Source: a virus
Virus genome (UHGV): UHGV-0338394
DNA length: 11,858 bases
Direction: 5' to 3' (one strand)
Shown: piece after piece, positions 1 to 11,858 of the stretch
Layout of the letters: the number at the start of each line of letters is the position of its first letter
How positions within the stretch are numbered: the stretch's first letter is position 1
Made by a program: the position numbers and the translations under genes
The notes under the pieces: model-generated
Seen by the model: only the letters and a program-made list of their open reading frames with translations
The model's database searches: none
What the model was told of the DNA's origin: nothing

Positions 1-40
1 CGGAATTATGAAAATTCCGGGGAGTTTTCTAATAATTCCG
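1..40. promoter_or_regulatory. Operator-like repeats upstream of alpA: palindrome CGGAATT-N5-AATTCCG (1-19) plus a third AATTCCG copy (34-40)
   Basis: Read directly: CGGAATT at 1-7 and its reverse complement AATTCCG at 13-19, with AATTCCG repeated at 34-40 (21 bp, about two helical turns, after the first copy). The palindrome may be truncated by the window edge. Position is upstream of alpA, where an int/alpA divergent control region is expected. Confidence 0.35.
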
Positions 41-69
41 ATACATTACAATCTATTGCTCCCATCATA

Positions 70-107
70 CCCGTAACGAAGCAACAACCATCAAAAGAGG
101 TTACGGG
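70..107 (+). promoter_or_regulatory. Inverted repeat CCCGTAAC-N22-GTTACGGG spanning the alpA ribosome-binding region
   Basis: Perfect 8-bp arms at 70-77 and 100-107. The purine-rich AAGAGG (95-100) lies at the junction and the alpA ATG is at 112. Could be a 5'-UTR hairpin or a protein operator. Confidence 0.3.
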
Positions 108-111
108 ACAT

Positions 112-330
112 ATGGCAACACATAACGCAACAACCCACACAATCCCCCAATCTGGCTATATCCGACGCTTCCGCCTTGCTGAATTGCTGGGCGTTAGCGT
201 TTCCACCATTGATCGCAAAGTTCGCAATGGGGTTCTGCCGCGCCCGGTAAAGCTGGGCGAGAAGATTACCGCCTTTGATGCGGTAGAGATTAACAACTGG
301 CTGGCAGAGCGTCGCGGGAAGGTGGCCTGA
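112..330 (+). CDS. alpA: AlpA/Vis-family excisionase-type transcriptional regulator (72 aa)
   Basis: Small protein with the AlpA-type HTH signature RLAELLGVSVSTIDRKVRNGVLPRPVKLGEKITAFDAVEINNWL. It is the first gene of a co-directional operon, as in CP4-57/P4-like elements and Gram-negative PICIs. Confidence 0.85.
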   Translation: MATHNATTHTIPQSGYIRRFRLAELLGVSVSTIDRKVRNGVLPRPVKLGEKITAFDAVEINNWLAERRGKVA

Positions 331-764
331 TGAAAAAAGAAAACCGCCCCGGACAGCAGGCGGCTAACATAGATATTCGCGGATCTGATGTTACGCCACC
401 AGCGCCCACCACACAAGCGCCACGCCGCACACCGAAGAAGCACCGCGCCCGCGTCTATATGCTACGCACTGGGGTAGAGGGATGGACAGAAAACGACATT
501 CTGCGCTACTGCCGCCTTTCGTCTGGAAGGAACTACGCCAGCGAGTTAGAACGCAGACTTGATATTCAGTTAGAGCGTATAGACGAAAAGAACCCCGACG
601 GGATAGGGTCACATTTACGCTATCGCTTTACCGGGCGCGGTGACGTTCTAAAAGTTATTCGGCTTGTGAACCATAACGCCGACGCTGGCGGCTATCAGGG
701 ACTTTCTCAGCCTGAAATTGCCGACATTCTCAATCTATACCCGGACAATTTCACCGCCGCCTAA
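330..764 (+). CDS. Hypothetical protein (144 aa), translationally coupled to alpA
   Basis: ATG overlaps the alpA stop (TGATG). Basic, Pro/Thr-rich N-terminus. No motif I can assign. Confidence 0.55.
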   Translation: MKKENRPGQQAANIDIRGSDVTPPAPTTQAPRRTPKKHRARVYMLRTGVEGWTENDILRYCRLSSGRNYASELERRLDIQLERIDEKNPDGIGSHLRYRFTGRGDVLKVIRLVNHNADAGGYQGLSQPEIADILNLYPDNFTAA

Positions 765-776
765 CGGAGACTGAAA

Positions 777-1610
777 ATGAACATCGAAAAAAGCAGATTA
801 ATTTCTGAGGCCGCCCCTCATCTGAACGCCTATCAGGGCACAATTAACGGTAATGAATTTGCCGCAATTGTCCCGGTTATTCCTGGTCATATCGGTGGGC
901 GTGAAACCAATATTGTTAGCGCAAAAGCGTTACACAAAGCGTTGGGCGTGGGAAAAGACTTCTCTACATGGATCACTGATCGCATCTCTGAATATGACTT
1001 CACCATTGGGCACGATTACTCAGTCCATAAAACTATTTCCCCAAATTTGGGGAAAAGCCCGAATGGCGCGGCTTACAGCAAGATTAAGCACTCTGGCAGA
1101 CCCGGCAAAGACTATCTGTTAAGTGTCGGAATGGCGAAAGAACTGGCAATGATCGAACGCACCGAACAGGGCCGCGCCGTTCGACGTTACTTCATTCAGT
1201 GTGAGGAAGCACTACAGCGCAGCGTGCCAGAGATTGCCGCTCAGTATCGCCGCCAGCTAAAAGCCCGTATCAGTGCCGCCAACCTGTTTAAGCCGATGTG
1301 CGCAGCACTTGAAAGCGCCCGCGCAGAACAGGGCAAACAGACACAGCAGCGCCACTACAGCAACGAGAGCAACATGATCGCCCGTATCGTGCTGGGTGGC
1401 ATGACGGCAAAGCAGTGGGCGCAGGCAAATGGCATTACTGGCGAACCACGGGACAGCATGAACGCAGCACAGCTTGAACACCTCGCCTATCTGGAAAGCA
1501 CCAATATCACGCTAATTGAGCTGGGGCAGGACTACCAGAAGCGCAAAGACGAGTTAATGCGCCTTTCACAGCGCTGGCTGGCGAAGCGTATGGGGGTAAA
1601 CCATGCGTAA
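777..1610 (+). CDS. Phage antirepressor-like protein (AntA-type N-terminal domain plus KilA-C-like C-terminal region), 277 aa
   Basis: GGAG ribosome-binding site 7 nt upstream of the ATG. The N-terminal segment SAKALHKALGVGKDFSTWITDRISEYDF and the central DYLLSVGMAKELAMIERTEQGRAVRRYFIQCEE match my recollection of AntA/KilA-C antirepressor signatures. Confidence 0.7.
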   Translation: MNIEKSRLISEAAPHLNAYQGTINGNEFAAIVPVIPGHIGGRETNIVSAKALHKALGVGKDFSTWITDRISEYDFTIGHDYSVHKTISPNLGKSPNGAAYSKIKHSGRPGKDYLLSVGMAKELAMIERTEQGRAVRRYFIQCEEALQRSVPEIAAQYRRQLKARISAANLFKPMCAALESARAEQGKQTQQRHYSNESNMIARIVLGGMTAKQWAQANGITGEPRDSMNAAQLEHLAYLESTNITLIELGQDYQKRKDELMRLSQRWLAKRMGVNHA

Positions 1611-1785
1611 CCATAATCCGATGCCGGGAAGCCGTTACAAGGATTCGCACGGGGCTGTAGTGACCGTACAGCGCGTCGAGCATAACCGCGTGACCTTTTA
1701 CCGCGAGGGCTATCAGTCGCCATGTGTTCAGCCTTTGGAGAGATTCGTTAAGGAGTTCGTGGAGGTGCGCCGTGATACTGAATGA
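1603..1785 (+). CDS. Small DUF4222-like protein (60 aa)
   Basis: ATG overlaps the upstream stop (ATGCGTAA). The pattern PGSRYKDSHGAVVTVQRVEHNRVTFYREGYQSPCVQPLERF resembles the small DUF4222 proteins common in enterobacterial P4-like prophages. Assigned from memory. Confidence 0.5.
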   Translation: MRNHNPMPGSRYKDSHGAVVTVQRVEHNRVTFYREGYQSPCVQPLERFVKEFVEVRRDTE

Positions 1786-2284
1786 ACCTGCCGCCCAGAA
1801 AGAAGCCTTTAATCTGGCTGGCATGTTGTCAAAAGTTGACATCTGCAACCTTACAAAACCTGATATTGATACCGCAGCGCCCGGAGTTCCGTTATCAGTA
1901 CGCGAGGCGCTTACCCTCAACAAAAAGATGGTGAGCCGTGCACAGGAAAAACTCTTAAAGGGTTACGGTTTTATCTGGTATGACCACCTAGCAGAGAAAA
2001 GCTGTTATAGTCCAAGCGTTGCTGCAAAATCAGCAACCGGGATTGGAACCCCGAACACACTAAGGGCGACACAGACGCCGAAAGCGTCTTTTTTTGCGTC
2101 CGATCACCACGCACATCAAATCAGCGGCCTTGCCCGTACTGTATCTATGGTGGCGTTAGTGGGGCTACGTTCGCGTAGGCCGGTTTCCTTTGTGTCCGGT
2201 AGTTCCAACCCTGCTAACGTCACCGCCACTATTAAGATTGGAACCTTATGCGGTGACTCCTTAAACACAAAGGAGGCTGCCATA
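1786..2284 (+). promoter_or_regulatory. Probable non-coding control region, with a P4-type RNA-immunity-like arrangement of short complementary motifs
   Basis: GATTGGAACC occurs at 2041-2050 and 2236-2245, and its near reverse complement GTTCCAACCC at 2202-2211 lies between them. A UUCG-tetraloop hairpin sits at 2165-2178 and an intrinsic terminator at 2073-2095. The only long ORF across the region (1724-2476) reads through that terminator and has a low-complexity middle section. Confidence 0.35.
2073..2095 (+). terminator. Rho-independent terminator (AGACGC-CGAAA-GCGTCT followed by a T-run)
   Basis: 6-bp GC-rich stem (2073-2078 pairing with 2084-2089), a 5-nt loop, and a 7-T run (2089-2095) whose first T also closes the stem. 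Confidence 0.6.
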
Positions 2285-2476
2285 ATGGCTACTACCCCTA
2301 CCCAAAAACCATCATTTATCTGGTTAATCGCAGCAGTTCGCCGCGATATGCCGACAATTACCGCCAAAATTCACCATATCGCCGCAGAGACTGAGCAGGA
2401 AGCCCGCCGCATTCTGGCGCGGGATCACGTTTGCTTTTTTGCCGGACGTATTCGCACAGGGGGCGCACATGCTTAA
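2285..2476 (+). CDS. Small hypothetical protein (63 aa), first gene of the operon leading to the primase
   Basis: Strong AAGGAGG ribosome-binding site at 2270-2276, 8 nt before the ATG at 2285. Lies immediately downstream of the putative control region. The start is chosen inside the longer ORF 1724-2476. Confidence 0.5.
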   Translation: MATTPTQKPSFIWLIAAVRRDMPTITAKIHHIAAETEQEARRILARDHVCFFAGRIRTGGAHA

Positions 2477-2648
2477 TTACTTCCGTGTTGCAGGATGCGC
2501 CACCGCCCGGAGCGGCGAATTAGTCGAGTTCGTTTATATCGTTGACGCCCGCAGCGCGATCAGCGCCAAAGCTGAGGCGCTAAATCAGGCCAGAAATGAA
2601 CGCCTTTCCCACATCCAGATTACCCGCGTTCGTGAGGTGGCGGCATGA
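2469..2648 (+). CDS. Small hypothetical protein (59 aa)
   Basis: AGGGGG ribosome-binding site at 2456-2461. ATG at 2469 overlaps the upstream stop (ATGCTTAA). Confidence 0.45.
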   Translation: MLNYFRVAGCATARSGELVEFVYIVDARSAISAKAEALNQARNERLSHIQITRVREVAA

Positions 2649-2959
2649 GCATGTATGACGATTTAGTGTCCTGCAAATTTGATGGTTGTACACCTGATGA
2701 TCTGAACGGAATTGAGAGCTGCGCCAGTGATGCCGTGGATGATTTAATGCTGGGCGTAAGTGCCATTGGTAGCCTCATGTTCTGGGCGGCTGGTAGCGAT
2801 GGCTACCCGGAGGAAAGCGCTAAGGCTGATATGTACAGATTAGGCGCAATGCTGGGACATATCGGAGAAGTTGCGCGGGCGCTGAACGATAGCGCTGCAA
2901 ACGCCGCATTCTTGCGCTCAATCAGTGAAAAAGAAGCCAAAGGGAGGGCGGGCAAATGA
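2645..2959 (+). CDS. Hypothetical acidic protein (104 aa)
   Basis: ATGA start/stop overlap with the upstream gene. Continuous + strand operon. Confidence 0.6.
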   Translation: MSMYDDLVSCKFDGCTPDDLNGIESCASDAVDDLMLGVSAIGSLMFWAAGSDGYPEESAKADMYRLGAMLGHIGEVARALNDSAANAAFLRSISEKEAKGRAGK

Positions 2960-3219
2960 ACATAACTACCATCTATCGCCACCCGGCAGAGCTGGAAGCC
3001 GAAGCGATGTTATCCCGCGAGCAGGCTTACCCGGATGATTTTACGCTGGCAGACCGAACGGCAGAACGCATGACCCGCGCCCGCAATGGGCTGGCTCACG
3101 TTATGACCGAATTAGCCCCGCACATGGACGCAGAGCAAACAGCAGCCGTCCAGTGCTGGCTGATGAAGGTTTTGGCTATTGTCGATGCCACCCTGATTGA
3201 TGCGGAGGGCAGCGCATGA
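2956..3219 (+). CDS. Hypothetical protein (87 aa)
   Basis: ATGA overlap with the upstream gene. Confidence 0.6.
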   Translation: MNITTIYRHPAELEAEAMLSREQAYPDDFTLADRTAERMTRARNGLAHVMTELAPHMDAEQTAAVQCWLMKVLAIVDATLIDAEGSA

Positions 3220-3842
3220 GCAACGCACCGACCATTAAATCGGGAAATGCCGACTTATTACACGCCGAAGCCACACCGCACGGCGTCAATATCATGACCC
3301 GCAATGATGCCGGGGGATATGAGCAGGTTGCTCTTATCAGCTACGAGAGCGCCGTGAACGGCCTTGACGCCGGAGAGTACGACGATAAGCCAGATATCGG
3401 ATACGCCATTCATTTTGCCGTTGCTGATGGCGGGGCGCGTGGCTGGTTCGACTTCACCGCGCAGCATAACGTCACTATGTGGCGCTGGCTGATTGCTGCG
3501 ACGTTCATTTCTGAGATGAAGCGCGAAAACGGCACAACCACGGTAACTGAGTCTGACGGCACTTCATCGCAGGTGGCGATTTACTCCAATGGCACGGCGG
3601 GGATTGTGGTTTACCCGTTCGCGGAACGTCTGGCGATGGCTAACAACATGGAGGGCGCAATGGTTGAGCGCTACGGCATTGAGCAGGGAACAGCGAACGC
3701 CATTGTTTTTTATCAGGCCATGATCGACACGGAGCGCGGCGAGTTGACCCCGTTCGGGCGTGAAACGCTTGCTGAACTTCACAACAGCTTTATAGCTGAA
3801 CTGGATGAAAACGGCTGGCCTGAAATGCCGCTGCCGCACTGA
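3216..3842 (+). CDS. Hypothetical protein (208 aa)
   Basis: ATGA overlap with the upstream gene. Long ORF with ordinary amino-acid composition. No motif I can assign. Confidence 0.65.
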   Translation: MSNAPTIKSGNADLLHAEATPHGVNIMTRNDAGGYEQVALISYESAVNGLDAGEYDDKPDIGYAIHFAVADGGARGWFDFTAQHNVTMWRWLIAATFISEMKRENGTTTVTESDGTSSQVAIYSNGTAGIVVYPFAERLAMANNMEGAMVERYGIEQGTANAIVFYQAMIDTERGELTPFGRETLAELHNSFIAELDENGWPEMPLPH

Positions 3843-3851
3843 GGGGGCGAC

Positions 3852-4193
3852 ATGATTACTAAAAATTTCCGACTGAATGCGCTGGCGAATAAGTATGCGT
3901 CGGCACTGTATAACCACATTACCTCCACCAGCGGCGGGGACTATTTCATGGTTGATGCGGACGGCCTCGCCGTCCGTGTGGAAATCGTCAATGGAGTAAA
4001 AGGCGTTCGCAGCCTGATCGATAGCTACACACTGGCAGCCATGAAAGTGTCCTACCCGCAGTGGGAAACCGTGGGGATAGAGATTCTTGATCGTTGCGTC
4101 ACTAATGACGGATTGACTGACGTCGGGCGTGAGATATGGCAAAGCATGGTTAAAGACATGGGCGCGACCGTGGCAGGGGGCAACCATGCGTAA
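3852..4193 (+). CDS. Hypothetical protein (113 aa)
   Basis: GAGGGGG ribosome-binding site upstream of the ATG at 3852. The stop overlaps the primase start. Confidence 0.65.
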   Translation: MITKNFRLNALANKYASALYNHITSTSGGDYFMVDADGLAVRVEIVNGVKGVRSLIDSYTLAAMKVSYPQWETVGIEILDRCVTNDGLTDVGREIWQSMVKDMGATVAGGNHA

Positions 4194-6627
4194 TATCGAC
4201 CTTATCCGCGAAGTGACCAGTGCCGCCGCCGGGCGCTGGCCTTATGTGCTGGCTGGATTGTCTATCGACGTGCCTGATTCATCGCGCCGCCATTCTCCAT
4301 GCCCTGCATGTGGTGGGAAAGACCGTTTCAGATTCGACGACAACGGGCGCGGTAGCTTTATCTGCAATCAGTGTGGCGCTGGTGACGGTTTAGACCTGAT
4401 TAAGAAGGTGAACAACTGCGACACCACAGAAGCGGCGAGGCTTGCCGCTGATGTGCTGGGTATTGATTACCGGGCAGCGCAAACCGACCCGGTGGCAGCG
4501 AGCCATAGAAGAGAGCAACTGGAAGCTGACCGCCAGCAGCGTGAGCAGGAGCGCCAGAAACAGGCAGCAGAGGATGCAGAGCAGCGAAGGGCTACGTTTG
4601 CCCGTCTGTATGCCGGAATGCGCCAGAGTGCCACACAGGGCGAATCTGATTACCTGCAATCAAAAGGGCTGACCGGGTTTAAATATCCGGTAATGCCGGA
4701 TGGTTCGTTATTGCTGGAGCTGGTGGACGAATCCGGCGCAGTGGCAGCAGCGCAAACCATTACACCGCAGGGAGAGAAGCGACTCCTGACAGGTTCAGCA
4801 AAGCGCGGGGCATATCACGCCGTAAACGCGCCAGAATCGCCGCAGAGCGTTTTAATTGCCGAGGGGCTGGCGACGGCCCTTTCAGTTCACCTGATGCGCC
4901 CGGACGCGCTGGCAGTGGCAGCAATTGACGCGGGCAACCTGCTACCCGTTGCCGAAGTGATGCGCCGGATATATCCAGCCACGCAGATTATCATTGCCGC
5001 AGATAACGACCACCAGCAGGACGAACAGGCGAACACGGGCAAAGATGCCGCAGAGAAAGCCGCCTTATCCGTGGCTGGCTGGGTGGCGCTGCCGCCGACA
5101 GACTACAAAGCCGACTGGGACGACTACCGCCAGCAAAACGGGCTGGAAGTCGCTACGGCTGCGTTTAACGATTCGATGTACCAGATTCAGGGGGAAGCCG
5201 TGAAACCACAACTACAGGCCATTGCGGGCGGTAAATCCCGCCGTAAAGCCGAAGTCGGAGATATTGCACAAATGGCAGCCAGCCAGAAAGCGCGGTTGCT
5301 TTCATCTCGCTGGGATATGTTGGCGGTCAACCCTGATAGTGGCGCTGTTTACTGCTACGAATCTGGCGTATGGGAGAAGCTACCAGACAGTGAATTAGAA
5401 AGGGTTATGGTGGCAATTTTCGACGAGCACGAAGCCCACTACACCGAAAAGGGGATTAAATCGGTTGTCGCAACCATGAAGCTGCAAATACCGGTAATTG
5501 GTGAGCGGAGCGGGGATCTGATTGGTTTTGATAACGGCGTTTATGACCTCGCCACGCAGACGTTTTCCGCCCATTCGCCGGGTAACTGGCTGATGAACCA
5601 CAATGGGATCACCTACACCCCGCCAGCGCCGGGGGAAAATATTACCACCAGCGCCCCCAATTTTACCCGTTGGCTGAATCATGCAACGGCTGGCGACCAT
5701 CATAAGGCCGAGCGTATCAAAGCAGCCTTGTTTATGGTGCTGGCGAAGCGTCACGACTGGCAGCTATTCATTGAGATAACTGGCGAGGGCGGCAGTGGGA
5801 AATCCGTATTCAGCAGCATAGCAACCACGCTGGCAGGTGAACACAACACCGCCAGCGGTAGCATGATGACGCTGGACACCGCACGGGGACGGGCGCAGTT
5901 CGTAGGGAAAAGCCTGATTATTATGCCTGACCAGACCCGCTACGTTGGAGAGGGTGCGGGGATTAAAGCCATTACGGGCGGCGATCCGGTAGAGATTGAT
6001 GGGAAATATGAAAAGCAGTTCACAACCGTGATAAATGCCGTTGTTATGGCAACCAATAACGAGCCGATGACATTCACGGAGCGAAACGGGGGCATTGCCC
6101 GCCGCCGCGTGATATTCCCGTTTAATAACCCGGTATCAGACGCAGACAAAGACCCGGATTTAACCGCAAAAATCAGGCGAGAAATCCCGGTGATTATCCG
6201 CCACCTGCTAACCACCTTTGCCGACCAGAACAAAGCAAAGGCACTATTACTAGAGCAGCGCGATTCGCAGGAGGCGCTAGAGGTTAAACGCGGCACGGAT
6301 CCGGTTGTCGATATGTGTGCGGCGCTTTTTTTCATGAACGAACCCAAAGGCATGATGATGGGCGGAGGTACATGGGCAGGCCAGCCAGAGCCGAGGACGT
6401 ATCTTTATCATCTTTATCTGGCGTTTATGGAGTATCACGGTTTGGGTAAACCGCTTTCCGTCAATAAGTTTTCACGCGCCATAAAATCAGCAGCAAAAGA
6501 GTACCGAGCCAGCTACCTGACGAGAAGCATTAACGGCAGAGCGCAAACCAACGTTGGCTATAACGAGAAGGCTGAGGAGTTCATGCCCCGTGCTTACGGT
6601 GTGGAGAGCGGGCAGAGTGATGATTGA
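4186..6627 (+). CDS. P4 alpha-type DNA primase-helicase (zinc ribbon, Toprim and SF3 helicase domains), 813 aa
   Basis: Start taken at ATG 4186 (AGGGGG site at 4175-4180) rather than 4129. Zinc ribbon CPACGGKDRFRFDDNGRGSFICNQCG, Toprim acidic residues (VLIAEGLATALS and IIIAADNDHQQDE), Walker A GEGGSGKS, Walker B-like SLIIMPDQ, and SF3 motif C VVMATNNEP. Confidence 0.9.
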   Translation: MRNIDLIREVTSAAAGRWPYVLAGLSIDVPDSSRRHSPCPACGGKDRFRFDDNGRGSFICNQCGAGDGLDLIKKVNNCDTTEAARLAADVLGIDYRAAQTDPVAASHRREQLEADRQQREQERQKQAAEDAEQRRATFARLYAGMRQSATQGESDYLQSKGLTGFKYPVMPDGSLLLELVDESGAVAAAQTITPQGEKRLLTGSAKRGAYHAVNAPESPQSVLIAEGLATALSVHLMRPDALAVAAIDAGNLLPVAEVMRRIYPATQIIIAADNDHQQDEQANTGKDAAEKAALSVAGWVALPPTDYKADWDDYRQQNGLEVATAAFNDSMYQIQGEAVKPQLQAIAGGKSRRKAEVGDIAQMAASQKARLLSSRWDMLAVNPDSGAVYCYESGVWEKLPDSELERVMVAIFDEHEAHYTEKGIKSVVATMKLQIPVIGERSGDLIGFDNGVYDLATQTFSAHSPGNWLMNHNGITYTPPAPGENITTSAPNFTRWLNHATAGDHHKAERIKAALFMVLAKRHDWQLFIEITGEGGSGKSVFSSIATTLAGEHNTASGSMMTLDTARGRAQFVGKSLIIMPDQTRYVGEGAGIKAITGGDPVEIDGKYEKQFTTVINAVVMATNNEPMTFTERNGGIARRRVIFPFNNPVSDADKDPDLTAKIRREIPVIIRHLLTTFADQNKAKALLLEQRDSQEALEVKRGTDPVVDMCAALFFMNEPKGMMMGGGTWAGQPEPRTYLYHLYLAFMEYHGLGKPLSVNKFSRAIKSAAKEYRASYLTRSINGRAQTNVGYNEKAEEFMPRAYGVESGQSDD

Positions 6628-6644
6628 AACTTTTACGGCGGCAC

Positions 6645-6893
6645 TTATCCCTACTGCCCTACTAAAAACGAGACGAGGCCAGACGTAGCAAGGCTTTAAA
6701 CTAGGTAGGGATATATATTTTTATCCCTACTTATCCCTACTTATCCCTACCAAATAAAACAGGCAGCAAAATGCCGTTGAAGTGATTTAGTAGGGATAAG
6801 TAGGGTTATGTAGGGCAACAAAATTGAATGCCTACCAGTCTGAAAGCCTTGCCATTCGTGGCCTGAGCCAGTTAGTAGGGATTGGTAGGGATA
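6645..6893. repeat. Iteron array, probably the replication origin: at least ten copies of TTATCCCTAC / GTAGGGATAA in both orientations
   Basis: Direct copies at 6645-6654, 6721-6730, 6731-6740 and 6741-6750 (a head-to-tail triplet). Inverted copies at 6704-6713, 6790-6799, 6800-6809, 6810-6816, 6875-6883 and 6884-6893. An A-rich spacer lies between the clusters. The array is immediately 3' of the primase gene, as ori/crr is in P4. Confidence 0.7.
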
Positions 6894-6945
6894 TTACACC
6901 CCCAAAAAGATTCTATGGGGGGGTAGCTTATAACGAAGGTGGGCA

Positions 6946-7248
6946 ATGAATACAGAAACCAGCCAGAAAATGACCTATCAGGAGCGTGAAGCATTGAAGG
7001 GGTTTACTGACAAACGCGCATTACAGGGCGACACCCAAAGCCTGCAAATGACCTTGAGGATGATCGCCCACTGGATGAGGCAGCCAGCAGAAATTGGATT
7101 TACAGAATATGCAACACACTGGACGGCAGCACAGGCCGGACGTGATGACGGGAATCACTCGACCGCAGCAATGGCGGAGCAGTGGCCTTTAAGGGAAGAA
7201 ATGAAAATTATCCCCGGAGGTAGTGACTACATGAGGAAATATCTATGA
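6946..7248 (+). CDS. Hypothetical protein (100 aa), first gene of the four-gene accessory operon
   Basis: GAAGGTGGG ribosome-binding site. The stop overlaps the next gene's ATG (ATGA). Confidence 0.6.
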   Translation: MNTETSQKMTYQEREALKGFTDKRALQGDTQSLQMTLRMIAHWMRQPAEIGFTEYATHWTAAQAGRDDGNHSTAAMAEQWPLREEMKIIPGGSDYMRKYL

Positions 7249-7706
7249 CAGCACAAATTTCAGCATACGGGCGGCTGGTGGCAGATCCCCAGACCCGTAC
7301 CACAGCAAACGGTACAAGCATGGCAATGGGCCGGTTAGCGGTGGCACTGCCCTGCCATGCAGCAGAGGGCGGAGAGGTTACTTTCTGGCTGGGCGTGGTG
7401 GCATTCGGCAAACAGGCCGACGCACTGGCAGGACACGTTAAAGGCGATTTAGTCAGTGTTGCCGGAGCGATGCAGATCAATCAGTGGACGGGCAAGGATG
7501 GCGGTACACAGCAAGGTTATCAGGTAGTAGCCGACAGCGTGATCAGCGCCAGAACGGTACGCCCCGGCGGGAAGCGGGCCGAATCAGTCAAAGCAAGCGG
7601 AGCCAGCAGGGGCCACACAACACAATCCGCGCCGGGATGGGAGTTATATAATACCCCTGATGATTTTGACCAACGCCCACCATTCGACGATGAAACGCCA
7701 TTCTGA
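7245..7706 (+). CDS. Single-stranded DNA-binding (SSB) family protein with an acidic C-terminal tail, 153 aa
   Basis: The OB-fold core aligns by eye with E. coli SSB ([15 protein letters not shown] against [38 protein letters not shown] against [33 protein letters not shown] against RKWTDQSGQ). The C-terminus FDDETPF resembles the SSB tail DFDDDIPF. Confidence 0.85.
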   Translation: [153 protein letters not shown]

Positions 7707-7716
7707 GAGGGAAGAT

Positions 7717-8361
7717 ATGAGTACGCAACCCATCATTATTGAGTTCGGCAGCTATCGCTGGCCCAGACATCTTGCAATACATGAAGCAGGTCATGCGATA
7801 GCCGCATGGTTGTTCGGCATACAGGAGGTAGAAATTGCGTTATCGGGTAATAACCGAGTGGCAAAAACCTACCTTAGAGGAGATGTTGATGAATGTGGAG
7901 CTGTAGCGGTATGGCAGCACGGCAACTATCCACGGAATGTGGCTGAGGTTAAGTCTTACAACCTCTCGAATGATGACACCAGGTTACGTCTGATAGACCA
8001 GGTATGCCGGGATATGGTTATCTCTCTAGCTGGTATCGTCGCGCAATCACGCTATACGGGGGATGATATTAACGCACTGATGGAAACGTCCGGGAAAGCA
8101 GACATGAAAAATGTTCGTGATTTATCAGAGGTATACCGGGTGGCTGGTGGAGAGGATGCTGATATACAGAGAATATCCCTTTCCCGTGCTGAGGCGCTGA
8201 TTGCCCTGAAATGGTGGGATGTTATCGCGCTGGCGAAAATACTGGAGAACCGTAACCATATGCCTGCCAGAAACTTCCAGCGCATTATGGGTGATATTGA
8301 CAAGCCTGTACCAAAGCCTATGACGCTGGCTGAACTGGATGAATTGGTGGGTGAAGAATGA
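7717..8361 (+). CDS. Stand-alone HExxH zinc metallopeptidase, FtsH (M41)-like motif HEAGHAI, no AAA+ module, 214 aa
   Basis: GAGGG ribosome-binding site 5 nt before the ATG at 7717. RHLAIHEAGHAIAAWLFG matches the FtsH active site TAYHEAGHAI. The downstream LAGIVAQSRYTGDDINALMETSGKAD resembles the M41 region carrying the third zinc ligand. No Walker motifs are present. Confidence 0.65.
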   Translation: MSTQPIIIEFGSYRWPRHLAIHEAGHAIAAWLFGIQEVEIALSGNNRVAKTYLRGDVDECGAVAVWQHGNYPRNVAEVKSYNLSNDDTRLRLIDQVCRDMVISLAGIVAQSRYTGDDINALMETSGKADMKNVRDLSEVYRVAGGEDADIQRISLSRAEALIALKWWDVIALAKILENRNHMPARNFQRIMGDIDKPVPKPMTLAELDELVGEE

Positions 8362-8708
8362 AGCCATACATTCTGGCAGCCGTCCTGATCTCATCGGCAC
8401 CGGCACTATCTGCTATCCATTGTGGGGGCTTTACCATACAGCCAGACCGTTATCGGACAACGATTAACGGCGATGTGGTTCATATTGTTGATGCGCAATT
8501 TTACGGCGCACCGCGAGACTTTAGCCAGGCCGCCATAAAGTTATTGCCGGATGCCATTACCACTACCGATAGGCAATACCGACTGGAGACGCAGGGAGGC
8601 AATGCCTTGCTTGAGTTGATGACCAGAGAAAACCCGCCACGTGTGCTTAATCGTGAGCGCTGCGATGCCGGGTTAACAAGATTCGGTTGGTACACTTCTG
8701 CGCCGTGA
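8358..8708 (+). CDS. Predicted secreted/periplasmic protein with an N-terminal signal peptide, 116 aa
   Basis: ATGA overlap with the peptidase gene. N-terminus MKPYILAAVLISSAPALSA has the form of a Sec signal peptide with an Ala-x-Ala cleavage site. Confidence 0.6.
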   Translation: MKPYILAAVLISSAPALSAIHCGGFTIQPDRYRTTINGDVVHIVDAQFYGAPRDFSQAAIKLLPDAITTTDRQYRLETQGGNALLELMTRENPPRVLNRERCDAGLTRFGWYTSAP

Positions 8709-8892
8709 TGTTCGTTCCGAGCGCAGCCTAAAATCAACGGCGTGACGCGGGCGATTCGCACCACAACCACACAGGGCGTCATAGAACGGGATAGACTTCT
8801 GCGACAATTTGCATTCGCCGCCAATATAGCAAGCCGTCCACATCAAGCAATAAACTATCACCGGGAGGGGGTAGTCAAATCTCTACAGCCCT

Positions 8893-8926
8893 GACTGTCC
8901 GGGACTGCCCGCCCCATCGTTTTTTT
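8893..8926 (+). terminator. Possible weak terminator after the four-gene operon
   Basis: GC-rich segment GTCCGGGACTGCCCGCCCC followed by a 7-T run (8920-8926). The stem is imperfect, and the T-run could instead pair with the downstream A-run. Confidence 0.25.
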
Positions 8927-8986
8927 ATACCCGCAAAAAATGAAATTTAATCCGGGCGTGTTTCATCCTTCCAGAGGGTATGACGT

Positions 8987-9172
8987 ATGACACCACGCGA
9001 AATAGCCTTATTGACCATCGCCAAACTTGAGCACGGAGGCCACCAGCTTACACAGGCAGATCAACGGGAGATAGAACGCTCAGTTAATGCCGATATAGCC
9101 CGGCGCGACAGGTTCCGCGAAATGATGCGAGCACCTGCCTACCAGTGGAAGAAGCCAGCGCCGCGCAGGTAG
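8987..9172 (+). CDS. Small hypothetical protein (61 aa)
   Basis: AGAGGG ribosome-binding site 8 nt upstream of the ATG. Charged, helical-looking sequence. Could be spurious. Confidence 0.4.
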   Translation: MTPREIALLTIAKLEHGGHQLTQADQREIERSVNADIARRDRFREMMRAPAYQWKKPAPRR

Positions 9173-9229
9173 ATATGGGATTATTCCACATGTAACTTAT
9201 GCGTATTAAGCAAATTTCCTTTATTCACC

Positions 9230-9259
9230 TTTACAGAATTGTGAGTACGTCAGTATCGT
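9230..9259 (+). promoter_or_regulatory. Candidate sigma70 promoter for the PRiA4_ORF3-like gene
   Basis: TTTACA at 9230-9235, an 18-bp spacer, and TATCGT at 9254-9259, in an AT-rich intergenic region. AGGA ribosome-binding site at 9284-9287 before the ATG at 9293. Confidence 0.3.
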
Positions 9260-9292
9260 TATCCTTCCGATTCGCATTTATTCAGGATTTGC

Positions 9293-9835
9293 ATGTACCA
9301 GCTAAAGATAACCATCCGAGACAGCAAACCACCTATATGGCGGCGTGTGCTGGTTCCAGAGCAAATCCCCTTTAGTAAACTTCATGCCGTGATCCAGTTA
9401 GCTTTTGGCTGGAATGACGAACACCTGTATATGTTCGAGAAAGGGCGTAAAGGTGATCCAGGTAGCGAGTATCACGTATGGGGTGAGGATGAAAGCATGG
9501 GTAACGCGGCAATCACGCCACTATGGGCGGCGCTCCAGAATGAGGGTGACAAGCTGGTTTATACGTATGACTTTGGCGACTGGTGGGATTGCGTCATTGT
9601 GCTGGAGAAGCAAACACACGATACGAGTAATCAGCCCATTAGCTGCCTGCGTGGGAAAGGCACCACCCCGGCGGAAAACTCAGGCGGCTTGCATGGTTAC
9701 AATGAATTGCTATTACAGGCCAGAGAGTCTGATAATCCTGAGCAGGCCGAGATCCACAATTTCCTGATGCTGGATATTGAACGCCGGGTTTACGACCTGA
9801 GCCGCATCAACGACAGATTGCAGGCTATTAACTGA
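9293..9835 (+). CDS. PRiA4_ORF3-like protein (plasmid pRiA4b ORF-3 family), 180 aa
   Basis: N-terminal signature LKITIRDSKPPIWRRVLVPEQIPFSKLHAVIQLAFGWNDEHLYMF matches my recollection of the family's PpIWRR...LH..IQ.aFgW..HLh.F pattern. Assigned from memory. Confidence 0.75.
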   Translation: MYQLKITIRDSKPPIWRRVLVPEQIPFSKLHAVIQLAFGWNDEHLYMFEKGRKGDPGSEYHVWGEDESMGNAAITPLWAALQNEGDKLVYTYDFGDWWDCVIVLEKQTHDTSNQPISCLRGKGTTPAENSGGLHGYNELLLQARESDNPEQAEIHNFLMLDIERRVYDLSRINDRLQAIN

Positions 9836-10187
9836 CCCGCATGTATTCACCTGATATTGCGTTATCAGCGCCGCCAGTATCGCGCATAACAGCGCACTGA
9901 CCTGGTAAACCGTAGCGCACGACCGTTGCGTTAGTTTCACCGCCGCGCCGTATCTGGCGCGATTCATACACTATCACCCGCTCAAGCAACCCACCAGCAA
10001 CCATGCTTTCCAGTGTGCGCCGGGTTGATTCGATCTGGTGGCGCTTATCGAACGACACCATGCCATGAAGCAGGTAGGCCACACCCGACACATCGAACGG
10101 CGGCGCACCAATCTCACCAGTCACCCATTCGAGGTTATCCGGTTCAAAGTAGCTAAGTATCTCTTTTTTGCGGCTGGTCATTCTCAT
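9828..10187 (-). CDS. Hypothetical protein, possibly a winged-helix DNA-binding protein (119 aa), convergent with and overlapping the PRiA4_ORF3-like gene
   Basis: Minus-strand ORF whose 3' end overlaps the 3' end of 9293-9835 by 8 nt. An AAGGAA ribosome-binding site lies upstream on the minus strand. The segment RRTLESMVAGGLLERV is reminiscent of a winged-helix recognition region, a weak inference. Confidence 0.55.
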   Translation of the reverse strand: MRMTSRKKEILSYFEPDNLEWVTGEIGAPPFDVSGVAYLLHGMVSFDKRHQIESTRRTLESMVAGGLLERVIVYESRQIRRGGETNATVVRYGLPGQCAVMRDTGGADNAISGEYMRVS

Positions 10188-10199
10188 GGCTGGCAGGTT

Positions 10200-10233
10200 C
10201 CTTATTGTGGGATAGCGGTATCATACAATAAGG
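10200..10233 (-). promoter_or_regulatory. Perfect 9-bp inverted repeat CCTTATTGT-N16-ACAATAAGG covering the ribosome-binding site of the minus-strand gene
   Basis: Arms at 10200-10208 and 10225-10233. On the minus-strand mRNA the AAGGAA site lies inside the proximal arm, 12-13 nt from the start codon at 10187. Confidence 0.4.
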
Positions 10234-10443
10234 CGCAAAAGATAAGAGGCCAGAACAGCAAGCATGAGAGCATAAAATGAGCAGCCAAAGACAGCACCTC
10301 AAAATACCGTGTACACAAGGGTGTACCTACTTAGAAAACGCATTACAAGGAATCCAGTAACCACGCAGCCTAGAGACTCCTACTCAATAAACAGATTCAA
10401 TTGAGTAACTCGTAACACTAATTCTTACTTTTCAGCCTTCACA

Positions 10444-10476
10444 AATGCCGCCCACTCAAACAGAGCGGCATTTTTC
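10444..10476 (+). terminator. Orphan intrinsic terminator-like hairpin (AATGCCGC-N13-GCGGCATT followed by TTT)
   Basis: 8-bp stem (10444-10451 pairing with 10465-10472), a 13-nt loop, and a 5-T run to 10475 that overlaps the stem end. No + strand ORF ends within about 600 bp upstream. Confidence 0.45.
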
Positions 10477-10565
10477 TTCCCCGCAACTTCAATTCTGTTT
10501 TGCGTGCCTGCTCCAGATTTTGCGATGTTTTTTTGCCCAGCACACTGAGAACGTGAGATACTCAA

Positions 10566-10585
10566 AACTGTATATAAATACAGTT
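10566..10585. promoter_or_regulatory. LexA (SOS) box of dinD
   Basis: AACTGTATATAAATACAGTT contains the CTGT-N8-ACAG core and matches the LexA operator of E. coli dinD as I remember it. It lies about 45 bp upstream of the dinD start. Confidence 0.85.
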
Positions 10586-10628
10586 ACAGATTTACTTTCT
10601 TTGCAATCGATATCACATGGAGTGGGCA

Positions 10629-11453
10629 ATGAACGAACATCATCAACCTTTTGAAGAAATACGGCATTATGGCACTGAAGGGCAAGAATTTTGGTCAGCT
10701 AGAGAATTGGCACCGTTACTGGATTATCGGGACTGGCGCAATTTTCAAAAGGTACTGGCCCGCGCGACTCAAGCGTGCGAAGCCAGCAATCAAGCTGCAT
10801 CTGACCATTTCGTTGAAACCACCAAAATGGTTGTATTAGGTTCAGGGGCTCAACGAGAACTTGAAGATGTTCATCTCTCCCGCTATGCCTGTTACCTGGT
10901 AGTACAAAACGGCGACCCTGCGAAACCGGTTATTGCGGCAGGGCAAACTTATTTTGCTATCCAGACCCGACGGCAGGAGCTGGCTGACGATGAAGCTTTC
11001 AGGCAACTTCGTGAAGACGAAAAGCGTCTTTTTCTGAGAAATGAATTGAAAGAACATAACAAACAATTGGTTGAGGCAGCGCAGCAAGCTGGGGGAGCGA
11101 CAGCTATCGATTTCGCCATATTTCAGAATCATGGTTACCGGGGGCTGTATGGTGGATTAGATCAGAAAGCTATTCATCAGCGGAAGGGGCTGAAAAAGAA
11201 TCAGAAGATCCTGGATCATATGGGTTCAACAGAACTGGCGGCTAATCTCTTTCGAGCTACCCAAACAGAAGAAAAACTCAAGCGGGATGGCGTGAATTCA
11301 AAACAGCAAGCAAACACCACACACTTTGACGTGGGTCGCAAGGTGAGGCAAACCATTCAGGAACTTGGCGGAACCATGCCTGAGGAGTTGCCGACCCCGC
11401 AGGTCAGCATCAAGCAGTTGGAAAACAGTGTAAAAATTACAGAGAAGAAATAG
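10629..11453 (+). CDS. dinD: DNA damage-inducible protein D (274 aa)
   Basis: Translation beginning MNEHHQPFEEIRHYGTEGQEFWSARELAPLLDYRDW matches my recollection of E. coli DinD. GGAG ribosome-binding site 6 nt before the ATG at 10629, which I prefer to the ORF-track start at 10617. The LexA box lies immediately upstream. Confidence 0.88.
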   Translation: MNEHHQPFEEIRHYGTEGQEFWSARELAPLLDYRDWRNFQKVLARATQACEASNQAASDHFVETTKMVVLGSGAQRELEDVHLSRYACYLVVQNGDPAKPVIAAGQTYFAIQTRRQELADDEAFRQLREDEKRLFLRNELKEHNKQLVEAAQQAGGATAIDFAIFQNHGYRGLYGGLDQKAIHQRKGLKKNQKILDHMGSTELAANLFRATQTEEKLKRDGVNSKQQANTTHFDVGRKVRQTIQELGGTMPEELPTPQVSIKQLENSVKITEKK

Positions 11454-11743
11454 CAGAAACTAAAAACTCTTTTTGTTGATTGAGACACCCGATGCGTAAG
11501 CCAAGGTCCAGGTGCAGTGAACACAATGGCTAAATATTGCACCTTTCTTTTCCCCCCTCAGTTTTAACCTATTTTTTCTTATGCATTTTCTCAGACAAGA
11601 AGTCAGAAGAATGCATCTCTGCTACAGAAAATAGCGATTTCACATAACTACAAGTTATCAATTTCCCCTCACCTTAAAAAATCTCAATCGTGACAATGCG
11701 CACAAATCGCTACCCTGCCAGACAGATTTTTAGGGAGAGAACC

Positions 11744-11858
11744 ATGCTGTTACACATTTTGTATTTGGTTGGCATTACTGCCGAAGCCATGACGGGGGCG
11801 CTGGCGGCCGGACGACGGCGCATGGATACATTTGGCGTAATTATTATTGCGACCGCCA
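11744..11858 (+). CDS. yicG: UPF0126 inner-membrane protein YicG, 5' partial (first 38 codons; continues past the window end)
   Basis: GGGAGAG ribosome-binding site then the ATG at 11744. Hydrophobic N-terminus MLLHILYLVGITAEAMTGALAAGRRRMDTFGVIIIATA is consistent with the UPF0126 (YicG/YadS) family and with the dinD-yicG order in E. coli. Confidence 0.8.
   Translation, partial: MLLHILYLVGITAEAMTGALAAGRRRMDTFGVIIIATA

Follow-up and report, generated by a model that had tools for sequence, protein, structure and literature searches.

The DNA at positions 1786–2284 of the virus genome UHGV-0338394 poses the question of whether a protein or a regulatory RNA is encoded there. In the 11,858-nt stretch that was analysed (hereafter, the window), an open reading frame at 1724–2476 covers this region and runs through an intrinsic terminator, as the first-pass annotation had stated, and also through all motifs discussed below. 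That annotation took the region for non-coding DNA and proposed a P4-like RNA immunity or attenuation switch in which a seqA/seqB/seqC triad gates the primase operon. Judged from its sequence, 2003–2284 is a complete P4/P1-type RNA immunity module (Table 1), and it very probably serves an integrated P4-like/PICI-like satellite, working as P4 cI (seqA, seqB, seqC) or P1 c4 does. The kind of system is already known, and the genome annotation shows a protein gene only.

Table 1. Features of the RNA immunity module and its surroundings in the window
Feature	Position	Strand	Description
Eta-like ORF	1772–2476	+	GTG at 1772, GGAGG at 1761–1765; overlaps the stop of a DUF4222 gene; spans the RNA module, its final part being kil
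Predicted internal constitutive promoter, PLE/P51b-like	2003–2011	+	Extended −10 TGtTATAGT; start expected near 2018
Leader RNA, isrK/P4 seqA-like	2018–2095	+	Hairpins at 2018–2037 and 2038–2053; intrinsic terminator at 2073–2095
Upstream target a1, UUGGAAC, part of seqA	2043–2049	+	Loop of the second leader hairpin; perfect 7-nt complement of 2202–2208
Upstream target b1, ACACUAAGG (also given as ACACTAAGG)	2057–2065	+	Pairs with the C4 loop by 4+4 bp around one U-U mismatch
C4/P4 CI-like antisense RNA (seqB carrier)	2143–2230	+	Rfam C4; predicted mature RNA ~2149–2227 by P1 c4 homology
b' element, UCCUUUGUGU (also given as TCCTTTGTGT)	2186–2195	+	Loop (12 nt) of C4 hairpin 2, with stem 2179–2183/2196–2200
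a' element, GUUCCAA (middle element of the triad)	2202–2208	+	Single-stranded joint of C4
Downstream target a2, UUGGAAC, part of seqC	2238–2244	+	Perfect 7-nt complement of 2202–2208; 8 nt past the end of the Rfam C4 match
Downstream target b2, ACACAAAGGA	2265–2274	+	Overlaps the kil Shine-Dalgarno AAGGAGG (2270–2276); perfect 10-nt complement of 2186–2195
kil/icd-like gene	2285–2476	+	63 aa; Icd-like by NCBIfam NF033153 (E = 1.4e-20); first gene to be translated downstream of the module
Downstream operon	2469–6627	+	Five overlapping or abutting ORFs (59–208 aa), then P4-family primase-helicase ORF at 4129–6627

Two conserved RNAs in the module

Family membership was established using covariance models and the P4 immunity region, the comparison that the first-pass annotation had suggested. 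Three Rfam models matched both the window and P4, and in the window each exceeded its gathering score: C4 (RF01695) over its full length at 2143–2230 with 82.1 bits (gathering 45, E = 2.6e-15), isrK (RF01394) at 2018–2094 with 74.6 bits (gathering 50), and c4-a1b1 (RF03163) at 2005–2057 with 53.6 bits (gathering 46.7). The same C4 model gave 74.9 bits for P4 CI and 68.8 bits for P1 c4. The order of the three models is shared with the P4 cI region, and the window and P4 are almost identical from the Shine-Dalgarno up to the start of kil. Together with a P4-family primase downstream, these matches supported the proposed switch.

The folds of both RNAs were confirmed by comparison of homologues. 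The C4 region folds with a free energy of −39.5 kcal/mol (z-score −4.78), and its architecture, a long outer stem enclosing two hairpins, had 99.7% of cells paired across 30 distinct homologues. Fifteen of its 26 pairs were changed on both sides, a count that did not exceed 6 in slid controls and was reached in none of 500 shuffles, and the covariation score was 0.564, whereas slid controls did not exceed 0.13. The UUCG hairpin reported previously (CTACG-TTCG-CGTAG, 2165–2178) is present, and a tRNA-like acceptor stem followed by GCCA at 2225–2228 hints at excision by RNase P. The predicted ends of the mature RNA were taken from the annotation of P1 c4 RNA. Moreover, the leader model matched 51 of 52 sources with 99.6% of cells paired, and 12 of 16 leader pairs were changed on both sides (at most 4 in slid controls).

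The intrinsic terminator recognised in the first reading (AGACGC-CGAAA-GCGTCT followed by a T-run) is part of this isrK-like leader, and a terminator with a U-run was present in all 51 leader matches. A terminator scan of 1400–2800 returned no other intrinsic terminator, and none was seen downstream of kil. We take the leader terminator to correspond to t1 of P4; work by Briani from 2000 reportedly deals with the P4 terminators t1 and t4.

Transcription of the leader would start from a putative promoter whose TATAGT (2006–2011) is invariant in an alignment of the window, P4 and P1, and aligns with the annotated −10 of P1c4 (P51b; P1 48218–48223). Since a generic scan of 1400–2800 found no sigma-70 site, a good −35 being absent, the promoter call rests on the P1 −10 alignment and on the start of the isrK match at 2018.

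Targets of the antisense RNA

The triad had been placed at GGGATTGGAACC (2039–2050) and GATTGGAACC (2236–2245), flanking the complementary GTTCCAACCC (2202–2211), and all three elements are present. The middle element had been expected to pair over 8–10 bp; the complementarity is real, but its CCC (2209–2211) lies inside the outer stem of C4, so that only about 7 nt (2202–2208) are exposed. A single complementary set had been described, which likewise stood, but a second and stronger set (2186–2195/2265–2274) had been overlooked. TTGGAAC or its complement occurs three times in the window against 1.28 expected. There are no others in the 11.8 kb, and at most 200 nt separate them, but 26 of 200 shuffles also reached three; motif counts compared with shuffles are not by themselves significant, and the reality of the triad therefore rests on comparative co-variation.

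For this comparison, about 50 related loci were found with the Kil protein of the window as the single query, and the set is therefore biased to Kil relatives of 42–95% identity, mostly from Enterobacterales. Complementarity was measured with restriction to the loop, as duplex prediction between whole C4 RNA and its flanks disregards internal structure. The loci fall into 24 specificity classes, defined by loop and joint together. Each of 20 distinct C4 loop sequences fits its own downstream target, with a mean of 9.1 nt (minimum 7) compared with 4.35 nt against the sites of other classes. Similarly, each of 11 distinct joint variants fits its own a1 and a2, with about 7 nt against its own sites and 4.7–4.9 nt against those of other classes. 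The compensatory changes for which an alignment had been suggested were thus found: the triad elements are conserved as a set and vary together across loci. The C4 loop of the module in NZ_AP027829 is UUUCCUGUAACG.

The individual sites differ in their fit. The a1 site is a perfect 6–7-nt complement in 23 of the 24 classes, the exception being P4, in which the site lies just beyond the 150-nt stretch scanned. The longest perfect run of b1 is 5 nt in the window, and several other loci are similarly weak (5 nt or less). Downstream, a2 is equivalent in position to P1 a2, and b2 to both P1 b2 (11–18 nt before icd) and P4 UUCACAGGAGG. The complement of the C4 loop masks the kil Shine-Dalgarno in the window, and the downstream site abuts or overlaps GAGG in every class. 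In addition, folding of the read-through transcript is predicted to pair 2182–2195 in cis with the b2/Shine-Dalgarno site.

The open frame and the genes that follow

The gene start proposed at 2285 was confirmed: AAGGAGG at 2270–2276 precedes an ATG that opens an Icd-like gene with a clear codon signature, diversity at codon positions 1, 2 and 3 being 0.23, 0.21 and 0.43. The encoded Kil protein shares 37% identity with P4 Kil and 34% with P1 Icd. In contrast, diversity by codon position revealed no codon periodicity in 2003–2284, where four segments gave 0.18/0.31/0.22, 0.42/0.46/0.43, 0.34/0.34/0.31 and 0.36/0.34/0.43; the third-position excess, and with it the codon-level conservation that would mark a conserved protein, is confined to kil.

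The long frame had been dismissed as spurious, and this part of the earlier reading did not hold. The frame is equivalent to eta of P4, its last portion holding the nested kil; in P4 the corresponding ORF is 8168–8812(−), 214 aa, with a Kil-like C-terminus, and in a homologous Escherichia coli island RefSeq calls the same frame and start as in the window. Through the RNA module the frame is free of stops in 49 of 50 loci and keeps the same phase relative to C4 throughout, with 0.02 stops per locus, while the two alternative frames have 2.5 and 3.7. Within C4, none of 159 codon states is a stop in the conserved frame, compared with 9 of 160 and 8 of 166 in the others. This conservation of the open frame ruled out a chance artefact. 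About half of the loci have the frame fused to kil and the other half do not; a one-nucleotide difference in the distance from C4 to kil decides between fusion and continuation into the next gene in another frame. A motif, QxKxFxLAGLM, recurs in the eta-like N-terminus, where the nucleotides are conserved too and a clear codon signature is absent.

The description of the region as non-coding therefore stands as far as codon-level conservation in 2003–2284 is concerned, but not as to translation: ribosomes probably read the module if its transcript comes from an upstream promoter, without conservation of the amino-acid sequence, and the open frame fits translation through the module as a bypass of immunity. 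There is an even chance that, family-wide, the frame through leader and C4 is maintained solely so that ribosomes coming from the upstream promoter override RNA immunity. The "Ash family" domain (Pfam PF10554, NCBI "ash family protein", PHROG 6928 "transcriptional repressor") would then be a translated RNA module and not a protein domain, which would generalise what P4 eta showed.

It is, conversely, extremely improbable that a real protein, of the Ash family or repressor type and fused to an Icd-like domain, occupies this frame and that the RNA matches are a by-product of its conservation. The frame open in 49 of 50 loci would agree with such a protein, as would a match of PF10554 (Phage_ASH) to amino acids 95–195 of the ORF (E = 2.6e-18), a match to PHROG 6928 and the RefSeq annotation, which has only CDSs here. 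The Pfam match nevertheless spans exactly nt 2006–2308, the extent of the RNA module, and the variation in this interval tracks base pairs (the 15 of 26 and 12 of 16 compensatory changes above) as well as intermolecular complementarity, whereas the third-position excess seen in kil is absent. Two known cases point the same way: the "cI protein" annotated in P4 has been replaced by the CI RNA, according to PMC4825925 and PMC10111431, and in Gifsy-1 orf45 the nucleotide sequence is conserved while the protein sequence varies (PMC4825925).

The genes around the module were also compared. The operon at 2469–6627 is presumed to be gated by the RNA module. Its primase ORF carries TIGR01613 primase_Cterm and the Zn_Ribbon_Prim, Toprim_3, DUF5906 and D5_N domains, and the small ORFs before it (2469–4193) have PHROG matches of unknown function only. 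Domain and PHROG searches found no Ant, Bro or KilA domain in the ORFs downstream of kil. An AntA/AntB antirepressor gene is located at 777–1610, and it and another ORF lie between alpA and the eta-like ORF. The homologous island in E. coli lies between yicC and dinD and carries int, alpA, AntA/B, primase and SSB; neither its annotation nor the matches pointed to sid, delta or psu, and no late or capsid zone was seen. One strain with the island is E. coli 873.10 (NZ_CP061754), whose module is 99.7% identical. The RNA module is of the P4 type, while the island showed none of the helper-manipulation genes sid, delta and psu that, alongside int, alpA and alpha, would make its host element a strictly P4-like satellite.

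The module lies under a protein-coding gene called "Icd-like" or "ash family" in all 12 E. coli genomes listed among 46 matching ones, and one such island, inspected in full, has no RNA annotation. The finding thus mainly corrects annotation. With the module recognised, the island can be read as a repressed, self-immune mobile element with its replication operon under the control of an antisense RNA, and two short loop sequences directly reveal its immunity specificity. Furthermore, the comparative set forms a panel of about 20 natural orthogonal antisense RNA/target pairs, and it suggests that immunity cassettes have been swapped between otherwise near-identical islands.

Proposed operation and comparison with known systems

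Regarding RNA processing, action in trans, the mode of termination and bypass by translation, the scheme proposed here draws on work on P4, P1 and Gifsy-1. Transcripts would start near 2018 from the internal constitutive promoter (−10 at 2006–2011), and most would end at the leader terminator, yielding a short isrK/seqA-like RNA. Those that read through would carry the C4/CI RNA, from which RNase P is expected to release a stable RNA of about 79 nt. The hairpin loop (2186–2195) and the joint (2202–2208) of this RNA may then pair with the upstream (2043–2049, 2057–2065) and downstream (2238–2244, 2265–2274) sites. Downstream pairing, either in trans or in cis on an unprocessed transcript, would cover the kil Shine-Dalgarno, so that kil would not be translated; the untranslated transcript would terminate prematurely, probably in a Rho-dependent manner downstream of kil as we infer from the known systems, and the small ORFs and the primase would remain off. 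The element would thereby remain quiescent, with immunity against a second copy that shares its specificity. Pairing at the upstream sites probably raises termination at the leader terminator, which would amount to autoregulation of the RNA, although this may be weak because b1 is imperfect (4+4 bp with a mismatch). Finally, transcription from a promoter upstream of alpA would bypass immunity, as the eta-like ORF would be translated through the whole module, ribosomes would remove the RNA structures and transcription would stay coupled to translation. Since the island is without sid, delta and psu, the trigger of derepression may differ from that of P4.

Two other modes of action were weighed against this scheme. 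In an immI of the P1/P7 type, the module would gate not replication genes but an antirepressor (c4-icd-ant) that inactivates the repressor of a helper or resident prophage. The RNA families shared with P1, the icd-like gene in first place after the module and the AntA/AntB gene in the element are in line with this, yet we consider it very unlikely. The AntA/B gene lies upstream of the module and not downstream of icd, and therefore cannot be expressed from the internal promoter or gated by C4; what follows the module is, as in P4, a set of small ORFs without known function and then a primase of the P4 family. In addition, the P4-like passage of an eta-like ORF through the module has no parallel in P1, where c4 is not crossed by an open frame. 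Alternatively, the leader RNA could act in trans on the read-through mRNA, or titrate C4, and so turn on the ORF through C4 and the downstream genes, with induction and not immunity as the net role. The short IsrK RNA of Gifsy-1 does activate translation of orf45-anrP, and that locus is required for prophage induction. The 74.6-bit isrK match, the terminator found in every homologue and the complementarity of a1 and b1 to C4, which makes the leader a possible decoy, would suit such a switch. Its probability is nonetheless very small indeed, because the genes are arranged as in P4, whose system represses, because b1 is imperfect in the window and because no complementarity is stronger or more conserved than that of the C4 loop to the kil Shine-Dalgarno, which has a repressive geometry. 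Roles in induction and immunity are not mutually exclusive, and the leader's contribution within the repressive scheme may be of either sign, since the homologous Gifsy-1 leader RNA activates, and does not repress, translation of the read-through mRNA (PMC4825925).

Among the known systems, the isrK-orf45-anrP locus of Salmonella Gifsy-1 (IsrK sRNA, STnc1160) and the equivalent locus of Stx2 phages resemble the window in having an isrK-family leader with a terminator that part of the transcripts pass. In the Gifsy-1 locus this is followed by a processed C4-like RNA, and an ORF is translated through the C4 region; in Stx2 phage F039 the same frame is open through C4. The gated gene in Gifsy-1 encodes an antirepressor-like protein controlling a Q-like antiterminator, whereas in the window it is kil with the replication operon. 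The P1/P7 immI region (c4, a1/b1, a2/b2, icd, ant1/ant2) shares the RNA family and the layout a1, b1, c4, a2, b2, icd. P1 has the same three models in the same order, although its leader falls below the gathering score of isrK (35.1 bits). As in the window, b2 overlaps the ribosome-binding site of icd, an Icd-like gene comes first and specificity lies in loop/target complementarity, but ant follows icd in translational coupling in P1/P7, while the window has no antirepressor downstream.

Gram-negative PICIs and helper-embedded PICIs, as far as the available text of PMC10111431 describes them, have the zone order of the element in the window: integration (int, alpA), a Bro zone (AntA, Ash/eta-like) and replication (primase, SSB). 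The same text reports C4 and isrK matches inside Bro-network genes of Gram-negative PICIs; the yicC–dinD island was not identified among the islands that it describes.

The closest counterpart is the P4 immunity region (PLE, seqA, t1, cI/CI RNA with seqB, seqC, nested eta and kil, primase alpha). PMC4825925 describes pairing of CI RNA with seqA and seqC, leading to premature termination, and treats IsrK as a structural homologue of seqA, while the logic of eta and kil in P4 is described in PMC10111431. P4 and the window differ in specificity (UUCCAA and CCUUUGUGU in the window, UCUCAC and CCUGUGAA in P4), in the imperfect b1 of the window and in the absence of sid, delta and psu from the host island. 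The window has a DUF4222 gene to which the eta-like ORF is coupled, whereas in P4 eta directly follows the alpA-like gene. In both, the three Rfam models are similarly spaced, and the −10 TATAGT, the terminator-bearing leader and the C4 fold are common. Furthermore, both have two-part complementarity upstream and downstream of C4, the downstream part covering the kil Shine-Dalgarno, share AGGAGGCTGCCATnATGGCTAC at the kil start, encode homologous Kil proteins and carry a long eta-like ORF with kil nested in it, followed by a P4-family primase.

RNA families and anatomy of the module upstream of kil

The stretch 2003-2284 is very probably a functional P4-type antisense immunity module. Scanning the window against Rfam gave three + strand matches that exceed the gathering score and stand in canonical order (see table). 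The three models also match phage P4 on its left-operon strand, again in this order (C4, 74.9 bits at 8420-8507; isrK, 60.8; c4-a1b1, 44.1), and they match P1 as well, whose GenBank record places a1, b1, the 77-nt c4 RNA, a2, b2, icd and ant at corresponding positions. In P4, pairing of the CI RNA with seqA and seqC leads to premature termination of the replication operon (PMC4825925), and the P4 and P1 names for these RNA elements are equated in the literature. Moreover, the stretch from Shine-Dalgarno to start codon, AGGAGGCTGCCATnATGGCTAC, is common to the window and P4, the 63-aa kil product is Icd-like (NF033153, E = 1.4e-20) with 37% identity to the Kil part of the P4 ORF, its C-terminal 65 aa, and a P4-family primase-helicase is encoded downstream of kil. 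Therefore, the analogy with P4 seqA/seqB/seqC drawn in the first-pass annotation is homology, beyond mere resemblance.

That annotation had described a complementary triad, with GGGATTGGAACC (2039-2050) and GATTGGAACC (2236-2245) on either side of GTTCCAACCC (2202-2211), together with a UUCG hairpin (2165-2178), an intrinsic terminator (2073-2095) and AAGGAGG (2270-2276) followed by ATG at 2285, all traversed by the ORF 1724-2476; each was recovered at these positions. A terminator scan returned 2073-2095 as the sole terminator-like site in 1400-2800. The 11.8-kb window contains just three copies of TTGGAAC or its complement, all less than 200 nt apart, but this count alone is without significance (3 vs. 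1.28 expected; 26 of 200 shuffles reached 3), so the observation rests on comparative evidence and not on motif statistics. The triad proved real; a second set had been missed, in which the loop 2186-2195 is partnered with 2265-2274 and 2057-2065.

TATAGT (2006-2011) is invariant across the window, P4 and P1 and aligns with the annotated -10 of the P1 promoter P1c4/P51b; the TG preceding it in the window (TGtTATAGT) makes a predicted extended -10. The isrK model begins at 2018. The predicted C4 fold (-39.5 kcal/mol, z-score -4.78) comprises a 16-bp outer stem that closes over two hairpins, one with the UUCG loop and one with a 12-nt loop; an 8-nt single-stranded joint comes after the second. 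Judged from the homologous RNA annotated in P1, the mature C4 RNA should span about 2149-2227. When the unprocessed read-through transcript (2018-2300) was folded, the predicted minimum-energy structure paired 2182-2195 with 2265-2278 in cis; one would thus expect such an RNA not to be translated even before it is processed, in agreement with the inactive read-through isoform described in Gifsy-1.

Features of the window, with targets and exposed C4 elements under their P1 names; diversity is nucleotide diversity at codon positions 1/2/3
Feature	Position	Strand	Detail
AlpA-like gene	112-330		
144-aa ORF	330-764		no assigned function
AntA/AntB antirepressor gene	777-1610		
DUF4222 gene	1603-1785		
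Promoter and leader segment	2003-2095		diversity 0.18 / 0.31 / 0.22
c4-a1b1	2005-2057	+	Rfam 53.6 bits, gathering 46.7
isrK	2018-2094	+	Rfam 74.6 bits, gathering 50
Leader	2018-2095	+	hairpins 2018-2037 and 2038-2053, terminator 2073-2095
a1, UUGGAAC	2043-2049	+	in loop of leader hairpin 2
b1, ACACUAAGG	2057-2065	+	imperfect partner of b', one U-U mismatch
Spacer	2096-2142		diversity 0.42 / 0.46 / 0.43
C4 antisense RNA	2143-2230	+	Rfam 82.1 bits, gathering 45; diversity 0.34 / 0.34 / 0.31
b' hairpin loop, UCCUUUGUGU	2186-2195	+	perfect complement of b2
a' joint, GUUCCAA	2202-2208	+	complement of a1 and a2
seqC-like segment	2231-2284		diversity 0.36 / 0.34 / 0.43
a2, UUGGAAC	2238-2244	+	downstream partner of a'
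b2, ACACAAAGGA	2265-2274	+	overlaps kil Shine-Dalgarno AAGGAGG, 2270-2276
kil	2285-2476		diversity (2285-2473) 0.23 / 0.21 / 0.43
Primase-helicase ORF	4129-6627		P4 family
pRiA4b ORF-3-like gene	9293-9835		
dinD	10617-11453		chromosomal; Bro-N domain

Folds and loop-target pairing in related loci

Related loci were collected with the 63-aa Kil protein, and not the RNA, as query, and were fetched from viral contigs (59) and bacterial genomes (18). Seeded by one Kil protein, the set is phylogenetically narrow; the bacterial genomes bear Enterobacterales labels except for one locus (L074, Chryseobacterium). With the window, P4 and P1 as seed, a C4 covariance model gave a full-length match about 55 nt before kil in 50 of 51 non-redundant sources. 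Among 30 distinct C4 sequences, 99.7% of alignment cells were paired and 15 of 26 pairs carried changes on both sides; controls in which one strand was slid by 1-3 columns gave at most 6 such pairs, and none of 500 shuffles reached the covariation score. The leader model matched 51 of 52 sources, with 99.6% of cells paired, compensatory changes in 12 of 16 pairs, and the terminator and U-run kept in every match.

The first-pass annotation had proposed looking for co-variation of the motifs in related loci, and loops and targets were found to change together across 24 classes, in which the hairpin loop takes 20 sequences and the joint 11. The mean perfect run between loop and downstream site was 9.1 nt (minimum 7) within the own locus vs. 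4.35 nt against other classes; the corresponding values were 6.96 vs. 4.69 nt for the joint with the downstream site and 6.83 vs. 4.93 nt for the joint with the upstream site. Examples of loop and target are UCCUUUGUGU / ACACAAAGGA in the window, CCUGUGAA / UUCACAGG in P4, and UCCAUACAGU / ACUGUAUGGA and UCCGUAUGCG / CGCAUACGGA in further loci. Whereas a1, a2 and b2 were essentially always perfect complements, conservation was lowest for upstream b1, whose run did not exceed 5 nt in 9 of the 24 classes, the window's included; autoregulation at the leader terminator may be variable between elements.

The Pantoea sp. 1.19 loci (L032 and L075) carry a Kil homologue (72% identity from residue 4) and gave no match to the C4 and leader models upstream of kil, so kil can exist apart from the RNA module. 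In addition, L074 (CACSKA010000004.1, labelled Chryseobacterium sp. 18061) is a 429-kb contig with an enterobacterial-type module (Kil 83% identical; C4 score 97.7 bits), and the record may be mislabelled or contaminated.

The open frame through the module

The ORF 1724-2476 had been taken as spurious, which was not borne out. One frame was stop-free through C4 and leader in 49 of 50 distinct loci, with constant phase relative to C4, and was open for at least 280 nt ahead of the kil start codon. Stops per locus were 0.02 in this frame vs. 2.5 and 3.7 in the other two. Within C4 only, stop states made up 0 of 159 distinct codon states in the conserved frame vs. 9 of 160 and 8 of 166, distinct states being counted to lessen the effect of relatedness, the only such phylogenetic correction in the stop-avoidance statistics. 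The frame is fused to kil in about half of the loci, the window and P4 among them. In unfused loci, a 1-nt difference in spacing from the C4 end to the kil ATG (54 vs. 55 nt) puts the frame off by one, and it remains open through an alternative frame of kil into the next gene, up to 1,167 nt past C4 (L004-L080).

Nucleotide diversity computed per codon position, by segment of the module and kil, revealed no protein-type conservation of the open frame in 2003-2284 across the comparative set. The best reading is that 2003-2284 is an RNA module and a stretch obliged to stay translatable, neither "non-coding" nor a protein domain. The same pattern is found in Gifsy-1 orf45, which lies over a C4-like RNA and was reported to be translated, its nucleotide sequence conserved and its amino-acid sequence variable. 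In one Stx2 phage the same frame is open through C4, as in the window, and in P1 an open frame through c4 is absent. P4 has the same layout, a 214-aa ORF running from near the end of the alpA-like gene through PLE, seqA and cI and ending as Kil. There, Kil is translated upon occasional read-through and full-length Eta only from an upstream late promoter, and Eta translation prevents termination (PMC10111431, summarising Forti et al. 1999).

Pfam Phage_ASH (PF10554) matched aa 95-195 of the ORF (nt 2006-2308, E = 2.6e-18), exactly the extent of the RNA module. PHROG 6928 "transcriptional repressor" and RefSeq "ash family protein" and "Icd-like protein" also fall on leader and C4, and all these protein families, at least in their core, appear to be translations of the conserved RNA module. 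Near the eta-like N-terminus, the motif QxKxFxLAGL(M/L) (1796-1828) recurs in many loci that have otherwise diverged; conservation extends to its nucleotide sequence (CTGGCTGGCCTGATG), a clear synonymous signature is lacking, and either a peptide motif or a site in DNA or RNA could account for it.

Proposed regulation, alternatives and relation to known systems

A P1-type module, with an antirepressor under its control, was considered very unlikely: an AntA/B gene is present, but it lies upstream of the module and therefore cannot be gated by it. An IsrK-type activating switch would be compatible with immunity and has its Rfam counterpart in the leader, yet gene order and the most conserved pairing are both repressive, and this reading is highly improbable. 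That a genuine Ash or repressor protein is encoded, as the family names have it, is extremely improbable, since codon periodicity is absent from the module stretch and its variation is driven by RNA structure.

The P4-type immunity module is directly supported by the three RNA families, both folds, loop-target co-variation, complementarity to the kil Shine-Dalgarno, the open frame and the gene order (alpA, orf144, AntA/B, DUF4222, eta(kil), small ORFs, primase, SSB), in which starts and stops overlap or abut. By comparison with P4, P1 and Gifsy-1, constitutive transcription would start at about 2018, and pairing of C4 with a1 and b1 would enhance termination at 2073-2095, resulting in autoregulation. 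Briani and colleagues reportedly described such autoregulation at the P4 terminator t1 in 2000. Read-through RNA would be cut by RNase P to stable C4 RNA, which, bound to a2 and b2, would block kil translation. The untranslated transcript would then end prematurely, probably via Rho because 1400-2800 holds no further intrinsic terminator. Transcripts from upstream of alpA, translated through eta, would bypass immunity. The overlapping or abutting gene chain 112-1785 leads straight on to the eta-like ORF, an arrangement suggestive of a single long operon transcribed from ahead of alpA.

Some E. coli genomes carry the island to which the window corresponds, about 13 kb in size and inserted between yicC and dinD. 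It has genes for a tyrosine integrase, AlpA, AntA/B, primase and SSB; sid, delta and psu are absent from it. Both the pRiA4b ORF-3-like gene and dinD sit at the window's right end, and the boundary of the island is between the two, before yicG. The island is similar to Gram-negative PICIs, for which earlier work found C4 and isrK hits within "Bro zone" genes (PMC10111431).

Of the 5,426 complete E. coli genomes, 46 had an RNA module of the window's specificity. Among the 12 of these 46 whose records were listed, the match is covered by CDSs that carry the name "host cell division inhibitor Icd-like protein" or "ash family protein"; some Stx2 phage records annotate both RNAs. Among E. coli islands, L001 resembles the window most (98% identity overall) and has a different specificity (C4 loop UUUCCUGUAACG, joint ACGCCAA). 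Its immunity module shows about 65-75% identity with many indels (window 1861-2268 vs. L001 7627-8241), and the flanks, kil included, are 88-94% identical. NZ_CP061754, a different strain, carries the window's module type at 99.7% identity. From these alignments, the immunity cassette looks to have been swapped between otherwise near-identical islands.

The system is of a known kind, and the window is an uncharacterised member with its own specificity. Three points go beyond the accessible literature: how wide the range of natural specificities is, the conservation of a translatable frame that a 1-nt difference switches between fused and unfused forms, and signs that one Pfam family represents a translated RNA module.

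What the first reader, a model, noticed from the sequence alone, without database searches (positions are those of the whole stretch)
6946..8708. Four-gene coupled accessory operon after the origin: unknown protein, SSB-like protein, ATPase-less FtsH-type zinc peptidase, secreted protein
Seen in sequence: four + strand ORFs are packed with start/stop overlaps (ATGA at 7245 and 8358) or a 10-nt gap (7706 to 7717), the signature of a co-translated unit. They sit just 3' of the iteron origin, at the variable accessory end where satellites are known to carry anti-phage or interference cargo. Two products have recognisable folds that do not normally travel together. One is an SSB-family OB-fold protein with the acidic tail FDDETPF; the other is a peptidase with the FtsH-type HEAGHAI zinc site but no AAA+ ATPase. 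A signal-peptide protein and a 100-aa protein of unknown function flank them. Inference: an ssDNA-binding sensor or decoy coupled to a zinc protease, by analogy with ArdC-type anti-restriction proteins and SprT/Spartan-type DNA-dependent metalloproteases. I do not recognise this combination as a named defence or anti-defence system.
Basis: partly seen in the sequence, partly recalled or inferred. Interest (0 to 1): 0.8.

Follow-up and report, generated by a model that had tools for sequence, protein, structure and literature searches.

The report
Satellite SSB plus ATPase-less FtsH-type peptidase cassette
The four genes are real and tightly packed, but they are a mosaic: an ordinary phage-satellite SSB gene sits beside a rare, uncharacterised cargo pair, an FtsH-type zinc peptidase with no ATPase and an exported partner protein.

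Summary
Four + strand ORFs (6946-7248, 7245-7706, 7717-8361, 8358-8708) follow an iteron origin, with ATGA overlaps and one 10-nt gap. They lie in an integrase/AlpA/P4-primase satellite inserted between yicC and dinD of E. coli.

The gene identities hold:
- An SSB with a DDETPF tip.
- A signal-peptide protein predicted to be an 8-stranded beta-barrel.

The four-gene "SSB sensor plus protease" system is not supported. This SSB type is a routine gene after the origin in E. coli PICI and cf-PICI satellites. DNA matches occur in 1663 of 5426 genomes, against 28 for the peptidase. The peptidase also occurs without any SSB. The 100-aa gene was found only in islands with this primase type.

The more recurrent pairing is peptidase plus an exported partner. 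The partner is this beta-barrel or, in other satellites, a 352-356-aa lipoprotein, and partners have been swapped between peptidase lineages only about 21% identical. The pair sits in variable satellite slots, after the origin or beside the integrase. It matches no known defence model, and its function is unknown. My best guess is an envelope-linked role in phage-satellite conflict. Interest is moderate.

The parts
4186..6627 (+). P4-family primase-helicase of the satellite (context; replication initiator)
   Evidence: Pfam Zn_Ribbon_Prim, Toprim_3, D5_N, DUF5906 and Pox_D5. TIGR01613 scores 111 bits, above its cut-off. RefSeq annotation. This allele is in 75 of 5426 E. coli genomes at >=80% coverage.
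6643..6894 (.). Iteron origin: TATCCCTAC/GTAGGGATA repeats in both orientations around an AT-rich core
   Evidence: the repeat finder families D1 and D2 and inverted pairs I1-I18. Sequence.
6946..7248 (+). 100-aa ORF of unknown function; found only in islands with this primase type
   Evidence: ORF. No Pfam, NCBIfam or PADLOC hit, and only a weak phrog_4935 match. Just 10 homologous clusters, 66-99% identical over most of the query. Present beside this primase type in L002, L004 (C-terminally truncated, no intact SSB) and L027. Not homologous to the small ORFs that precede the SSB in other satellites.
7245..7706 (+). Satellite SSB: OB fold plus disordered linker plus acidic tip DDETPF
   Evidence: Pfam SSB 54.7 bits against a cut-off of 26. 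phrog_44 at 5.9e-30. 25% identity to E. coli SSB (sequence recalled from memory), with W48, F54 and W81 aligned to W54, F60 and W88 and the terminal P-F aligned. The same SSB type follows the primase and origin in cf-PICI and PICI islands. DNA matches in 1663 of 5426 E. coli genomes.
7717..8361 (+). Stand-alone M41 (FtsH-type) zinc metallopeptidase domain, 214 aa, with no AAA+ module and no hydrophobic anchor segment
8358..8708 (+). Exported 116-aa protein: Sec-type signal peptide, then a mature domain of about 97 aa with two conserved Cys, predicted to be an 8-stranded beta-barrel
8863..8930 (.). Conserved 68-nt right junction of the variable slot, upstream of the conserved right-end genes (61-aa ORF at 8987, PRiA4_ORF3 at 9293, 119-aa ORF on the - strand)
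   Evidence: Query positions 1964-2031 match at about 98.5% in most sampled rows of the 357 matching E. coli genomes, whatever the cargo. The right-end genes are conserved in L001-L004 and L027.

Best explanation
The segment is the post-origin region of a PICI-type phage satellite (integrase, AlpA, P4-type primase) inserted between yicC and dinD of E. coli. It is a mosaic of three parts that assort independently, not one four-gene system.

(1) The 100-aa ORF was found only in islands with this primase type. Its function is unknown.

(2) The SSB is the satellite's own replication-module SSB. By inference, it coats the ssDNA produced when the primase-helicase fires the iteron origin. Its DDETPF tip would dock host proteins that bind the SSB tail.

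(3) Genes three and four form a rare cargo pair. The first is a soluble, ATPase-less M41 (FtsH-type) zinc peptidase with an intact H-E-x-x-H...D site. The second is an exported partner translated from an overlapping start. Here the partner is a small periplasmic beta-barrel with two conserved cysteines, which may form a disulfide. In other satellites it is a 352-356-aa lipoprotein.

With no unfoldase, the peptidase can probably cut only unstructured or unfolded substrates (inference). My working hypothesis is that the pair acts in phage-satellite-host conflict at or across the cell envelope, as superinfection exclusion or helper interference. The genes, folds, active-site conservation, distribution and modularity are shown. 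The biochemical activity, the substrate and the phenotype are inferred.
For: Element identity. The cassette region (6900-8930) is 100% identical to E. coli NZ_AP027829.1, where the island runs yicC, int, HTH, AntA, Icd-like, primase, these four genes, PRiA4_ORF3, dinD.

Modularity.
- L002 has the 100-aa gene, SSB, PerC and a hypothetical gene.
- L003 has a different small ORF, then SSB, peptidase, exported protein and more.
- L004 has a truncated 100-aa gene, a 57-aa ORF, a divergent M41-like gene and PerC.
- L027 has the 100-aa gene, SSB, the divergent M41-like paralog and PerC.

The SSB is routine. DNA matches are in 1663 of 5426 genomes. It follows primase and origin in a capsid-encoding cf-PICI and in a ProQ/PerC PICI.

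The peptidase is rare cargo. It is in 28 genomes, and the complete cassette in 25, against 75 genomes with this primase allele. It also sits in a different position, beside the integrase, in Salmonella L019 and E. coli L026.

M41 fold and active site.

Exported partner immediately downstream in 8 of 13 sampled lineages:
- The beta-barrel in the window, L010, L014 and L019.
- The lipoprotein, with a lipobox, in L005, L008, L015 and L026.
- Partner type does not follow the peptidase tree. The L005 and L026 lipoproteins are 66% identical, yet the Serratia-type and 223-type peptidase lineages they accompany are about 21% identical (measured on L004, an allele about 92% identical in DNA to L026).
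Against: - The function is not demonstrated. No PADLOC, PHROG-function or NCBIfam assignment exists for the peptidase or its partners.
- An M41-like gene directly follows an SSB in many contexts, including both divergent paralog types in near-identical islands. It lies 1-3 genes downstream in three others. A functional SSB-peptidase link therefore cannot be excluded.
- Context sampling was small and was seeded by the genes themselves, with no correction for shared ancestry.
- A cytoplasmic peptidase and a periplasmic partner have no obvious way to meet. Their adjacency could simply reflect a slot where exported "moron" genes accumulate.
- Five of 13 lineages lack an exported neighbour: Klebsiella, L004, L016 and the Pseudomonas/Stutzerimonas types.
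- The AF2 models are of moderate confidence (pLDDT 72 and 76). I could not inspect the metal-site geometry.
Confidence: 0.55

Rival explanations
1. The SSB-like protein is an ssDNA-binding sensor or decoy working with the zinc protease as a new defence or anti-defence system (ArdC-like or SprT-like logic). The two flanking small genes are accessory subunits.
For: The SSB and peptidase are separated by only 10 nt with a ribosome-binding site. They are 8 nt apart in Klebsiella and the called genes overlap in Serratia. An SSB lies directly upstream or within three genes upstream of M41-like genes that are only 23-30% identical to this one. The slot is variable, as defence and anti-defence cargo usually is. 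ArdC is a precedent for ssDNA binding combined with a metalloprotease (my knowledge, not tested here).
Against: DNA matches to the SSB gene are in 1663 genomes and the peptidase gene is in 28. The SSB occurs with capsid modules or ProQ/PerC instead. The peptidase occurs with no SSB nearby in L014, L019, L026 and L022-L024. The fold is M41, not SprT or ArdC. There is no PADLOC hit and no copy on plasmids or phages. The SSB keeps a canonical OB fold and tip, as expected of a working SSB.
Confidence: 0.15
2. All four genes are a fixed extension of the replication module. The peptidase processes or turns over a replication protein such as the primase, the SSB or a host factor, and serves only the element's own replication.
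For: The genes lie immediately 3' of the origin, in the same orientation as the primase, and no separate promoter was detected. M41-like genes often follow the replication genes.
Against: The complete cassette is in only 25 genomes, against 75 with this primase allele. Sister islands replace it with PerC or other genes. M41-like genes also sit beside the integrase, far from the origin. The exported partner has no plausible role in replication.
Confidence: 0.1
3. The peptidase and exported protein are host-adaptation "moron" genes unrelated to phages. For example, the periplasmic beta-barrel could be a PliC/MliC-like inhibitor of host lysozyme or another envelope-acting enzyme.
Confidence: 0.12
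4. The pair is an abortive-infection or toxin-antitoxin-like module. The exported protein, or its precursor, is harmful to the envelope, and the peptidase controls its level until a phage trigger arrives.
For: The two genes have overlapping start and stop codons (ATGA) in four lineages. Both families are small, narrowly distributed and carried on mobile elements. The peptidase evolves much faster than its partner: 33-35% against 47-58% identity over the same lineage pairs.
Against: There is no similarity to any PADLOC model. Some lineages have the peptidase without an exported partner. No lone exported-partner gene turned up among the loci examined. Toxicity has not been tested.
Confidence: 0.08

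Closest known systems
FtsH / peptidase family M41 (protease domain)
   Different: There is no AAA+ ATPase, no transmembrane anchor and no periplasmic domain. The protein is 214 aa and starts about 20 residues before HExxH. It does not itself reach any Pfam M41 threshold, and a profile search of PDB sequences finds no FtsH. An insertion of roughly 30 residues, modelled with low confidence (residues 41-68), separates the HExxH helix from the rest. It is encoded on satellites, not as a housekeeping gene.
Bacterial and phage SSB (PF00436), including SSBs of mobile elements
   Same: It has an OB-fold profile match, three of the four classical aromatic ssDNA contacts, a disordered linker and an acidic tip ending in P-F.
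   Different: It is only 25% identical to E. coli SSB. It scores just under the TIGR00621 cut-off (50.8 against 53.95). The equivalents of W40 and H55 are replaced. It is satellite-borne and placed right after the iteron origin.
PICI / cf-PICI phage satellites of Enterobacteriaceae (Fillol-Salom 2018, PMC6092414; de Sousa 2023, PMC10085698)
   Same: It has an integrase, an AlpA-type regulator and a primase-replicase with an adjacent origin. Genes run in one direction. Accessory genes sit next to the integrase or after the replication module, the positions the literature gives for PICI cargo.
   Different: No capsid-morphogenesis, terS or rpp gene was recognised, so by SatelliteFinder logic it would be only a "Type C" PICI. 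Helper dependence is untested. I found no paper describing the SSB or the M41-like cargo.
ArdC (ssDNA-binding plus metalloprotease anti-restriction protein) and SprT/Spartan proteases
   Same: Only the general idea matches: an ssDNA-binding function next to an HExxH zinc protease on a mobile element.
PliC/MliC-type periplasmic beta-barrel inhibitors
   Different: There is no sequence-family match. The scores show only fold-class resemblance, and inhibitory activity is untested.

Membership tests
SSB family (PF00436 / TIGR00621) | OB-fold profile match above the curated threshold | tested here: met
   Pfam SSB scores 54.7 bits against a cut-off of 26. phrog_44 gives 5.9e-30. TIGR00621 scores 50.8, just below its 53.95 cut-off.
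SSB family (PF00436 / TIGR00621) | Acidic C-terminal tip ending in P-F after a disordered linker | tested here: met
   The sequence ends ...[14 protein letters not shown]. In the pairwise alignment the terminal D-x-P-F lines up with the DIPF of E. coli SSB.
SSB family (PF00436 / TIGR00621) | ssDNA binding and homotetramer formation | not testable with these tools
   Only indirect evidence: W48, F54 and W81 align with E. coli SSB W54, F60 and W88, while the W40 and H55 equivalents are replaced.
Peptidase M41 (FtsH) | HExxH zinc-binding motif with a catalytic Glu | tested here: met
   HEAGH at residues 22-26. H22, E23 and H26 are invariant in 28 diverse relatives. One close homologue has Q at position 22.
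Peptidase M41 (FtsH) | Third zinc ligand (Asp) on a downstream helix | tested here: inconclusive
   D129 is invariant and lies in TSGKADM, which resembles the FtsH motif TGASND (my knowledge). I could not inspect the model coordinates to confirm the geometry.
Peptidase M41 (FtsH) | M41 protease-domain fold | tested here: met
Peptidase M41 (FtsH) | Match to the Pfam PF01434 profile | tested here: not met
   The window protein has no PF01434 hit at E <= 0.01. Support is only transitive: 9 of 28 relatives hit it, best 1e-13. hhalign aligns the HExxH helix and the C-terminal helices to FtsH.
Peptidase M41 (FtsH) | AAA+ ATPase module and N-terminal membrane anchor (which define FtsH proper) | tested here: not met
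   The protein is 214 aa with HExxH at residue 22. There is no AAA Pfam hit and, by eye, no hydrophobic segment long enough for a membrane anchor. It is an M41-fold domain, not an FtsH.
ArdC / SprT-like DNA-dependent metalloproteases | ArdC-N ssDNA-binding domain or SprT-like protease fold | tested here: not met
Known anti-phage defence systems (PADLOC-DB v2) | Profile match of any component | tested here: not met
   No hits for any of the four proteins or for three neighbouring proteins at E <= 0.01.
PICI-type phage satellite | Integrase, AlpA-type regulator, and primase-replicase with an adjacent origin, in the conserved order | tested here: met
   Annotated island in L001, primase domains, iterons. 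AlpA Pfam hits are seen for the equivalent gene in related islands.
PICI-type phage satellite | Packaging or capsid-hijack genes, and helper-dependent induction and transfer | not testable with these tools
   No terS, capsid or rpp-like gene was recognised in the window. Mobilisation needs an experiment.
MliC/PliC lysozyme inhibitors | Family sequence profile and inhibitory loop motifs | tested here: not met

The most novel reading that the evidence does not exclude
The stand-alone M41-type peptidase and its exported partner (a periplasmic beta-barrel or a lipoprotein) form a previously undescribed two-gene system carried by satellites. In it, an ATP-independent FtsH-type protease cooperates with an envelope component to exclude superinfecting phages or to manipulate the helper, for example by cutting unfolded proteins as they enter or leave the cytoplasm. 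The repeated re-pairing of very divergent peptidase lineages with the same exported partners would then reflect a conserved functional interface under arms-race pressure.
Probability: 0.25. Interest if true: 0.7.

Novelty: new variant of a known kind. Interest (0 to 1): 0.42.

Why it matters
If the peptidase-plus-exported-partner pair has a phage-related phenotype, it would add a new enzymatic class to the cargo of phage satellites: an FtsH-type zinc protease that works without an unfoldase. It would also give a tractable example of how such a protease domain finds substrates. The negative result is useful too. An SSB gene directly after the origin is a standard part of E. coli satellite replication modules, so its adjacency to cargo genes should not be read as a functional coupling. 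The work also maps a well-bounded variable slot, from the SSB 3' end to a conserved 68-nt junction, that could be mined for further cargo.

Tried and rejected
- Foldseek against PDB was weak (best E 0.06).
- tblastn of the peptidase against the plasmid and phage collections found no match.
- No sigma-70 promoter or + strand terminator delimits the four genes.
- Rfam found nothing inside 6600-9300.
- The idea that all small ORFs preceding the SSB are homologous was rejected.
- The 352-356-aa lipoprotein and other neighbours have no usable Pfam, PHROG or NCBIfam assignment.
- Seven literature searches and four targeted paper look-ups found no description of an M41-type peptidase or an SSB module in PICI-type satellites.
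It was rerun without that row.
- Membership in ArdC/SprT and in MliC/PliC was considered and rejected on the tests listed above.
Full report
**1. Observation**

The window holds four consecutive + strand ORFs at 6946-7248 (100 aa), 7245-7706 (153 aa), 7717-8361 (214 aa) and 8358-8708 (116 aa). The sequence shows ATGA start/stop overlaps at 7245 and 8358. A 10-nt spacer, gagggaagat, lies between the SSB stop codon and ATG 7717 and looks like a ribosome-binding site.

Upstream, 6643-6894 carries TATCCCTAC/GTAGGGATA iterons in both orientations. Three of them are tandem copies at 10-bp spacing.

- Neighbouring ORFs elsewhere in the window overlap in the same way.
- No sigma-70 consensus promoter or + strand terminator was found in 6600-9300.
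- So the tight packing is a property of the whole element, not a signature of a special four-gene operon.

**2. What the element is**

The cassette region is 100% identical to E. coli 2017.17.03CC. There the island runs yicC | integrase, hypothetical, HTH regulator, AntA-family protein, DUF4222, Icd-like, several small genes, P4-family primase, the four genes, a 61-aa gene, PRiA4_ORF3, a 119-aa gene on the opposite strand | dinD.

The primase has Zn-ribbon, Toprim, D5_N, DUF5906 and Pox_D5 domains. This integrase-AlpA-primase architecture is that of PICI-type phage satellites. No packaging gene was recognised, so SatelliteFinder would rate it only "Type C" (PMC10085698).

**3. The four proteins**

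(a) *The 100-aa protein.* It has no family assignment and only 10 homologous clusters. It accompanies this primase type in L002, L004 (C-terminally truncated, no intact SSB) and L027. It is not homologous to the small ORFs that precede the SSB in other satellites.

(b) *The SSB.*
- Pfam SSB scores 54.7 bits against a cut-off of 26.
- phrog_44 gives 5.9e-30.
- It is 25% identical to E. coli SSB (sequence recalled from memory). W48, F54 and W81 align with W54, F60 and W88, and the terminal P-F is retained.

(c) *The HEAGH protein.* Sequence methods alone fail. The evidence for an M41 fold is:
- An AF2 model built on 20 homologues has pLDDT 72.
- An exhaustive profile search of 1.84 billion representative proteins found only 71 relatives, mostly stand-alone proteins of about 200 aa.
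- In a 28-sequence alignment 17-46% identical to it, H22, E23, H26, G106, A109, D129 and A173 are invariant.
- 9 of those 28 sequences hit Pfam Peptidase_M41, best E 1e-13.
- The C-terminal helices align to FtsH with 92.6% probability.

D129 lies in TSGKADM. I infer that this corresponds to the FtsH third zinc ligand in TGASND (my knowledge). The protein has no AAA+ module and no membrane anchor.

(d) *The 116-aa protein.*
- Its N-terminal 19 residues vary among homologues but stay hydrophobic. They end at an AxA-like site before a conserved I-[HQ]-C-G.
- C102 is invariant and C22 nearly so.
- AF2 predicts an 8-stranded all-beta domain, pLDDT 76.
- This is a fold-class resemblance only. The family has just 17 clusters.

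**4. Do the four genes form one system? They do not.**

*The SSB.* DNA matches to this SSB gene occur in 1663 of 5426 complete E. coli genomes. The SSB sits directly after primase and origin in a capsid-encoding cf-PICI and in a PICI that carries ProQ and PerC. It is a routine replication-module gene.

*The peptidase.*
- The peptidase gene is in only 28 genomes and the complete four-gene cassette in 25. This primase allele is in 75.
- Sister islands at the same site carry other genes after the SSB. L002 has PerC plus a hypothetical gene. L027 has a second M41-like paralog, 30% identical in local BLASTP alignment, plus PerC.
- That second paralog type is in 53 genomes. RefSeq sometimes annotates it "peptidase M41 family protein".
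- M41-like genes also occur with no SSB nearby. Examples are L014, directly after the origin; Salmonella L019 and E. coli L026, next to the integrase; and Pseudomonas/Stutzerimonas-type loci.
- Other lineages do have an SSB directly upstream (Serratia, Klebsiella, L010) or one to three genes upstream (Dickeya, L015, L016).
- This pattern is what one expects if the slot simply begins where the replication module ends. A functional link is not excluded.

**5. The more recurrent pairing**

In 8 of 13 sampled lineages, the gene immediately downstream of the M41-like gene encodes an exported protein.
- In the window, L003, L010, L014 and L019 it is the beta-barrel, always with a 4-nt ATGA overlap.
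- In Serratia, Dickeya, L015 and E. coli L026 it is a homologous 352-356-aa lipoprotein (partial in L015) with a clear lipobox: LVAC, LGAC, LTGC or ISGC.

Partner type does not follow the peptidase tree.
- Within the tight 66-75% identity clade one finds the beta-barrel, the lipoprotein and PerC.
- The L005 and L026 lipoproteins are 66% identical, while the Serratia-type and 223-type peptidase lineages are about 21% identical (measured on L004, whose gene is about 92% identical in DNA to the L026 copy).

This repeated re-pairing suggests that the peptidase and an envelope-exported partner form the functional module. It could also mean that the position after the peptidase collects exported "moron" genes.

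Distant relatives of the peptidase domain are fused to tail-assembly modules resembling lambda gpI or the J N-terminus, next to capsid genes. This is another hint, no more, of a link to phage structures that engage the envelope.

**6. Mechanism**

*Shown:* gene structure, folds, conserved catalytic residues, export signals, distribution and modularity.

*Inferred:*
- The SSB serves origin-dependent replication and recruits host factors through its tip.
- The peptidase is an active zinc enzyme which, lacking an unfoldase, can attack only unstructured or unfolded substrates.
- Together with its exported partner it acts in phage-satellite-host conflict, as superinfection exclusion or helper interference.

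I hold the anatomical decomposition with good confidence and the functional guess with low confidence.

*Rivals:*
- A pure replication accessory.
- A host-adaptation moron, such as a periplasmic enzyme inhibitor.
- An abortive-infection or toxin-antitoxin-like pair.

None of the proteins matches a PADLOC model. The peptidase is absent from the plasmid and phage collections. I found no paper describing it.

**7. Comparison and novelty**

- The SSB is an ordinary member of its family.
- The peptidase has the M41 fold and active site but fails the features that define FtsH proper: the AAA+ module, the membrane anchor and the Pfam threshold. It is a stand-alone variant, not an FtsH.
- It is not ArdC-like or SprT-like.
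- The exported protein resembles PliC/MliC barrels only in fold.
- The element is PICI-type.

I rate the finding a new variant of a known kind. It is a satellite-borne, ATPase-less M41 peptidase paired with interchangeable exported partners, of unknown function. The SSB-sensor idea that drove the original high score is not supported.

**8. Limits**

- Contexts were sampled through the genes themselves and are few.
- No correction was made for shared ancestry.
- The AF2 models are of moderate confidence, and I could not inspect the metal-site geometry.
- Signal peptides were judged from alignments, not from a dedicated predictor.
- No multimer prediction or experiment was possible.

Noticed in passing
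window 2005-2230 (+): Rfam gathering-level hits to c4-a1b1 (2005-2057), isrK (2018-2094) and C4 antisense RNA (2143-2230). They lie inside the Icd-like region, downstream of the AntA-family gene. This looks like a P1/P7 ImmI-type antisense control module carried by a satellite.
   Followed up: no
L027 4534-5172; L004 9695-10366; L026 5001-5672: A second M41-like paralog (30% identical to the window protein in local BLASTP alignment) occupies the same post-SSB slot in near-identical islands, or sits beside the integrase. It is in 53 of 5426 E. coli genomes and is sometimes annotated "peptidase M41 family protein".
   Followed up: partly
L005 10757-11827; L008 8718-9788; L026 5749-6807; L015 1968-2726: A homologous lipoprotein of 352-356 aa (partial in L015) with a clear lipobox and a charged central segment is the alternative downstream partner of M41-like genes. 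It has no usable Pfam, PHROG or NCBIfam assignment.
   Followed up: partly
P0071, P0074, P0079; loci L028-L030: Distant M41-like domains are C-terminal fusions to tail-assembly modules resembling lambda gpI or the J N-terminus (phrog_32, phrog_31). They lie next to head-protease and capsid genes on short metagenomic contigs.
   Followed up: partly
window 7596-7720, and remnants in other genomes (e.g. L004 10413-10568): The 3' end of the SSB gene survives as an unannotated remnant downstream of other cargo in some islands. This suggests it is a recombination junction on the left side of the variable slot.
   Followed up: partly
window 8863-8930: A 68-nt sequence upstream of the 61-aa gene is about 98.5% conserved in most sampled rows of the 357 matching E. 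coli genomes, whatever the cargo. It marks the right boundary of the slot and may be a promoter or regulatory site for the right-end genes.
   Followed up: no
L002 12674-14675: Two dinD copies lie side by side at the right end of the island in strain Br_190_kylling. This suggests integration that duplicates or carries a dinD copy. The window's own dinD is at 10617-11453.
   Followed up: no
window 9293-10187: A PRiA4_ORF3-family gene (Pfam 8.3e-43) and a convergent 119-aa gene are conserved at the right end of every island of this family examined. Their role in the satellite is unknown.
   Followed up: no
L023 (record titled Leclercia tamurae) and L022 (Pseudomonas chlororaphis): The M41-like gene sits next to a katG-like gene in both loci. 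By eye, the displayed starts of the two katG-like ORFs and of the two M41-like ORFs look nearly identical, although the records are attributed to different orders. The Leclercia record may be chimeric or misassigned.
   Followed up: no

What the first reader, a model, noticed from the sequence alone, without database searches (positions are those of the whole stretch)
7245..7706. Element-encoded SSB paralog retains an SSB-like acidic C-terminal tip (FDDETPF)
Seen in sequence: the core aligns with E. coli SSB, and the C-terminus ends in FDDETPF, close to the host tail DFDDDIPF. Established knowledge: the host SSB tail is the docking site for many replication and repair partners. Inference: an extra SSB carrying this tail could compete for or redirect the host SSB interactome, or recruit the adjacent peptidase to ssDNA. 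The linker is short compared with host SSB.
Basis: partly seen in the sequence, partly recalled or inferred. Interest (0 to 1): 0.5.

Follow-up and report, generated by a model that had tools for sequence, protein, structure and literature searches.

The report
Phage-satellite SSB with canonical acidic tail
This is an ordinary single-stranded-DNA-binding protein gene in the replication module of a phage-satellite-type island in E. coli. Its host-like acidic tail is real and conserved, but that is normal for SSBs carried by mobile elements.

Summary
ORF 7245..7706 (+) encodes a 153-aa SSB: a PF00436 OB core, a disordered linker of about 40 residues, and a C-terminus PPFDDETPF. That tail keeps the Pro-Phe-COOH end and the acidic cluster of E. 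coli SSB (MDFDDDIPF).

The gene lies in a 12.9-kb integrase/AlpA/P4-family-primase island inserted at the stop codon of yicC. This is a Gram-negative PICI / P4-related satellite. The SSB gene sits just 3' of an iteron origin (9x GTAGGGWT), which itself follows the primase-helicase gene. The order primase-ori-ssb recurs in about 45 related loci across Enterobacterales. Relatives occur in 1663 of 5426 complete E. coli genomes, including an O157:H7 island with its own capsid genes.

The gene is under purifying selection (dN/dS 0.04-0.29). The tip is conserved in kind: 24 of 30 non-redundant homologues end in Phe.

It is only 25% identical to host SSB, so it is a separate lineage carried by mobile elements and not a recent duplicate. 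Published work already places PICI SSBs in the replication category, and host-like tips are known in phage SSBs.

The idea that the tail recruits the neighbouring peptidase is not supported. That gene, a stand-alone FtsH-like M41 domain, is a sporadic cassette. Competition with the host SSB interactome is plausible but untested. Verdict: ordinary, low interest.

The parts
7245..7706 (+). ssb gene of the island: 153-aa SSB-family protein (RefSeq WP_045177224.1 in the near-identical locus L001)
   Evidence: ORF. PF00436 54.7 bits. PHROG 44. PGAP name 'single-stranded DNA-binding protein'. dN/dS 0.04-0.29 against 10 homologous loci.
7245..7556 (+). OB-fold ssDNA-binding core (residues 1-104). W48, F54 and W81 align with EcSSB W54, F60 and W88.
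   Evidence: AF2 pLDDT 74-91 over residues 1-100, five-strand barrel plus helix 55-62. Foldseek hits to SsbA/SsbB/EcSSB. Alignments.
7557..7676 (+). Intrinsically disordered linker (residues 105-144, about 40 aa). It is charged and variable, with a semi-conserved GW(E/D)xY patch and a nearly invariant (F/Y)DQ just before the tip.
   Evidence: pLDDT below 50 over residues 105-153. Column entropy 1.64 bits against 0.50 in the core.
7677..7703 (+). Acidic C-terminal tip PPFDDETPF (residues 145-153)
   Evidence: Sequence. Tail census of 120 homologues and 30 non-redundant ones. Comparison with EcSSB ...MDFDDDIPF.
4186..6627 (+). Primase-helicase (Zn-ribbon, Toprim, D5_N, DUF5906/SF3 helicase, Pox_D5 C-terminal domain), P4 family. 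This is the replication initiator of the island. The longest ORF starts at 4129.
   Evidence: Pfam. TIGR01613 111.1 bits against cut-off 108.7. PHROG 2249. PGAP.
6643..6894 (.). Iteron field, the putative origin of replication. Nine exact GTAGGGWT copies form two oppositely oriented sets around an A+T-rich spacer.
   Evidence: 9 copies found, 0.36 expected, 0 of 200 shuffles reach 9. GC 0.42-0.43. Reiterated 8-mers occur at the same position in 24 other loci. This matches the published PICI ori layout (PMC6092414).
6946..7248 (+). orf100, unknown function. Its stop overlaps the ssb start (ATGA), so it is probably co-translated with ssb. It is present in only a few related loci.
   Evidence: No Pfam or NCBIfam hit. 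Weak PHROG 4935 match.
7717..8361 (+). Neighbouring accessory gene: a 214-aa stand-alone FtsH-like (M41) metallopeptidase domain with HEAGH. It is not part of the replication module.
8358..8708 (+). orf116, a small protein with a hydrophobic signal-like N-terminus. It travels with the M41-like gene as a two-gene cassette.
112..330 (+). AlpA-family regulator/excisionase of the island
   Evidence: PF05930 33 bits against cut-off 21.
2005..2230 (+). P4/P1-type immunity RNA region (c4-a1b1 targets, isrK, C4 antisense RNA)
   Evidence: Rfam matches above gathering scores.
10392..10408 (.). Right junction of the island (attR-like CAGATTCAATTGAGTAA, an imperfect copy of the yicC 3' end). K-12-like yicC-dinD intergenic DNA follows from 10409.

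Best explanation
The gene encodes a functional SSB of the canonical bacterial type: an OB core, a disordered linker and an acidic tip. It belongs to the replication module of a Gram-negative PICI / P4-related phage satellite integrated at yicC.

Proposed mechanism: on induction, the long rightward operon (alpA through primase, ori, orf100 and ssb) is expressed. The primase-helicase melts and unwinds the iteron origin immediately upstream of ssb. The island's own SSB coats the exposed single strands. Through its free Pro-Phe-COOH acidic tip it hands them to host replisome and restart proteins that read SSB-Ct (Pol III chi, DnaG, PriA and others). This makes satellite replication less dependent on the host SSB pool, which a helper phage is also consuming.

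Shown here: family membership, architecture, tip conservation, purifying selection, and constant linkage to primase plus ori.

Inferred: ssDNA binding, oligomeric state, timing of expression, and which partners the tip binds.
For: - SSB family and fold.
- Three of the four EcSSB DNA-stacking aromatic residues are kept.
- The tip keeps P-F-COOH plus acidic residues, the features chi, ExoI and RecQ recognise (PMC3045619). The tip is conserved across the family while the linker drifts.
- dN/dS is 0.04-0.29.
- Island context: integrase, AlpA, C4/isrK immunity RNA, P4-family primase, and an empty site in K-12.
- The iteron origin lies between primase and ssb.
- The same primase-iterons-ssb order occurs in 24 of the 25 loci where a primase ORF longer than 550 aa ends within 400 bp upstream of ssb. 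The iteron sequence differs with primase type.
- SSB and primase similarity are only weakly coupled (Spearman 0.17). An SSB 95% identical to this one is paired with a different primase class in L003. This argues that the tip serves a constant partner, i.e. the host, and not a cognate primase.
- The family is abundant: 746 protein clusters, and 1663 of 5426 E. coli genomes with up to 6 copies. It is present in an O157:H7 island that carries its own capsid genes.
- The literature already files PICI 'Primase, SSB and DUF5906' genes, colocalised with the ori, under replication (PMC10111431).
Against: - There are no experimental data on this clade.
- Phage P4 itself has no ssb (own knowledge), and the PICI papers read here list only int, alpA, pri-rep and ori as core genes. 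An element SSB is therefore not obligatory for this type of replicon.
- Several related loci carry truncated or frameshifted ssb genes (L038, L041, L043, L044, L049), so the gene is dispensable at least in decaying elements.
- The EcSSB tetramer-interface residues are not conserved, so the oligomeric state is unknown.
- The TIGR00621 score is just below its trusted cut-off.
Confidence: 0.72

Rival explanations
1. Host-interactome competitor or decoy. The primary role of the satellite SSB would not be its own replication. Instead it would titrate or redirect host SSB-interacting proteins (ExoI/SbcB, RecQ, RecO, PriA, chi), or phage proteins that read SSB-Ct. The effect would be helper-phage interference, protection of satellite ssDNA from nucleases, or modulation of SSB-sensing defence systems.
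For: - The tip keeps all partner-binding determinants.
- Phage SSB-like proteins with host-like tips do affect host pathways. One with FDDDIPF is required to trigger DRT10, and its authors propose competition with SbcB (bioRxiv 10.64898/2026.04.29.721553).
- Plasmid SSB damps SOS in transconjugants (PMC11288057).
- The gene swaps freely between primase types.
Against: - The only constant genomic partner is primase plus ori.
- There is no PADLOC match.
- Nothing in the sequence separates this role from plain replication support, and the two are not mutually exclusive.
Confidence: 0.12
2. The tip is read mainly by the island's own primase-helicase. The comparison is with T7 gp2.5, whose acidic tail ending in Phe binds the T7 polymerase and helicase-primase (own knowledge), and with HK620 SSB, whose tail recruits its cognate Sak4.
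For: - ssb lies constantly next to the primase gene and ori.
- The HK620 SSB tail NDYPPF is required for Sak4 loading (PMC5928155).
Against: - The same tail, and near-identical SSBs, are combined with unrelated primase classes and iteron types. SSB and primase similarity are barely correlated (Spearman 0.17).
- The tip resembles the host tip more closely than a private interface would need to.
Confidence: 0.12
3. Adaptor for the neighbouring peptidase. The SSB tip would recruit the adjacent stand-alone FtsH-like (M41) peptidase to ssDNA.
For: - The two genes are 10 nt apart in one operon in the window, L016 and L019.
- The peptidase family is found only in islands of this kind, often close to ssb.
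Against: - Adjacency occurs in 2 of 45 related loci.
- A 91%-identical peptidase is paired with a 63-65%-identical SSB, which indicates cassette insertion and not co-evolution.
- The same tail occurs with PerC or ProQ downstream.
- The peptidase occurs without any SSB (L051), and next to a frameshifted, tail-less SSB (L049).
- Its constant partner is orf116.
Confidence: 0.03
4. Decaying passenger: a non-functional remnant of an SSB gene with no current role.
For: Truncated or frameshifted copies exist in some loci.
Against: - This copy is intact.
- dN/dS is 0.04-0.29 in both the core and the C-terminal part.
- OB-core column entropy is only 0.50 bits across genera.
- The tip is conserved.
Confidence: 0.02

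Closest known systems
E. coli chromosomal SSB (P0AGE0; PDB 1eqq/4mz9)
   Same: It has the same three-part architecture: OB core, disordered linker and acidic tip. It has equivalents of W54, F60 and W88. Its tip has Phe at -7, Asp-Asp, and Pro-Phe-COOH at the end.
   Different: Identity is only 25%. The L23 loop is shorter and lacks W40. H55, Y78, K7/E80 and Q76 are not kept. The linker is about 40 aa and charged, against 56 aa rich in Gly/Gln/Pro. The gene is carried by an island and is probably expressed only on induction.
SSB genes of Gram-negative PICIs and capsid-forming PICIs (replication zone of GN-PICIs, PMC10111431; O157:H7 roxA-phoQ island, L053)
   Same: Same protein family (DNA-level match). 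Same position after the primase and an intergenic gap. Same int/alpA/primase backbone. The C-terminus also ends in IPF.
   Different: This island has no recognisable capsid or packaging genes. Downstream of ssb it carries an M41-like peptidase cassette instead of PerC and head genes. I did not verify that L053 is the published EcCIEDL933.
Satellite phage P4 replicon (alpha primase-helicase plus ori/crr iterons, C4-type immunity RNA)
   Same: P4-family primase C-terminal domain (TIGR01613). An iteron origin next to the primase gene. C4/isrK RNAs, an Icd-like region, and AlpA/Vis-type excision control.
   Different: P4 encodes no SSB (own knowledge). No sid/psu/delta homologues were detected among the ORFs scanned.
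Phage HK620 SSB and other phage SSBs with host-like tips
   Same: These are SSBs encoded by mobile elements, distant from host SSB, whose last six residues (NDYPPF) resemble DDDIPF and are functionally required (PMC5928155).
   Different: HK620 SSB is paired with a Sak4 recombinase, and no recombinase is present here. No close phage homologue of this clade exists in the phage collection; the best matches are Staphylococcus phage SSBs at 35-37%.
Conjugative-plasmid SSBs (F/IncF and IncI leading-region ssb)
   Same: An extra SSB supplied by a mobile element to cover its own ssDNA stage. It modulates host responses such as SOS (PMC11288057).
   Different: They come from a different lineage and setting (leading region with psiB, expressed or translocated at conjugation). 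Most of the 958 plasmid matches are below 60% identity.
Firmicute SsbA/SsbB (S. aureus 5xgt/5yyu, B. subtilis 6bhw)
   Same: These are the best sequence and structure matches for the OB core (31-36% identity). They have a hydrophobic residue where EcSSB has H55.
   Different: They come from a different phylum and are chromosomal. SsbB-type proteins lack the acidic tip (own knowledge).

Membership tests
Bacterial SSB family (Pfam PF00436 / TIGR00621) | OB-fold core matching the family profile above the curated threshold | tested here: met
   PF00436 scores 54.7 bits against cut-off 26. TIGR00621 scores 50.8 against 53.95, just under, but aligns end to end. PHROG 44 E 6e-30.
Bacterial SSB family (Pfam PF00436 / TIGR00621) | Three-dimensional OB fold superposable on solved SSBs | tested here: met
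   AF2 model with confident residues 1-104. Foldseek probability 1.00 and TM (target-normalised) 0.65-0.83 to SsbA/SsbB/EcSSB.
Bacterial SSB family (Pfam PF00436 / TIGR00621) | Aromatic ssDNA-stacking residues (EcSSB W40, W54, F60, W88) | tested here: inconclusive
   W48, F54 and W81 align with W54, F60 and W88. W40 is absent because the loop is shorter. Three of four are kept, and the effect on binding mode is unknown.
Bacterial SSB family (Pfam PF00436 / TIGR00621) | Disordered linker followed by an acidic tip ending in Pro-Phe (SSB-Ct) | tested here: met
   The protein ends PPFDDETPF. Residues 105-153 are disordered. The tip is conserved in the family.
Bacterial SSB family (Pfam PF00436 / TIGR00621) | Homotetramer (or equivalent four-OB assembly) | not testable with these tools
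   Only monomer prediction is available. The EcSSB interface residues H55, Y78 and E80 are replaced by L49, S71 and A73, as in Firmicute SsbA-type proteins.
Bacterial SSB family (Pfam PF00436 / TIGR00621) | High-affinity, sequence-independent ssDNA binding | not testable with these tools
   This needs a gel shift or fluorescence titration.
Gram-negative PICI / P4-related phage satellite | Integrase next to a specific attachment site; discrete island absent from related genomes | tested here: met
   In the near-identical locus L001 a tyrosine integrase follows yicC. The island is 12.9 kb. K-12 has an empty yicC-dinD site. A short imperfect repeat of the yicC 3' end lies at the right junction. 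The integrase lies outside the window.
Gram-negative PICI / P4-related phage satellite | AlpA-family regulator heading a co-oriented operon | tested here: met
   PF05930 scores 33 bits against cut-off 21 for ORF 112..330. All island genes from alpA to orf116 are on the + strand.
Gram-negative PICI / P4-related phage satellite | Primase/replication initiator followed immediately by an iteron origin (two iteron sets flanking an AT-rich spacer) | tested here: met
   Primase. Nine GTAGGGWT copies in two opposed sets at 6643-6894. Layout as described in PMC6092414.
Gram-negative PICI / P4-related phage satellite | No phage structural or lysis genes of its own (classical PICI), or the sid/psu/delta hijacking genes (P4-like) | tested here: inconclusive
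   No structural, lysis or sid/psu/delta families were found among the ORFs scanned. Several ORFs have no match at all, and not every small ORF was scanned.
Gram-negative PICI / P4-related phage satellite | Helper-phage-dependent induction, packaging and high-frequency transfer | not testable with these tools
   This needs induction and transduction experiments, and the helper is unknown.
Anti-phage defence systems (PADLOC) | Match of the SSB or its neighbours to a known defence-system protein model | tested here: not met
   No PADLOC hit for SSB, the M41-like protein, orf100 or orf116. There are only weak DRT-primase-like hits for the primase.

The most novel reading that the evidence does not exclude
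The satellite SSB clade, present in roughly a third of E. coli genomes, is kept mainly as a host-mimicking hub and not for bulk ssDNA coating. Its SSB-Ct-like tip would capture host SSB-interacting proteins (chi/PriA for origin firing, or ExoI/RecQ/RecO), or helper-phage proteins, at satellite DNA. This would let the satellite out-compete its helper for the replisome, or evade or trigger SSB-sensing immunity. In the subset of islands that carry it, the tip might also serve the adjacent stand-alone FtsH-like peptidase.
Probability: 0.1. Interest if true: 0.5.

Novelty: new member of a known kind. Interest (0 to 1): 0.2.

Why it matters
It matters little on its own. It does show that PICI/P4-type satellites of Enterobacterales routinely carry their own SSB as the first gene after the replication origin. 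That SSB comes from a lineage distinct from the host's and from known coliphage SSBs, yet it keeps the host-type docking tip. This gives a clean, testable entry point into how satellite primase-helicases couple to the host replisome, and into whether satellites compete with helper phages for SSB partners. It is also relevant to defence systems that sense foreign SSBs. No surprising biology is demonstrated here.

Tried and rejected
- PADLOC scan of the SSB and seven neighbours: nothing for the SSB or the peptidase. A defence-system reading therefore has no support.
- Profile search of the HEXXH family against PDB sequences: no meaningful hit. Only the fold comparison identified it as FtsH/M41-like.
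- Phage collection search for close SSB relatives: none above 37% identity. Recent capture from a sequenced coliphage is therefore not supported.
- Long direct repeats flanking the island: none of 14 nt or more at the junctions. The boundaries came from comparison with the K-12 empty site instead.
- An exact attR pattern taken from L001 is not in the window, because the window's junction differs by a few bases.
- Promoter/terminator scan of 6500-9400: no + strand promoter-like site upstream of ssb or anywhere in the ori-ssb-peptidase stretch (the only + strand site is at 9230-9259, far downstream), and no + strand terminator, with fewer sites than in shuffles. An ssb-specific promoter is therefore not claimed.
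- Literature searches for a functional study of a PICI SSB found only a categorisation as 'replication'.
- My first neighbourhood script missed the peptidase in L016 and L019 because of its ORF-start rule. This was corrected with tblastn coordinates.
- A recent duplication of host ssb was considered and rejected (25% identity).
- Heterotetramer formation with host SSB was considered unlikely because the interface residues differ. This is inference only.
Full report
**1. The observation**

The ORF listing and the raw sequence show an ATG..TGA ORF at 7245..7706 (+). It encodes 153 aa and ends ...[14 protein letters not shown].

The evidence that it is an SSB is as follows.
- Pfam SSB (PF00436) matches residues 4-99 at 54.7 bits, against a cut-off of 26.
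- TIGR00621 aligns residues 7-153 to model positions 9-165 of 165, so the alignment runs through the tail. Its score of 50.8 bits is just under the cut-off of 53.95.
- PHROG 44 (SSB) gives E 6e-30.
- Solved SSBs match, the best being S. aureus SsbA/SsbB at E 2e-10 and E. coli SSB at 2e-5.

BLASTP against the window protein gives 25% identity and aligns the two C-termini.

An AlphaFold2 model built from 18 homologues has a confident OB barrel over residues 1-104 and a low-confidence, disordered stretch over 105-153. Foldseek returns SSB crystal structures only.

So the description is accurate. The word 'paralog' holds only at family level.

**2. Is the tail more than chance?**

Among the 120 best homologues the commonest endings are [34 protein letters not shown] and QPFDDEAQF.

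I reduced the set to 30 sequences below 85% mutual identity.
- 24 end in Phe and 3 in Leu.
- 27 have 2-3 acidic residues in the last eight.
- D142, Q143, P146 and D148/D149 are almost invariant.
- The preceding linker has a mean column entropy of 1.64 bits, against 0.50 in the OB core.

More distant members in other genera end DDDIPF, EDEIPF, DDVPF, DDEPPF and GDGIPF.

The residues kept are the ones shown experimentally to matter for partner binding. For chi, ExoI and RecQ these are the last Pro-Phe with a free carboxylate in a hydrophobic pocket, and upstream Asp residues on a basic rim. ssb-113 is P176S (PMC3045619).

The linker is about 40 residues, against 56 in EcSSB (PMC7145534 abstract). 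It is charged, not Gly/Gln/Pro-rich.

In the core, W48, F54 and W81 align with EcSSB W54, F60 and W88. W40 is lost with a shortened loop. The EcSSB interface residues H55, Y78, E80 and Q76 are replaced by L49, S71, A73 and L69, which resembles Firmicute SsbA. The oligomeric state cannot be read from this.

**3. What carries it**

The stretch 6900-8750 is 100% identical to E. coli 2017.17.03CC.

In that genome the region is a 12.9-kb island between yicC and dinD. Its genes run in this order:
- tyrosine integrase
- a hypothetical protein
- AlpA-type HTH regulator
- AntA
- DUF4222
- Icd-like protein
- several unknowns
- P4-family primase
- orf100
- SSB
- two hypotheticals
- PRiA4_ORF3

K-12 has an uninterrupted yicC-dinD site. 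The island begins right after the yicC stop codon. In the window it ends at 10408 with an imperfect copy of the yicC 3' end.

In the window:
- ORF 112..330 is AlpA family.
- Positions 2005-2230 hold the c4-a1b1, isrK and C4 antisense RNAs of the P4/P1 immunity type.
- The primase has Zn-ribbon, Toprim, D5_N, DUF5906 and Pox_D5 domains, and passes TIGR01613.

This is the published constellation of Gram-negative PICIs: int, alpA, pri-rep, then ori (PMC6092414). The immunity region is P4-like. No capsid, packaging or sid/psu/delta genes were recognised.

**4. The constant neighbour of ssb is the origin**

Between the primase stop (6627) and orf100 (6946) there are nine exact GTAGGGWT copies. The expected number is 0.36, and 0 of 200 shuffles reach nine. 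They form two oppositely oriented sets around an A+T-rich spacer. This is the layout described for PICI origins.

A scan of one genome per species returned 45 related loci in Enterobacterales.
- In 25 of them an ORF longer than 550 aa ends within 400 bp upstream of ssb. By its length and position, and by homology to the window primase in about half of these loci, I take this ORF to be the primase-helicase gene.
- In 24 of those 25 gaps an 8-mer is reiterated 3-12 times. The sequence differs from locus to locus (ATCCCTAC, GAGACAACA, TGAACCAAC, TCGGTTCA, ACGGGTTA, GGTGTTCA...).

So primase, iterons and ssb form a conserved cassette.

SSB similarity and primase similarity are only weakly correlated (Spearman 0.17). 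An SSB 95% identical to this one sits behind a different primase class in L003. The SSB is therefore an exchangeable generic part. This fits a tip that addresses constant host partners better than a tip tailored to a cognate primase.

The gene is under purifying selection, with dN/dS 0.04-0.29 against ten loci, in both the core and the C-terminal part.

**5. Distribution**

- The protein search found 746 clusters, all named sources being Enterobacterales.
- DNA-level relatives occur in 1663 of 5426 complete E. coli genomes, with up to six copies per genome. Almost all are chromosomal.
- One example is an O157:H7 island between roxA and phoQ. It has integrase, a DUF927 primase, SSB and PerC, followed by a full HK97-type head and terminase set. 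This is the capsid-forming PICI architecture. Its SSB ends GGDDPYGDGIPF.
- There is no close homologue in 50,697 phage records (best 35-37%, Staphylococcus phages).
- Plasmid matches are mostly below 60% identity.

**6. The neighbouring 'peptidase'**

The true start is 7717 (MSTQ..., as in all homologues), 10 nt after the ssb stop.

Its linkage to ssb is positional and not functional.
- It directly follows ssb only in L016 and L019. There it is 91% identical to the window copy while the SSB is only 63-65% identical.
- The genes after ssb in the other loci are PerC (10 loci), ProQ/FinO (7 loci) or singletons.
- The peptidase occurs one gene away from ssb in Dickeya and in an island with no primase or ssb (L051). 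In Serratia it sits next to a frameshifted, tail-less ssb.
- Its constant companion is orf116.

The hypothesis that the tail recruits the peptidase therefore has no comparative support.

**7. Mechanism proposed**

Shown: a canonical SSB architecture with a conserved host-type tip, under selection, as the first gene after the satellite origin.

Inferred:
- After induction, the co-oriented operon is transcribed. No separate promoter or terminator was detected around the ori.
- The primase-helicase opens the iteron origin.
- The island SSB coats the ssDNA and, through its tip, brings in host SSB-Ct readers (chi, DnaG, PriA).
- This buffers satellite replication against competition for host SSB during helper infection.

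Rivals:
- A primarily competitive or decoy role towards host or phage SSB partners. There are precedents: a phage SSB-like protein with FDDDIPF that triggers DRT10, and plasmid SSB damping SOS.
- A tip read by the island's own primase. The precedent is the HK620 SSB tail and Sak4.
- A peptidase adaptor.
- A decaying gene.

The last two are disfavoured by the data above. The first two are not excluded and are compatible with a replication role.

**8. Comparison with what is known, and novelty**

RefSeq already names the protein 'single-stranded DNA-binding protein'. [quoted passage not shown] Host-like tips on SSBs encoded by mobile elements are documented.

I found no functional study of this satellite SSB clade in the searchable library.

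The finding is therefore a correctly observed but ordinary feature: an uncharacterised member of a known kind.

Interest is 0.2. The most novel reading still open is a host-mimicking hub used to win the replisome, or to manipulate SSB-dependent immunity. I give it a probability of about 0.1.

Noticed in passing
[not shown]
   Followed up: partly
window 8358..8708 (+); also L016, L019, L038, L043, L027, L032: orf116 is a small protein with a signal-peptide-like N-terminus. It overlaps the stop of the M41-like gene and co-occurs with it across loci, even where the SSB differs. The pair looks like a mobile two-gene accessory cassette of unknown function.
   Followed up: partly
window 6643..6894: Nine GTAGGGWT iterons in two opposed sets around an AT-rich spacer form the probable satellite origin. 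Related loci have different iteron words at the same place, apparently matched to primase type. One (L025) has GGTGTTCA, which from memory resembles the P4 ori repeat.
   Followed up: yes
window 2005..2230 (+): Rfam c4-a1b1, isrK and C4 antisense RNA matches, all above gathering score. This is a P4/P1-type RNA immunity region inside the Icd-like stretch.
   Followed up: no
window 1724..2648 (+): PGAP annotates one 909-nt 'Icd-like' CDS in the near-identical locus L001. In the window, the ORF listing splits this stretch into two ORFs (1724..2476 and 2439..2648). This could be a frameshift, or an over-long annotation across the RNA genes.
   Followed up: no
window 10392..10408 and L001 4606..4626 / 17493..17504: The island is inserted exactly at the yicC stop codon. 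The right junction carries a short imperfect copy of the yicC 3' end (CAGATTCA...TAA). K-12 MG1655 has the empty site.
   Followed up: yes
window 9293..9835 (+) and 9828..10187 (-): A PRiA4_ORF3-family protein (E 8e-43) and a convergent 119-aa ORF of unknown function lie at the right end of the island. Both recur in several related loci and may be further cargo.
   Followed up: no
L049 5571..6026 (Serratia); L038 and L043 (Rosenbergiella): The ssb genes of related islands are frameshifted or truncated, with the OB end and tail lost, while neighbouring genes stay intact. The SSB is therefore dispensable in some islands.
   Followed up: partly
L053 (E. coli O157:H7, roxA-phoQ island): A member of the same SSB family lies in an island that carries its own HK97-type capsid, portal, protease and terminase genes (capsid-forming PICI architecture). 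It is followed by PerC.
   Followed up: partly
window 7245..7703, residues 70-127: PHROG 28350 ('unknown function', 71 positions) matches the C-terminal half of the OB domain at E 1e-20. That PHROG is probably a family of SSB fragments and not a separate protein.
   Followed up: no
window 7200..7700 versus 7700..8400: G+C is 0.55-0.59 across ssb but 0.47-0.51 in the adjacent peptidase cassette. This is consistent with mosaic assembly of the post-origin zone.
   Followed up: no

What the first reader, a model, noticed from the sequence alone, without database searches (positions are those of the whole stretch)
7717..8361. Stand-alone FtsH-like (M41-type) HEAGH metallopeptidase without ATPase or membrane anchor
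Seen in sequence: HEAGHAI in the context RHLAIHEAGHAIAAW, with a downstream acidic region LAGIVAQSRYTGDDINALMETSGKAD resembling the FtsH third-ligand segment. The protein is only 214 aa, with no Walker A/B motifs and no transmembrane N-terminus. Established knowledge: FtsH proteolysis normally depends on its AAA+ unfoldase. Inference: a free protease domain of this type needs a partner or a specific substrate, and its tight operon context makes the SSB-like or secreted neighbour a candidate.
Basis: partly seen in the sequence, partly recalled or inferred. Interest (0 to 1): 0.6.

Follow-up and report, generated by a model that had tools for sequence, protein, structure and literature searches.

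The report
AAA-less FtsH-type protease on phage satellite
A small gene on an E. coli phage-satellite island encodes only the zinc-protease half of the cell's FtsH machine, with no motor or membrane anchor; its fold and catalytic residues are well supported, but its target is unknown.

Summary
ORF 7717-8361 (+) encodes a 214-aa soluble protein with HEAGH (H22/E23/H26), no Walker A motif and no transmembrane segment.

The M41 (FtsH protease-domain) assignment holds:
- A 36-sequence alignment gives an AlphaFold model with pLDDT 94.
- Profile-profile comparison with FtsH protease domains gives 98.2% probability (E 4e-14).
- Invariant D129 aligns with FtsH's third zinc ligand.
- dN/dS against diverged homologues is about 0.1-0.2.

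The direct Pfam, NCBIfam, PHROG and PADLOC scans give no above-threshold match, and RefSeq calls it hypothetical.

The gene lies on a PICI-like satellite (integrase, AlpA, AntA, Icd, P4-type primase, iteron origin) between yicC and dinD in E. coli. It sits in the tightly packed block orf100-ssb-M41L-orf116.

Relatives down to 23% identity lie on other satellites, capsid-forming-PICI-like contigs, ICEs and islands. In the satellite-type loci they usually lie just downstream of a primase-helicase. The immediate neighbours vary, and near-identical islands have swapped this cassette. So neither SSB nor the secreted neighbour is an obligate partner.

Best reading: an ATP-independent, conflict-related endopeptidase of unknown substrate. 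It is a new variant of a known kind; interest is moderate.

The parts
7717..8361 (+). M41L: 214-aa stand-alone FtsH-type (M41-like) zinc metallopeptidase domain
7780..7794 (+). HEAGH zinc-binding and catalytic motif (H22, E23, H26)
   Evidence: E23 and H26 are invariant and H22 nearly invariant in 36 diverse homologues. The motif aligns with FtsH HEAGH.
8101..8103 (+). D129 codon, predicted third zinc ligand
   Evidence: Invariant in alignments A1 and A2. It aligns with the Asp of FtsH TGA(S/E)ND, which is D492 of E. coli FtsH in 644-aa numbering.
7707..7712 (+). Shine-Dalgarno-like GAGGGA upstream of the ATG at 7717
   Evidence: Read directly from the sequence.
7245..7706 (+). Satellite SSB (153 aa, OB fold plus acidic DDETPF tip), immediately upstream in the same block
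   Evidence: Pfam SSB 1.1e-14, PHROG 44 5.9e-30. It precedes M41L, directly or with one gene between, in all window-type islands that carry a primase. It is absent next to other M41L types.
6946..7248 (+). orf100, first gene of the post-origin block; overlaps the ssb start
   Evidence: It is conserved in sister islands L024 and L025. No family assignment was found.
8358..8708 (+). orf116, small protein with an N-terminal Sec-type signal peptide (MKPYILAAVLISSAPALSA); its start overlaps the M41L stop
   Evidence: A 51%-identical homologue is likewise coupled to M41L in L005. It is absent from the Klebsiella, Dickeya and Pectobacterium islands.
6640..6895 (.). Iteron array (TATCCCTAC, at least 10 copies, both orientations, 10-bp phasing): probable satellite replication origin directly upstream of the block
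   Evidence: the repeat finder.
4186..6627 (+). P4-family primase-helicase (Zn-ribbon, Toprim, D5_N, DUF5906, Pox_D5); M41L-type genes usually lie 0.9-2 kb downstream of such a gene
   Evidence: Pfam, RefSeq annotation, synteny table, distant viral contigs.

Best explanation
The gene encodes a soluble, cytoplasmic zinc endopeptidase that consists only of an FtsH-type (MEROPS M41-like) protease domain. H22 and H26 of HEAGH plus D129 would hold the zinc, and E23 would be the general base. Compared with FtsH it lacks the transmembrane anchor, the AAA+ unfoldase and an internal segment of about 45 residues. It carries a larger beta-sheet next to the active-site helix. The gene sits on a PICI-type phage satellite (integrase, AlpA, AntA, Icd, P4-type primase, iteron origin) inserted between yicC and dinD of E. 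coli. It is probably expressed from the block just after the origin, together with the satellite's SSB. With no unfoldase of its own, it most likely cuts an accessible or disordered stretch of one or a few specific proteins without ATP. The target would be a helper-phage, host or element protein, cut when the satellite is active. This would make it a conflict or regulatory protease, analogous in role but not in fold to the ImmA/IrrE proteases of other mobile elements. Shown here: the fold, the conserved catalytic triad, purifying selection, residence on a satellite or other mobile element, and cassette-like exchange. Inferred: catalytic activity, ATP-independence, and the class of target. Unknown: the substrate.
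For: - Sequence: the A2 profile hits only FtsH, YME1, AFG3L2 and FtsHi chains in the PDB at E below 1. The best is 2di4_A at E 1.2e-7, in three collinear pieces. hhalign of A2 against FtsH protease domains gives 98.2% probability, E 3.9e-14, 152 columns, with D129 on the FtsH third ligand.
- Conservation: E23, A24, H26, G106, A109 and D129 are invariant over 36 sequences. dN/dS is 0.09-0.21.
- No Walker A motif and no transmembrane segment.
- Context: PICI-like island with an iteron origin.
- M41L relatives at 23-29% identity lie downstream of D5-type or DUF927-type primase-helicases, followed by terS, major head and neck genes.
- Other relatives lie next to a LexA/S24-type repressor, an integrase, an HTH_17 excisionase-like gene, or inside a CTnDOT-like ICE.
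- Cassette swap between islands that are 98-99% identical in the flanks.
- In E2348/69 the cassette lies next to a RosmerTA-like defence gene.
Against: No biochemical evidence exists. FtsH-type protease domains are only known to work on polypeptides fed by an AAA+ ring, so an isolated domain may have little activity alone. One natural homologue (P0016) has Gln in place of the first His. The direct family scans give no above-threshold match: Pfam only a sub-threshold M50B-like hit, NCBIfam only one irrelevant 12.9-bit hit, PHROGs and PADLOC nothing. Relatives reach only 22-27 bits on PF01434 against a cut-off of 29.9, and only over the HExxH helix. The gene is rare: the window type is in 28 and variant 2 in 53 of 5426 complete E. 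coli genomes. It is therefore not an essential satellite function. The papers found describe PICIs without mentioning such a gene. The role (regulatory, helper interference, defence or counter-defence) is not resolved by the contexts.
Confidence: 0.6

Rival explanations
1. Partner-dependent protease ring. Like the FtsH protease domain, M41L forms a hexamer. It either docks on or mixes into a separately encoded hexameric ATPase: host FtsH, another host AAA+ unfoldase, or the satellite's own SF3-type primase-helicase. In this way it would re-target or poison ATP-dependent proteolysis, for example of lambdoid CII, CIII or Xis, which are FtsH substrates by established knowledge.
For: The fold is that of the module that forms the hexameric base ring in FtsH. 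The C-terminal helices that align with FtsH are the most conserved part of the family: KWWDxIALAKILENRNHMP is nearly invariant. The gene recurs next to hexameric primase-helicases of two different types. Soluble AAA+ plus M41L fusions exist in metagenomes (P0160, P0185).
Against: The FtsH segment of about 45 residues following the third-ligand helix is deleted. Some islands carry M41L without any primase (L005) or far from it (L034). SF3 helicases translocate DNA, not protein. No oligomer prediction could be run.
Confidence: 0.15
2. Accessory anti-phage defence or counter-defence cassette rather than a satellite life-cycle gene. The protease would be an effector, possibly kept in check by a small co-encoded protein. 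On phage infection it would cleave a host or phage protein, either to abort infection or to disarm a host defence.
For: Near-identical islands differ exactly at this cassette. The cassette moves between island positions and sits beside a RosmerTA-like system in E2348/69. A conserved protein of about 58 aa abuts or overlaps the M41L start in five independent contexts. The cassette has low prevalence. By established knowledge, PICI and P4-like satellites are known carriers of defence hotspots.
Against: There is no PADLOC hit for any variant. The window's copy lacks the 58-aa partner. The gene keeps the same post-primase position across deep divergence and across two primase types, which resembles a module-linked function. 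No toxicity or defence data exist.
Confidence: 0.15
3. SSB-directed protease. M41L would cleave or bind the disordered C-terminal tail of an SSB (host, helper or its own), with the adjacent satellite SSB as partner or replacement.
For: ssb precedes M41L in every window-type island that has a primase. It is directly upstream (8-13 nt) in the E. coli-like and Klebsiella islands and one gene away in Dickeya and Pectobacterium. The SSB has a long disordered tail with an acidic tip, a plausible substrate for an unfoldase-less protease.
Against: In Pectobacterium and Dickeya another gene (ProQ-like, or a 331-aa protein) is inserted between them. L005 has a window-type M41L with no ssb. Variant 2 and the L030 and L031 types have no ssb nearby. 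In L025 ssb was lost when the cassette was swapped. Adjacency may only reflect the replication module.
Confidence: 0.08
4. It is not an M41-type enzyme but an ImmA/IrrE (M78), SprT-like or M50-like HExxH protein, or the HExxH is a chance motif in a non-protease.
For: The only direct Pfam hit is a sub-threshold Peptidase_M50B-like match over the HExxH helix (18.4 bits). HExxH motifs are short.
Confidence: 0.02

Closest known systems
Protease domain of FtsH / YME1 / AFG3L2 (MEROPS M41, Pfam PF01434)
   Different: No transmembrane anchor, no periplasmic domain and no AAA+ module. About 45 residues after the third-ligand helix are missing. The beta-region after the active-site helix is larger (residues 38-66). 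Identity is only 13-20%. It scores below Pfam and NCBIfam thresholds. It is encoded on a phage satellite rather than as a housekeeping gene.
Database-annotated single-domain 'peptidase M41 family protein' / 'Peptidase M41 domain-containing protein'. Examples: WP_112872398.1 in E. coli 30COLEC, UniRef name of P0013, A0A6J5RJ76 of an uncultured Caudovirales phage.
   Same: Same architecture (about 190-240 aa, protease domain only). Variant 2 occupies the same post-primase slot in a sister island.
   Different: The window protein is only 29% identical to variant 2 and is labelled 'hypothetical protein' in RefSeq. I found no functional study of any of these proteins.
ImmA/IrrE-type (COG2856, M78) anti-repressor metalloproteases of ICEs and prophages
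   Same: A small HExxH protease encoded on a mobile element beside regulatory or recombination genes. One distant M41L (L017) overlaps the 3' end of a LexA/S24-type repressor gene, as immR-immA do (the ImmR/ImmA biology is from established knowledge).
5iqj_A, uncharacterised 131-aa Vibrio cholerae protein (structural genomics)
   Different: It is shorter and its function is unknown. I could not check whether it keeps an HExxH site.

Membership tests
M41 peptidase domain (FtsH protease-domain superfamily) | HEXXH motif on the active-site helix, conserved in homologues | tested here: met
   HEAGH at residues 22-26. E23 and H26 are invariant and H22 is at least 90% conserved in 36 sequences.
M41 peptidase domain (FtsH protease-domain superfamily) | Asp third zinc ligand in the helix following the L-G-G-x-x-A-E segment | tested here: met
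   Invariant D129 aligns with the Asp of FtsH TGA(S/E)ND. LAGxxAE/Q is also conserved (G106 and A109 invariant).
M41 peptidase domain (FtsH protease-domain superfamily) | Three-dimensional fold of the FtsH protease domain | tested here: met
M41 peptidase domain (FtsH protease-domain superfamily) | Significant profile similarity over the whole domain | tested here: met
   hhalign 98.2% probability, E 3.9e-14, 152 columns. hmmsearch of A2 against the PDB: 2di4_A at E 1.2e-7, with 4eiw and 2dhr aligned in one stretch over positions 17-199.
M41 peptidase domain (FtsH protease-domain superfamily) | Score above the Pfam PF01434 gathering threshold (29.9 bits) | tested here: not met
   The target has no PF01434 hit. 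Relatives score 22-27.6 bits over the HExxH helix only. Some metagenomic relatives do carry a precomputed PF01434 assignment.
FtsH (full ATP-dependent membrane protease) | N-terminal transmembrane helices | tested here: not met
   Maximum 19-residue hydropathy is 1.33. The N-terminus is MSTQPIIIEFGSYRWPRH.
FtsH (full ATP-dependent membrane protease) | AAA+ module (Walker A/B, second region of homology) | tested here: not met
   The 214-aa protein has no GxxxxGK[ST] motif and no AAA Pfam hit. No separate AAA+ unfoldase gene is present in the island.
ImmA/IrrE (M78) or SprT-like metalloproteases | The corresponding fold | tested here: not met
PICI-type phage satellite (the host element) | Integrase, AlpA, primase/rep with adjacent origin, about 10-15 kb, no structural or lysis genes, one transcriptional orientation | tested here: met
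   In the closest complete genome, the int-to-119-aa-ORF span of about 12.5 kb lies between yicC and dinD. Pfam domains. Iteron array. The gene content matches published classical PICIs (PMC11773190, PMC13612085).
PICI-type phage satellite (the host element) | Induction and packaging by a helper phage | not testable with these tools
   Requires experiments.
Known anti-phage defence systems (PADLOC-DB 2.0.0) | Match to a defence-system protein model | tested here: not met
   No hit for the target, its neighbours orf100, SSB and orf116, or five other M41L variants.

The most novel reading that the evidence does not exclude
AAA-less M41-like proteases would be a previously unrecognised class of phage-satellite and mobile-element conflict effectors. 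The enzyme would either work as an ATP-independent site-specific protease on a helper-phage or host target, or cap or poison a separately encoded hexameric ATPase (host FtsH or the element's primase-helicase). It would be exchanged between satellites as a specificity cassette, giving a new defence, counter-defence or helper-manipulation mechanism.
Probability: 0.2. Interest if true: 0.75.

Novelty: new variant of a known kind. Interest (0 to 1): 0.5.

Why it matters
FtsH-type proteolysis is regarded as dependent on its fused AAA+ unfoldase. Here is a conserved family of motor-less, anchor-less M41 domains under purifying selection, with intact catalytic residues. It therefore raises the question of how such a domain finds and cuts substrates.

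The family lives on phage satellites, capsid-forming-PICI-like elements, ICEs and islands. It is swapped as a cassette between near-identical islands. That pattern suggests a role in phage-satellite-host conflict or in element regulation.

This protein is labelled 'hypothetical' in RefSeq, and the PICI papers I read do not mention such a gene. Naming it gives satellite biologists a concrete candidate to knock out. It also gives protease biochemists a minimal M41 domain to study.

Tried and rejected
- Direct family scans of the target gave nothing above threshold. Pfam gave a sub-threshold M50B-like hit on the HExxH helix, NCBIfam one irrelevant 12.9-bit hit, and PHROGs and PADLOC nothing.
- phmmer and the shallow A1 profile against PDB sequences found no FtsH.
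- The first AlphaFold model, from 20 close homologues, was mediocre (pLDDT 72). Its Foldseek hits were weak (E 0.06-1), though already enriched in FtsH. It was replaced by the A2-based model.
- hhalign against a single FtsH sequence aligned only the C-terminal helices. It was replaced by a four-sequence FtsH profile.
- tblastn against 50,697 GenBank phage records found no match.
- My guess that the conserved 58-aa upstream protein of sister cassettes is ribbon-helix-helix-like got no support from Pfam or a PDB profile search.
- A search for exact direct repeats of 12 bp or more, as att sites flanking the island, found none.
- Literature searches for stand-alone or phage-associated M41/FtsH-like proteases and for PICI metalloproteases returned nothing relevant.
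- ImmA/IrrE, SprT and M50 assignments were considered and rejected on fold.
- I considered that orf116 or SSB is an obligate partner. I rejected this because the neighbours vary.

Full report
**1. The observation**

The ORF at 7717-8361 (+) encodes 214 aa. It begins MSTQPIIIEF. It contains RHLAIHEAGHAIAAW (HEAGH = residues 22-26) and LAGIVAQSRYTGDDINALMETSGKAD (residues 104-129).

The mechanical ORF list extends the frame back to 7660. Three things point to 7717 as the true start:
- All homologues start at MSTQ or an equivalent.
- RefSeq calls the same start.
- A GAGGGA Shine-Dalgarno sequence lies 5-10 nt upstream, directly after the ssb stop at 7704-7706.

The protein has no Walker A motif. 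It has no hydrophobic stretch compatible with a transmembrane helix (maximum 19-residue Kyte-Doolittle value 1.33). Its pI is 5.3.

The gene is tightly packed with its neighbours. orf100 overlaps ssb (ATGA at 7245-7248). Only 10 nt separate ssb from this gene. Its stop overlaps the start of a 116-aa ORF (ATGA at 8358-8361).

HExxH alone is weak evidence, because 0.75% of shuffles of this protein contain one. Conservation makes the case:
- Among 20 close homologues the motif is invariant, except for one Pectobacterium sequence with Q in place of the first His.
- Across 36 sequences down to 18% identity, the only invariant residues are E23, A24, H26, G106, A109 and D129. H22 is at least 90% conserved.
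- dN/dS against diverged homologues is 0.09-0.21.

This is a real, selected protein-coding gene.

**2. What the protein is**

Direct searches gave no above-threshold match:
- Pfam gives only a sub-threshold M50B-like match on the HExxH helix.
- NCBIfam gives only one irrelevant 12.9-bit hit. PHROGs and PADLOC give nothing.
- Neither the single sequence nor a profile of close homologues finds FtsH in the PDB.

An exhaustive profile search of 1.84 billion representative proteins found 71 relatives. Almost all are stand-alone proteins of 170-280 aa. Adding these gave alignment A2, and A2 changed the picture in three ways.

*Profile against PDB sequences.* All 18 matches at E below 1 are FtsH, YME1, AFG3L2 or chloroplast FtsH/FtsHi chains. 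The best is the isolated Aquifex FtsH protease domain 2di4_A (E 1.2e-7). It matches in three collinear pieces: the HEAGH helix, the LAGxxAE...G...sGxxD segment, and the C-terminal helices. T. thermophilus FtsH is matched in a single stretch covering profile positions 17-199.

*Profile-profile comparison.* I built a four-sequence FtsH protease-domain alignment. The E. coli sequence was checked as identical to PDB 7vhp residues 389-608. Comparison with A2 gives 98.2% probability, E 3.9e-14, over 152 columns. D129 falls on the Asp of TGASND, which is the FtsH third zinc ligand.

- No ImmA/IrrE, SprT or M50 structure is among the 60 matches listed.

Among predicted viral structures, the best match is a 214-aa 'Peptidase M41 domain-containing protein' of an uncultured tailed phage. 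Giant-virus FtsH homologues follow.

Relative to FtsH, the protein lacks three things: the membrane anchor, the AAA+ module, and about 45 residues after the third-ligand helix. It has a larger beta-region after the active-site helix.

It is not a member of 'FtsH' proper, because the transmembrane and AAA+ features were tested and not met. It is a divergent member of the M41 protease-domain superfamily and falls below curated Pfam and NCBIfam thresholds.

**3. Where it lives**

Window 6900-8750 is 100% identical to E. coli 2017.17.03CC. There the gene lies on an island of about 12.5 kb between yicC and dinD. The gene order is: integrase, a hypothetical gene, AlpA, a hypothetical gene, AntA/AntB, DUF4222, Icd-like, several small genes, P4-family primase. 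Then come orf100, SSB, this gene and orf116. These are followed by a 61-aa gene, a PRiA4_ORF3 protein and a convergent 119-aa ORF.

Between the primase stop and orf100 there are at least ten TATCCCTAC iterons in both orientations at 10-bp phasing. This is very probably the origin.

Gene content, size and single orientation match published classical PICIs (PMC11773190, PMC13612085). None of the PICI papers I read mentions a protease of this kind.

The window itself is a mosaic relative to that strain. Its right 9.2 kb is 99.7% identical and its left part only about 89.5%.

**4. Comparative context**

Close homologues (56-99% identity) occur only in Enterobacterales, or in assemblies labelled otherwise. 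They lie in the same kind of island, often at the same yicC/yicG-ligB region. The neighbours vary:

| Island | Arrangement around M41L |
|---|---|
| E. coli-like | ssb - M41L - orf116 |
| Klebsiella | ssb - M41L - PerC |
| Pectobacterium | ssb - ProQ-like - M41L - 356 aa |
| Dickeya | ssb - 331 aa - M41L - 356 aa |
| Rabbit-gut MAG (no primase or ssb) | PerC - 62 aa - M41L - 105-aa orf116 homologue |

A second variant, 29% identical, is named 'peptidase M41 family protein' by PGAP. It occupies the same slot in E. coli 30COLEC. The flanks there are 98-99% identical to the window. However, window 7208-7999 (the 3' end of orf100, ssb and the first 283 nt of this gene) is replaced by a 57-aa gene plus variant 2. 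This leaves a 115-aa C-terminal remnant ORF.

Prevalence among 5426 complete E. coli genomes:
- The window type is in 28 genomes, 26 of them full length.
- Variant 2 is in 53 genomes.

In EPEC E2348/69, variant 2 lies right after the integrase. It is convergent with a RosmerTA-like RmrA gene.

More distant relatives (23-27% identity) on IMG/VR contigs again lie 1-1.5 kb downstream of a DUF927-type or D5-type primase-helicase. Small-terminase, major-head and neck genes follow, which makes these elements look like capsid-forming PICIs.

Still more distant relatives have other mobile-element contexts:
- One overlaps the 3' end of a LexA/S24-type repressor gene, in an element that also carries AlpA and a primase.
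- One precedes an integrase.
- One precedes an HTH_17 gene.
- One follows an AAA_25 helicase.
- One lies inside a CTnDOT-like ICE.

A conserved protein of about 58 aa abuts or overlaps the M41L start in five contexts, but it is absent from the window. I guessed it might be ribbon-helix-helix-like, but nothing supported this.

**5. How it most likely works**

*Shown.* The protein has an intact FtsH-type zinc site in a stand-alone soluble domain. It is under purifying selection. It lives on satellites and other mobile elements. Its position is usually next to the replication module. It is exchanged as a cassette between near-identical islands.

*Inferred.* The enzyme is active. Having no unfoldase, it cuts exposed or disordered segments of a limited set of proteins without ATP. 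It acts while the satellite's post-origin genes are expressed.

The combination of cassette swapping, a movable position and proximity to a defence system points to a conflict or regulatory role. Candidates are helper manipulation, interference, defence or counter-defence. A housekeeping role in satellite replication seems less likely. The substrate is unknown. I put 0.6 on this general picture. Within it, about 0.9 rests on the fold and family, about 0.7 on catalytic competence, and much less on any particular role.

Rival explanations and my confidence in each:
- A partner-dependent ring that caps or poisons an AAA+ or SF3 hexamer: 0.15.
- A bona fide defence or counter-defence cassette: 0.15. 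This overlaps in spirit with the best explanation.
It is weakened by the variable adjacency.
- A non-M41 or chance motif: 0.02.

**6. Comparison with what is known, and novelty**

The closest known entity is the FtsH/YME1/AFG3L2 protease domain. Single-domain 'peptidase M41' proteins already exist as automatic annotations, including a sister variant in the same slot. I found no functional study of them. This particular family is below curated thresholds and is labelled hypothetical.

I rate it a new variant of a known kind: a motor-less M41 domain borne on mobile elements. It is of moderate interest because it poses a clear and testable mechanistic question and gives satellite biology a new candidate effector. 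The present evidence does not establish what it does.

Noticed in passing
window 6640-6895: At least ten copies of the iteron TATCCCTAC, in both orientations at 10-bp phasing, lie between the primase stop and orf100. This is probably the satellite's replication origin.
   Followed up: partly
window 7208-7999 vs L025 3900-5000: A cassette swap in E. coli 30COLEC. The 3' end of orf100, ssb and the first 283 nt of the M41L gene are replaced by a 57-aa gene plus a 29%-identical 'peptidase M41 family protein'. This leaves a 115-aa C-terminal remnant ORF. The flanks are 98-99% identical. The remnant protein P0027 is seen on about 100 contigs.
   Followed up: yes
L005 9820-10008; L025 4114-4287; L034 9825-10001; L029 5678-5962; L030 5759-6001: A conserved small protein of about 58 aa (KPVLLS..QM.AI..IQE.R..S..GVAPT.H.IARGL..KAL) abuts or overlaps the start of M41L genes of several types. 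It is often preceded by a conserved 183-220-aa protein. Neither has a Pfam match at E <= 0.01, and both are absent from the window.
   Followed up: partly
L034 10780-12647 (E. coli E2348/69): A RosmerTA-like pair lies convergent with M41L variant 2, between the integrase and AlpA of the island at the same yicC-dinD site. RmrA scores 3.5e-125 in PADLOC.
   Followed up: no
window 1-2634 vs L001: The window is a mosaic relative to the closest complete genome. Positions 2634-11858 are 99.7% identical, 235-1860 only 89.5%, and about 1860-2270 are unrelated. The left regulatory module has recombined.
   Followed up: partly
window 10617-11453: The chromosomal dinD gene (Bro-N domain) flanking the island matches PADLOC candidate-defence models PDC-S13 (4.8e-124) and a 'Type I specificity subunit' model.
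   Followed up: no
window 9293-10187: A PRiA4_ORF3-family protein (Pfam 8e-43) is followed by a convergent 119-aa ORF that overlaps its 3' end by 8 nt. Both are conserved in sister islands and have no known function.
   Followed up: no
P0071, P0074, P0079 (metagenomic proteins): These 400-480-aa proteins carry a C-terminal M41L domain. The N-terminal part weakly resembles lambda tail assembly protein I in P0071 and P0079, and all three have a hydrophobic stretch. They may be phage tail-associated versions of the protease.
   Followed up: no
P0160, P0185 (metagenomic proteins): Soluble AAA+ plus M41-like fusions without transmembrane segments. They look intermediate between FtsH and the stand-alone domains.
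   Followed up: no
P0016 / L015 8001-8663 (Pectobacterium brasiliense): A natural variant with Gln in place of the first zinc-binding His (AIQEAGH) in an otherwise intact gene. It may be an inactive copy or a sequencing variant.
   Followed up: no

What the first reader, a model, noticed from the sequence alone, without database searches (positions are those of the whole stretch)
9293..10233. Convergent, 3'-overlapping gene pair at the accessory end: PRiA4_ORF3-like protein and a small putative DNA-binding protein
Seen in sequence: the + strand gene (9293-9835) and the minus-strand gene (9828-10187) overlap tail-to-tail by 8 nt, so their transcripts must be antisense at the 3' ends. The pair has its own AT-rich promoter region (9173-9292) and lies between the four-gene operon and the chromosomal junction. 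PRiA4_ORF3-family proteins are widespread on plasmids and mobile elements but I know of no established function. The arrangement suggests a two-component cargo module (regulator plus effector, or toxin/antitoxin-like). It may instead be a separate islet.
Basis: partly seen in the sequence, partly recalled or inferred. Interest (0 to 1): 0.55.

Follow-up and report, generated by a model that had tools for sequence, protein, structure and literature searches.

The report
Accessory gene slot in phage satellite
The two overlapping genes are real, but they are not a dedicated pair: the PRiA4-family gene is one of many interchangeable cargo genes sitting between two conserved "frame" genes at the far end of a phage-parasitic island, and what it does is still unknown.

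Summary
9293-9835(+) is a PF07929 protein. 9828-10187(-) is a real 119-aa gene with a predicted winged-helix fold. They overlap tail-to-tail by 8 nt, and both are under purifying selection.

The "two-component module" reading is only partly supported. The window is a PICI-type satellite between yicC and dinD. The winged-helix gene (wH119) and the 61-aa gene at 8987-9172 (orf61) form a conserved convergent frame around a variable slot. Of 97 non-redundant wH119 loci, 34 hold PRiA4 and 14 are empty. The rest hold TA pairs, MazF-like or ImmA-like genes, PerC, IS elements or unknowns. Two independent PRiA4 deletions leave the frame intact. A 77%-identical PRiA4 exists without wH119, and distant PF07929 genes are stand-alone.

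The unit that actually moves is 8863-10232 (orf61-PRiA4-wH119). It is 98.6% identical in EcCIMP1, an experimentally validated PICI with an unmapped superinfection-immunity phenotype. wH119 carries a family-wide palindromic operator over its own promoter.

PRiA4's function remains unknown. It is an acidic beta-grasp protein and recurs as an antisense insert in phage head and packaging clusters. This is a new member of a known kind, of moderate interest.

The parts
8863..8925 (+). Terminator-like hairpin plus T7 run; left border of the horizontally shared module
   Evidence: Identity with the O111 and EcCIMP1 islands starts at 8863. The hairpin is predicted at 8863-8915 and followed by UUUUUUU. 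The overall fold z-score is not significant, and the consensus scan did not flag it. Its role is inferred.
8987..9172 (+). orf61: 61-aa basic protein (pI 10.8), the conserved left frame gene of the slot
   Evidence: ORF. An orf61-family gene is convergent with wH119 in 59 of 97 non-redundant loci. It has a conserved C-terminal AYQWKKPAPRR. dN/dS is about 0.3. It matches phrog_7271, of unknown function. It is 61/61 identical in EcCIMP1.
9173..9292 (+). AT-rich spacer (GC 0.35) with one sigma-70-like match at 9230-9259; possible PRiA4 promoter
   Evidence: It is not conserved with PRiA4 in other lineages (L008, L041) and is replaced by a TA pair in L017 and L104. Promoter function is inferred only.
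9293..9835 (+). PRiA4_ORF3 (PF07929) protein, 180 aa, acidic (pI 5.1); the cargo gene
9828..9835 (.). 8-nt tail-to-tail overlap TTAACTGA (the two stop codons plus 2 nt)
   Evidence: It is conserved in all PRiA4+wH119 loci, including the 71-73% identity lineage.
9828..10187 (-). wH119: 119-aa winged-helix protein, the conserved right frame gene and last gene of the island
   Evidence: The recognition-helix residues E53 S54 R56 R57 T58 L59 are invariant. The family is narrow: 90 representatives among 1.84 billion proteins.
10198..10233 (-). Conserved promoter/operator palindrome. Outer arms are CTTATTGT (10201-10208 and 10225-10232). A TATGAT -10-like hexamer lies at 10220-10225 and an AAGGAA Shine-Dalgarno at 10198-10203. 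This is the right border of the shared module.
   Evidence: It is present in 85 and 83 of 90 non-redundant loci, and information content falls to background beyond about -47. There is no compensatory covariation: 18 one-sided versus 3 compensated changes.
10309..10329 (.). attR core, a direct repeat of the sequence at the yicC-int junction
   Evidence: GTGTACACAAGGGTGTACC(C/T)A occurs at L001 2486 and 15160, which corresponds to window 10309-10329.

Best explanation
The window is a PICI-type phage satellite, with a P4-family integrase just outside the window, AlpA, AntA/Icd with a C4 antisense RNA, a P4-type primase and SSB, and no structural genes. It is integrated between yicC and dinD.

At its attR-proximal end, two conserved genes face each other: orf61 (8987-9172, +) and the winged-helix gene wH119 (9828-10187, -). 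The space between them is a cargo slot whose content turns over by recombination in the conserved flanks. PRiA4 (9293-9835) is one single-gene cargo occupying that slot. The 8-nt overlap is simply the compact junction left where the cargo abuts the 3' end of wH119.

Shown here: the slot is variable, PRiA4 can be lost with the frame intact, PRiA4 exists independently elsewhere, and the three-gene unit 8863-10232 is exchanged between divergent PICIs.

Inferred:
(i) wH119 is a dimeric autoregulator that binds the palindrome overlapping its own -10 and Shine-Dalgarno sequences.
(ii) With no terminator between them, the convergent transcripts of orf61/PRiA4 and wH119 interfere with each other.
(iii) PRiA4 acts alone as a small acidic protein-binding factor in phage-satellite-host conflict rather than as an enzyme or DNA binder. 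That makes it a candidate for the unmapped superinfection immunity of EcCIMP1.
For: Element type and borders.

A circular 19.2-kb Klebsiella record shows int, then attP, then wH119.

Slot census: 154 loci collapse to 97 non-redundant groups, 34 with PRiA4 and 63 without, of which 14 are empty. PRiA4 is present in 32/42 groups where wH119 is at least 85% identical to the window's, in 2/19 at 70-85%, and in 0/35 below 70%.

Alternative cargo: a Panacea TA pair in 7 groups, a PemK/MazF-like toxin, an ImmA/IrrE CapP-like peptidase, HTH/RHH proteins, PerC, IS elements and an integrase.

Independent PRiA4 deletions in L103 and L146 leave wH119 and orf61 intact. PRiA4 occurs without wH119 in L041, and PF07929 genes are stand-alone elsewhere.

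orf61 and wH119 overlap by 4 nt when they are adjacent.

The module 8863-10232 is 98.6% identical in EcCIMP1, while the rest of the islands match only in patches at 82-88%.

Operator. Fold. Acidic pI across the family.

EcCIMP1 biology: PMC11773190.
Against: Within E. coli, PRiA4 is essentially never seen apart from wH119. The pair has stayed linked, with an identical junction, across dS above 1.5. Some functional coupling therefore cannot be excluded.

No canonical defence system was found among the alternative cargo; only TA-like and defence-associated domains appeared. 'Conflict slot' is therefore guilt by association.

DNA binding by wH119 and promoter activity are predictions. The wH119 model has only moderate confidence (pLDDT 73.5), and the protein is near-neutral in charge.

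No expression data were available.
Confidence: 0.65

Rival explanations
1. This is a dedicated two-gene module. wH119 is the antitoxin or repressor and PRiA4 the toxin or effector, coupled through their antisense 3' ends.
For: PRiA4 is always beside wH119 in E. coli (375 vs 378 genomes). The distribution is asymmetric in the way expected for a toxin and its antitoxin: there are orphan wH119 genes but few orphan PRiA4 genes. The 8-nt junction is conserved over dS above 1.5. PRiA4 is found only with the short-wing 119-aa form of wH119. The same slot hosts true TA pairs.
Against: wH119 proteins at 88-99% identity occur with no PRiA4, with other cargo or with an empty slot. A 77%-identical PRiA4 occurs without wH119. 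None of 68 distant viral PF07929 loci, nor any of 4 genomic ones, has a wH119 homolog. The genes are convergent, not an operon. The operator half-site occurs exactly only at wH119's own promoter. wH119 shows the same tight convergence with orf61. There is no PADLOC hit.
Confidence: 0.15
2. PRiA4 is a packaging- or capsid-directed factor that binds a terminase, portal or head protein of a helper or competing phage. Its position next to packaging genes would then be functional rather than incidental.
For: In 40 of 45 analysable distant viral loci, the immediate neighbour is a lambda-type head or packaging gene: gpA terminase, portal, capsid E, cement or head-tail attachment. In phage relatives of the frame, orf61 directly follows terS-terL. 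PRiA4 is a small acidic beta-grasp protein, which suits protein binding. PICIs are known to interfere with helper packaging (established knowledge of Ppi and Rpp proteins, recalled from memory).
Against: The viral loci are phylogenetically clustered into about four independent placements. Viral-contig collections are enriched for structural genes. Late operons are known permissive sites for morons. The opposite-strand orientation argues for expression uncoupled from the late genes. Genomic PF07929 genes also sit in housekeeping contexts.
Confidence: 0.12
3. wH119 is an att-site architectural protein or recombination directionality factor, not a transcription regulator. The conserved palindrome would then be part of the recombination machinery.
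For: wH119 is the last gene of the island and its palindrome ends 76 bp from the attR core. In the circular form it faces the integrase across attP. Excisionases are small winged-helix proteins (general knowledge).
Against: The palindrome travels with wH119 across elements that have different integrases and att sites: dinD, tRNA-Thr, hpt and guaA-side. In O157 about 4.6 kb of other genes separates wH119 from attR. The palindrome brackets a -10 and contains the Shine-Dalgarno sequence, as an autoregulatory operator would. AlpA is the demonstrated excision regulator in EcCIMP1 (PMC11773190).
Confidence: 0.06
4. PRiA4 is a relic passenger gene of a Mutator/IS256-type transposon that landed in the slot.
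For: PF07929 genes are passengers in ISAzba1-group Mutator transposons (PMC3942029). L022 has an IS256-family transposase directly upstream of PRiA4.
Against: No transposase or terminal inverted repeats accompany PRiA4 in the window or in most loci. No inverted repeats were found around the L022 transposase. PRiA4 is under strong purifying selection.
Confidence: 0.03

Closest known systems
EcCIMP1, a phage-inducible chromosomal island of E. coli MP1 (Pick, Stadel & Raivio 2025, PMC11773190)
   Same: It has the same element class and gene repertoire: int, AlpA, AntA, Icd-like, primase and PerC. It carries the same orf61-PRiA4-wH119 module at its distal end, at 98.6% nucleotide identity over 1,370 bp (orf61 61/61, PRiA4 179/180, wH119 115/119 residues identical).
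   Different: It uses a different integration site (tRNA-Thr/proA rather than yicC/dinD), and the rest of the island is largely unrelated. The paper does not discuss these three genes. Its superinfection-immunity phenotype is unmapped.
[quoted passage not shown] 2022, from memory) and of PICIs (Fillol-Salom et al. 2022, from memory)
   Same: Conserved flanking core genes bracket rapidly exchanged cargo near an end of the element. The cargo is rich in conflict-type genes.
   Different: This element lacks psu, delta and sid, so it is not P4-like. The frame genes (orf61, wH119) and their palindromic operator are not among the described hotspot borders. Empty slots are common here (14 of 97), whereas PMC13586616 reports them as extremely rare in P4. 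No canonical defence system was detected in the slot.
MM3350 (PDB 2I1S), a structural-genomics protein of Methanosarcina mazei and founding structure of the PF07929/MM3350-like fold
   Different: It is deposited as a hypothetical protein and no function is known for it either. The enterobacterial clade replaces the family's W-x-H and CPPED motifs with W-D-C and TPAEN.
MarR/ArsR-type winged-helix autorepressors
   Different: It has no sequence-family membership. The outer half-sites are unusually far apart (8-bp arms separated by 16 bp, within roughly 15-bp extended arms). It has a C-terminal beta extension. DNA binding is untested.
Phage morons (independently expressed accessory genes inserted in phage operons; concept from Juhala et al. 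2000, from memory)
   Same: PRiA4 is a single accessory gene, dispensable for the element. Elsewhere PF07929 genes are inserted antisense within late operons.
   Different: A promoter and terminator of its own are not demonstrated here. In the window PRiA4 is co-oriented with the upstream island genes.
Type II toxin-antitoxin modules
   Same: It is a small gene pair on a mobile element, one member is a predicted DNA binder, and true TA pairs occupy the same slot in other loci.
   Different: The genes are convergent rather than co-transcribed, they do not obligately co-occur, and PRiA4 has no known toxin fold.

Membership tests
PF07929 PRiA4_ORF3 / MM3350-like | Full-length match to the Pfam HMM above the gathering score | tested here: met
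   146.5 bits against a cut-off of 26.6, E 8.3e-43, covering residues 2-170.
PF07929 PRiA4_ORF3 / MM3350-like | Same fold as the solved family member 2I1S | tested here: met
Winged-helix DNA-binding proteins (ArsR/MarR-like) | Helix-turn-helix followed by a beta-hairpin wing | tested here: met
Winged-helix DNA-binding proteins (ArsR/MarR-like) | Sequence membership in a curated wHTH family | tested here: not met
   No Pfam, NCBIfam or PDB sequence match.
Winged-helix DNA-binding proteins (ArsR/MarR-like) | Sequence-specific DNA binding | not testable with these tools
   Only indirect evidence: an invariant recognition helix together with a family-wide conserved palindrome at its own promoter.
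Type II toxin-antitoxin system | Two adjacent co-transcribed genes | tested here: not met
   The genes are convergent with overlapping 3' ends.
Type II toxin-antitoxin system | Obligate co-occurrence of the two partners | tested here: not met
   63 of 97 wH119 loci lack PRiA4. PRiA4 occurs without wH119 in L041 and in distant loci.
Type II toxin-antitoxin system | Toxicity of one partner that the other neutralises | not testable with these tools
   This needs expression experiments.
Known anti-phage defence systems (PADLOC-DB 2.0) | HMM match to a component of a known or candidate system | tested here: not met
   No hit for PRiA4, wH119 or orf61. The EcCIMP1 authors likewise found none with PADLOC or DefenseFinder.
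Phage-inducible chromosomal island (PICI) | Integrase, AlpA, primase/replication module, att repeats, size of about 10-20 kb, no structural or lysis genes | tested here: met
   L001 annotation, Pfam, att repeat. The island spans about 12.7 kb between the att cores.
Phage-inducible chromosomal island (PICI) | Helper-phage-dependent excision, packaging and transfer | not testable with these tools
   This was shown experimentally for EcCIMP1, which carries the same module (PMC11773190), but not for this island.
Cargo/defence hotspot of a mobile element | Conserved flanking genes with variable intervening content across related elements | tested here: met
   about 126 ORF families across the 97 groups' downstream regions (some are core genes or spurious ORFs), and 14 empty slots.
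Cargo/defence hotspot of a mobile element | Enrichment of recognised defence systems in the slot | tested here: inconclusive
   Only TA pairs, a MazF-like toxin and a CapP/ImmA-like peptidase were recognised. Most cargo is unannotated.

The most novel reading that the evidence does not exclude
PF07929/PRiA4_ORF3 is a widespread family with no known function, found in bacteria, archaea, plasmids, transposons and phages. The most novel reading is that it is a stand-alone factor in conflicts between mobile elements that targets phage head or packaging proteins. In PICIs such as EcCIMP1 it would then be the determinant, alone or tuned by the convergent winged-helix gene, of the unexplained helper-dependent superinfection immunity.
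Probability: 0.15. Interest if true: 0.7.

Novelty: new member of a known kind. Interest (0 to 1): 0.4.

Why it matters
Variable cargo slots in phage satellites are a productive source of new anti-phage and anti-defence genes. This one has a clearly defined frame: orf61 and an autoregulated winged-helix gene with a conserved palindrome. Neither appears in the hotspot descriptions I could read. The slot is present in roughly 10% of complete E. coli genomes, including O157:H7 and O111, and in an experimentally tractable PICI whose immunity phenotype has no assigned gene. If PRiA4 proves responsible, a large domain family of unknown function would gain its first function. If not, the finding is still a useful map of an ordinary accessory region and a caution against reading gene overlap as functional pairing.

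Tried and rejected
- Rfam scan of the window: nothing in 8860-10330; the only hits are C4/isrK at 2005-2230.
- Operator half-site elsewhere in the window: exact copies occur only at the wH119 promoter, and one-mismatch counts are at chance level. I dropped the idea that wH119 directly controls a PRiA4 or orf61 promoter through the same site.
- RNA or DNA hairpin reading of the palindrome: rejected for lack of compensatory changes.
- Leader 8855-8990 as a structured RNA: fold z-score -0.83, not significant.
- PADLOC, NCBIfam and PHROGs gave nothing useful for PRiA4 or wH119.
- PDB sequence search with the wH119 profile: no hit.
- Literature searches for PRiA4_ORF3, PF07929, the InterPro accessions and MM3350 found no functional study.
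- The apparent 61%-identical PRiA4 (P0146/L040) paired with a 94%-identical wH119 looked like uncoupled divergence. It is a frameshifted copy.
- The L022 transposase as part of a PRiA4-carrying transposon: no inverted repeats found.
- The afdb50 fold library was unavailable, and P0133 was not on record.

Full report
OBSERVATION.
The two ORFs exist exactly as described: 9293-9835(+), 180 aa, and 9828-10187(-), 119 aa. They share 8 nt, TTAACTGA, which is the two stop codons plus two bases. The + gene is a strong PF07929 PRiA4_ORF3 member (E 8.3e-43). Its only solved relative is the unannotated structural-genomics protein 2I1S.

WHAT THE WINDOW IS.
The window is 100% identical to E. coli 2017.17.03CC, in which an island lies between yicC and dinD. 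Its gene order is: P4-type integrase, AlpA, AntA antirepressor, Icd-like, P4-family primase, SSB, four small genes, a 61-aa gene (orf61, 8987-9172), PRiA4, wH119, then dinD. A C4 antisense RNA/isrK/c4-a1b1 set lies at 2005-2230.

A 21-bp direct repeat marks attL and attR. The attR core is at window 10309-10329, so wH119 is the last gene of the island. A 19.2-kb circular Klebsiella 'plasmid' carries the same gene set, with integrase and wH119 divergent across the presumed attP. It looks like an excised copy. The repertoire and size fit a PICI.

THE PAIR IS NOT AN OBLIGATE PAIR.
I collected wH119 loci from species-representative genomes, IMG/VR and metagenomes, plus contig look-ups. Of these, 154 were usable, and they collapse to 97 non-redundant groups. 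PRiA4 is adjacent in 34 groups and absent in 63. It is present in 32/42 groups where wH119 is at least 85% identical to the window's, in 2/19 at 70-85%, and in 0/35 below 70%.

The steadier partner of wH119 is an orf61-family gene, convergent with it in 59 of 97 groups. The interval between them ranges from a 4-nt overlap or about 20 bp (14 empty groups) to several kb. Other occupants are:
- a toxin plus Panacea-antitoxin pair (7 groups);
- a PemK/MazF-like toxin;
- an ImmA/IrrE (CapP-like) peptidase with a membrane protein;
- an RHH-like family, F1, co-oriented with wH119 (12 groups);
- HTH proteins, PerC regulators (O157:H7), IS elements, integrases and many unknowns.

L103 (wH119 99% identical) and L146 (93%) carry two different internal deletions of PRiA4, with wH119 and orf61 intact. 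L140, L172 and L019 lack PRiA4 cleanly, with homology breaking at the wH119 stop codon.

In the other direction, a 77%-identical Serratia PRiA4 sits next to Phd/Doc with no wH119 or orf61 in the locus. Four distant genomic PF07929 genes and 68 distant viral ones have no wH119 homolog.

In complete E. coli genomes, PRiA4 is in 375 and wH119 in 538. About 155 of the latter are 60-80% identical copies without PRiA4.

What remains in favour of coupling is this. Inside E. coli, PRiA4 is essentially always next to wH119. The TTAACTGA junction is also identical in a lineage where both proteins are only 71-73% identical and dS exceeds 1.5.

THE UNIT THAT MOVES.
Alignment with an unrelated island at tRNA-Thr/proA in O111 shows identity starting at 8863 and ending at 10232. 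The start coincides with a terminator-like hairpin plus a T7 run. The end coincides exactly with the outer arm of a palindrome upstream of wH119.

The same 1,370 bp is 98.6% identical in EcCIMP1 of E. coli MP1. There orf61 is 61/61, PRiA4 179/180 and wH119 115/119 residues identical, while the rest of the two islands matches only in patches at 82-88%. So the three-gene unit orf61-PRiA4-wH119 is exchanged between divergent PICIs. Relative to the window, PRiA4 is nearly invariant across E. coli (291 genomes at 99% or more), whereas wH119 mostly lies at 95-99%. This suggests recombination within the module as well.

wH119 AND ITS OPERATOR.
The roughly 45 bp upstream of the wH119 start is CTTATTGTA(T/G)GATA-N4-TATCCCACAATAAGGAA. 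It is conserved in 85 and 83 of 90 non-redundant loci (left and right halves), down to 53% protein identity. Information content falls to background beyond about -47, and everything further out is unrelated between loci.

It is a long palindrome that brackets a TATGAT -10-like hexamer and contains the Shine-Dalgarno sequence. At the only variable arm position there are 18 one-sided changes and 3 compensated ones, so it behaves as a symmetric protein site and not as a hairpin. The exact half-site occurs nowhere else in the window. The predicted recognition helix (E53 S54 R56 R57 T58 L59) is invariant.

I infer that wH119 is an autoregulator that binds this site. This is not shown.

PRiA4.

The family is uniformly acidic (pI 4.3-5.8). 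That argues against classic DNA binding and for a protein-binding or mimic role. The invariant residues are P13, W16, R17, R18, H31, G39, H44, P126, G132 and Y136, plus the Y-x-YDFGD-W motif. The literature held here contains no functional study. The family appears only as a passenger in ISAzba1-group Mutator transposons.

An unexpected pattern emerged in phages. In 40 of 45 analysable distant viral loci, the PF07929 gene lies next to lambda-type head or packaging genes. It usually sits on the opposite strand and convergent within 60 nt. In L211 it ends 2 nt from the stop of terminase gpA. In phage relatives of the frame, orf61 directly follows terS-terL. So PF07929 genes look like recurrent stand-alone inserts ('morons') in or beside packaging modules, and tight tail-to-tail junctions are typical for them.

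LINK TO EXPERIMENT.
EcCIMP1 is a validated PICI. Helper phage Kapi1 induces, circularises and transduces it (PMC11773190). It gives Kapi1 lysogens extra superinfection immunity. PADLOC and DefenseFinder find no system in it, and the authors suggest a novel mechanism. The paper does not discuss orf61, PRiA4 or wH119. These genes are therefore concrete, untested candidates in a tractable system.

VERDICT.
The best reading is a single-gene cargo (PRiA4) in a variable slot framed by two conserved convergent genes at the attR end of PICI-type satellites and related prophages. This is a known kind of architecture with a previously undescribed frame. The function of PRiA4 remains open. I favour a stand-alone protein-binding role in phage-satellite conflict, with low confidence.

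Noticed in passing
window 2005-2230 (with AntA 777-1610 and the Icd-like region downstream): Rfam finds C4 antisense RNA, isrK and the c4 a1/b1 target (E 1e-11 to 1e-15) next to an AntA antirepressor and an Icd-like gene. This is a P1/P7-type immunity (c4-icd-ant) module inside a PICI-like island.
   Followed up: no
L195-L262 (IMG/VR), e.g. L211 2555-3268(+): Distant PF07929 genes are embedded, mostly antisense, in lambda-type head and packaging clusters: next to gpA terminase, portal, capsid E, cement or head-tail attachment genes. This holds in 40 of 45 analysable loci. In L211 the tail-to-tail gap to gpA is 2 nt.
   Followed up: partly
L007 5377-5889, L029 6432-6872, L064, L066 and others: In lineages where the winged-helix protein has a longer wing (123-124 aa), the commonest slot occupant is an unannotated 141-205-aa family (F1). 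It has an RHH-like N-terminus and lies immediately downstream on the same strand. This is a possible true operon partner of the winged-helix gene.
   Followed up: partly
CP031370.2 (L042), CP031371.2, NZ_CP033626.1, NZ_CP146545.1 (L043): Four 17-23-kb 'non-mobilizable plasmids' of Klebsiella and Raoultella carry the module. At least CP031370.2 has the island gene set with integrase and the winged-helix gene facing each other. They look like excised circular PICIs deposited as plasmids.
   Followed up: partly
L002 10836-11018 and 11838-12023: The O111 island has two orf61-family genes (62% and 100% identical to the window's). One lies upstream of a PerC gene and the other upstream of PRiA4. This hints at tandem 'orf61 + cargo' cassettes.
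   Followed up: no
window 7660-8361: A 233-aa protein with a HEAGH motif gives only a weak M50B-like peptidase hit. It is conserved in several related islands (family F11; 90% identical in L037). Its function is unknown.
   Followed up: no
window 10617-11453: Chromosomal dinD matches PADLOC candidate-system models PDC-S13 and PDC-S05 and a type I specificity-subunit model very strongly (E 5e-124). The island therefore sits beside a gene listed among candidate defence components.
   Followed up: no
L020, L119, L131, L133, L166-L173 (family F2, 125-133 aa): In islands that lack orf61, a small protein with a GKRKGAGAPLGNTNAVKHG motif (terminase-small-subunit-like by eye) takes its place next to the slot. 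DUF2280 does the same in L026, L177 and L041. The distal end of these satellites therefore looks derived from a phage packaging module.
   Followed up: no
window 9293-10233 versus E. coli genomes: Relative to the window, PRiA4 is at least 99% identical in 291 genomes, but the adjacent winged-helix gene is at least 99% identical in only one (most lie at 95-99%). The window therefore carries a minority wH119 allele joined to the majority PRiA4 allele, which suggests recombination near the gene junction.
   Followed up: no
L039 (E. coli ATCC 43889, O157:H7-type island at dinD): In the O157-type island at the same att site, the winged-helix homolog (65% identical) is flanked by PerC-family genes. 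It is followed by about 4.6 kb of further cargo (YeeE/YedE transporter, Q antiterminator) before dinD. This amounts to a second variable region beyond the winged-helix gene.
   Followed up: no

Follow-up and report, generated by a model that had tools for sequence, protein, structure and literature searches.

A Shortened attR Core Marks the yicC–dinD Junction of a PICI-Type Satellite Island in Escherichia coli

Introduction

The attachment sites of lambda and P4 are built from a P arm, a core site C, a 7-bp overlap and a core site B', with repeats in both arms, and the corresponding integrases carry an N-terminal arm-binding domain. P4 duplicates the 3' end of its target, keeping the gene intact, and the attR of both lambda and P4 is a precise product of recombination. 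Among the phage-inducible chromosomal islands, or PICIs, which are phage satellites, those at fis and hpt integrate into the 3' end of a protein-coding gene and supply a new end in its place, and the blocks of identity between their attL and attR are reported to be strongly conserved (PMC10111431).

The interval between yicC and dinD is another known PICI attachment site. EcCIRM13514 is listed there with a size of 11.9 kb and the core GAGCAGATTCAA (Fillol-Salom et al. 2018, PMC6092414, Table S1). Induced phage DNA of O157:H7 strains has yielded a 15,957-bp element inserted at yicC (PMC4587872), and in O157 clade 8 yicC_dinD is among the recorded prophage sites (PMC9997748). A preprint from the Williams group described the “attB drift” of the yicC PICIs as extreme, with identity blocks that do not overlap, perhaps as a result of mutations near the crossover (10.1101/2022.07.18.500453). 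The published version omits this one-sentence remark and describes the blocks of the fis PICIs as well conserved (PMC10111431).

Here, we describe positions 10188–10628 of UHGV virus genome UHGV-0338394. (“The window” denotes the whole stretch of DNA that was analyzed, 11,858 nucleotides in length.) We conclude, with a probability of roughly 0.9, that these positions constitute the attR of a ≈12 kb PICI-type island that was integrated in the last 21 nt of yicC by a P4-type tyrosine integrase, and that the core of this attR is not a clean recombination product. Junctions of this kind are already known; what is new is an attR core that is short by 4 bp. The site resembles those of lambda and P4 in the order of P arm, C, 7-bp overlap and B', in its arm repeats, in the arm-binding domain of the integrase and in the duplicated target end. 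It differs in that the target is a protein-coding gene, not a tRNA gene, in that sid, psu and delta of P4 were not detected among the window's scanned genes, and in that B' is eroded in most copies. [quoted passage not shown] EcCIRM13514 shares with the window's island the target (the 3' end of yicC), the unidirectional int-alpA-primase-SSB layout, the GTGTAC arm repeats and the AGATTCA core. Its size equals that of the island in the relative NH-21 (11.9 kb), and its integrase is 85% identical to the one in NH-21. Its attR is also short, by 2 bp compared to 4 bp in the window. EcCIRM13514 differs in most of its gene content, with only short stretches of 68–71% identity in common outside the flank, and in its island-borne yicC end, which reads AAAATGTGGAGTAA.

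Results

Position of the Junction and Identity of the Target Gene

Of 5426 complete E. coli genomes compared by megablast, 4710 matched 10188–10628, but genomes that do not carry the island matched only from ≈10400 onward, and in these yicC is annotated beneath the left end of the match. The whole stretch, or its left part at 10188–10399, was present in only ≈63–65 of the 5426 genomes by the same comparison. In ≈77% of the complete genomes, yicC is joined directly to the sequence from 10400 onward. Such empty sites, in which yicC and dinD are uninterrupted, are found in K-12 and ≈4180 further E. coli genomes, where the native intergenic region corresponding to 10409–10628 (+ strand) is contiguous with yicC; in K-12, the distance from the end of yicC to dinD is 220 bp. 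The island ends at ≈10399 and the chromosome resumes at 10400. The strain that matched the stretch most closely, NH-21, has the order yicC, tyrosine integrase, ≈11.9 kb of island genes, dinD.

The first-pass annotation, which was made from the window alone, had allowed that an island-free genome might hold 9293–10443 contiguous with dinD. Alignment to such genomes, the check that it proposed, gave the breakpoint instead: yicC is followed directly by 10400 onward and 9293–10399 is absent. Since island-free genomes are joined in this way, 9293–10399 is island DNA and not chromosomal. The same annotation had placed attR within 10300–10443, and the crossover segment described below (10393–10399) falls inside that interval. 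It had also favored a target other than a tRNA gene, having seen no tRNA-like 3' end, and possibly the 3' end of the gene preceding dinD. Both suggestions were borne out: ARAGORN finds neither a tRNA nor a tmRNA target in the stretch, and the preceding gene is yicC in K-12 and in the other empty sites.

A direct repeat shared by the two ends of the island, which had likewise been anticipated, was found in imperfect form. (Both attL and int lie outside the window and are known from relatives.) The attL of the relatives carries a 21-nt copy, CAGATTCAGAATATCGAGTAA, whereas the attR in the window consists of CAGATTCA and ATTGAGTAA, and thus keeps only 8 + 9 nt of the repeat, with 4 nt missing between them.

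The Element Is a PICI-Type Island

Scans against Pfam and PHROG assigned an AlpA-type regulator (112–330), AntA (777–1610), an Ash/Icd-like protein (1724–2476), a primase-helicase (4129–6627), SSB (7245–7706) and a PRiA4_ORF3 protein (9293–9835), all on the + strand. These genes all point rightward, and only the last ORF, of 119 aa, points leftward. The same scans of the 19 ORFs of the window plus dinD yielded no capsid, tail, terminase or lysis families, although several of these ORFs received no family assignment. P4 sid, psu and delta had no match among the scanned ORFs, and only the integrase and primase types are P4-like. The integrase adjoins yicC in strains NH-21, B2C, E67, CT29, 19-5 and RM13514; in the relatives it is a P4-type tyrosine integrase with the domains Arm-DNA-bind_3, Phage_int_M and Phage_integrase. 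To judge from its size, its one-way int-alpA-primase layout and its location at a known PICI site, the element has the organization of a Gram-negative PICI.

The island in the window is a mosaic, the best genome match covering 93% at 98.1% identity. One IMG/VR contig, IMGVR_UViG_3300022181_000034, joins the P arm, a full 21-nt core, the P' arm and int, an arrangement that could represent a circle, a concatemer or a tandem array; no attP junction beyond that contig was found in IMG/VR. The arm was contained in none of the GenBank phage records, and attR of this type was absent from the one-genome-per-species set of GTDB representatives.

Features Flanking the Junction

The stretch had been described as AT-rich and as having stops in all frames. 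Its G+C content is indeed 42.9%, compared to 52.0% for the whole window. The second statement is an approximation: ORFs confined to the stretch do not exceed 46 aa, but two longer ones, of 69 and 80 aa, extend past its ends. (A 46-aa ORF on the minus strand, at 10425–10565, appears in some RefSeq genomes with the label hypothetical.)

On the left, the ORF-free stretch is bounded by the last island gene, the 119-aa ORF at 9828–10187 on the minus strand. This ORF has no Pfam or PHROG match, and it is conserved beside attR, and annotated as hypothetical, in NH-21, CT29, 19-5 and other strains. The adjoining segment, 10188–10292, is common only to islands with the same ORF, and islands with divergent cargo (L003 and L004) resemble the window only from 10293 onward. 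We therefore assign 10188–10292 to the neighboring ORF, as its island-specific leader or upstream region on the minus strand. A 15-nt inverted repeat, CCTTATTGTGGGATA / TATCATACAATAAGG, lies within this region at 10200–10233. A sigma-70 promoter consensus was found in the stretch neither for the leftward ORF nor for dinD, and Rfam returned no known RNA family at E ≤ 1 in 10100–10700.

To the right of the junction, an orphan terminator-like hairpin had been noted at 10444–10476. It is formed by the stems AAATGCCGC (10443–10451) and GCGGCATTT (10465–10473), followed by TTTTT, and folds with −12.4 kcal/mol (z = −3.85; 0 of 200 shuffled sequences folded as well). The stem is 9 bp long and the loop 13 nt, which is beyond the limit of a consensus terminator scan and led that scan to miss the hairpin. 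In empty-site genomes, it lies 34 nt past the yicC stop codon, consistent with the earlier proposal that it is the displaced 3' flank of the integration target. The hairpin (10443–10476, + strand) is thus the predicted intrinsic terminator of yicC itself, displaced by ≈12 kb through insertion of the island. In its present position it may insulate dinD from rightward transcription of the island.

The LexA (SOS) box of dinD and dinD itself follow, as annotated previously. The box, AACTGTATATAAATACAGTT (10566–10585, + strand), is an exact match to CTGT-N8-ACAG and identical in K-12; its 16-mer, CTGTATATAAATACAG, occupies 10568–10583, 46 nt upstream of dinD. The dinD gene (10629–11453, + strand) is intact, encodes 274 aa with a Bro-N domain, and agrees with the RefSeq annotation of the homologous position. 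The junction thus fixes the boundary of the island: dinD and its SOS box are native chromosome, and yicC stays intact.

The P Arm of attR

Conservation of the P arm (10293–10392, + strand) extends to all islands whose integrase belongs to the yicC clade. Eight arm variants, some of them very divergent, could be aligned over 132 nt without a gap. Apart from the core, the only invariant block in the eight variants is GTGTACA.A.G.GTGTAC, at a fixed distance of −84 to −67 from the overlap. This block had originally been read as a dyad, GTACAC-AAGG-GTGTAC. The dyad is present at 10311–10326, but its symmetry is broken in several variants (GTACAT...GTGTAC) that keep the direct repeat, and we therefore favor a reading as two direct GTGTAC repeats at a distance of 12 bp (10309–10326, + strand). 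We also considered the dyad as a terminator or structured RNA, and rejected this on the basis of its folding energy (−6.6 kcal/mol, z ≈ −0.4) and the lack of an Rfam match. Four similar repeats are found in the P' arm, between the island-borne terminator and int, and the integrases of the relatives carry the Arm-DNA-bind_3 domain. Taken together, the invariant block, the similar repeats in the other arm and the integrase domain suggest that the GTGTAC repeats are candidate, and probably genuine, arm-type integrase sites. The IHF consensus WATCAANNNNTTR was absent from 10188–10440 with up to one mismatch.

The Core Sites and the Crossover

The core of attR contains a perfect 8-nt inverted repeat, TACTCAAT (10381–10388) and ATTGAGTA (10400–10407). 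In the intact site, these octamers are separated by 4 nt, AGATTCA and another 4 nt, so that the heptamer is centered between them. A third arm family has the same register, with ACTAAATATTC mirroring GAATATCGAGT at 9 of 11 positions. The left octamer marks a putative island-side core-type site C (TACTCAATAAAC, 10381–10392, + strand).

Several observations bear on the position of the crossover. The sole identity with attB that is common to all attP families is CAGATTCA: the family in the window diverges to the left of it, and EcCIRM13514 diverges to the right. In strain 2017.15.02CC, which has a K-12-type flank, the next variable position and those beyond it are of island type in attL and of host type in attR. 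Within attR, variable positions to the right of CAGATTCA track the type of the host flank and not the type of the arm. From this shared identity, the switch of bases between attL and attR, and the agreement of attR with the host flank, we infer that the crossover occurred in CAGATTCA, with AGATTCA (10393–10399, + strand) as the 7-bp overlap. The sequence that follows, ATTGAGTAA (10400–10408, + strand), comprises the last 9 nt of the original yicC, including the stop codon at 10406–10408, and would be the remnant of the chromosomal core site B'. The sequence hallmarks of a tyrosine-integrase junction, repeats in both arms and inverted core sites around an overlap of 6–8 bp, are present.

Most Copies Carry a Shortened attR Core

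The empty-site allele with the flank type of the window reads CAGATTCAGAATATTGAGTAACTCGTAACACT. A clean attR is expected to read CAGATTCA GAATATTGAGTAA CTCG, whereas that in the window reads CAGATTCA ATTGAGTAA CTCG. Comparison of the core with the same-flank empty site shows that four nucleotides, GAAT, are missing between 10399 and 10400. In strain LWY24, an arm identical to that in the window is joined to a full-length attR.

Shortening of this kind is widespread. We collected E. coli copies as BLAST matches aligning to 10341–10440 and took the matched span as the length, which introduces no bias toward intact cores. Of the 49 copies in this set, 42 (≈86%) are short by 2–11 bp and seven are full length; these are counts of copies rather than of events, as many of the genomes are clonally related. 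The loss is 2 bp in 26 copies, 3 bp in one, 4 bp in four and 5 bp in one; longer losses of 7, 8, 9 and 11 bp occur in three, one, two and four copies, respectively. Reading one representative of each length class showed that the missing bases always lie directly to the right of an unaltered arm and CAGATTC(A). No copy read shows damage to the overlap, the C site, the arm repeats or int.

In nearly all short cores, CAGATTCA leads directly into some suffix of the host sequence. The attR is short in 17 of 18 metagenome contigs and full length in the other, and of three IMG/VR prophage contigs one is full length; the pattern scans of the metagenome and viral sequences demanded an intact CAGATTC and CTCGTAAC, and deletions that extend leftward or farther to the right would escape them. 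A combined table of 38 sequences contains five that are full length and 14 distinct shortened cores, the allele in the window among them. Eleven of the alleles can be explained by a single deletion, and nine of these fit a left boundary directly after CAGATTCA. There is one frequent exception, CAGATTCAGA followed by CTCG, which is found with both flank types and starts 1–2 nt to the right of the common boundary. Four alleles require two steps.

We considered the possibility that the deletion had pre-existed in the host or had been left by excision. Synthetic queries for empty sites with a −4 or −2 scar found none in the 5426 genomes, the best matches being intact sites aligned with a gap, and both explanations were rejected.

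The −2 and −4 alleles were each seen with several diverged arms, the −4 allele with at least three. Their association with diverged arms implies either recurrent identical events or some transmissibility, and sits uneasily with a dead-end site.

attL and yicC Remain Intact

At the other end of the island there is no comparable erosion. The attL of this island family is found in 378 of the 5426 E. coli genomes (≈7%). It is full length in all six copies read, and among the 60 attL matches listed none spans less than the query. At least 15 records are 100% identical to the attL of NH-21, and in those that are also in the attR set, attR spans 93–102 nt.

The island-borne yicC end at attL reads CAG ATT CAG AAT ATC GAG TAA, compared to a K-12 end of AAC ATC GAA TAA; the differences are synonymous. 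It is followed by an island-borne terminator, GCCCGC...GCGGGCTTTTTT, which folds with −15 kcal/mol. The YicC protein is unchanged because the island brings a synonymous gene end with a stop codon, plus a new terminator, and an occupied genome and empty ones are annotated with the same YicC accession. Selection on yicC, rather than an asymmetric mechanism, could be the reason why attL is intact.

Deletions Arise In Situ

Two pairs of near-identical strains show the site in the course of change. Over 22,768 nt of flanks and island, strains 19-5 (swine, China) and 39EVA (human, Singapore) differ by two SNPs and one 5-bp indel, the presence or absence of ATATT between CAGATTCA and GAGTAA. For QDFD216 (dog, China) and 50EVAW (human, Singapore), the differences over 22,897 nt are three SNPs and one 3-bp indel, in this case TAT between CAGATTCAA and TGAGTAA. 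In both pairs, the sole indel in ≈23 kb lands in the same 13–14-nt target, for which the chance is ≈6 in 10,000 per pair. The site is hypermutable and its erosion progressive. The one-sided, nested series of attR deletions arises after integration, in situ.

Discussion

A Possible Role of the Integrase

Type IB topoisomerases make short deletions (2–5 bp) by sequential cleavage, as established in yeast. They share with tyrosine integrases a 3'-phosphotyrosyl intermediate, and their deletions resemble the attR losses in being short, one-sided, anchored at the cleavage site and recurrent at the same position. The comparison is an analogy only; the attR losses reach 11 bp and fall outside tandem repeats.

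In line with this analogy, we propose that the attR deletions may stem from faulty cleavage and religation by the integrase. The enzyme would bind the GTGTAC repeats through its arm-binding domain and would also bind the inverted core sites TACTCAATAAAC and GAATATYGAGTA, and would exchange strands within AGATTCA (10393–10399). At B', it would cut the bottom strand at the boundary between AGATTCA and the G that follows. In the chemistry of tyrosine recombinases, the enzyme stays attached to the 3' end on the B' side, so that failed or mis-registered religation would then cost nucleotides in B' alone and spare the overlap, in agreement with the series observed. In the window, the octamer ATTGAGTA lies 4 bp too close to the overlap, so that a protomer bound there would be out of register; excision of this copy is probably impaired. 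More generally, repeated misfiring of the integrase at the overlap/B' boundary may cost the chromosomal side, and that side alone, 2–11 nt, with the result that excision is disabled step by step and the satellite becomes locked in the chromosome. We advance this chain of events tentatively, as a possibility at somewhat less than even odds.

Alternative Explanations

Replication errors could also shorten the core, by slippage or by quasi-palindrome correction around TACTCAAT and ATTGAGTA, with subsequent selection for islands that do not excise, attL being spared on account of yicC. Several features are in line with such an origin: where the host flank is ACACT, the −2 and −4 alleles give rise to TCAATATTGA and TCAATTGA, both perfect palindromes, the sequence ATAT forms a dinucleotide repeat, attL and the coding sequence of yicC overlap, and immobilized elements are expected to persist in genomes. 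However, the −2 loss recurs in hosts that have TCAGAACATCGA, where no palindrome results, and with arms that have no inverted repeat. Hairpin or palindrome slippage was rejected as a general cause, as the symmetry is absent in some of the affected hosts and arms. Random mutation followed by selection should, furthermore, also strike the overlap, the C site, the arm repeats and int, all of which are intact in the copies read, whereas the deletions observed form a nested, one-sided series from one boundary. The identity blocks of the fis PICIs are reported to be strongly conserved (PMC10111431), which also argues against this origin and shows that erosion is not the general fate of a PICI attR. 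We consider replication errors with selection unlikely as the source of the series, and they fit less well than cleavage by the integrase.

A second alternative is that there was no deletion at all, and that island lineages with different native attP cores cross over in different identity blocks, which in the window would be ATTGAGTAA. The drift of identity blocks noted for the yicC PICIs in the preprint (10.1101/2022.07.18.500453) could be understood in this way, as could the published att cores GAGCAGATTCAA and ATCGAGTAAG, which do not overlap, and the occurrence of the −4 allele with three or more diverged arms. Here, attL and attR do have a 9-nt identity in common, ATYGAGTAA. On the other hand, LWY24 combines the identical arm with a full-length attR, the variable attR bases beyond CAGATTCA on the right agree with the host flank and not with the arm, attL has island-type bases there, and the −11 alleles keep no right-hand identity. 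The near-clonal strain pairs have their only indel at this site, and the one attP-type junction that was found carries the full core. For these reasons a natively short attP is disfavored, and we regard it as improbable.

Finally, the view that 10188–10628 is nothing more than intergenic DNA of the chromosome, upstream of dinD, with the distal genes at 9293–10187 belonging to the core genome, has in its favor the absence of a tRNA gene and nothing else, and is refuted by the ≈77% of genomes that have no 1–10399 and by the presence of 10188–10399 in only 63–65.

Implications

The deletions reconcile the published descriptions of the site: a single 21-nt core, split by attR deletions, survives in GAGCAGATTCAA on the left and in ATCGAGTAAG on the right, and this explains the “attB drift” remark. 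As a junction, the locus is routine. The wider point is the state of its attR, which is still changing between near-clonal strains. If the integrase causes the erosion, the deletions are a natural mutational footprint of a tyrosine recombinase, and they offer a simple reason for the possible immobility of many satellites in this clade. In that case there is also a caution for tools that define island ends by identity blocks between attL and attR, since the published cores are two non-overlapping halves of the same 21 nt. The position of strand cleavage by an unstudied integrase would be readable from genome data alone. Erosion of this kind would represent a self-inflicted, site-specific route to the domestication of a mobile element, and would account for the drift of attB among the yicC PICIs.

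Palindromes at the Shortened attR Core and a Repeat in the P Arm

The attR core in the window is shortened by 4 bp to the right of the inferred overlap AGATTCA, and this loss has created a perfect palindrome, TCAATTGA, at 10397-10404. The loss of 2 bp, which is commoner than that of 4 bp, likewise produces a palindrome, TCAATATTGA, in hosts that share the flank type of the window. That both losses yield a palindrome with this flank hints that the attR cores were shortened by quasi-palindrome correction. However, hosts whose sequence is of the K-12 type have the same 2-bp loss without having gained a palindrome.

A direct repeat (CCTACTTAGAAAACGCATT at 10326-10344 and CCTACTCAATAAACAGATT at 10379-10397; 74% identical) shows that the core-proximal sequence recurs in the P arm as a second, degenerate copy 53 bp upstream. 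This copy could be an additional protein-binding site.

Altered Flanks and dinD in Island-Bearing Strains

In strain E7 (locus L017, 401-720), the right end of the island has the same 4-bp-shortened core as the window, CAGATTCAATTGAGTAA, and abuts ≈250 bp of unrelated sequence, beyond which lies yicG. This junction lacks both dinD and the terminator of yicC, with the break falling exactly after the TAA. When E. coli genomes were searched with window positions 10341-10440, the matches in strains GPEC673 and GPEC1258 were confined to the same part of the query as that in E7. In strain 2017.15.02CC, where attR is full length, an IS3-family element (L005 15523-16736) has inserted downstream of attR and separates the terminator region of yicC from dinD.

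The window has an intact dinD, as do some of the island-bearing strains; in several others, the gene is annotated as a pseudogene with an internal stop or frameshift: NH-21 (L001 20442-21266), B2C (L003 20330-21154), CT29 (L006 15435-16259) and RM13514 (L046 12827-13649). A 46-aa hypothetical protein, WP_000028342.1, annotated in some RefSeq genomes and corresponding to 10425-10565 on the minus strand of the window, extends over the terminator of yicC and the region upstream of dinD; the annotation is probably spurious.

Genes of the Island

The minus-strand ORF adjoining attR (9828-10187; 119 aa) had no family match in Pfam or PHROG. It is kept beside attR in many islands, and also in the attP-type IMG/VR contig L036. 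Just upstream of its start is a 15-nt inverted repeat (10200-10233; 87% complementary, 4-nt spacer), which could serve as an operator or a leader hairpin.

The annotated NH-21 integrase carries a 20-aa N-terminal extension (L001 8444-8503) that overlaps the arm-type repeats. The conserved start MPKLTDMQIRAWIK, together with where the Pfam domain lies, suggests 8504 as the real start.

At 2005-2230 on the plus strand, Rfam identified isrK, a C4 antisense RNA (82 bits) and the c4 a1/b1 target element. These elements lie within or just 5' of an Ash/Icd-like ORF (1724-2476). The PICI-type island thus has in this region an immunity module of the P1/P7 kind, c4-icd-ant.

Follow-up and report, generated by a model that had tools for sequence, protein, structure and literature searches.

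The question raised by this locus is whether an inverted repeat lying directly in front of a small gene acts as DNA, i.e. as a binding site for a regulatory protein, or as RNA, by folding over the ribosome-binding site of the gene that it precedes. The repeat occupies 34 bp of the viral genome UHGV-0338394, whose 11,858 nucleotides were analysed as a whole and are referred to in the following as the window. A first-pass annotation of this DNA had offered both possibilities, a translational on/off hairpin and an operator dyad bound by a dimeric regulator, which might be the encoded protein itself. The features on which the argument turns are these:

9828..10187, minus strand: g119, the gene of a 119-aa protein and candidate dyad binder, predicted to be a winged helix-turn-helix and without family assignment
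10198..10203 (reading 10203->10198), minus strand: Shine-Dalgarno candidate AAGGAA, with 4/6 bases within the proximal arm
10200..10233, minus strand: the dyad, a 34-bp imperfect palindrome and proposed operator, delimited by a repeat finder and kept in about 150 loci
10201..10208, minus strand: proximal outer half-site ACAATAAG, which overlaps the first Shine-Dalgarno bases and whose alignment columns are invariant or nearly so
10209..10224, minus strand: inner arms ATGATA / TATCCC, which differ between lineages, and the centre CCGC, which varies freely
10225..10232, minus strand: distal outer half-site CTTATTGT, where base conservation of the module begins in the alignments

The two 9-nt arms originally described, CCTTATTGT (10200-10208) and ACAATAAGG (10225-10233), are indeed exact reverse complements separated by 16 nt, and their coordinates agree with the window sequence. 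The repeat finder places longer arms at 10200-10214 and 10219-10233, 15 nt each and complementary at 13/15 positions (87%), around a 4-nt centre GCGG. On the minus strand the dyad reads CCTTATTGT-ATGATA-CCGC-TATCCC-ACAATAAGG, followed by AACCTGCCAGCC-ATG, and a minus-strand mRNA across it, if transcribed, would read ...CCUUAUUGUAUGAUACCGCUAUCCCACAAUAAGGAACCUGCCAGCCAUG. How far such a repeat exceeds chance was assessed with Markov simulations of a window of the same size and composition. Perfect 9-nt inverted repeats with a loop of 3-20 nt number four in the window against a simulated mean of 1.0, and at least one occurs in 53% of the simulations; a bare 9/9 repeat is thus expected about once per window and is unremarkable taken alone. 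By contrast, repeats that match at 13/15 positions around a short loop number only 0.017 per simulated window, which makes the extended version rare. The real evidence that the dyad is not a product of chance lies in its conservation.

The gene behind the dyad begins with the ATG at 10187, which opens a frame of 119 codons, and this start codon can be regarded as fixed because the N-terminus MRMTSRKK is kept in all homologues. AAGGAA is the only purine-rich stretch before the ATG, as the first-pass annotation had noted, but its placement inside the stem applies just to AAGG, the four bases that fall in the proximal arm; likewise, the distance of 12-13 nt from the start fits the GG, at 12 nt from the ATG, while the last A lies at 10 nt. 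The GGA of this motif is conserved past the limit of the dyad in the alignments. As for the protein, its AlphaFold model is a winged helix-turn-helix with a beta-hairpin wing. Searches of Pfam, NCBIfam, PHROG and PADLOC returned no match, so that it could not be placed in MarR, ArsR, PadR, BlaI or any other of these curated families; nothing among the PDB sequences scored below E = 1, and BFVD yielded unnamed proteins only. A role as an Rpp-like packaging factor was rejected, as neither this protein nor the neighbouring small proteins matched a PDB sequence. At its 3' end the gene converges with a PRiA4_ORF3 gene, the two overlapping by 8 bp (9828-9835), and the ends of their transcripts would be mutually antisense.

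In E. coli, a phage satellite of the PICI type has integrated at the 3' end of yicC, next to dinD, and the window covers its right end. A near-identical island in strain NH-21 carries genes for an integrase, an AlpA-like helix-turn-helix protein, AntA/B, an Icd-like protein, a P4-family primase, SSB and PRiA4_ORF3, with the 119-aa gene on the opposite strand, transcribed against the AlpA-driven island operon. Integrase, AlpA-like regulator, primase with iteron origin and att duplication are all present and virion genes are absent; the assignment draws on the annotation of NH-21, on the iterons, on an alignment of attL, attR and attB, and on a layout as in PMC6092414. Just after the primase gene, at 6700-6895, about nine iterons (GTAGGGATA / TATCCCTAC) in both orientations flank an A+T-rich stretch, and this layout of two iteron sets matches the origin described for Gram-negative PICIs (PMC6092414). 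Between the stop of the 119-aa gene and a conserved 61-aa gene lies a variable cargo slot (9293-9835), which holds PRiA4_ORF3 here and elsewhere (L007, L011, L012, L016, L021, L023) a SocA/Panacea-domain pair, an IrrE-like peptidase, DUF2280, a Mutator-family transposase or a second integrase. Judged from these comparisons, the islands keep the 119-aa gene as a conserved terminal element. The outer boundary is given by one further feature:

~10392..10409, plus strand: attR core, the duplicated 3' end of yicC and right island boundary, from a three-way attB/attL/attR alignment

Genomes free of the island align only from window position 10400 onward, and with the core at ~10392-10409 the dyad falls inside the island, about 185 bp from attR. 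The core reads CAGATTCA..ATTGAGTAA (10392-10409), and yicC at attL receives a replacement stop region from the island. In the right arm, GTGTACACAAGGGTGTACC (10309-10327) is similar to GGTGTATACAAAGGTGTACCC and to the GGGTACA repeats that adjoin the integrase gene at attL, and all of these are probably integrase arm-type sites. Beyond the boundary, a perfect 9-bp inverted repeat AAATGCCGC/GCGGCATTT followed by TTTTC (10443-10473) is the host yicC terminator, from which the island now separates yicC. Further on, a near-consensus LexA box CTGTATATAAATACAG at 10568-10583 lies some 30-45 nt upstream of dinD (candidate starts 10617 / 10629), the host SOS gene that adjoins the island, and is unrelated to the dyad.

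Conservation was examined in about 150 related loci gathered from species-representative genomes, metagenomes, viral contigs and E. coli genomes. The arrangement CTTATTGTATGATA-N4-TATCCCACAATAAGGAA...ATG is present in every satellite-type locus, and the dyad always accompanies the 119-aa gene regardless of integrase, cargo or replication module. Upstream of it the 5' flanks fall into about 50 unrelated classes, and similarity starts exactly at the outer edge of the distal arm. The module is carried by 538 of 5426 complete E. coli genomes (~10%), and the alignments of other island types stop at window position 10232. The distance of the dyad to the start codon is fixed (~12 nt) over all integrase types, whereas that to att varies, from about 200 bp here to less than 120 bp in Yersinia. 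Mean pairwise identities among 25 species-level loci are as follows:

each dyad arm: 0.91
119-aa gene, codon position 1: 0.80
119-aa gene, codon position 2: 0.83
119-aa gene, codon position 3: 0.56
4-nt dyad centre: 0.48
5' flank of the dyad: 0.30

With the arms at 0.91 and no codon position above 0.83, the constraint on the arms is base-specific and stronger than that on the coding sequence, and the palindrome ranks with the most strongly conserved DNA of the island. A dyad symmetry that is conserved in sequence and adjoins the gene of its own putative regulator has the attributes expected of an operator, and these alignments indicate that the element is genuine, strongly selected and acts in cis as part of the 119-aa gene. 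In the distant phage homologues (L034, L035, L037, L120) the dyad is missing; it is therefore specific to the satellite subfamily, and one distant phage homologue has a canonical TTGACC-N17-TATAAT promoter in its place.

Several neighbourhoods of the homologues deserve mention. Three of the distant phage copies (L034, L035 and L037, 25-35% identity) stand beside Rha/ANT antirepressor genes, just upstream of genes for GpA-type large terminases. A 45%-identical homologue (L122) has three TATTGTACA motifs upstream of its gene, which lend weak support to a possible preference of the family for TTGTA-containing sites. On the viral contigs L157 and L182, an additional half-site-like CTTATTGG occurs ~11 nt upstream of the dyad, one helical turn from the distal arm; no such extra copy was seen in the other flank classes. 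Several islands (L015 4437-4889, also L011, L013, L014, L019, L021 and L023) carry a gene for a conserved ~150-aa protein (MSKSLSVTFRVPAEL...) in the same orientation as that of the 119-aa homologue. The window lacks this gene, which sometimes follows the homologue directly downstream and so suggests a two-gene operon in those islands. Finally, in some E. coli lineages (L123, i.e. O157:H7 E32511, 9224-9309; L124; L126) a PerC-family gene diverges from the homologue at 85-114 bp from its start, and the dyad of these lineages consequently lies within a shared divergent control region. The O157:H7 island with this arrangement occupies the same yicC/dinD site.

Whether the dyad can act as RNA depends on where transcription starts, and two hexamers within it come into consideration:

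10220..10225, minus strand: TATGAT, a -10-like hexamer in the distal arm from a position-weight scan, which would start transcription near 10213
10225..10230, minus strand: TATTGT, a second -10-like candidate in the outer part of the distal arm, proposed from the alignment

A scan for the sigma-70 consensus reported no promoter at the dyad. In the position-weight scan of 27 loci, the promoter with the embedded TATGAT ranks first to third in 17, and no better candidate recurs in the unrelated 5' flanks; there is no convincing -35 element by the dyad (CTCTTA in the window). In some lineages TATGAT becomes TATGAG or TATGAC, losing T-7, so that it is not a universal -10 element and the assignment of the promoter is insecure. 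TATTGT retains T-12, A-11 and T-7 in nearly all lineages and has a mirror copy on the plus strand at 10203-10208. Either hexamer would put the start at ~10212-10218, inside the dyad, and a leader that begins near 10213 folds at -4.1 kcal/mol (z +0.9), i.e. it is unstructured. The start mapped by RACE for pchE in O157 Sakai (PMC7369912) was set aside as uninformative on the dyad, for it belongs to the primase-downstream ssb-pchE operon of prophage Sp7 and not to a homologue of the 119-aa gene.

If transcription began instead upstream of 10233, the two arms could pair in the 5' untranslated region and occlude AAGG, and translation would be low or conditionally opened. Folding, which had been suggested as a check on this idea, returned a stable stem: provided that both arms are transcribed, a 42-nt segment folds at -12.5 kcal/mol (z -4.8) with the AAGG of the Shine-Dalgarno motif paired, and the hairpin persists in a 101-nt context. 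It would form in any transcript that holds both arms. Natural variants range from -3.1 to -15.1 kcal/mol, most of them between -7 and -15 with the Shine-Dalgarno motif paired, but the variant found in seven loci reaches only -3.1 kcal/mol. Covariation beyond that of column shuffles was found neither in 27 loci nor in 52 distinct variants. When more distant lineages were included (72 distinct variants), two-sided cells numbered 10 against 4.2 expected and the covariation score was 0.072 against 0.057, each matched by one of 500 shuffles; this weak excess stems from about four to five events. Among them are two-sided switches of the inner arms, in which GATA/TATC has become GAGA/TCTC in one lineage and GACAG/CTGTC in a second, and the variable outer position switched from T-A to A-T two or three times. 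The inner arms also show several one-sided breaks, and in the set of 72 the outer variable pair is unpaired in 16 variants, one inner pair in 14 and another in 10. Dyad symmetry is favoured, as the operator and the hairpin models both predict, and it is base identity, not pairing, that is tightly held; a simple occluding stem has no need of bases kept above the level of coding sequence. The inner distal arm of O157:H7 is disturbed by an insertion of 4 nt that leaves CTTATTGTA...TACAACAAG in place, and the Shine-Dalgarno AAAGG now stands 5 nt from the ATG and outside the arm, with the outer dyad kept. A search of Rfam 15 gave no match to the dyad element at E <= 1, and the unrelated flanks offer no consistent promoter upstream from which both arms would be transcribed. 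The loose pairing, the held base identity, the shifted Shine-Dalgarno motif of O157:H7 and the lack of an Rfam match together speak for a protein that recognises the DNA sequence. The translational switch thus keeps its thermodynamic plausibility, and we consider it rather unlikely, whereas the operator for a dimeric regulator fits better, given the predicted winged fold, the conservation of the arms above coding sequence and the module edge at the dyad, with binding itself being a prediction.

If a protein reads the dyad, it need not be the product of g119. The AlpA-like island regulator, a helper-phage protein or a host factor could bind there and so tie the gene to the life cycle of the satellite. 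In its conservation and module edge the dyad behaves as protein sites in general do, the gene runs opposite to the AlpA-driven operon, and PICI genes respond to helper phages (PMC6092414, PMC11773190); yet the motif occurs nowhere else in the island, the dyad stays with the 119-aa gene through every change of integrase, cargo and replication module, and no LexA, CRP or lambda cosN pattern fits it, which makes an outside binder unlikely in our estimate. More improbable still is that the dyad is a purely structural site of the DNA and takes no part in expression, for example by organising the attP arm for recombination or by providing the 119-aa protein with a packaging or replication signal to bind. 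Such a site would agree with the position next to the variable integrase-arm region ~185 bp from the attR core, with the location of the distant phage homologues just upstream of terminase genes, and with the TATCCC-AC that an arm has in common with the origin iterons, but it is the distance to the start codon that is fixed and that to att that varies, no lambda-type cosN is present, and the iteron likeness requires a 1-nt gap and may be due to chance.

Other readings were tried and rejected. The dyad was not reported by a scan for intrinsic terminators, its stem is A+T-rich, and it is followed by AACCTGCC and no T run. It does not conform to the LexA pattern CTGT-N8-ACAG or the CRP pattern TGTGA-N6-TCACA, the true LexA box lying 350 bp away in front of dinD, and it matches an IHF site only in part. 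An att core or integrase arm site is excluded by the position of the core at 10392-10409 and by the persistence of the dyad across unrelated integrases, a lambda-type cos site by the lack of cosN. A link to the origin iterons through TATCCC-AC was dismissed as well, since the match to the proximal arm, obtained with the gap just mentioned, has no statistical support.

The explanation that we favour, with a confidence that is about evenly balanced, is that the dyad is a sequence-specific DNA operator over the promoter and 5' end of the 119-aa gene, probably bound by the product of that gene. Under this explanation the dyad would cover the core promoter and the first transcribed bases, and the winged helix-turn-helix protein would bind as a dimer or as a pair of dimers. 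The outer half-sites CTTATTGT / ACAATAAG, which are invariant, would be read by the recognition helix (ESTRRTLE), likewise invariant, and the beta-hairpin wing, which varies, would come to lie near the variable inner arms; the bound protein would block RNA polymerase, resulting in negative autoregulation. In islands with a PerC-family gene diverging 85-114 bp away, the same site might control that gene too. We infer the binding of the protein to the dyad, the position of the start and the sign of the regulation. Some observations count against this explanation. From centre to centre, 24 bp separate the outer half-sites, a spacing that is unusual for a single winged-helix dimer. Half-sites are not enriched in the flanks (4 observed against 6 expected), and none beyond chance occurs elsewhere in the island, which leaves the dyad without an independent second site. 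An RNA stem would be expected to show the compensatory changes just as well. A wider proposal, which we regard as unlikely, is that g119 together with its dyad constitutes a self-contained repressor-operator module, conserved at the end of enterobacterial PICI satellites. Such a module would gate the accessory slot (PRiA4_ORF3, Panacea toxin-antitoxin, IrrE-type peptidase, DUF2280 and similar) and, in EHEC O157:H7 and other E. coli lineages, also divergent PerC-family virulence regulators, possibly via two face-to-face promoters that use the palindrome arms as -10 elements.

Among the known systems that come closest, autorepressed winged-helix regulators (MarR, ArsR/SmtB, BlaI/MecI and PadR types) likewise combine a small protein, here predicted to have a helix-turn-helix and a beta-hairpin wing, with an imperfect palindrome directly upstream of its own gene, over -10-like hexamers and the Shine-Dalgarno region; the 119-aa protein, however, stands outside all these families by sequence, and the 24 bp between its half-sites exceed the usual width of a single-dimer site. 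Hairpins that sequester the ribosome-binding site (translational operators, ROSE/fourU RNA thermometers) resemble the dyad in that a stable stem-loop would cover AAGG, with GG 12 nt from the start, but the dyad has no family match, its covariation is weak or absent, many of its pairs are broken, and its stem is conserved by sequence. With the regulatory modules of PICIs (AlpA in Gram-negative, Stl/Rpr in Gram-positive hosts) the locus shares the setting, i.e. a PICI-type island with integrase, AlpA-like gene, P4-type primase and iteron origin (PMC6092414), as well as a gene for a small predicted DNA-binding protein transcribed independently of the main operon. In contrast to these modules, the 119-aa gene lies by the accessory slot, at the att end distal from the integrase and not beside it, and its product shows no sequence relationship to AlpA or Stl.

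Autoregulation by a winged-helix protein at a palindromic operator is a textbook mechanism. The kind of mechanism is accordingly ordinary, and what is new is the protein family and its constant position at the border of PICI satellites. Of the complete E. coli genomes ~10% contain the module, which also occurs in many further Enterobacterales, always at the edge of a satellite island, and the slot that adjoins it exchanges accessory, defence and PerC-type virulence-regulator genes. If the 119-aa protein does repress via the dyad, it would represent a previously undescribed regulator of the PICI accessory region, and together the two would make up a simple, portable repressor-operator pair.
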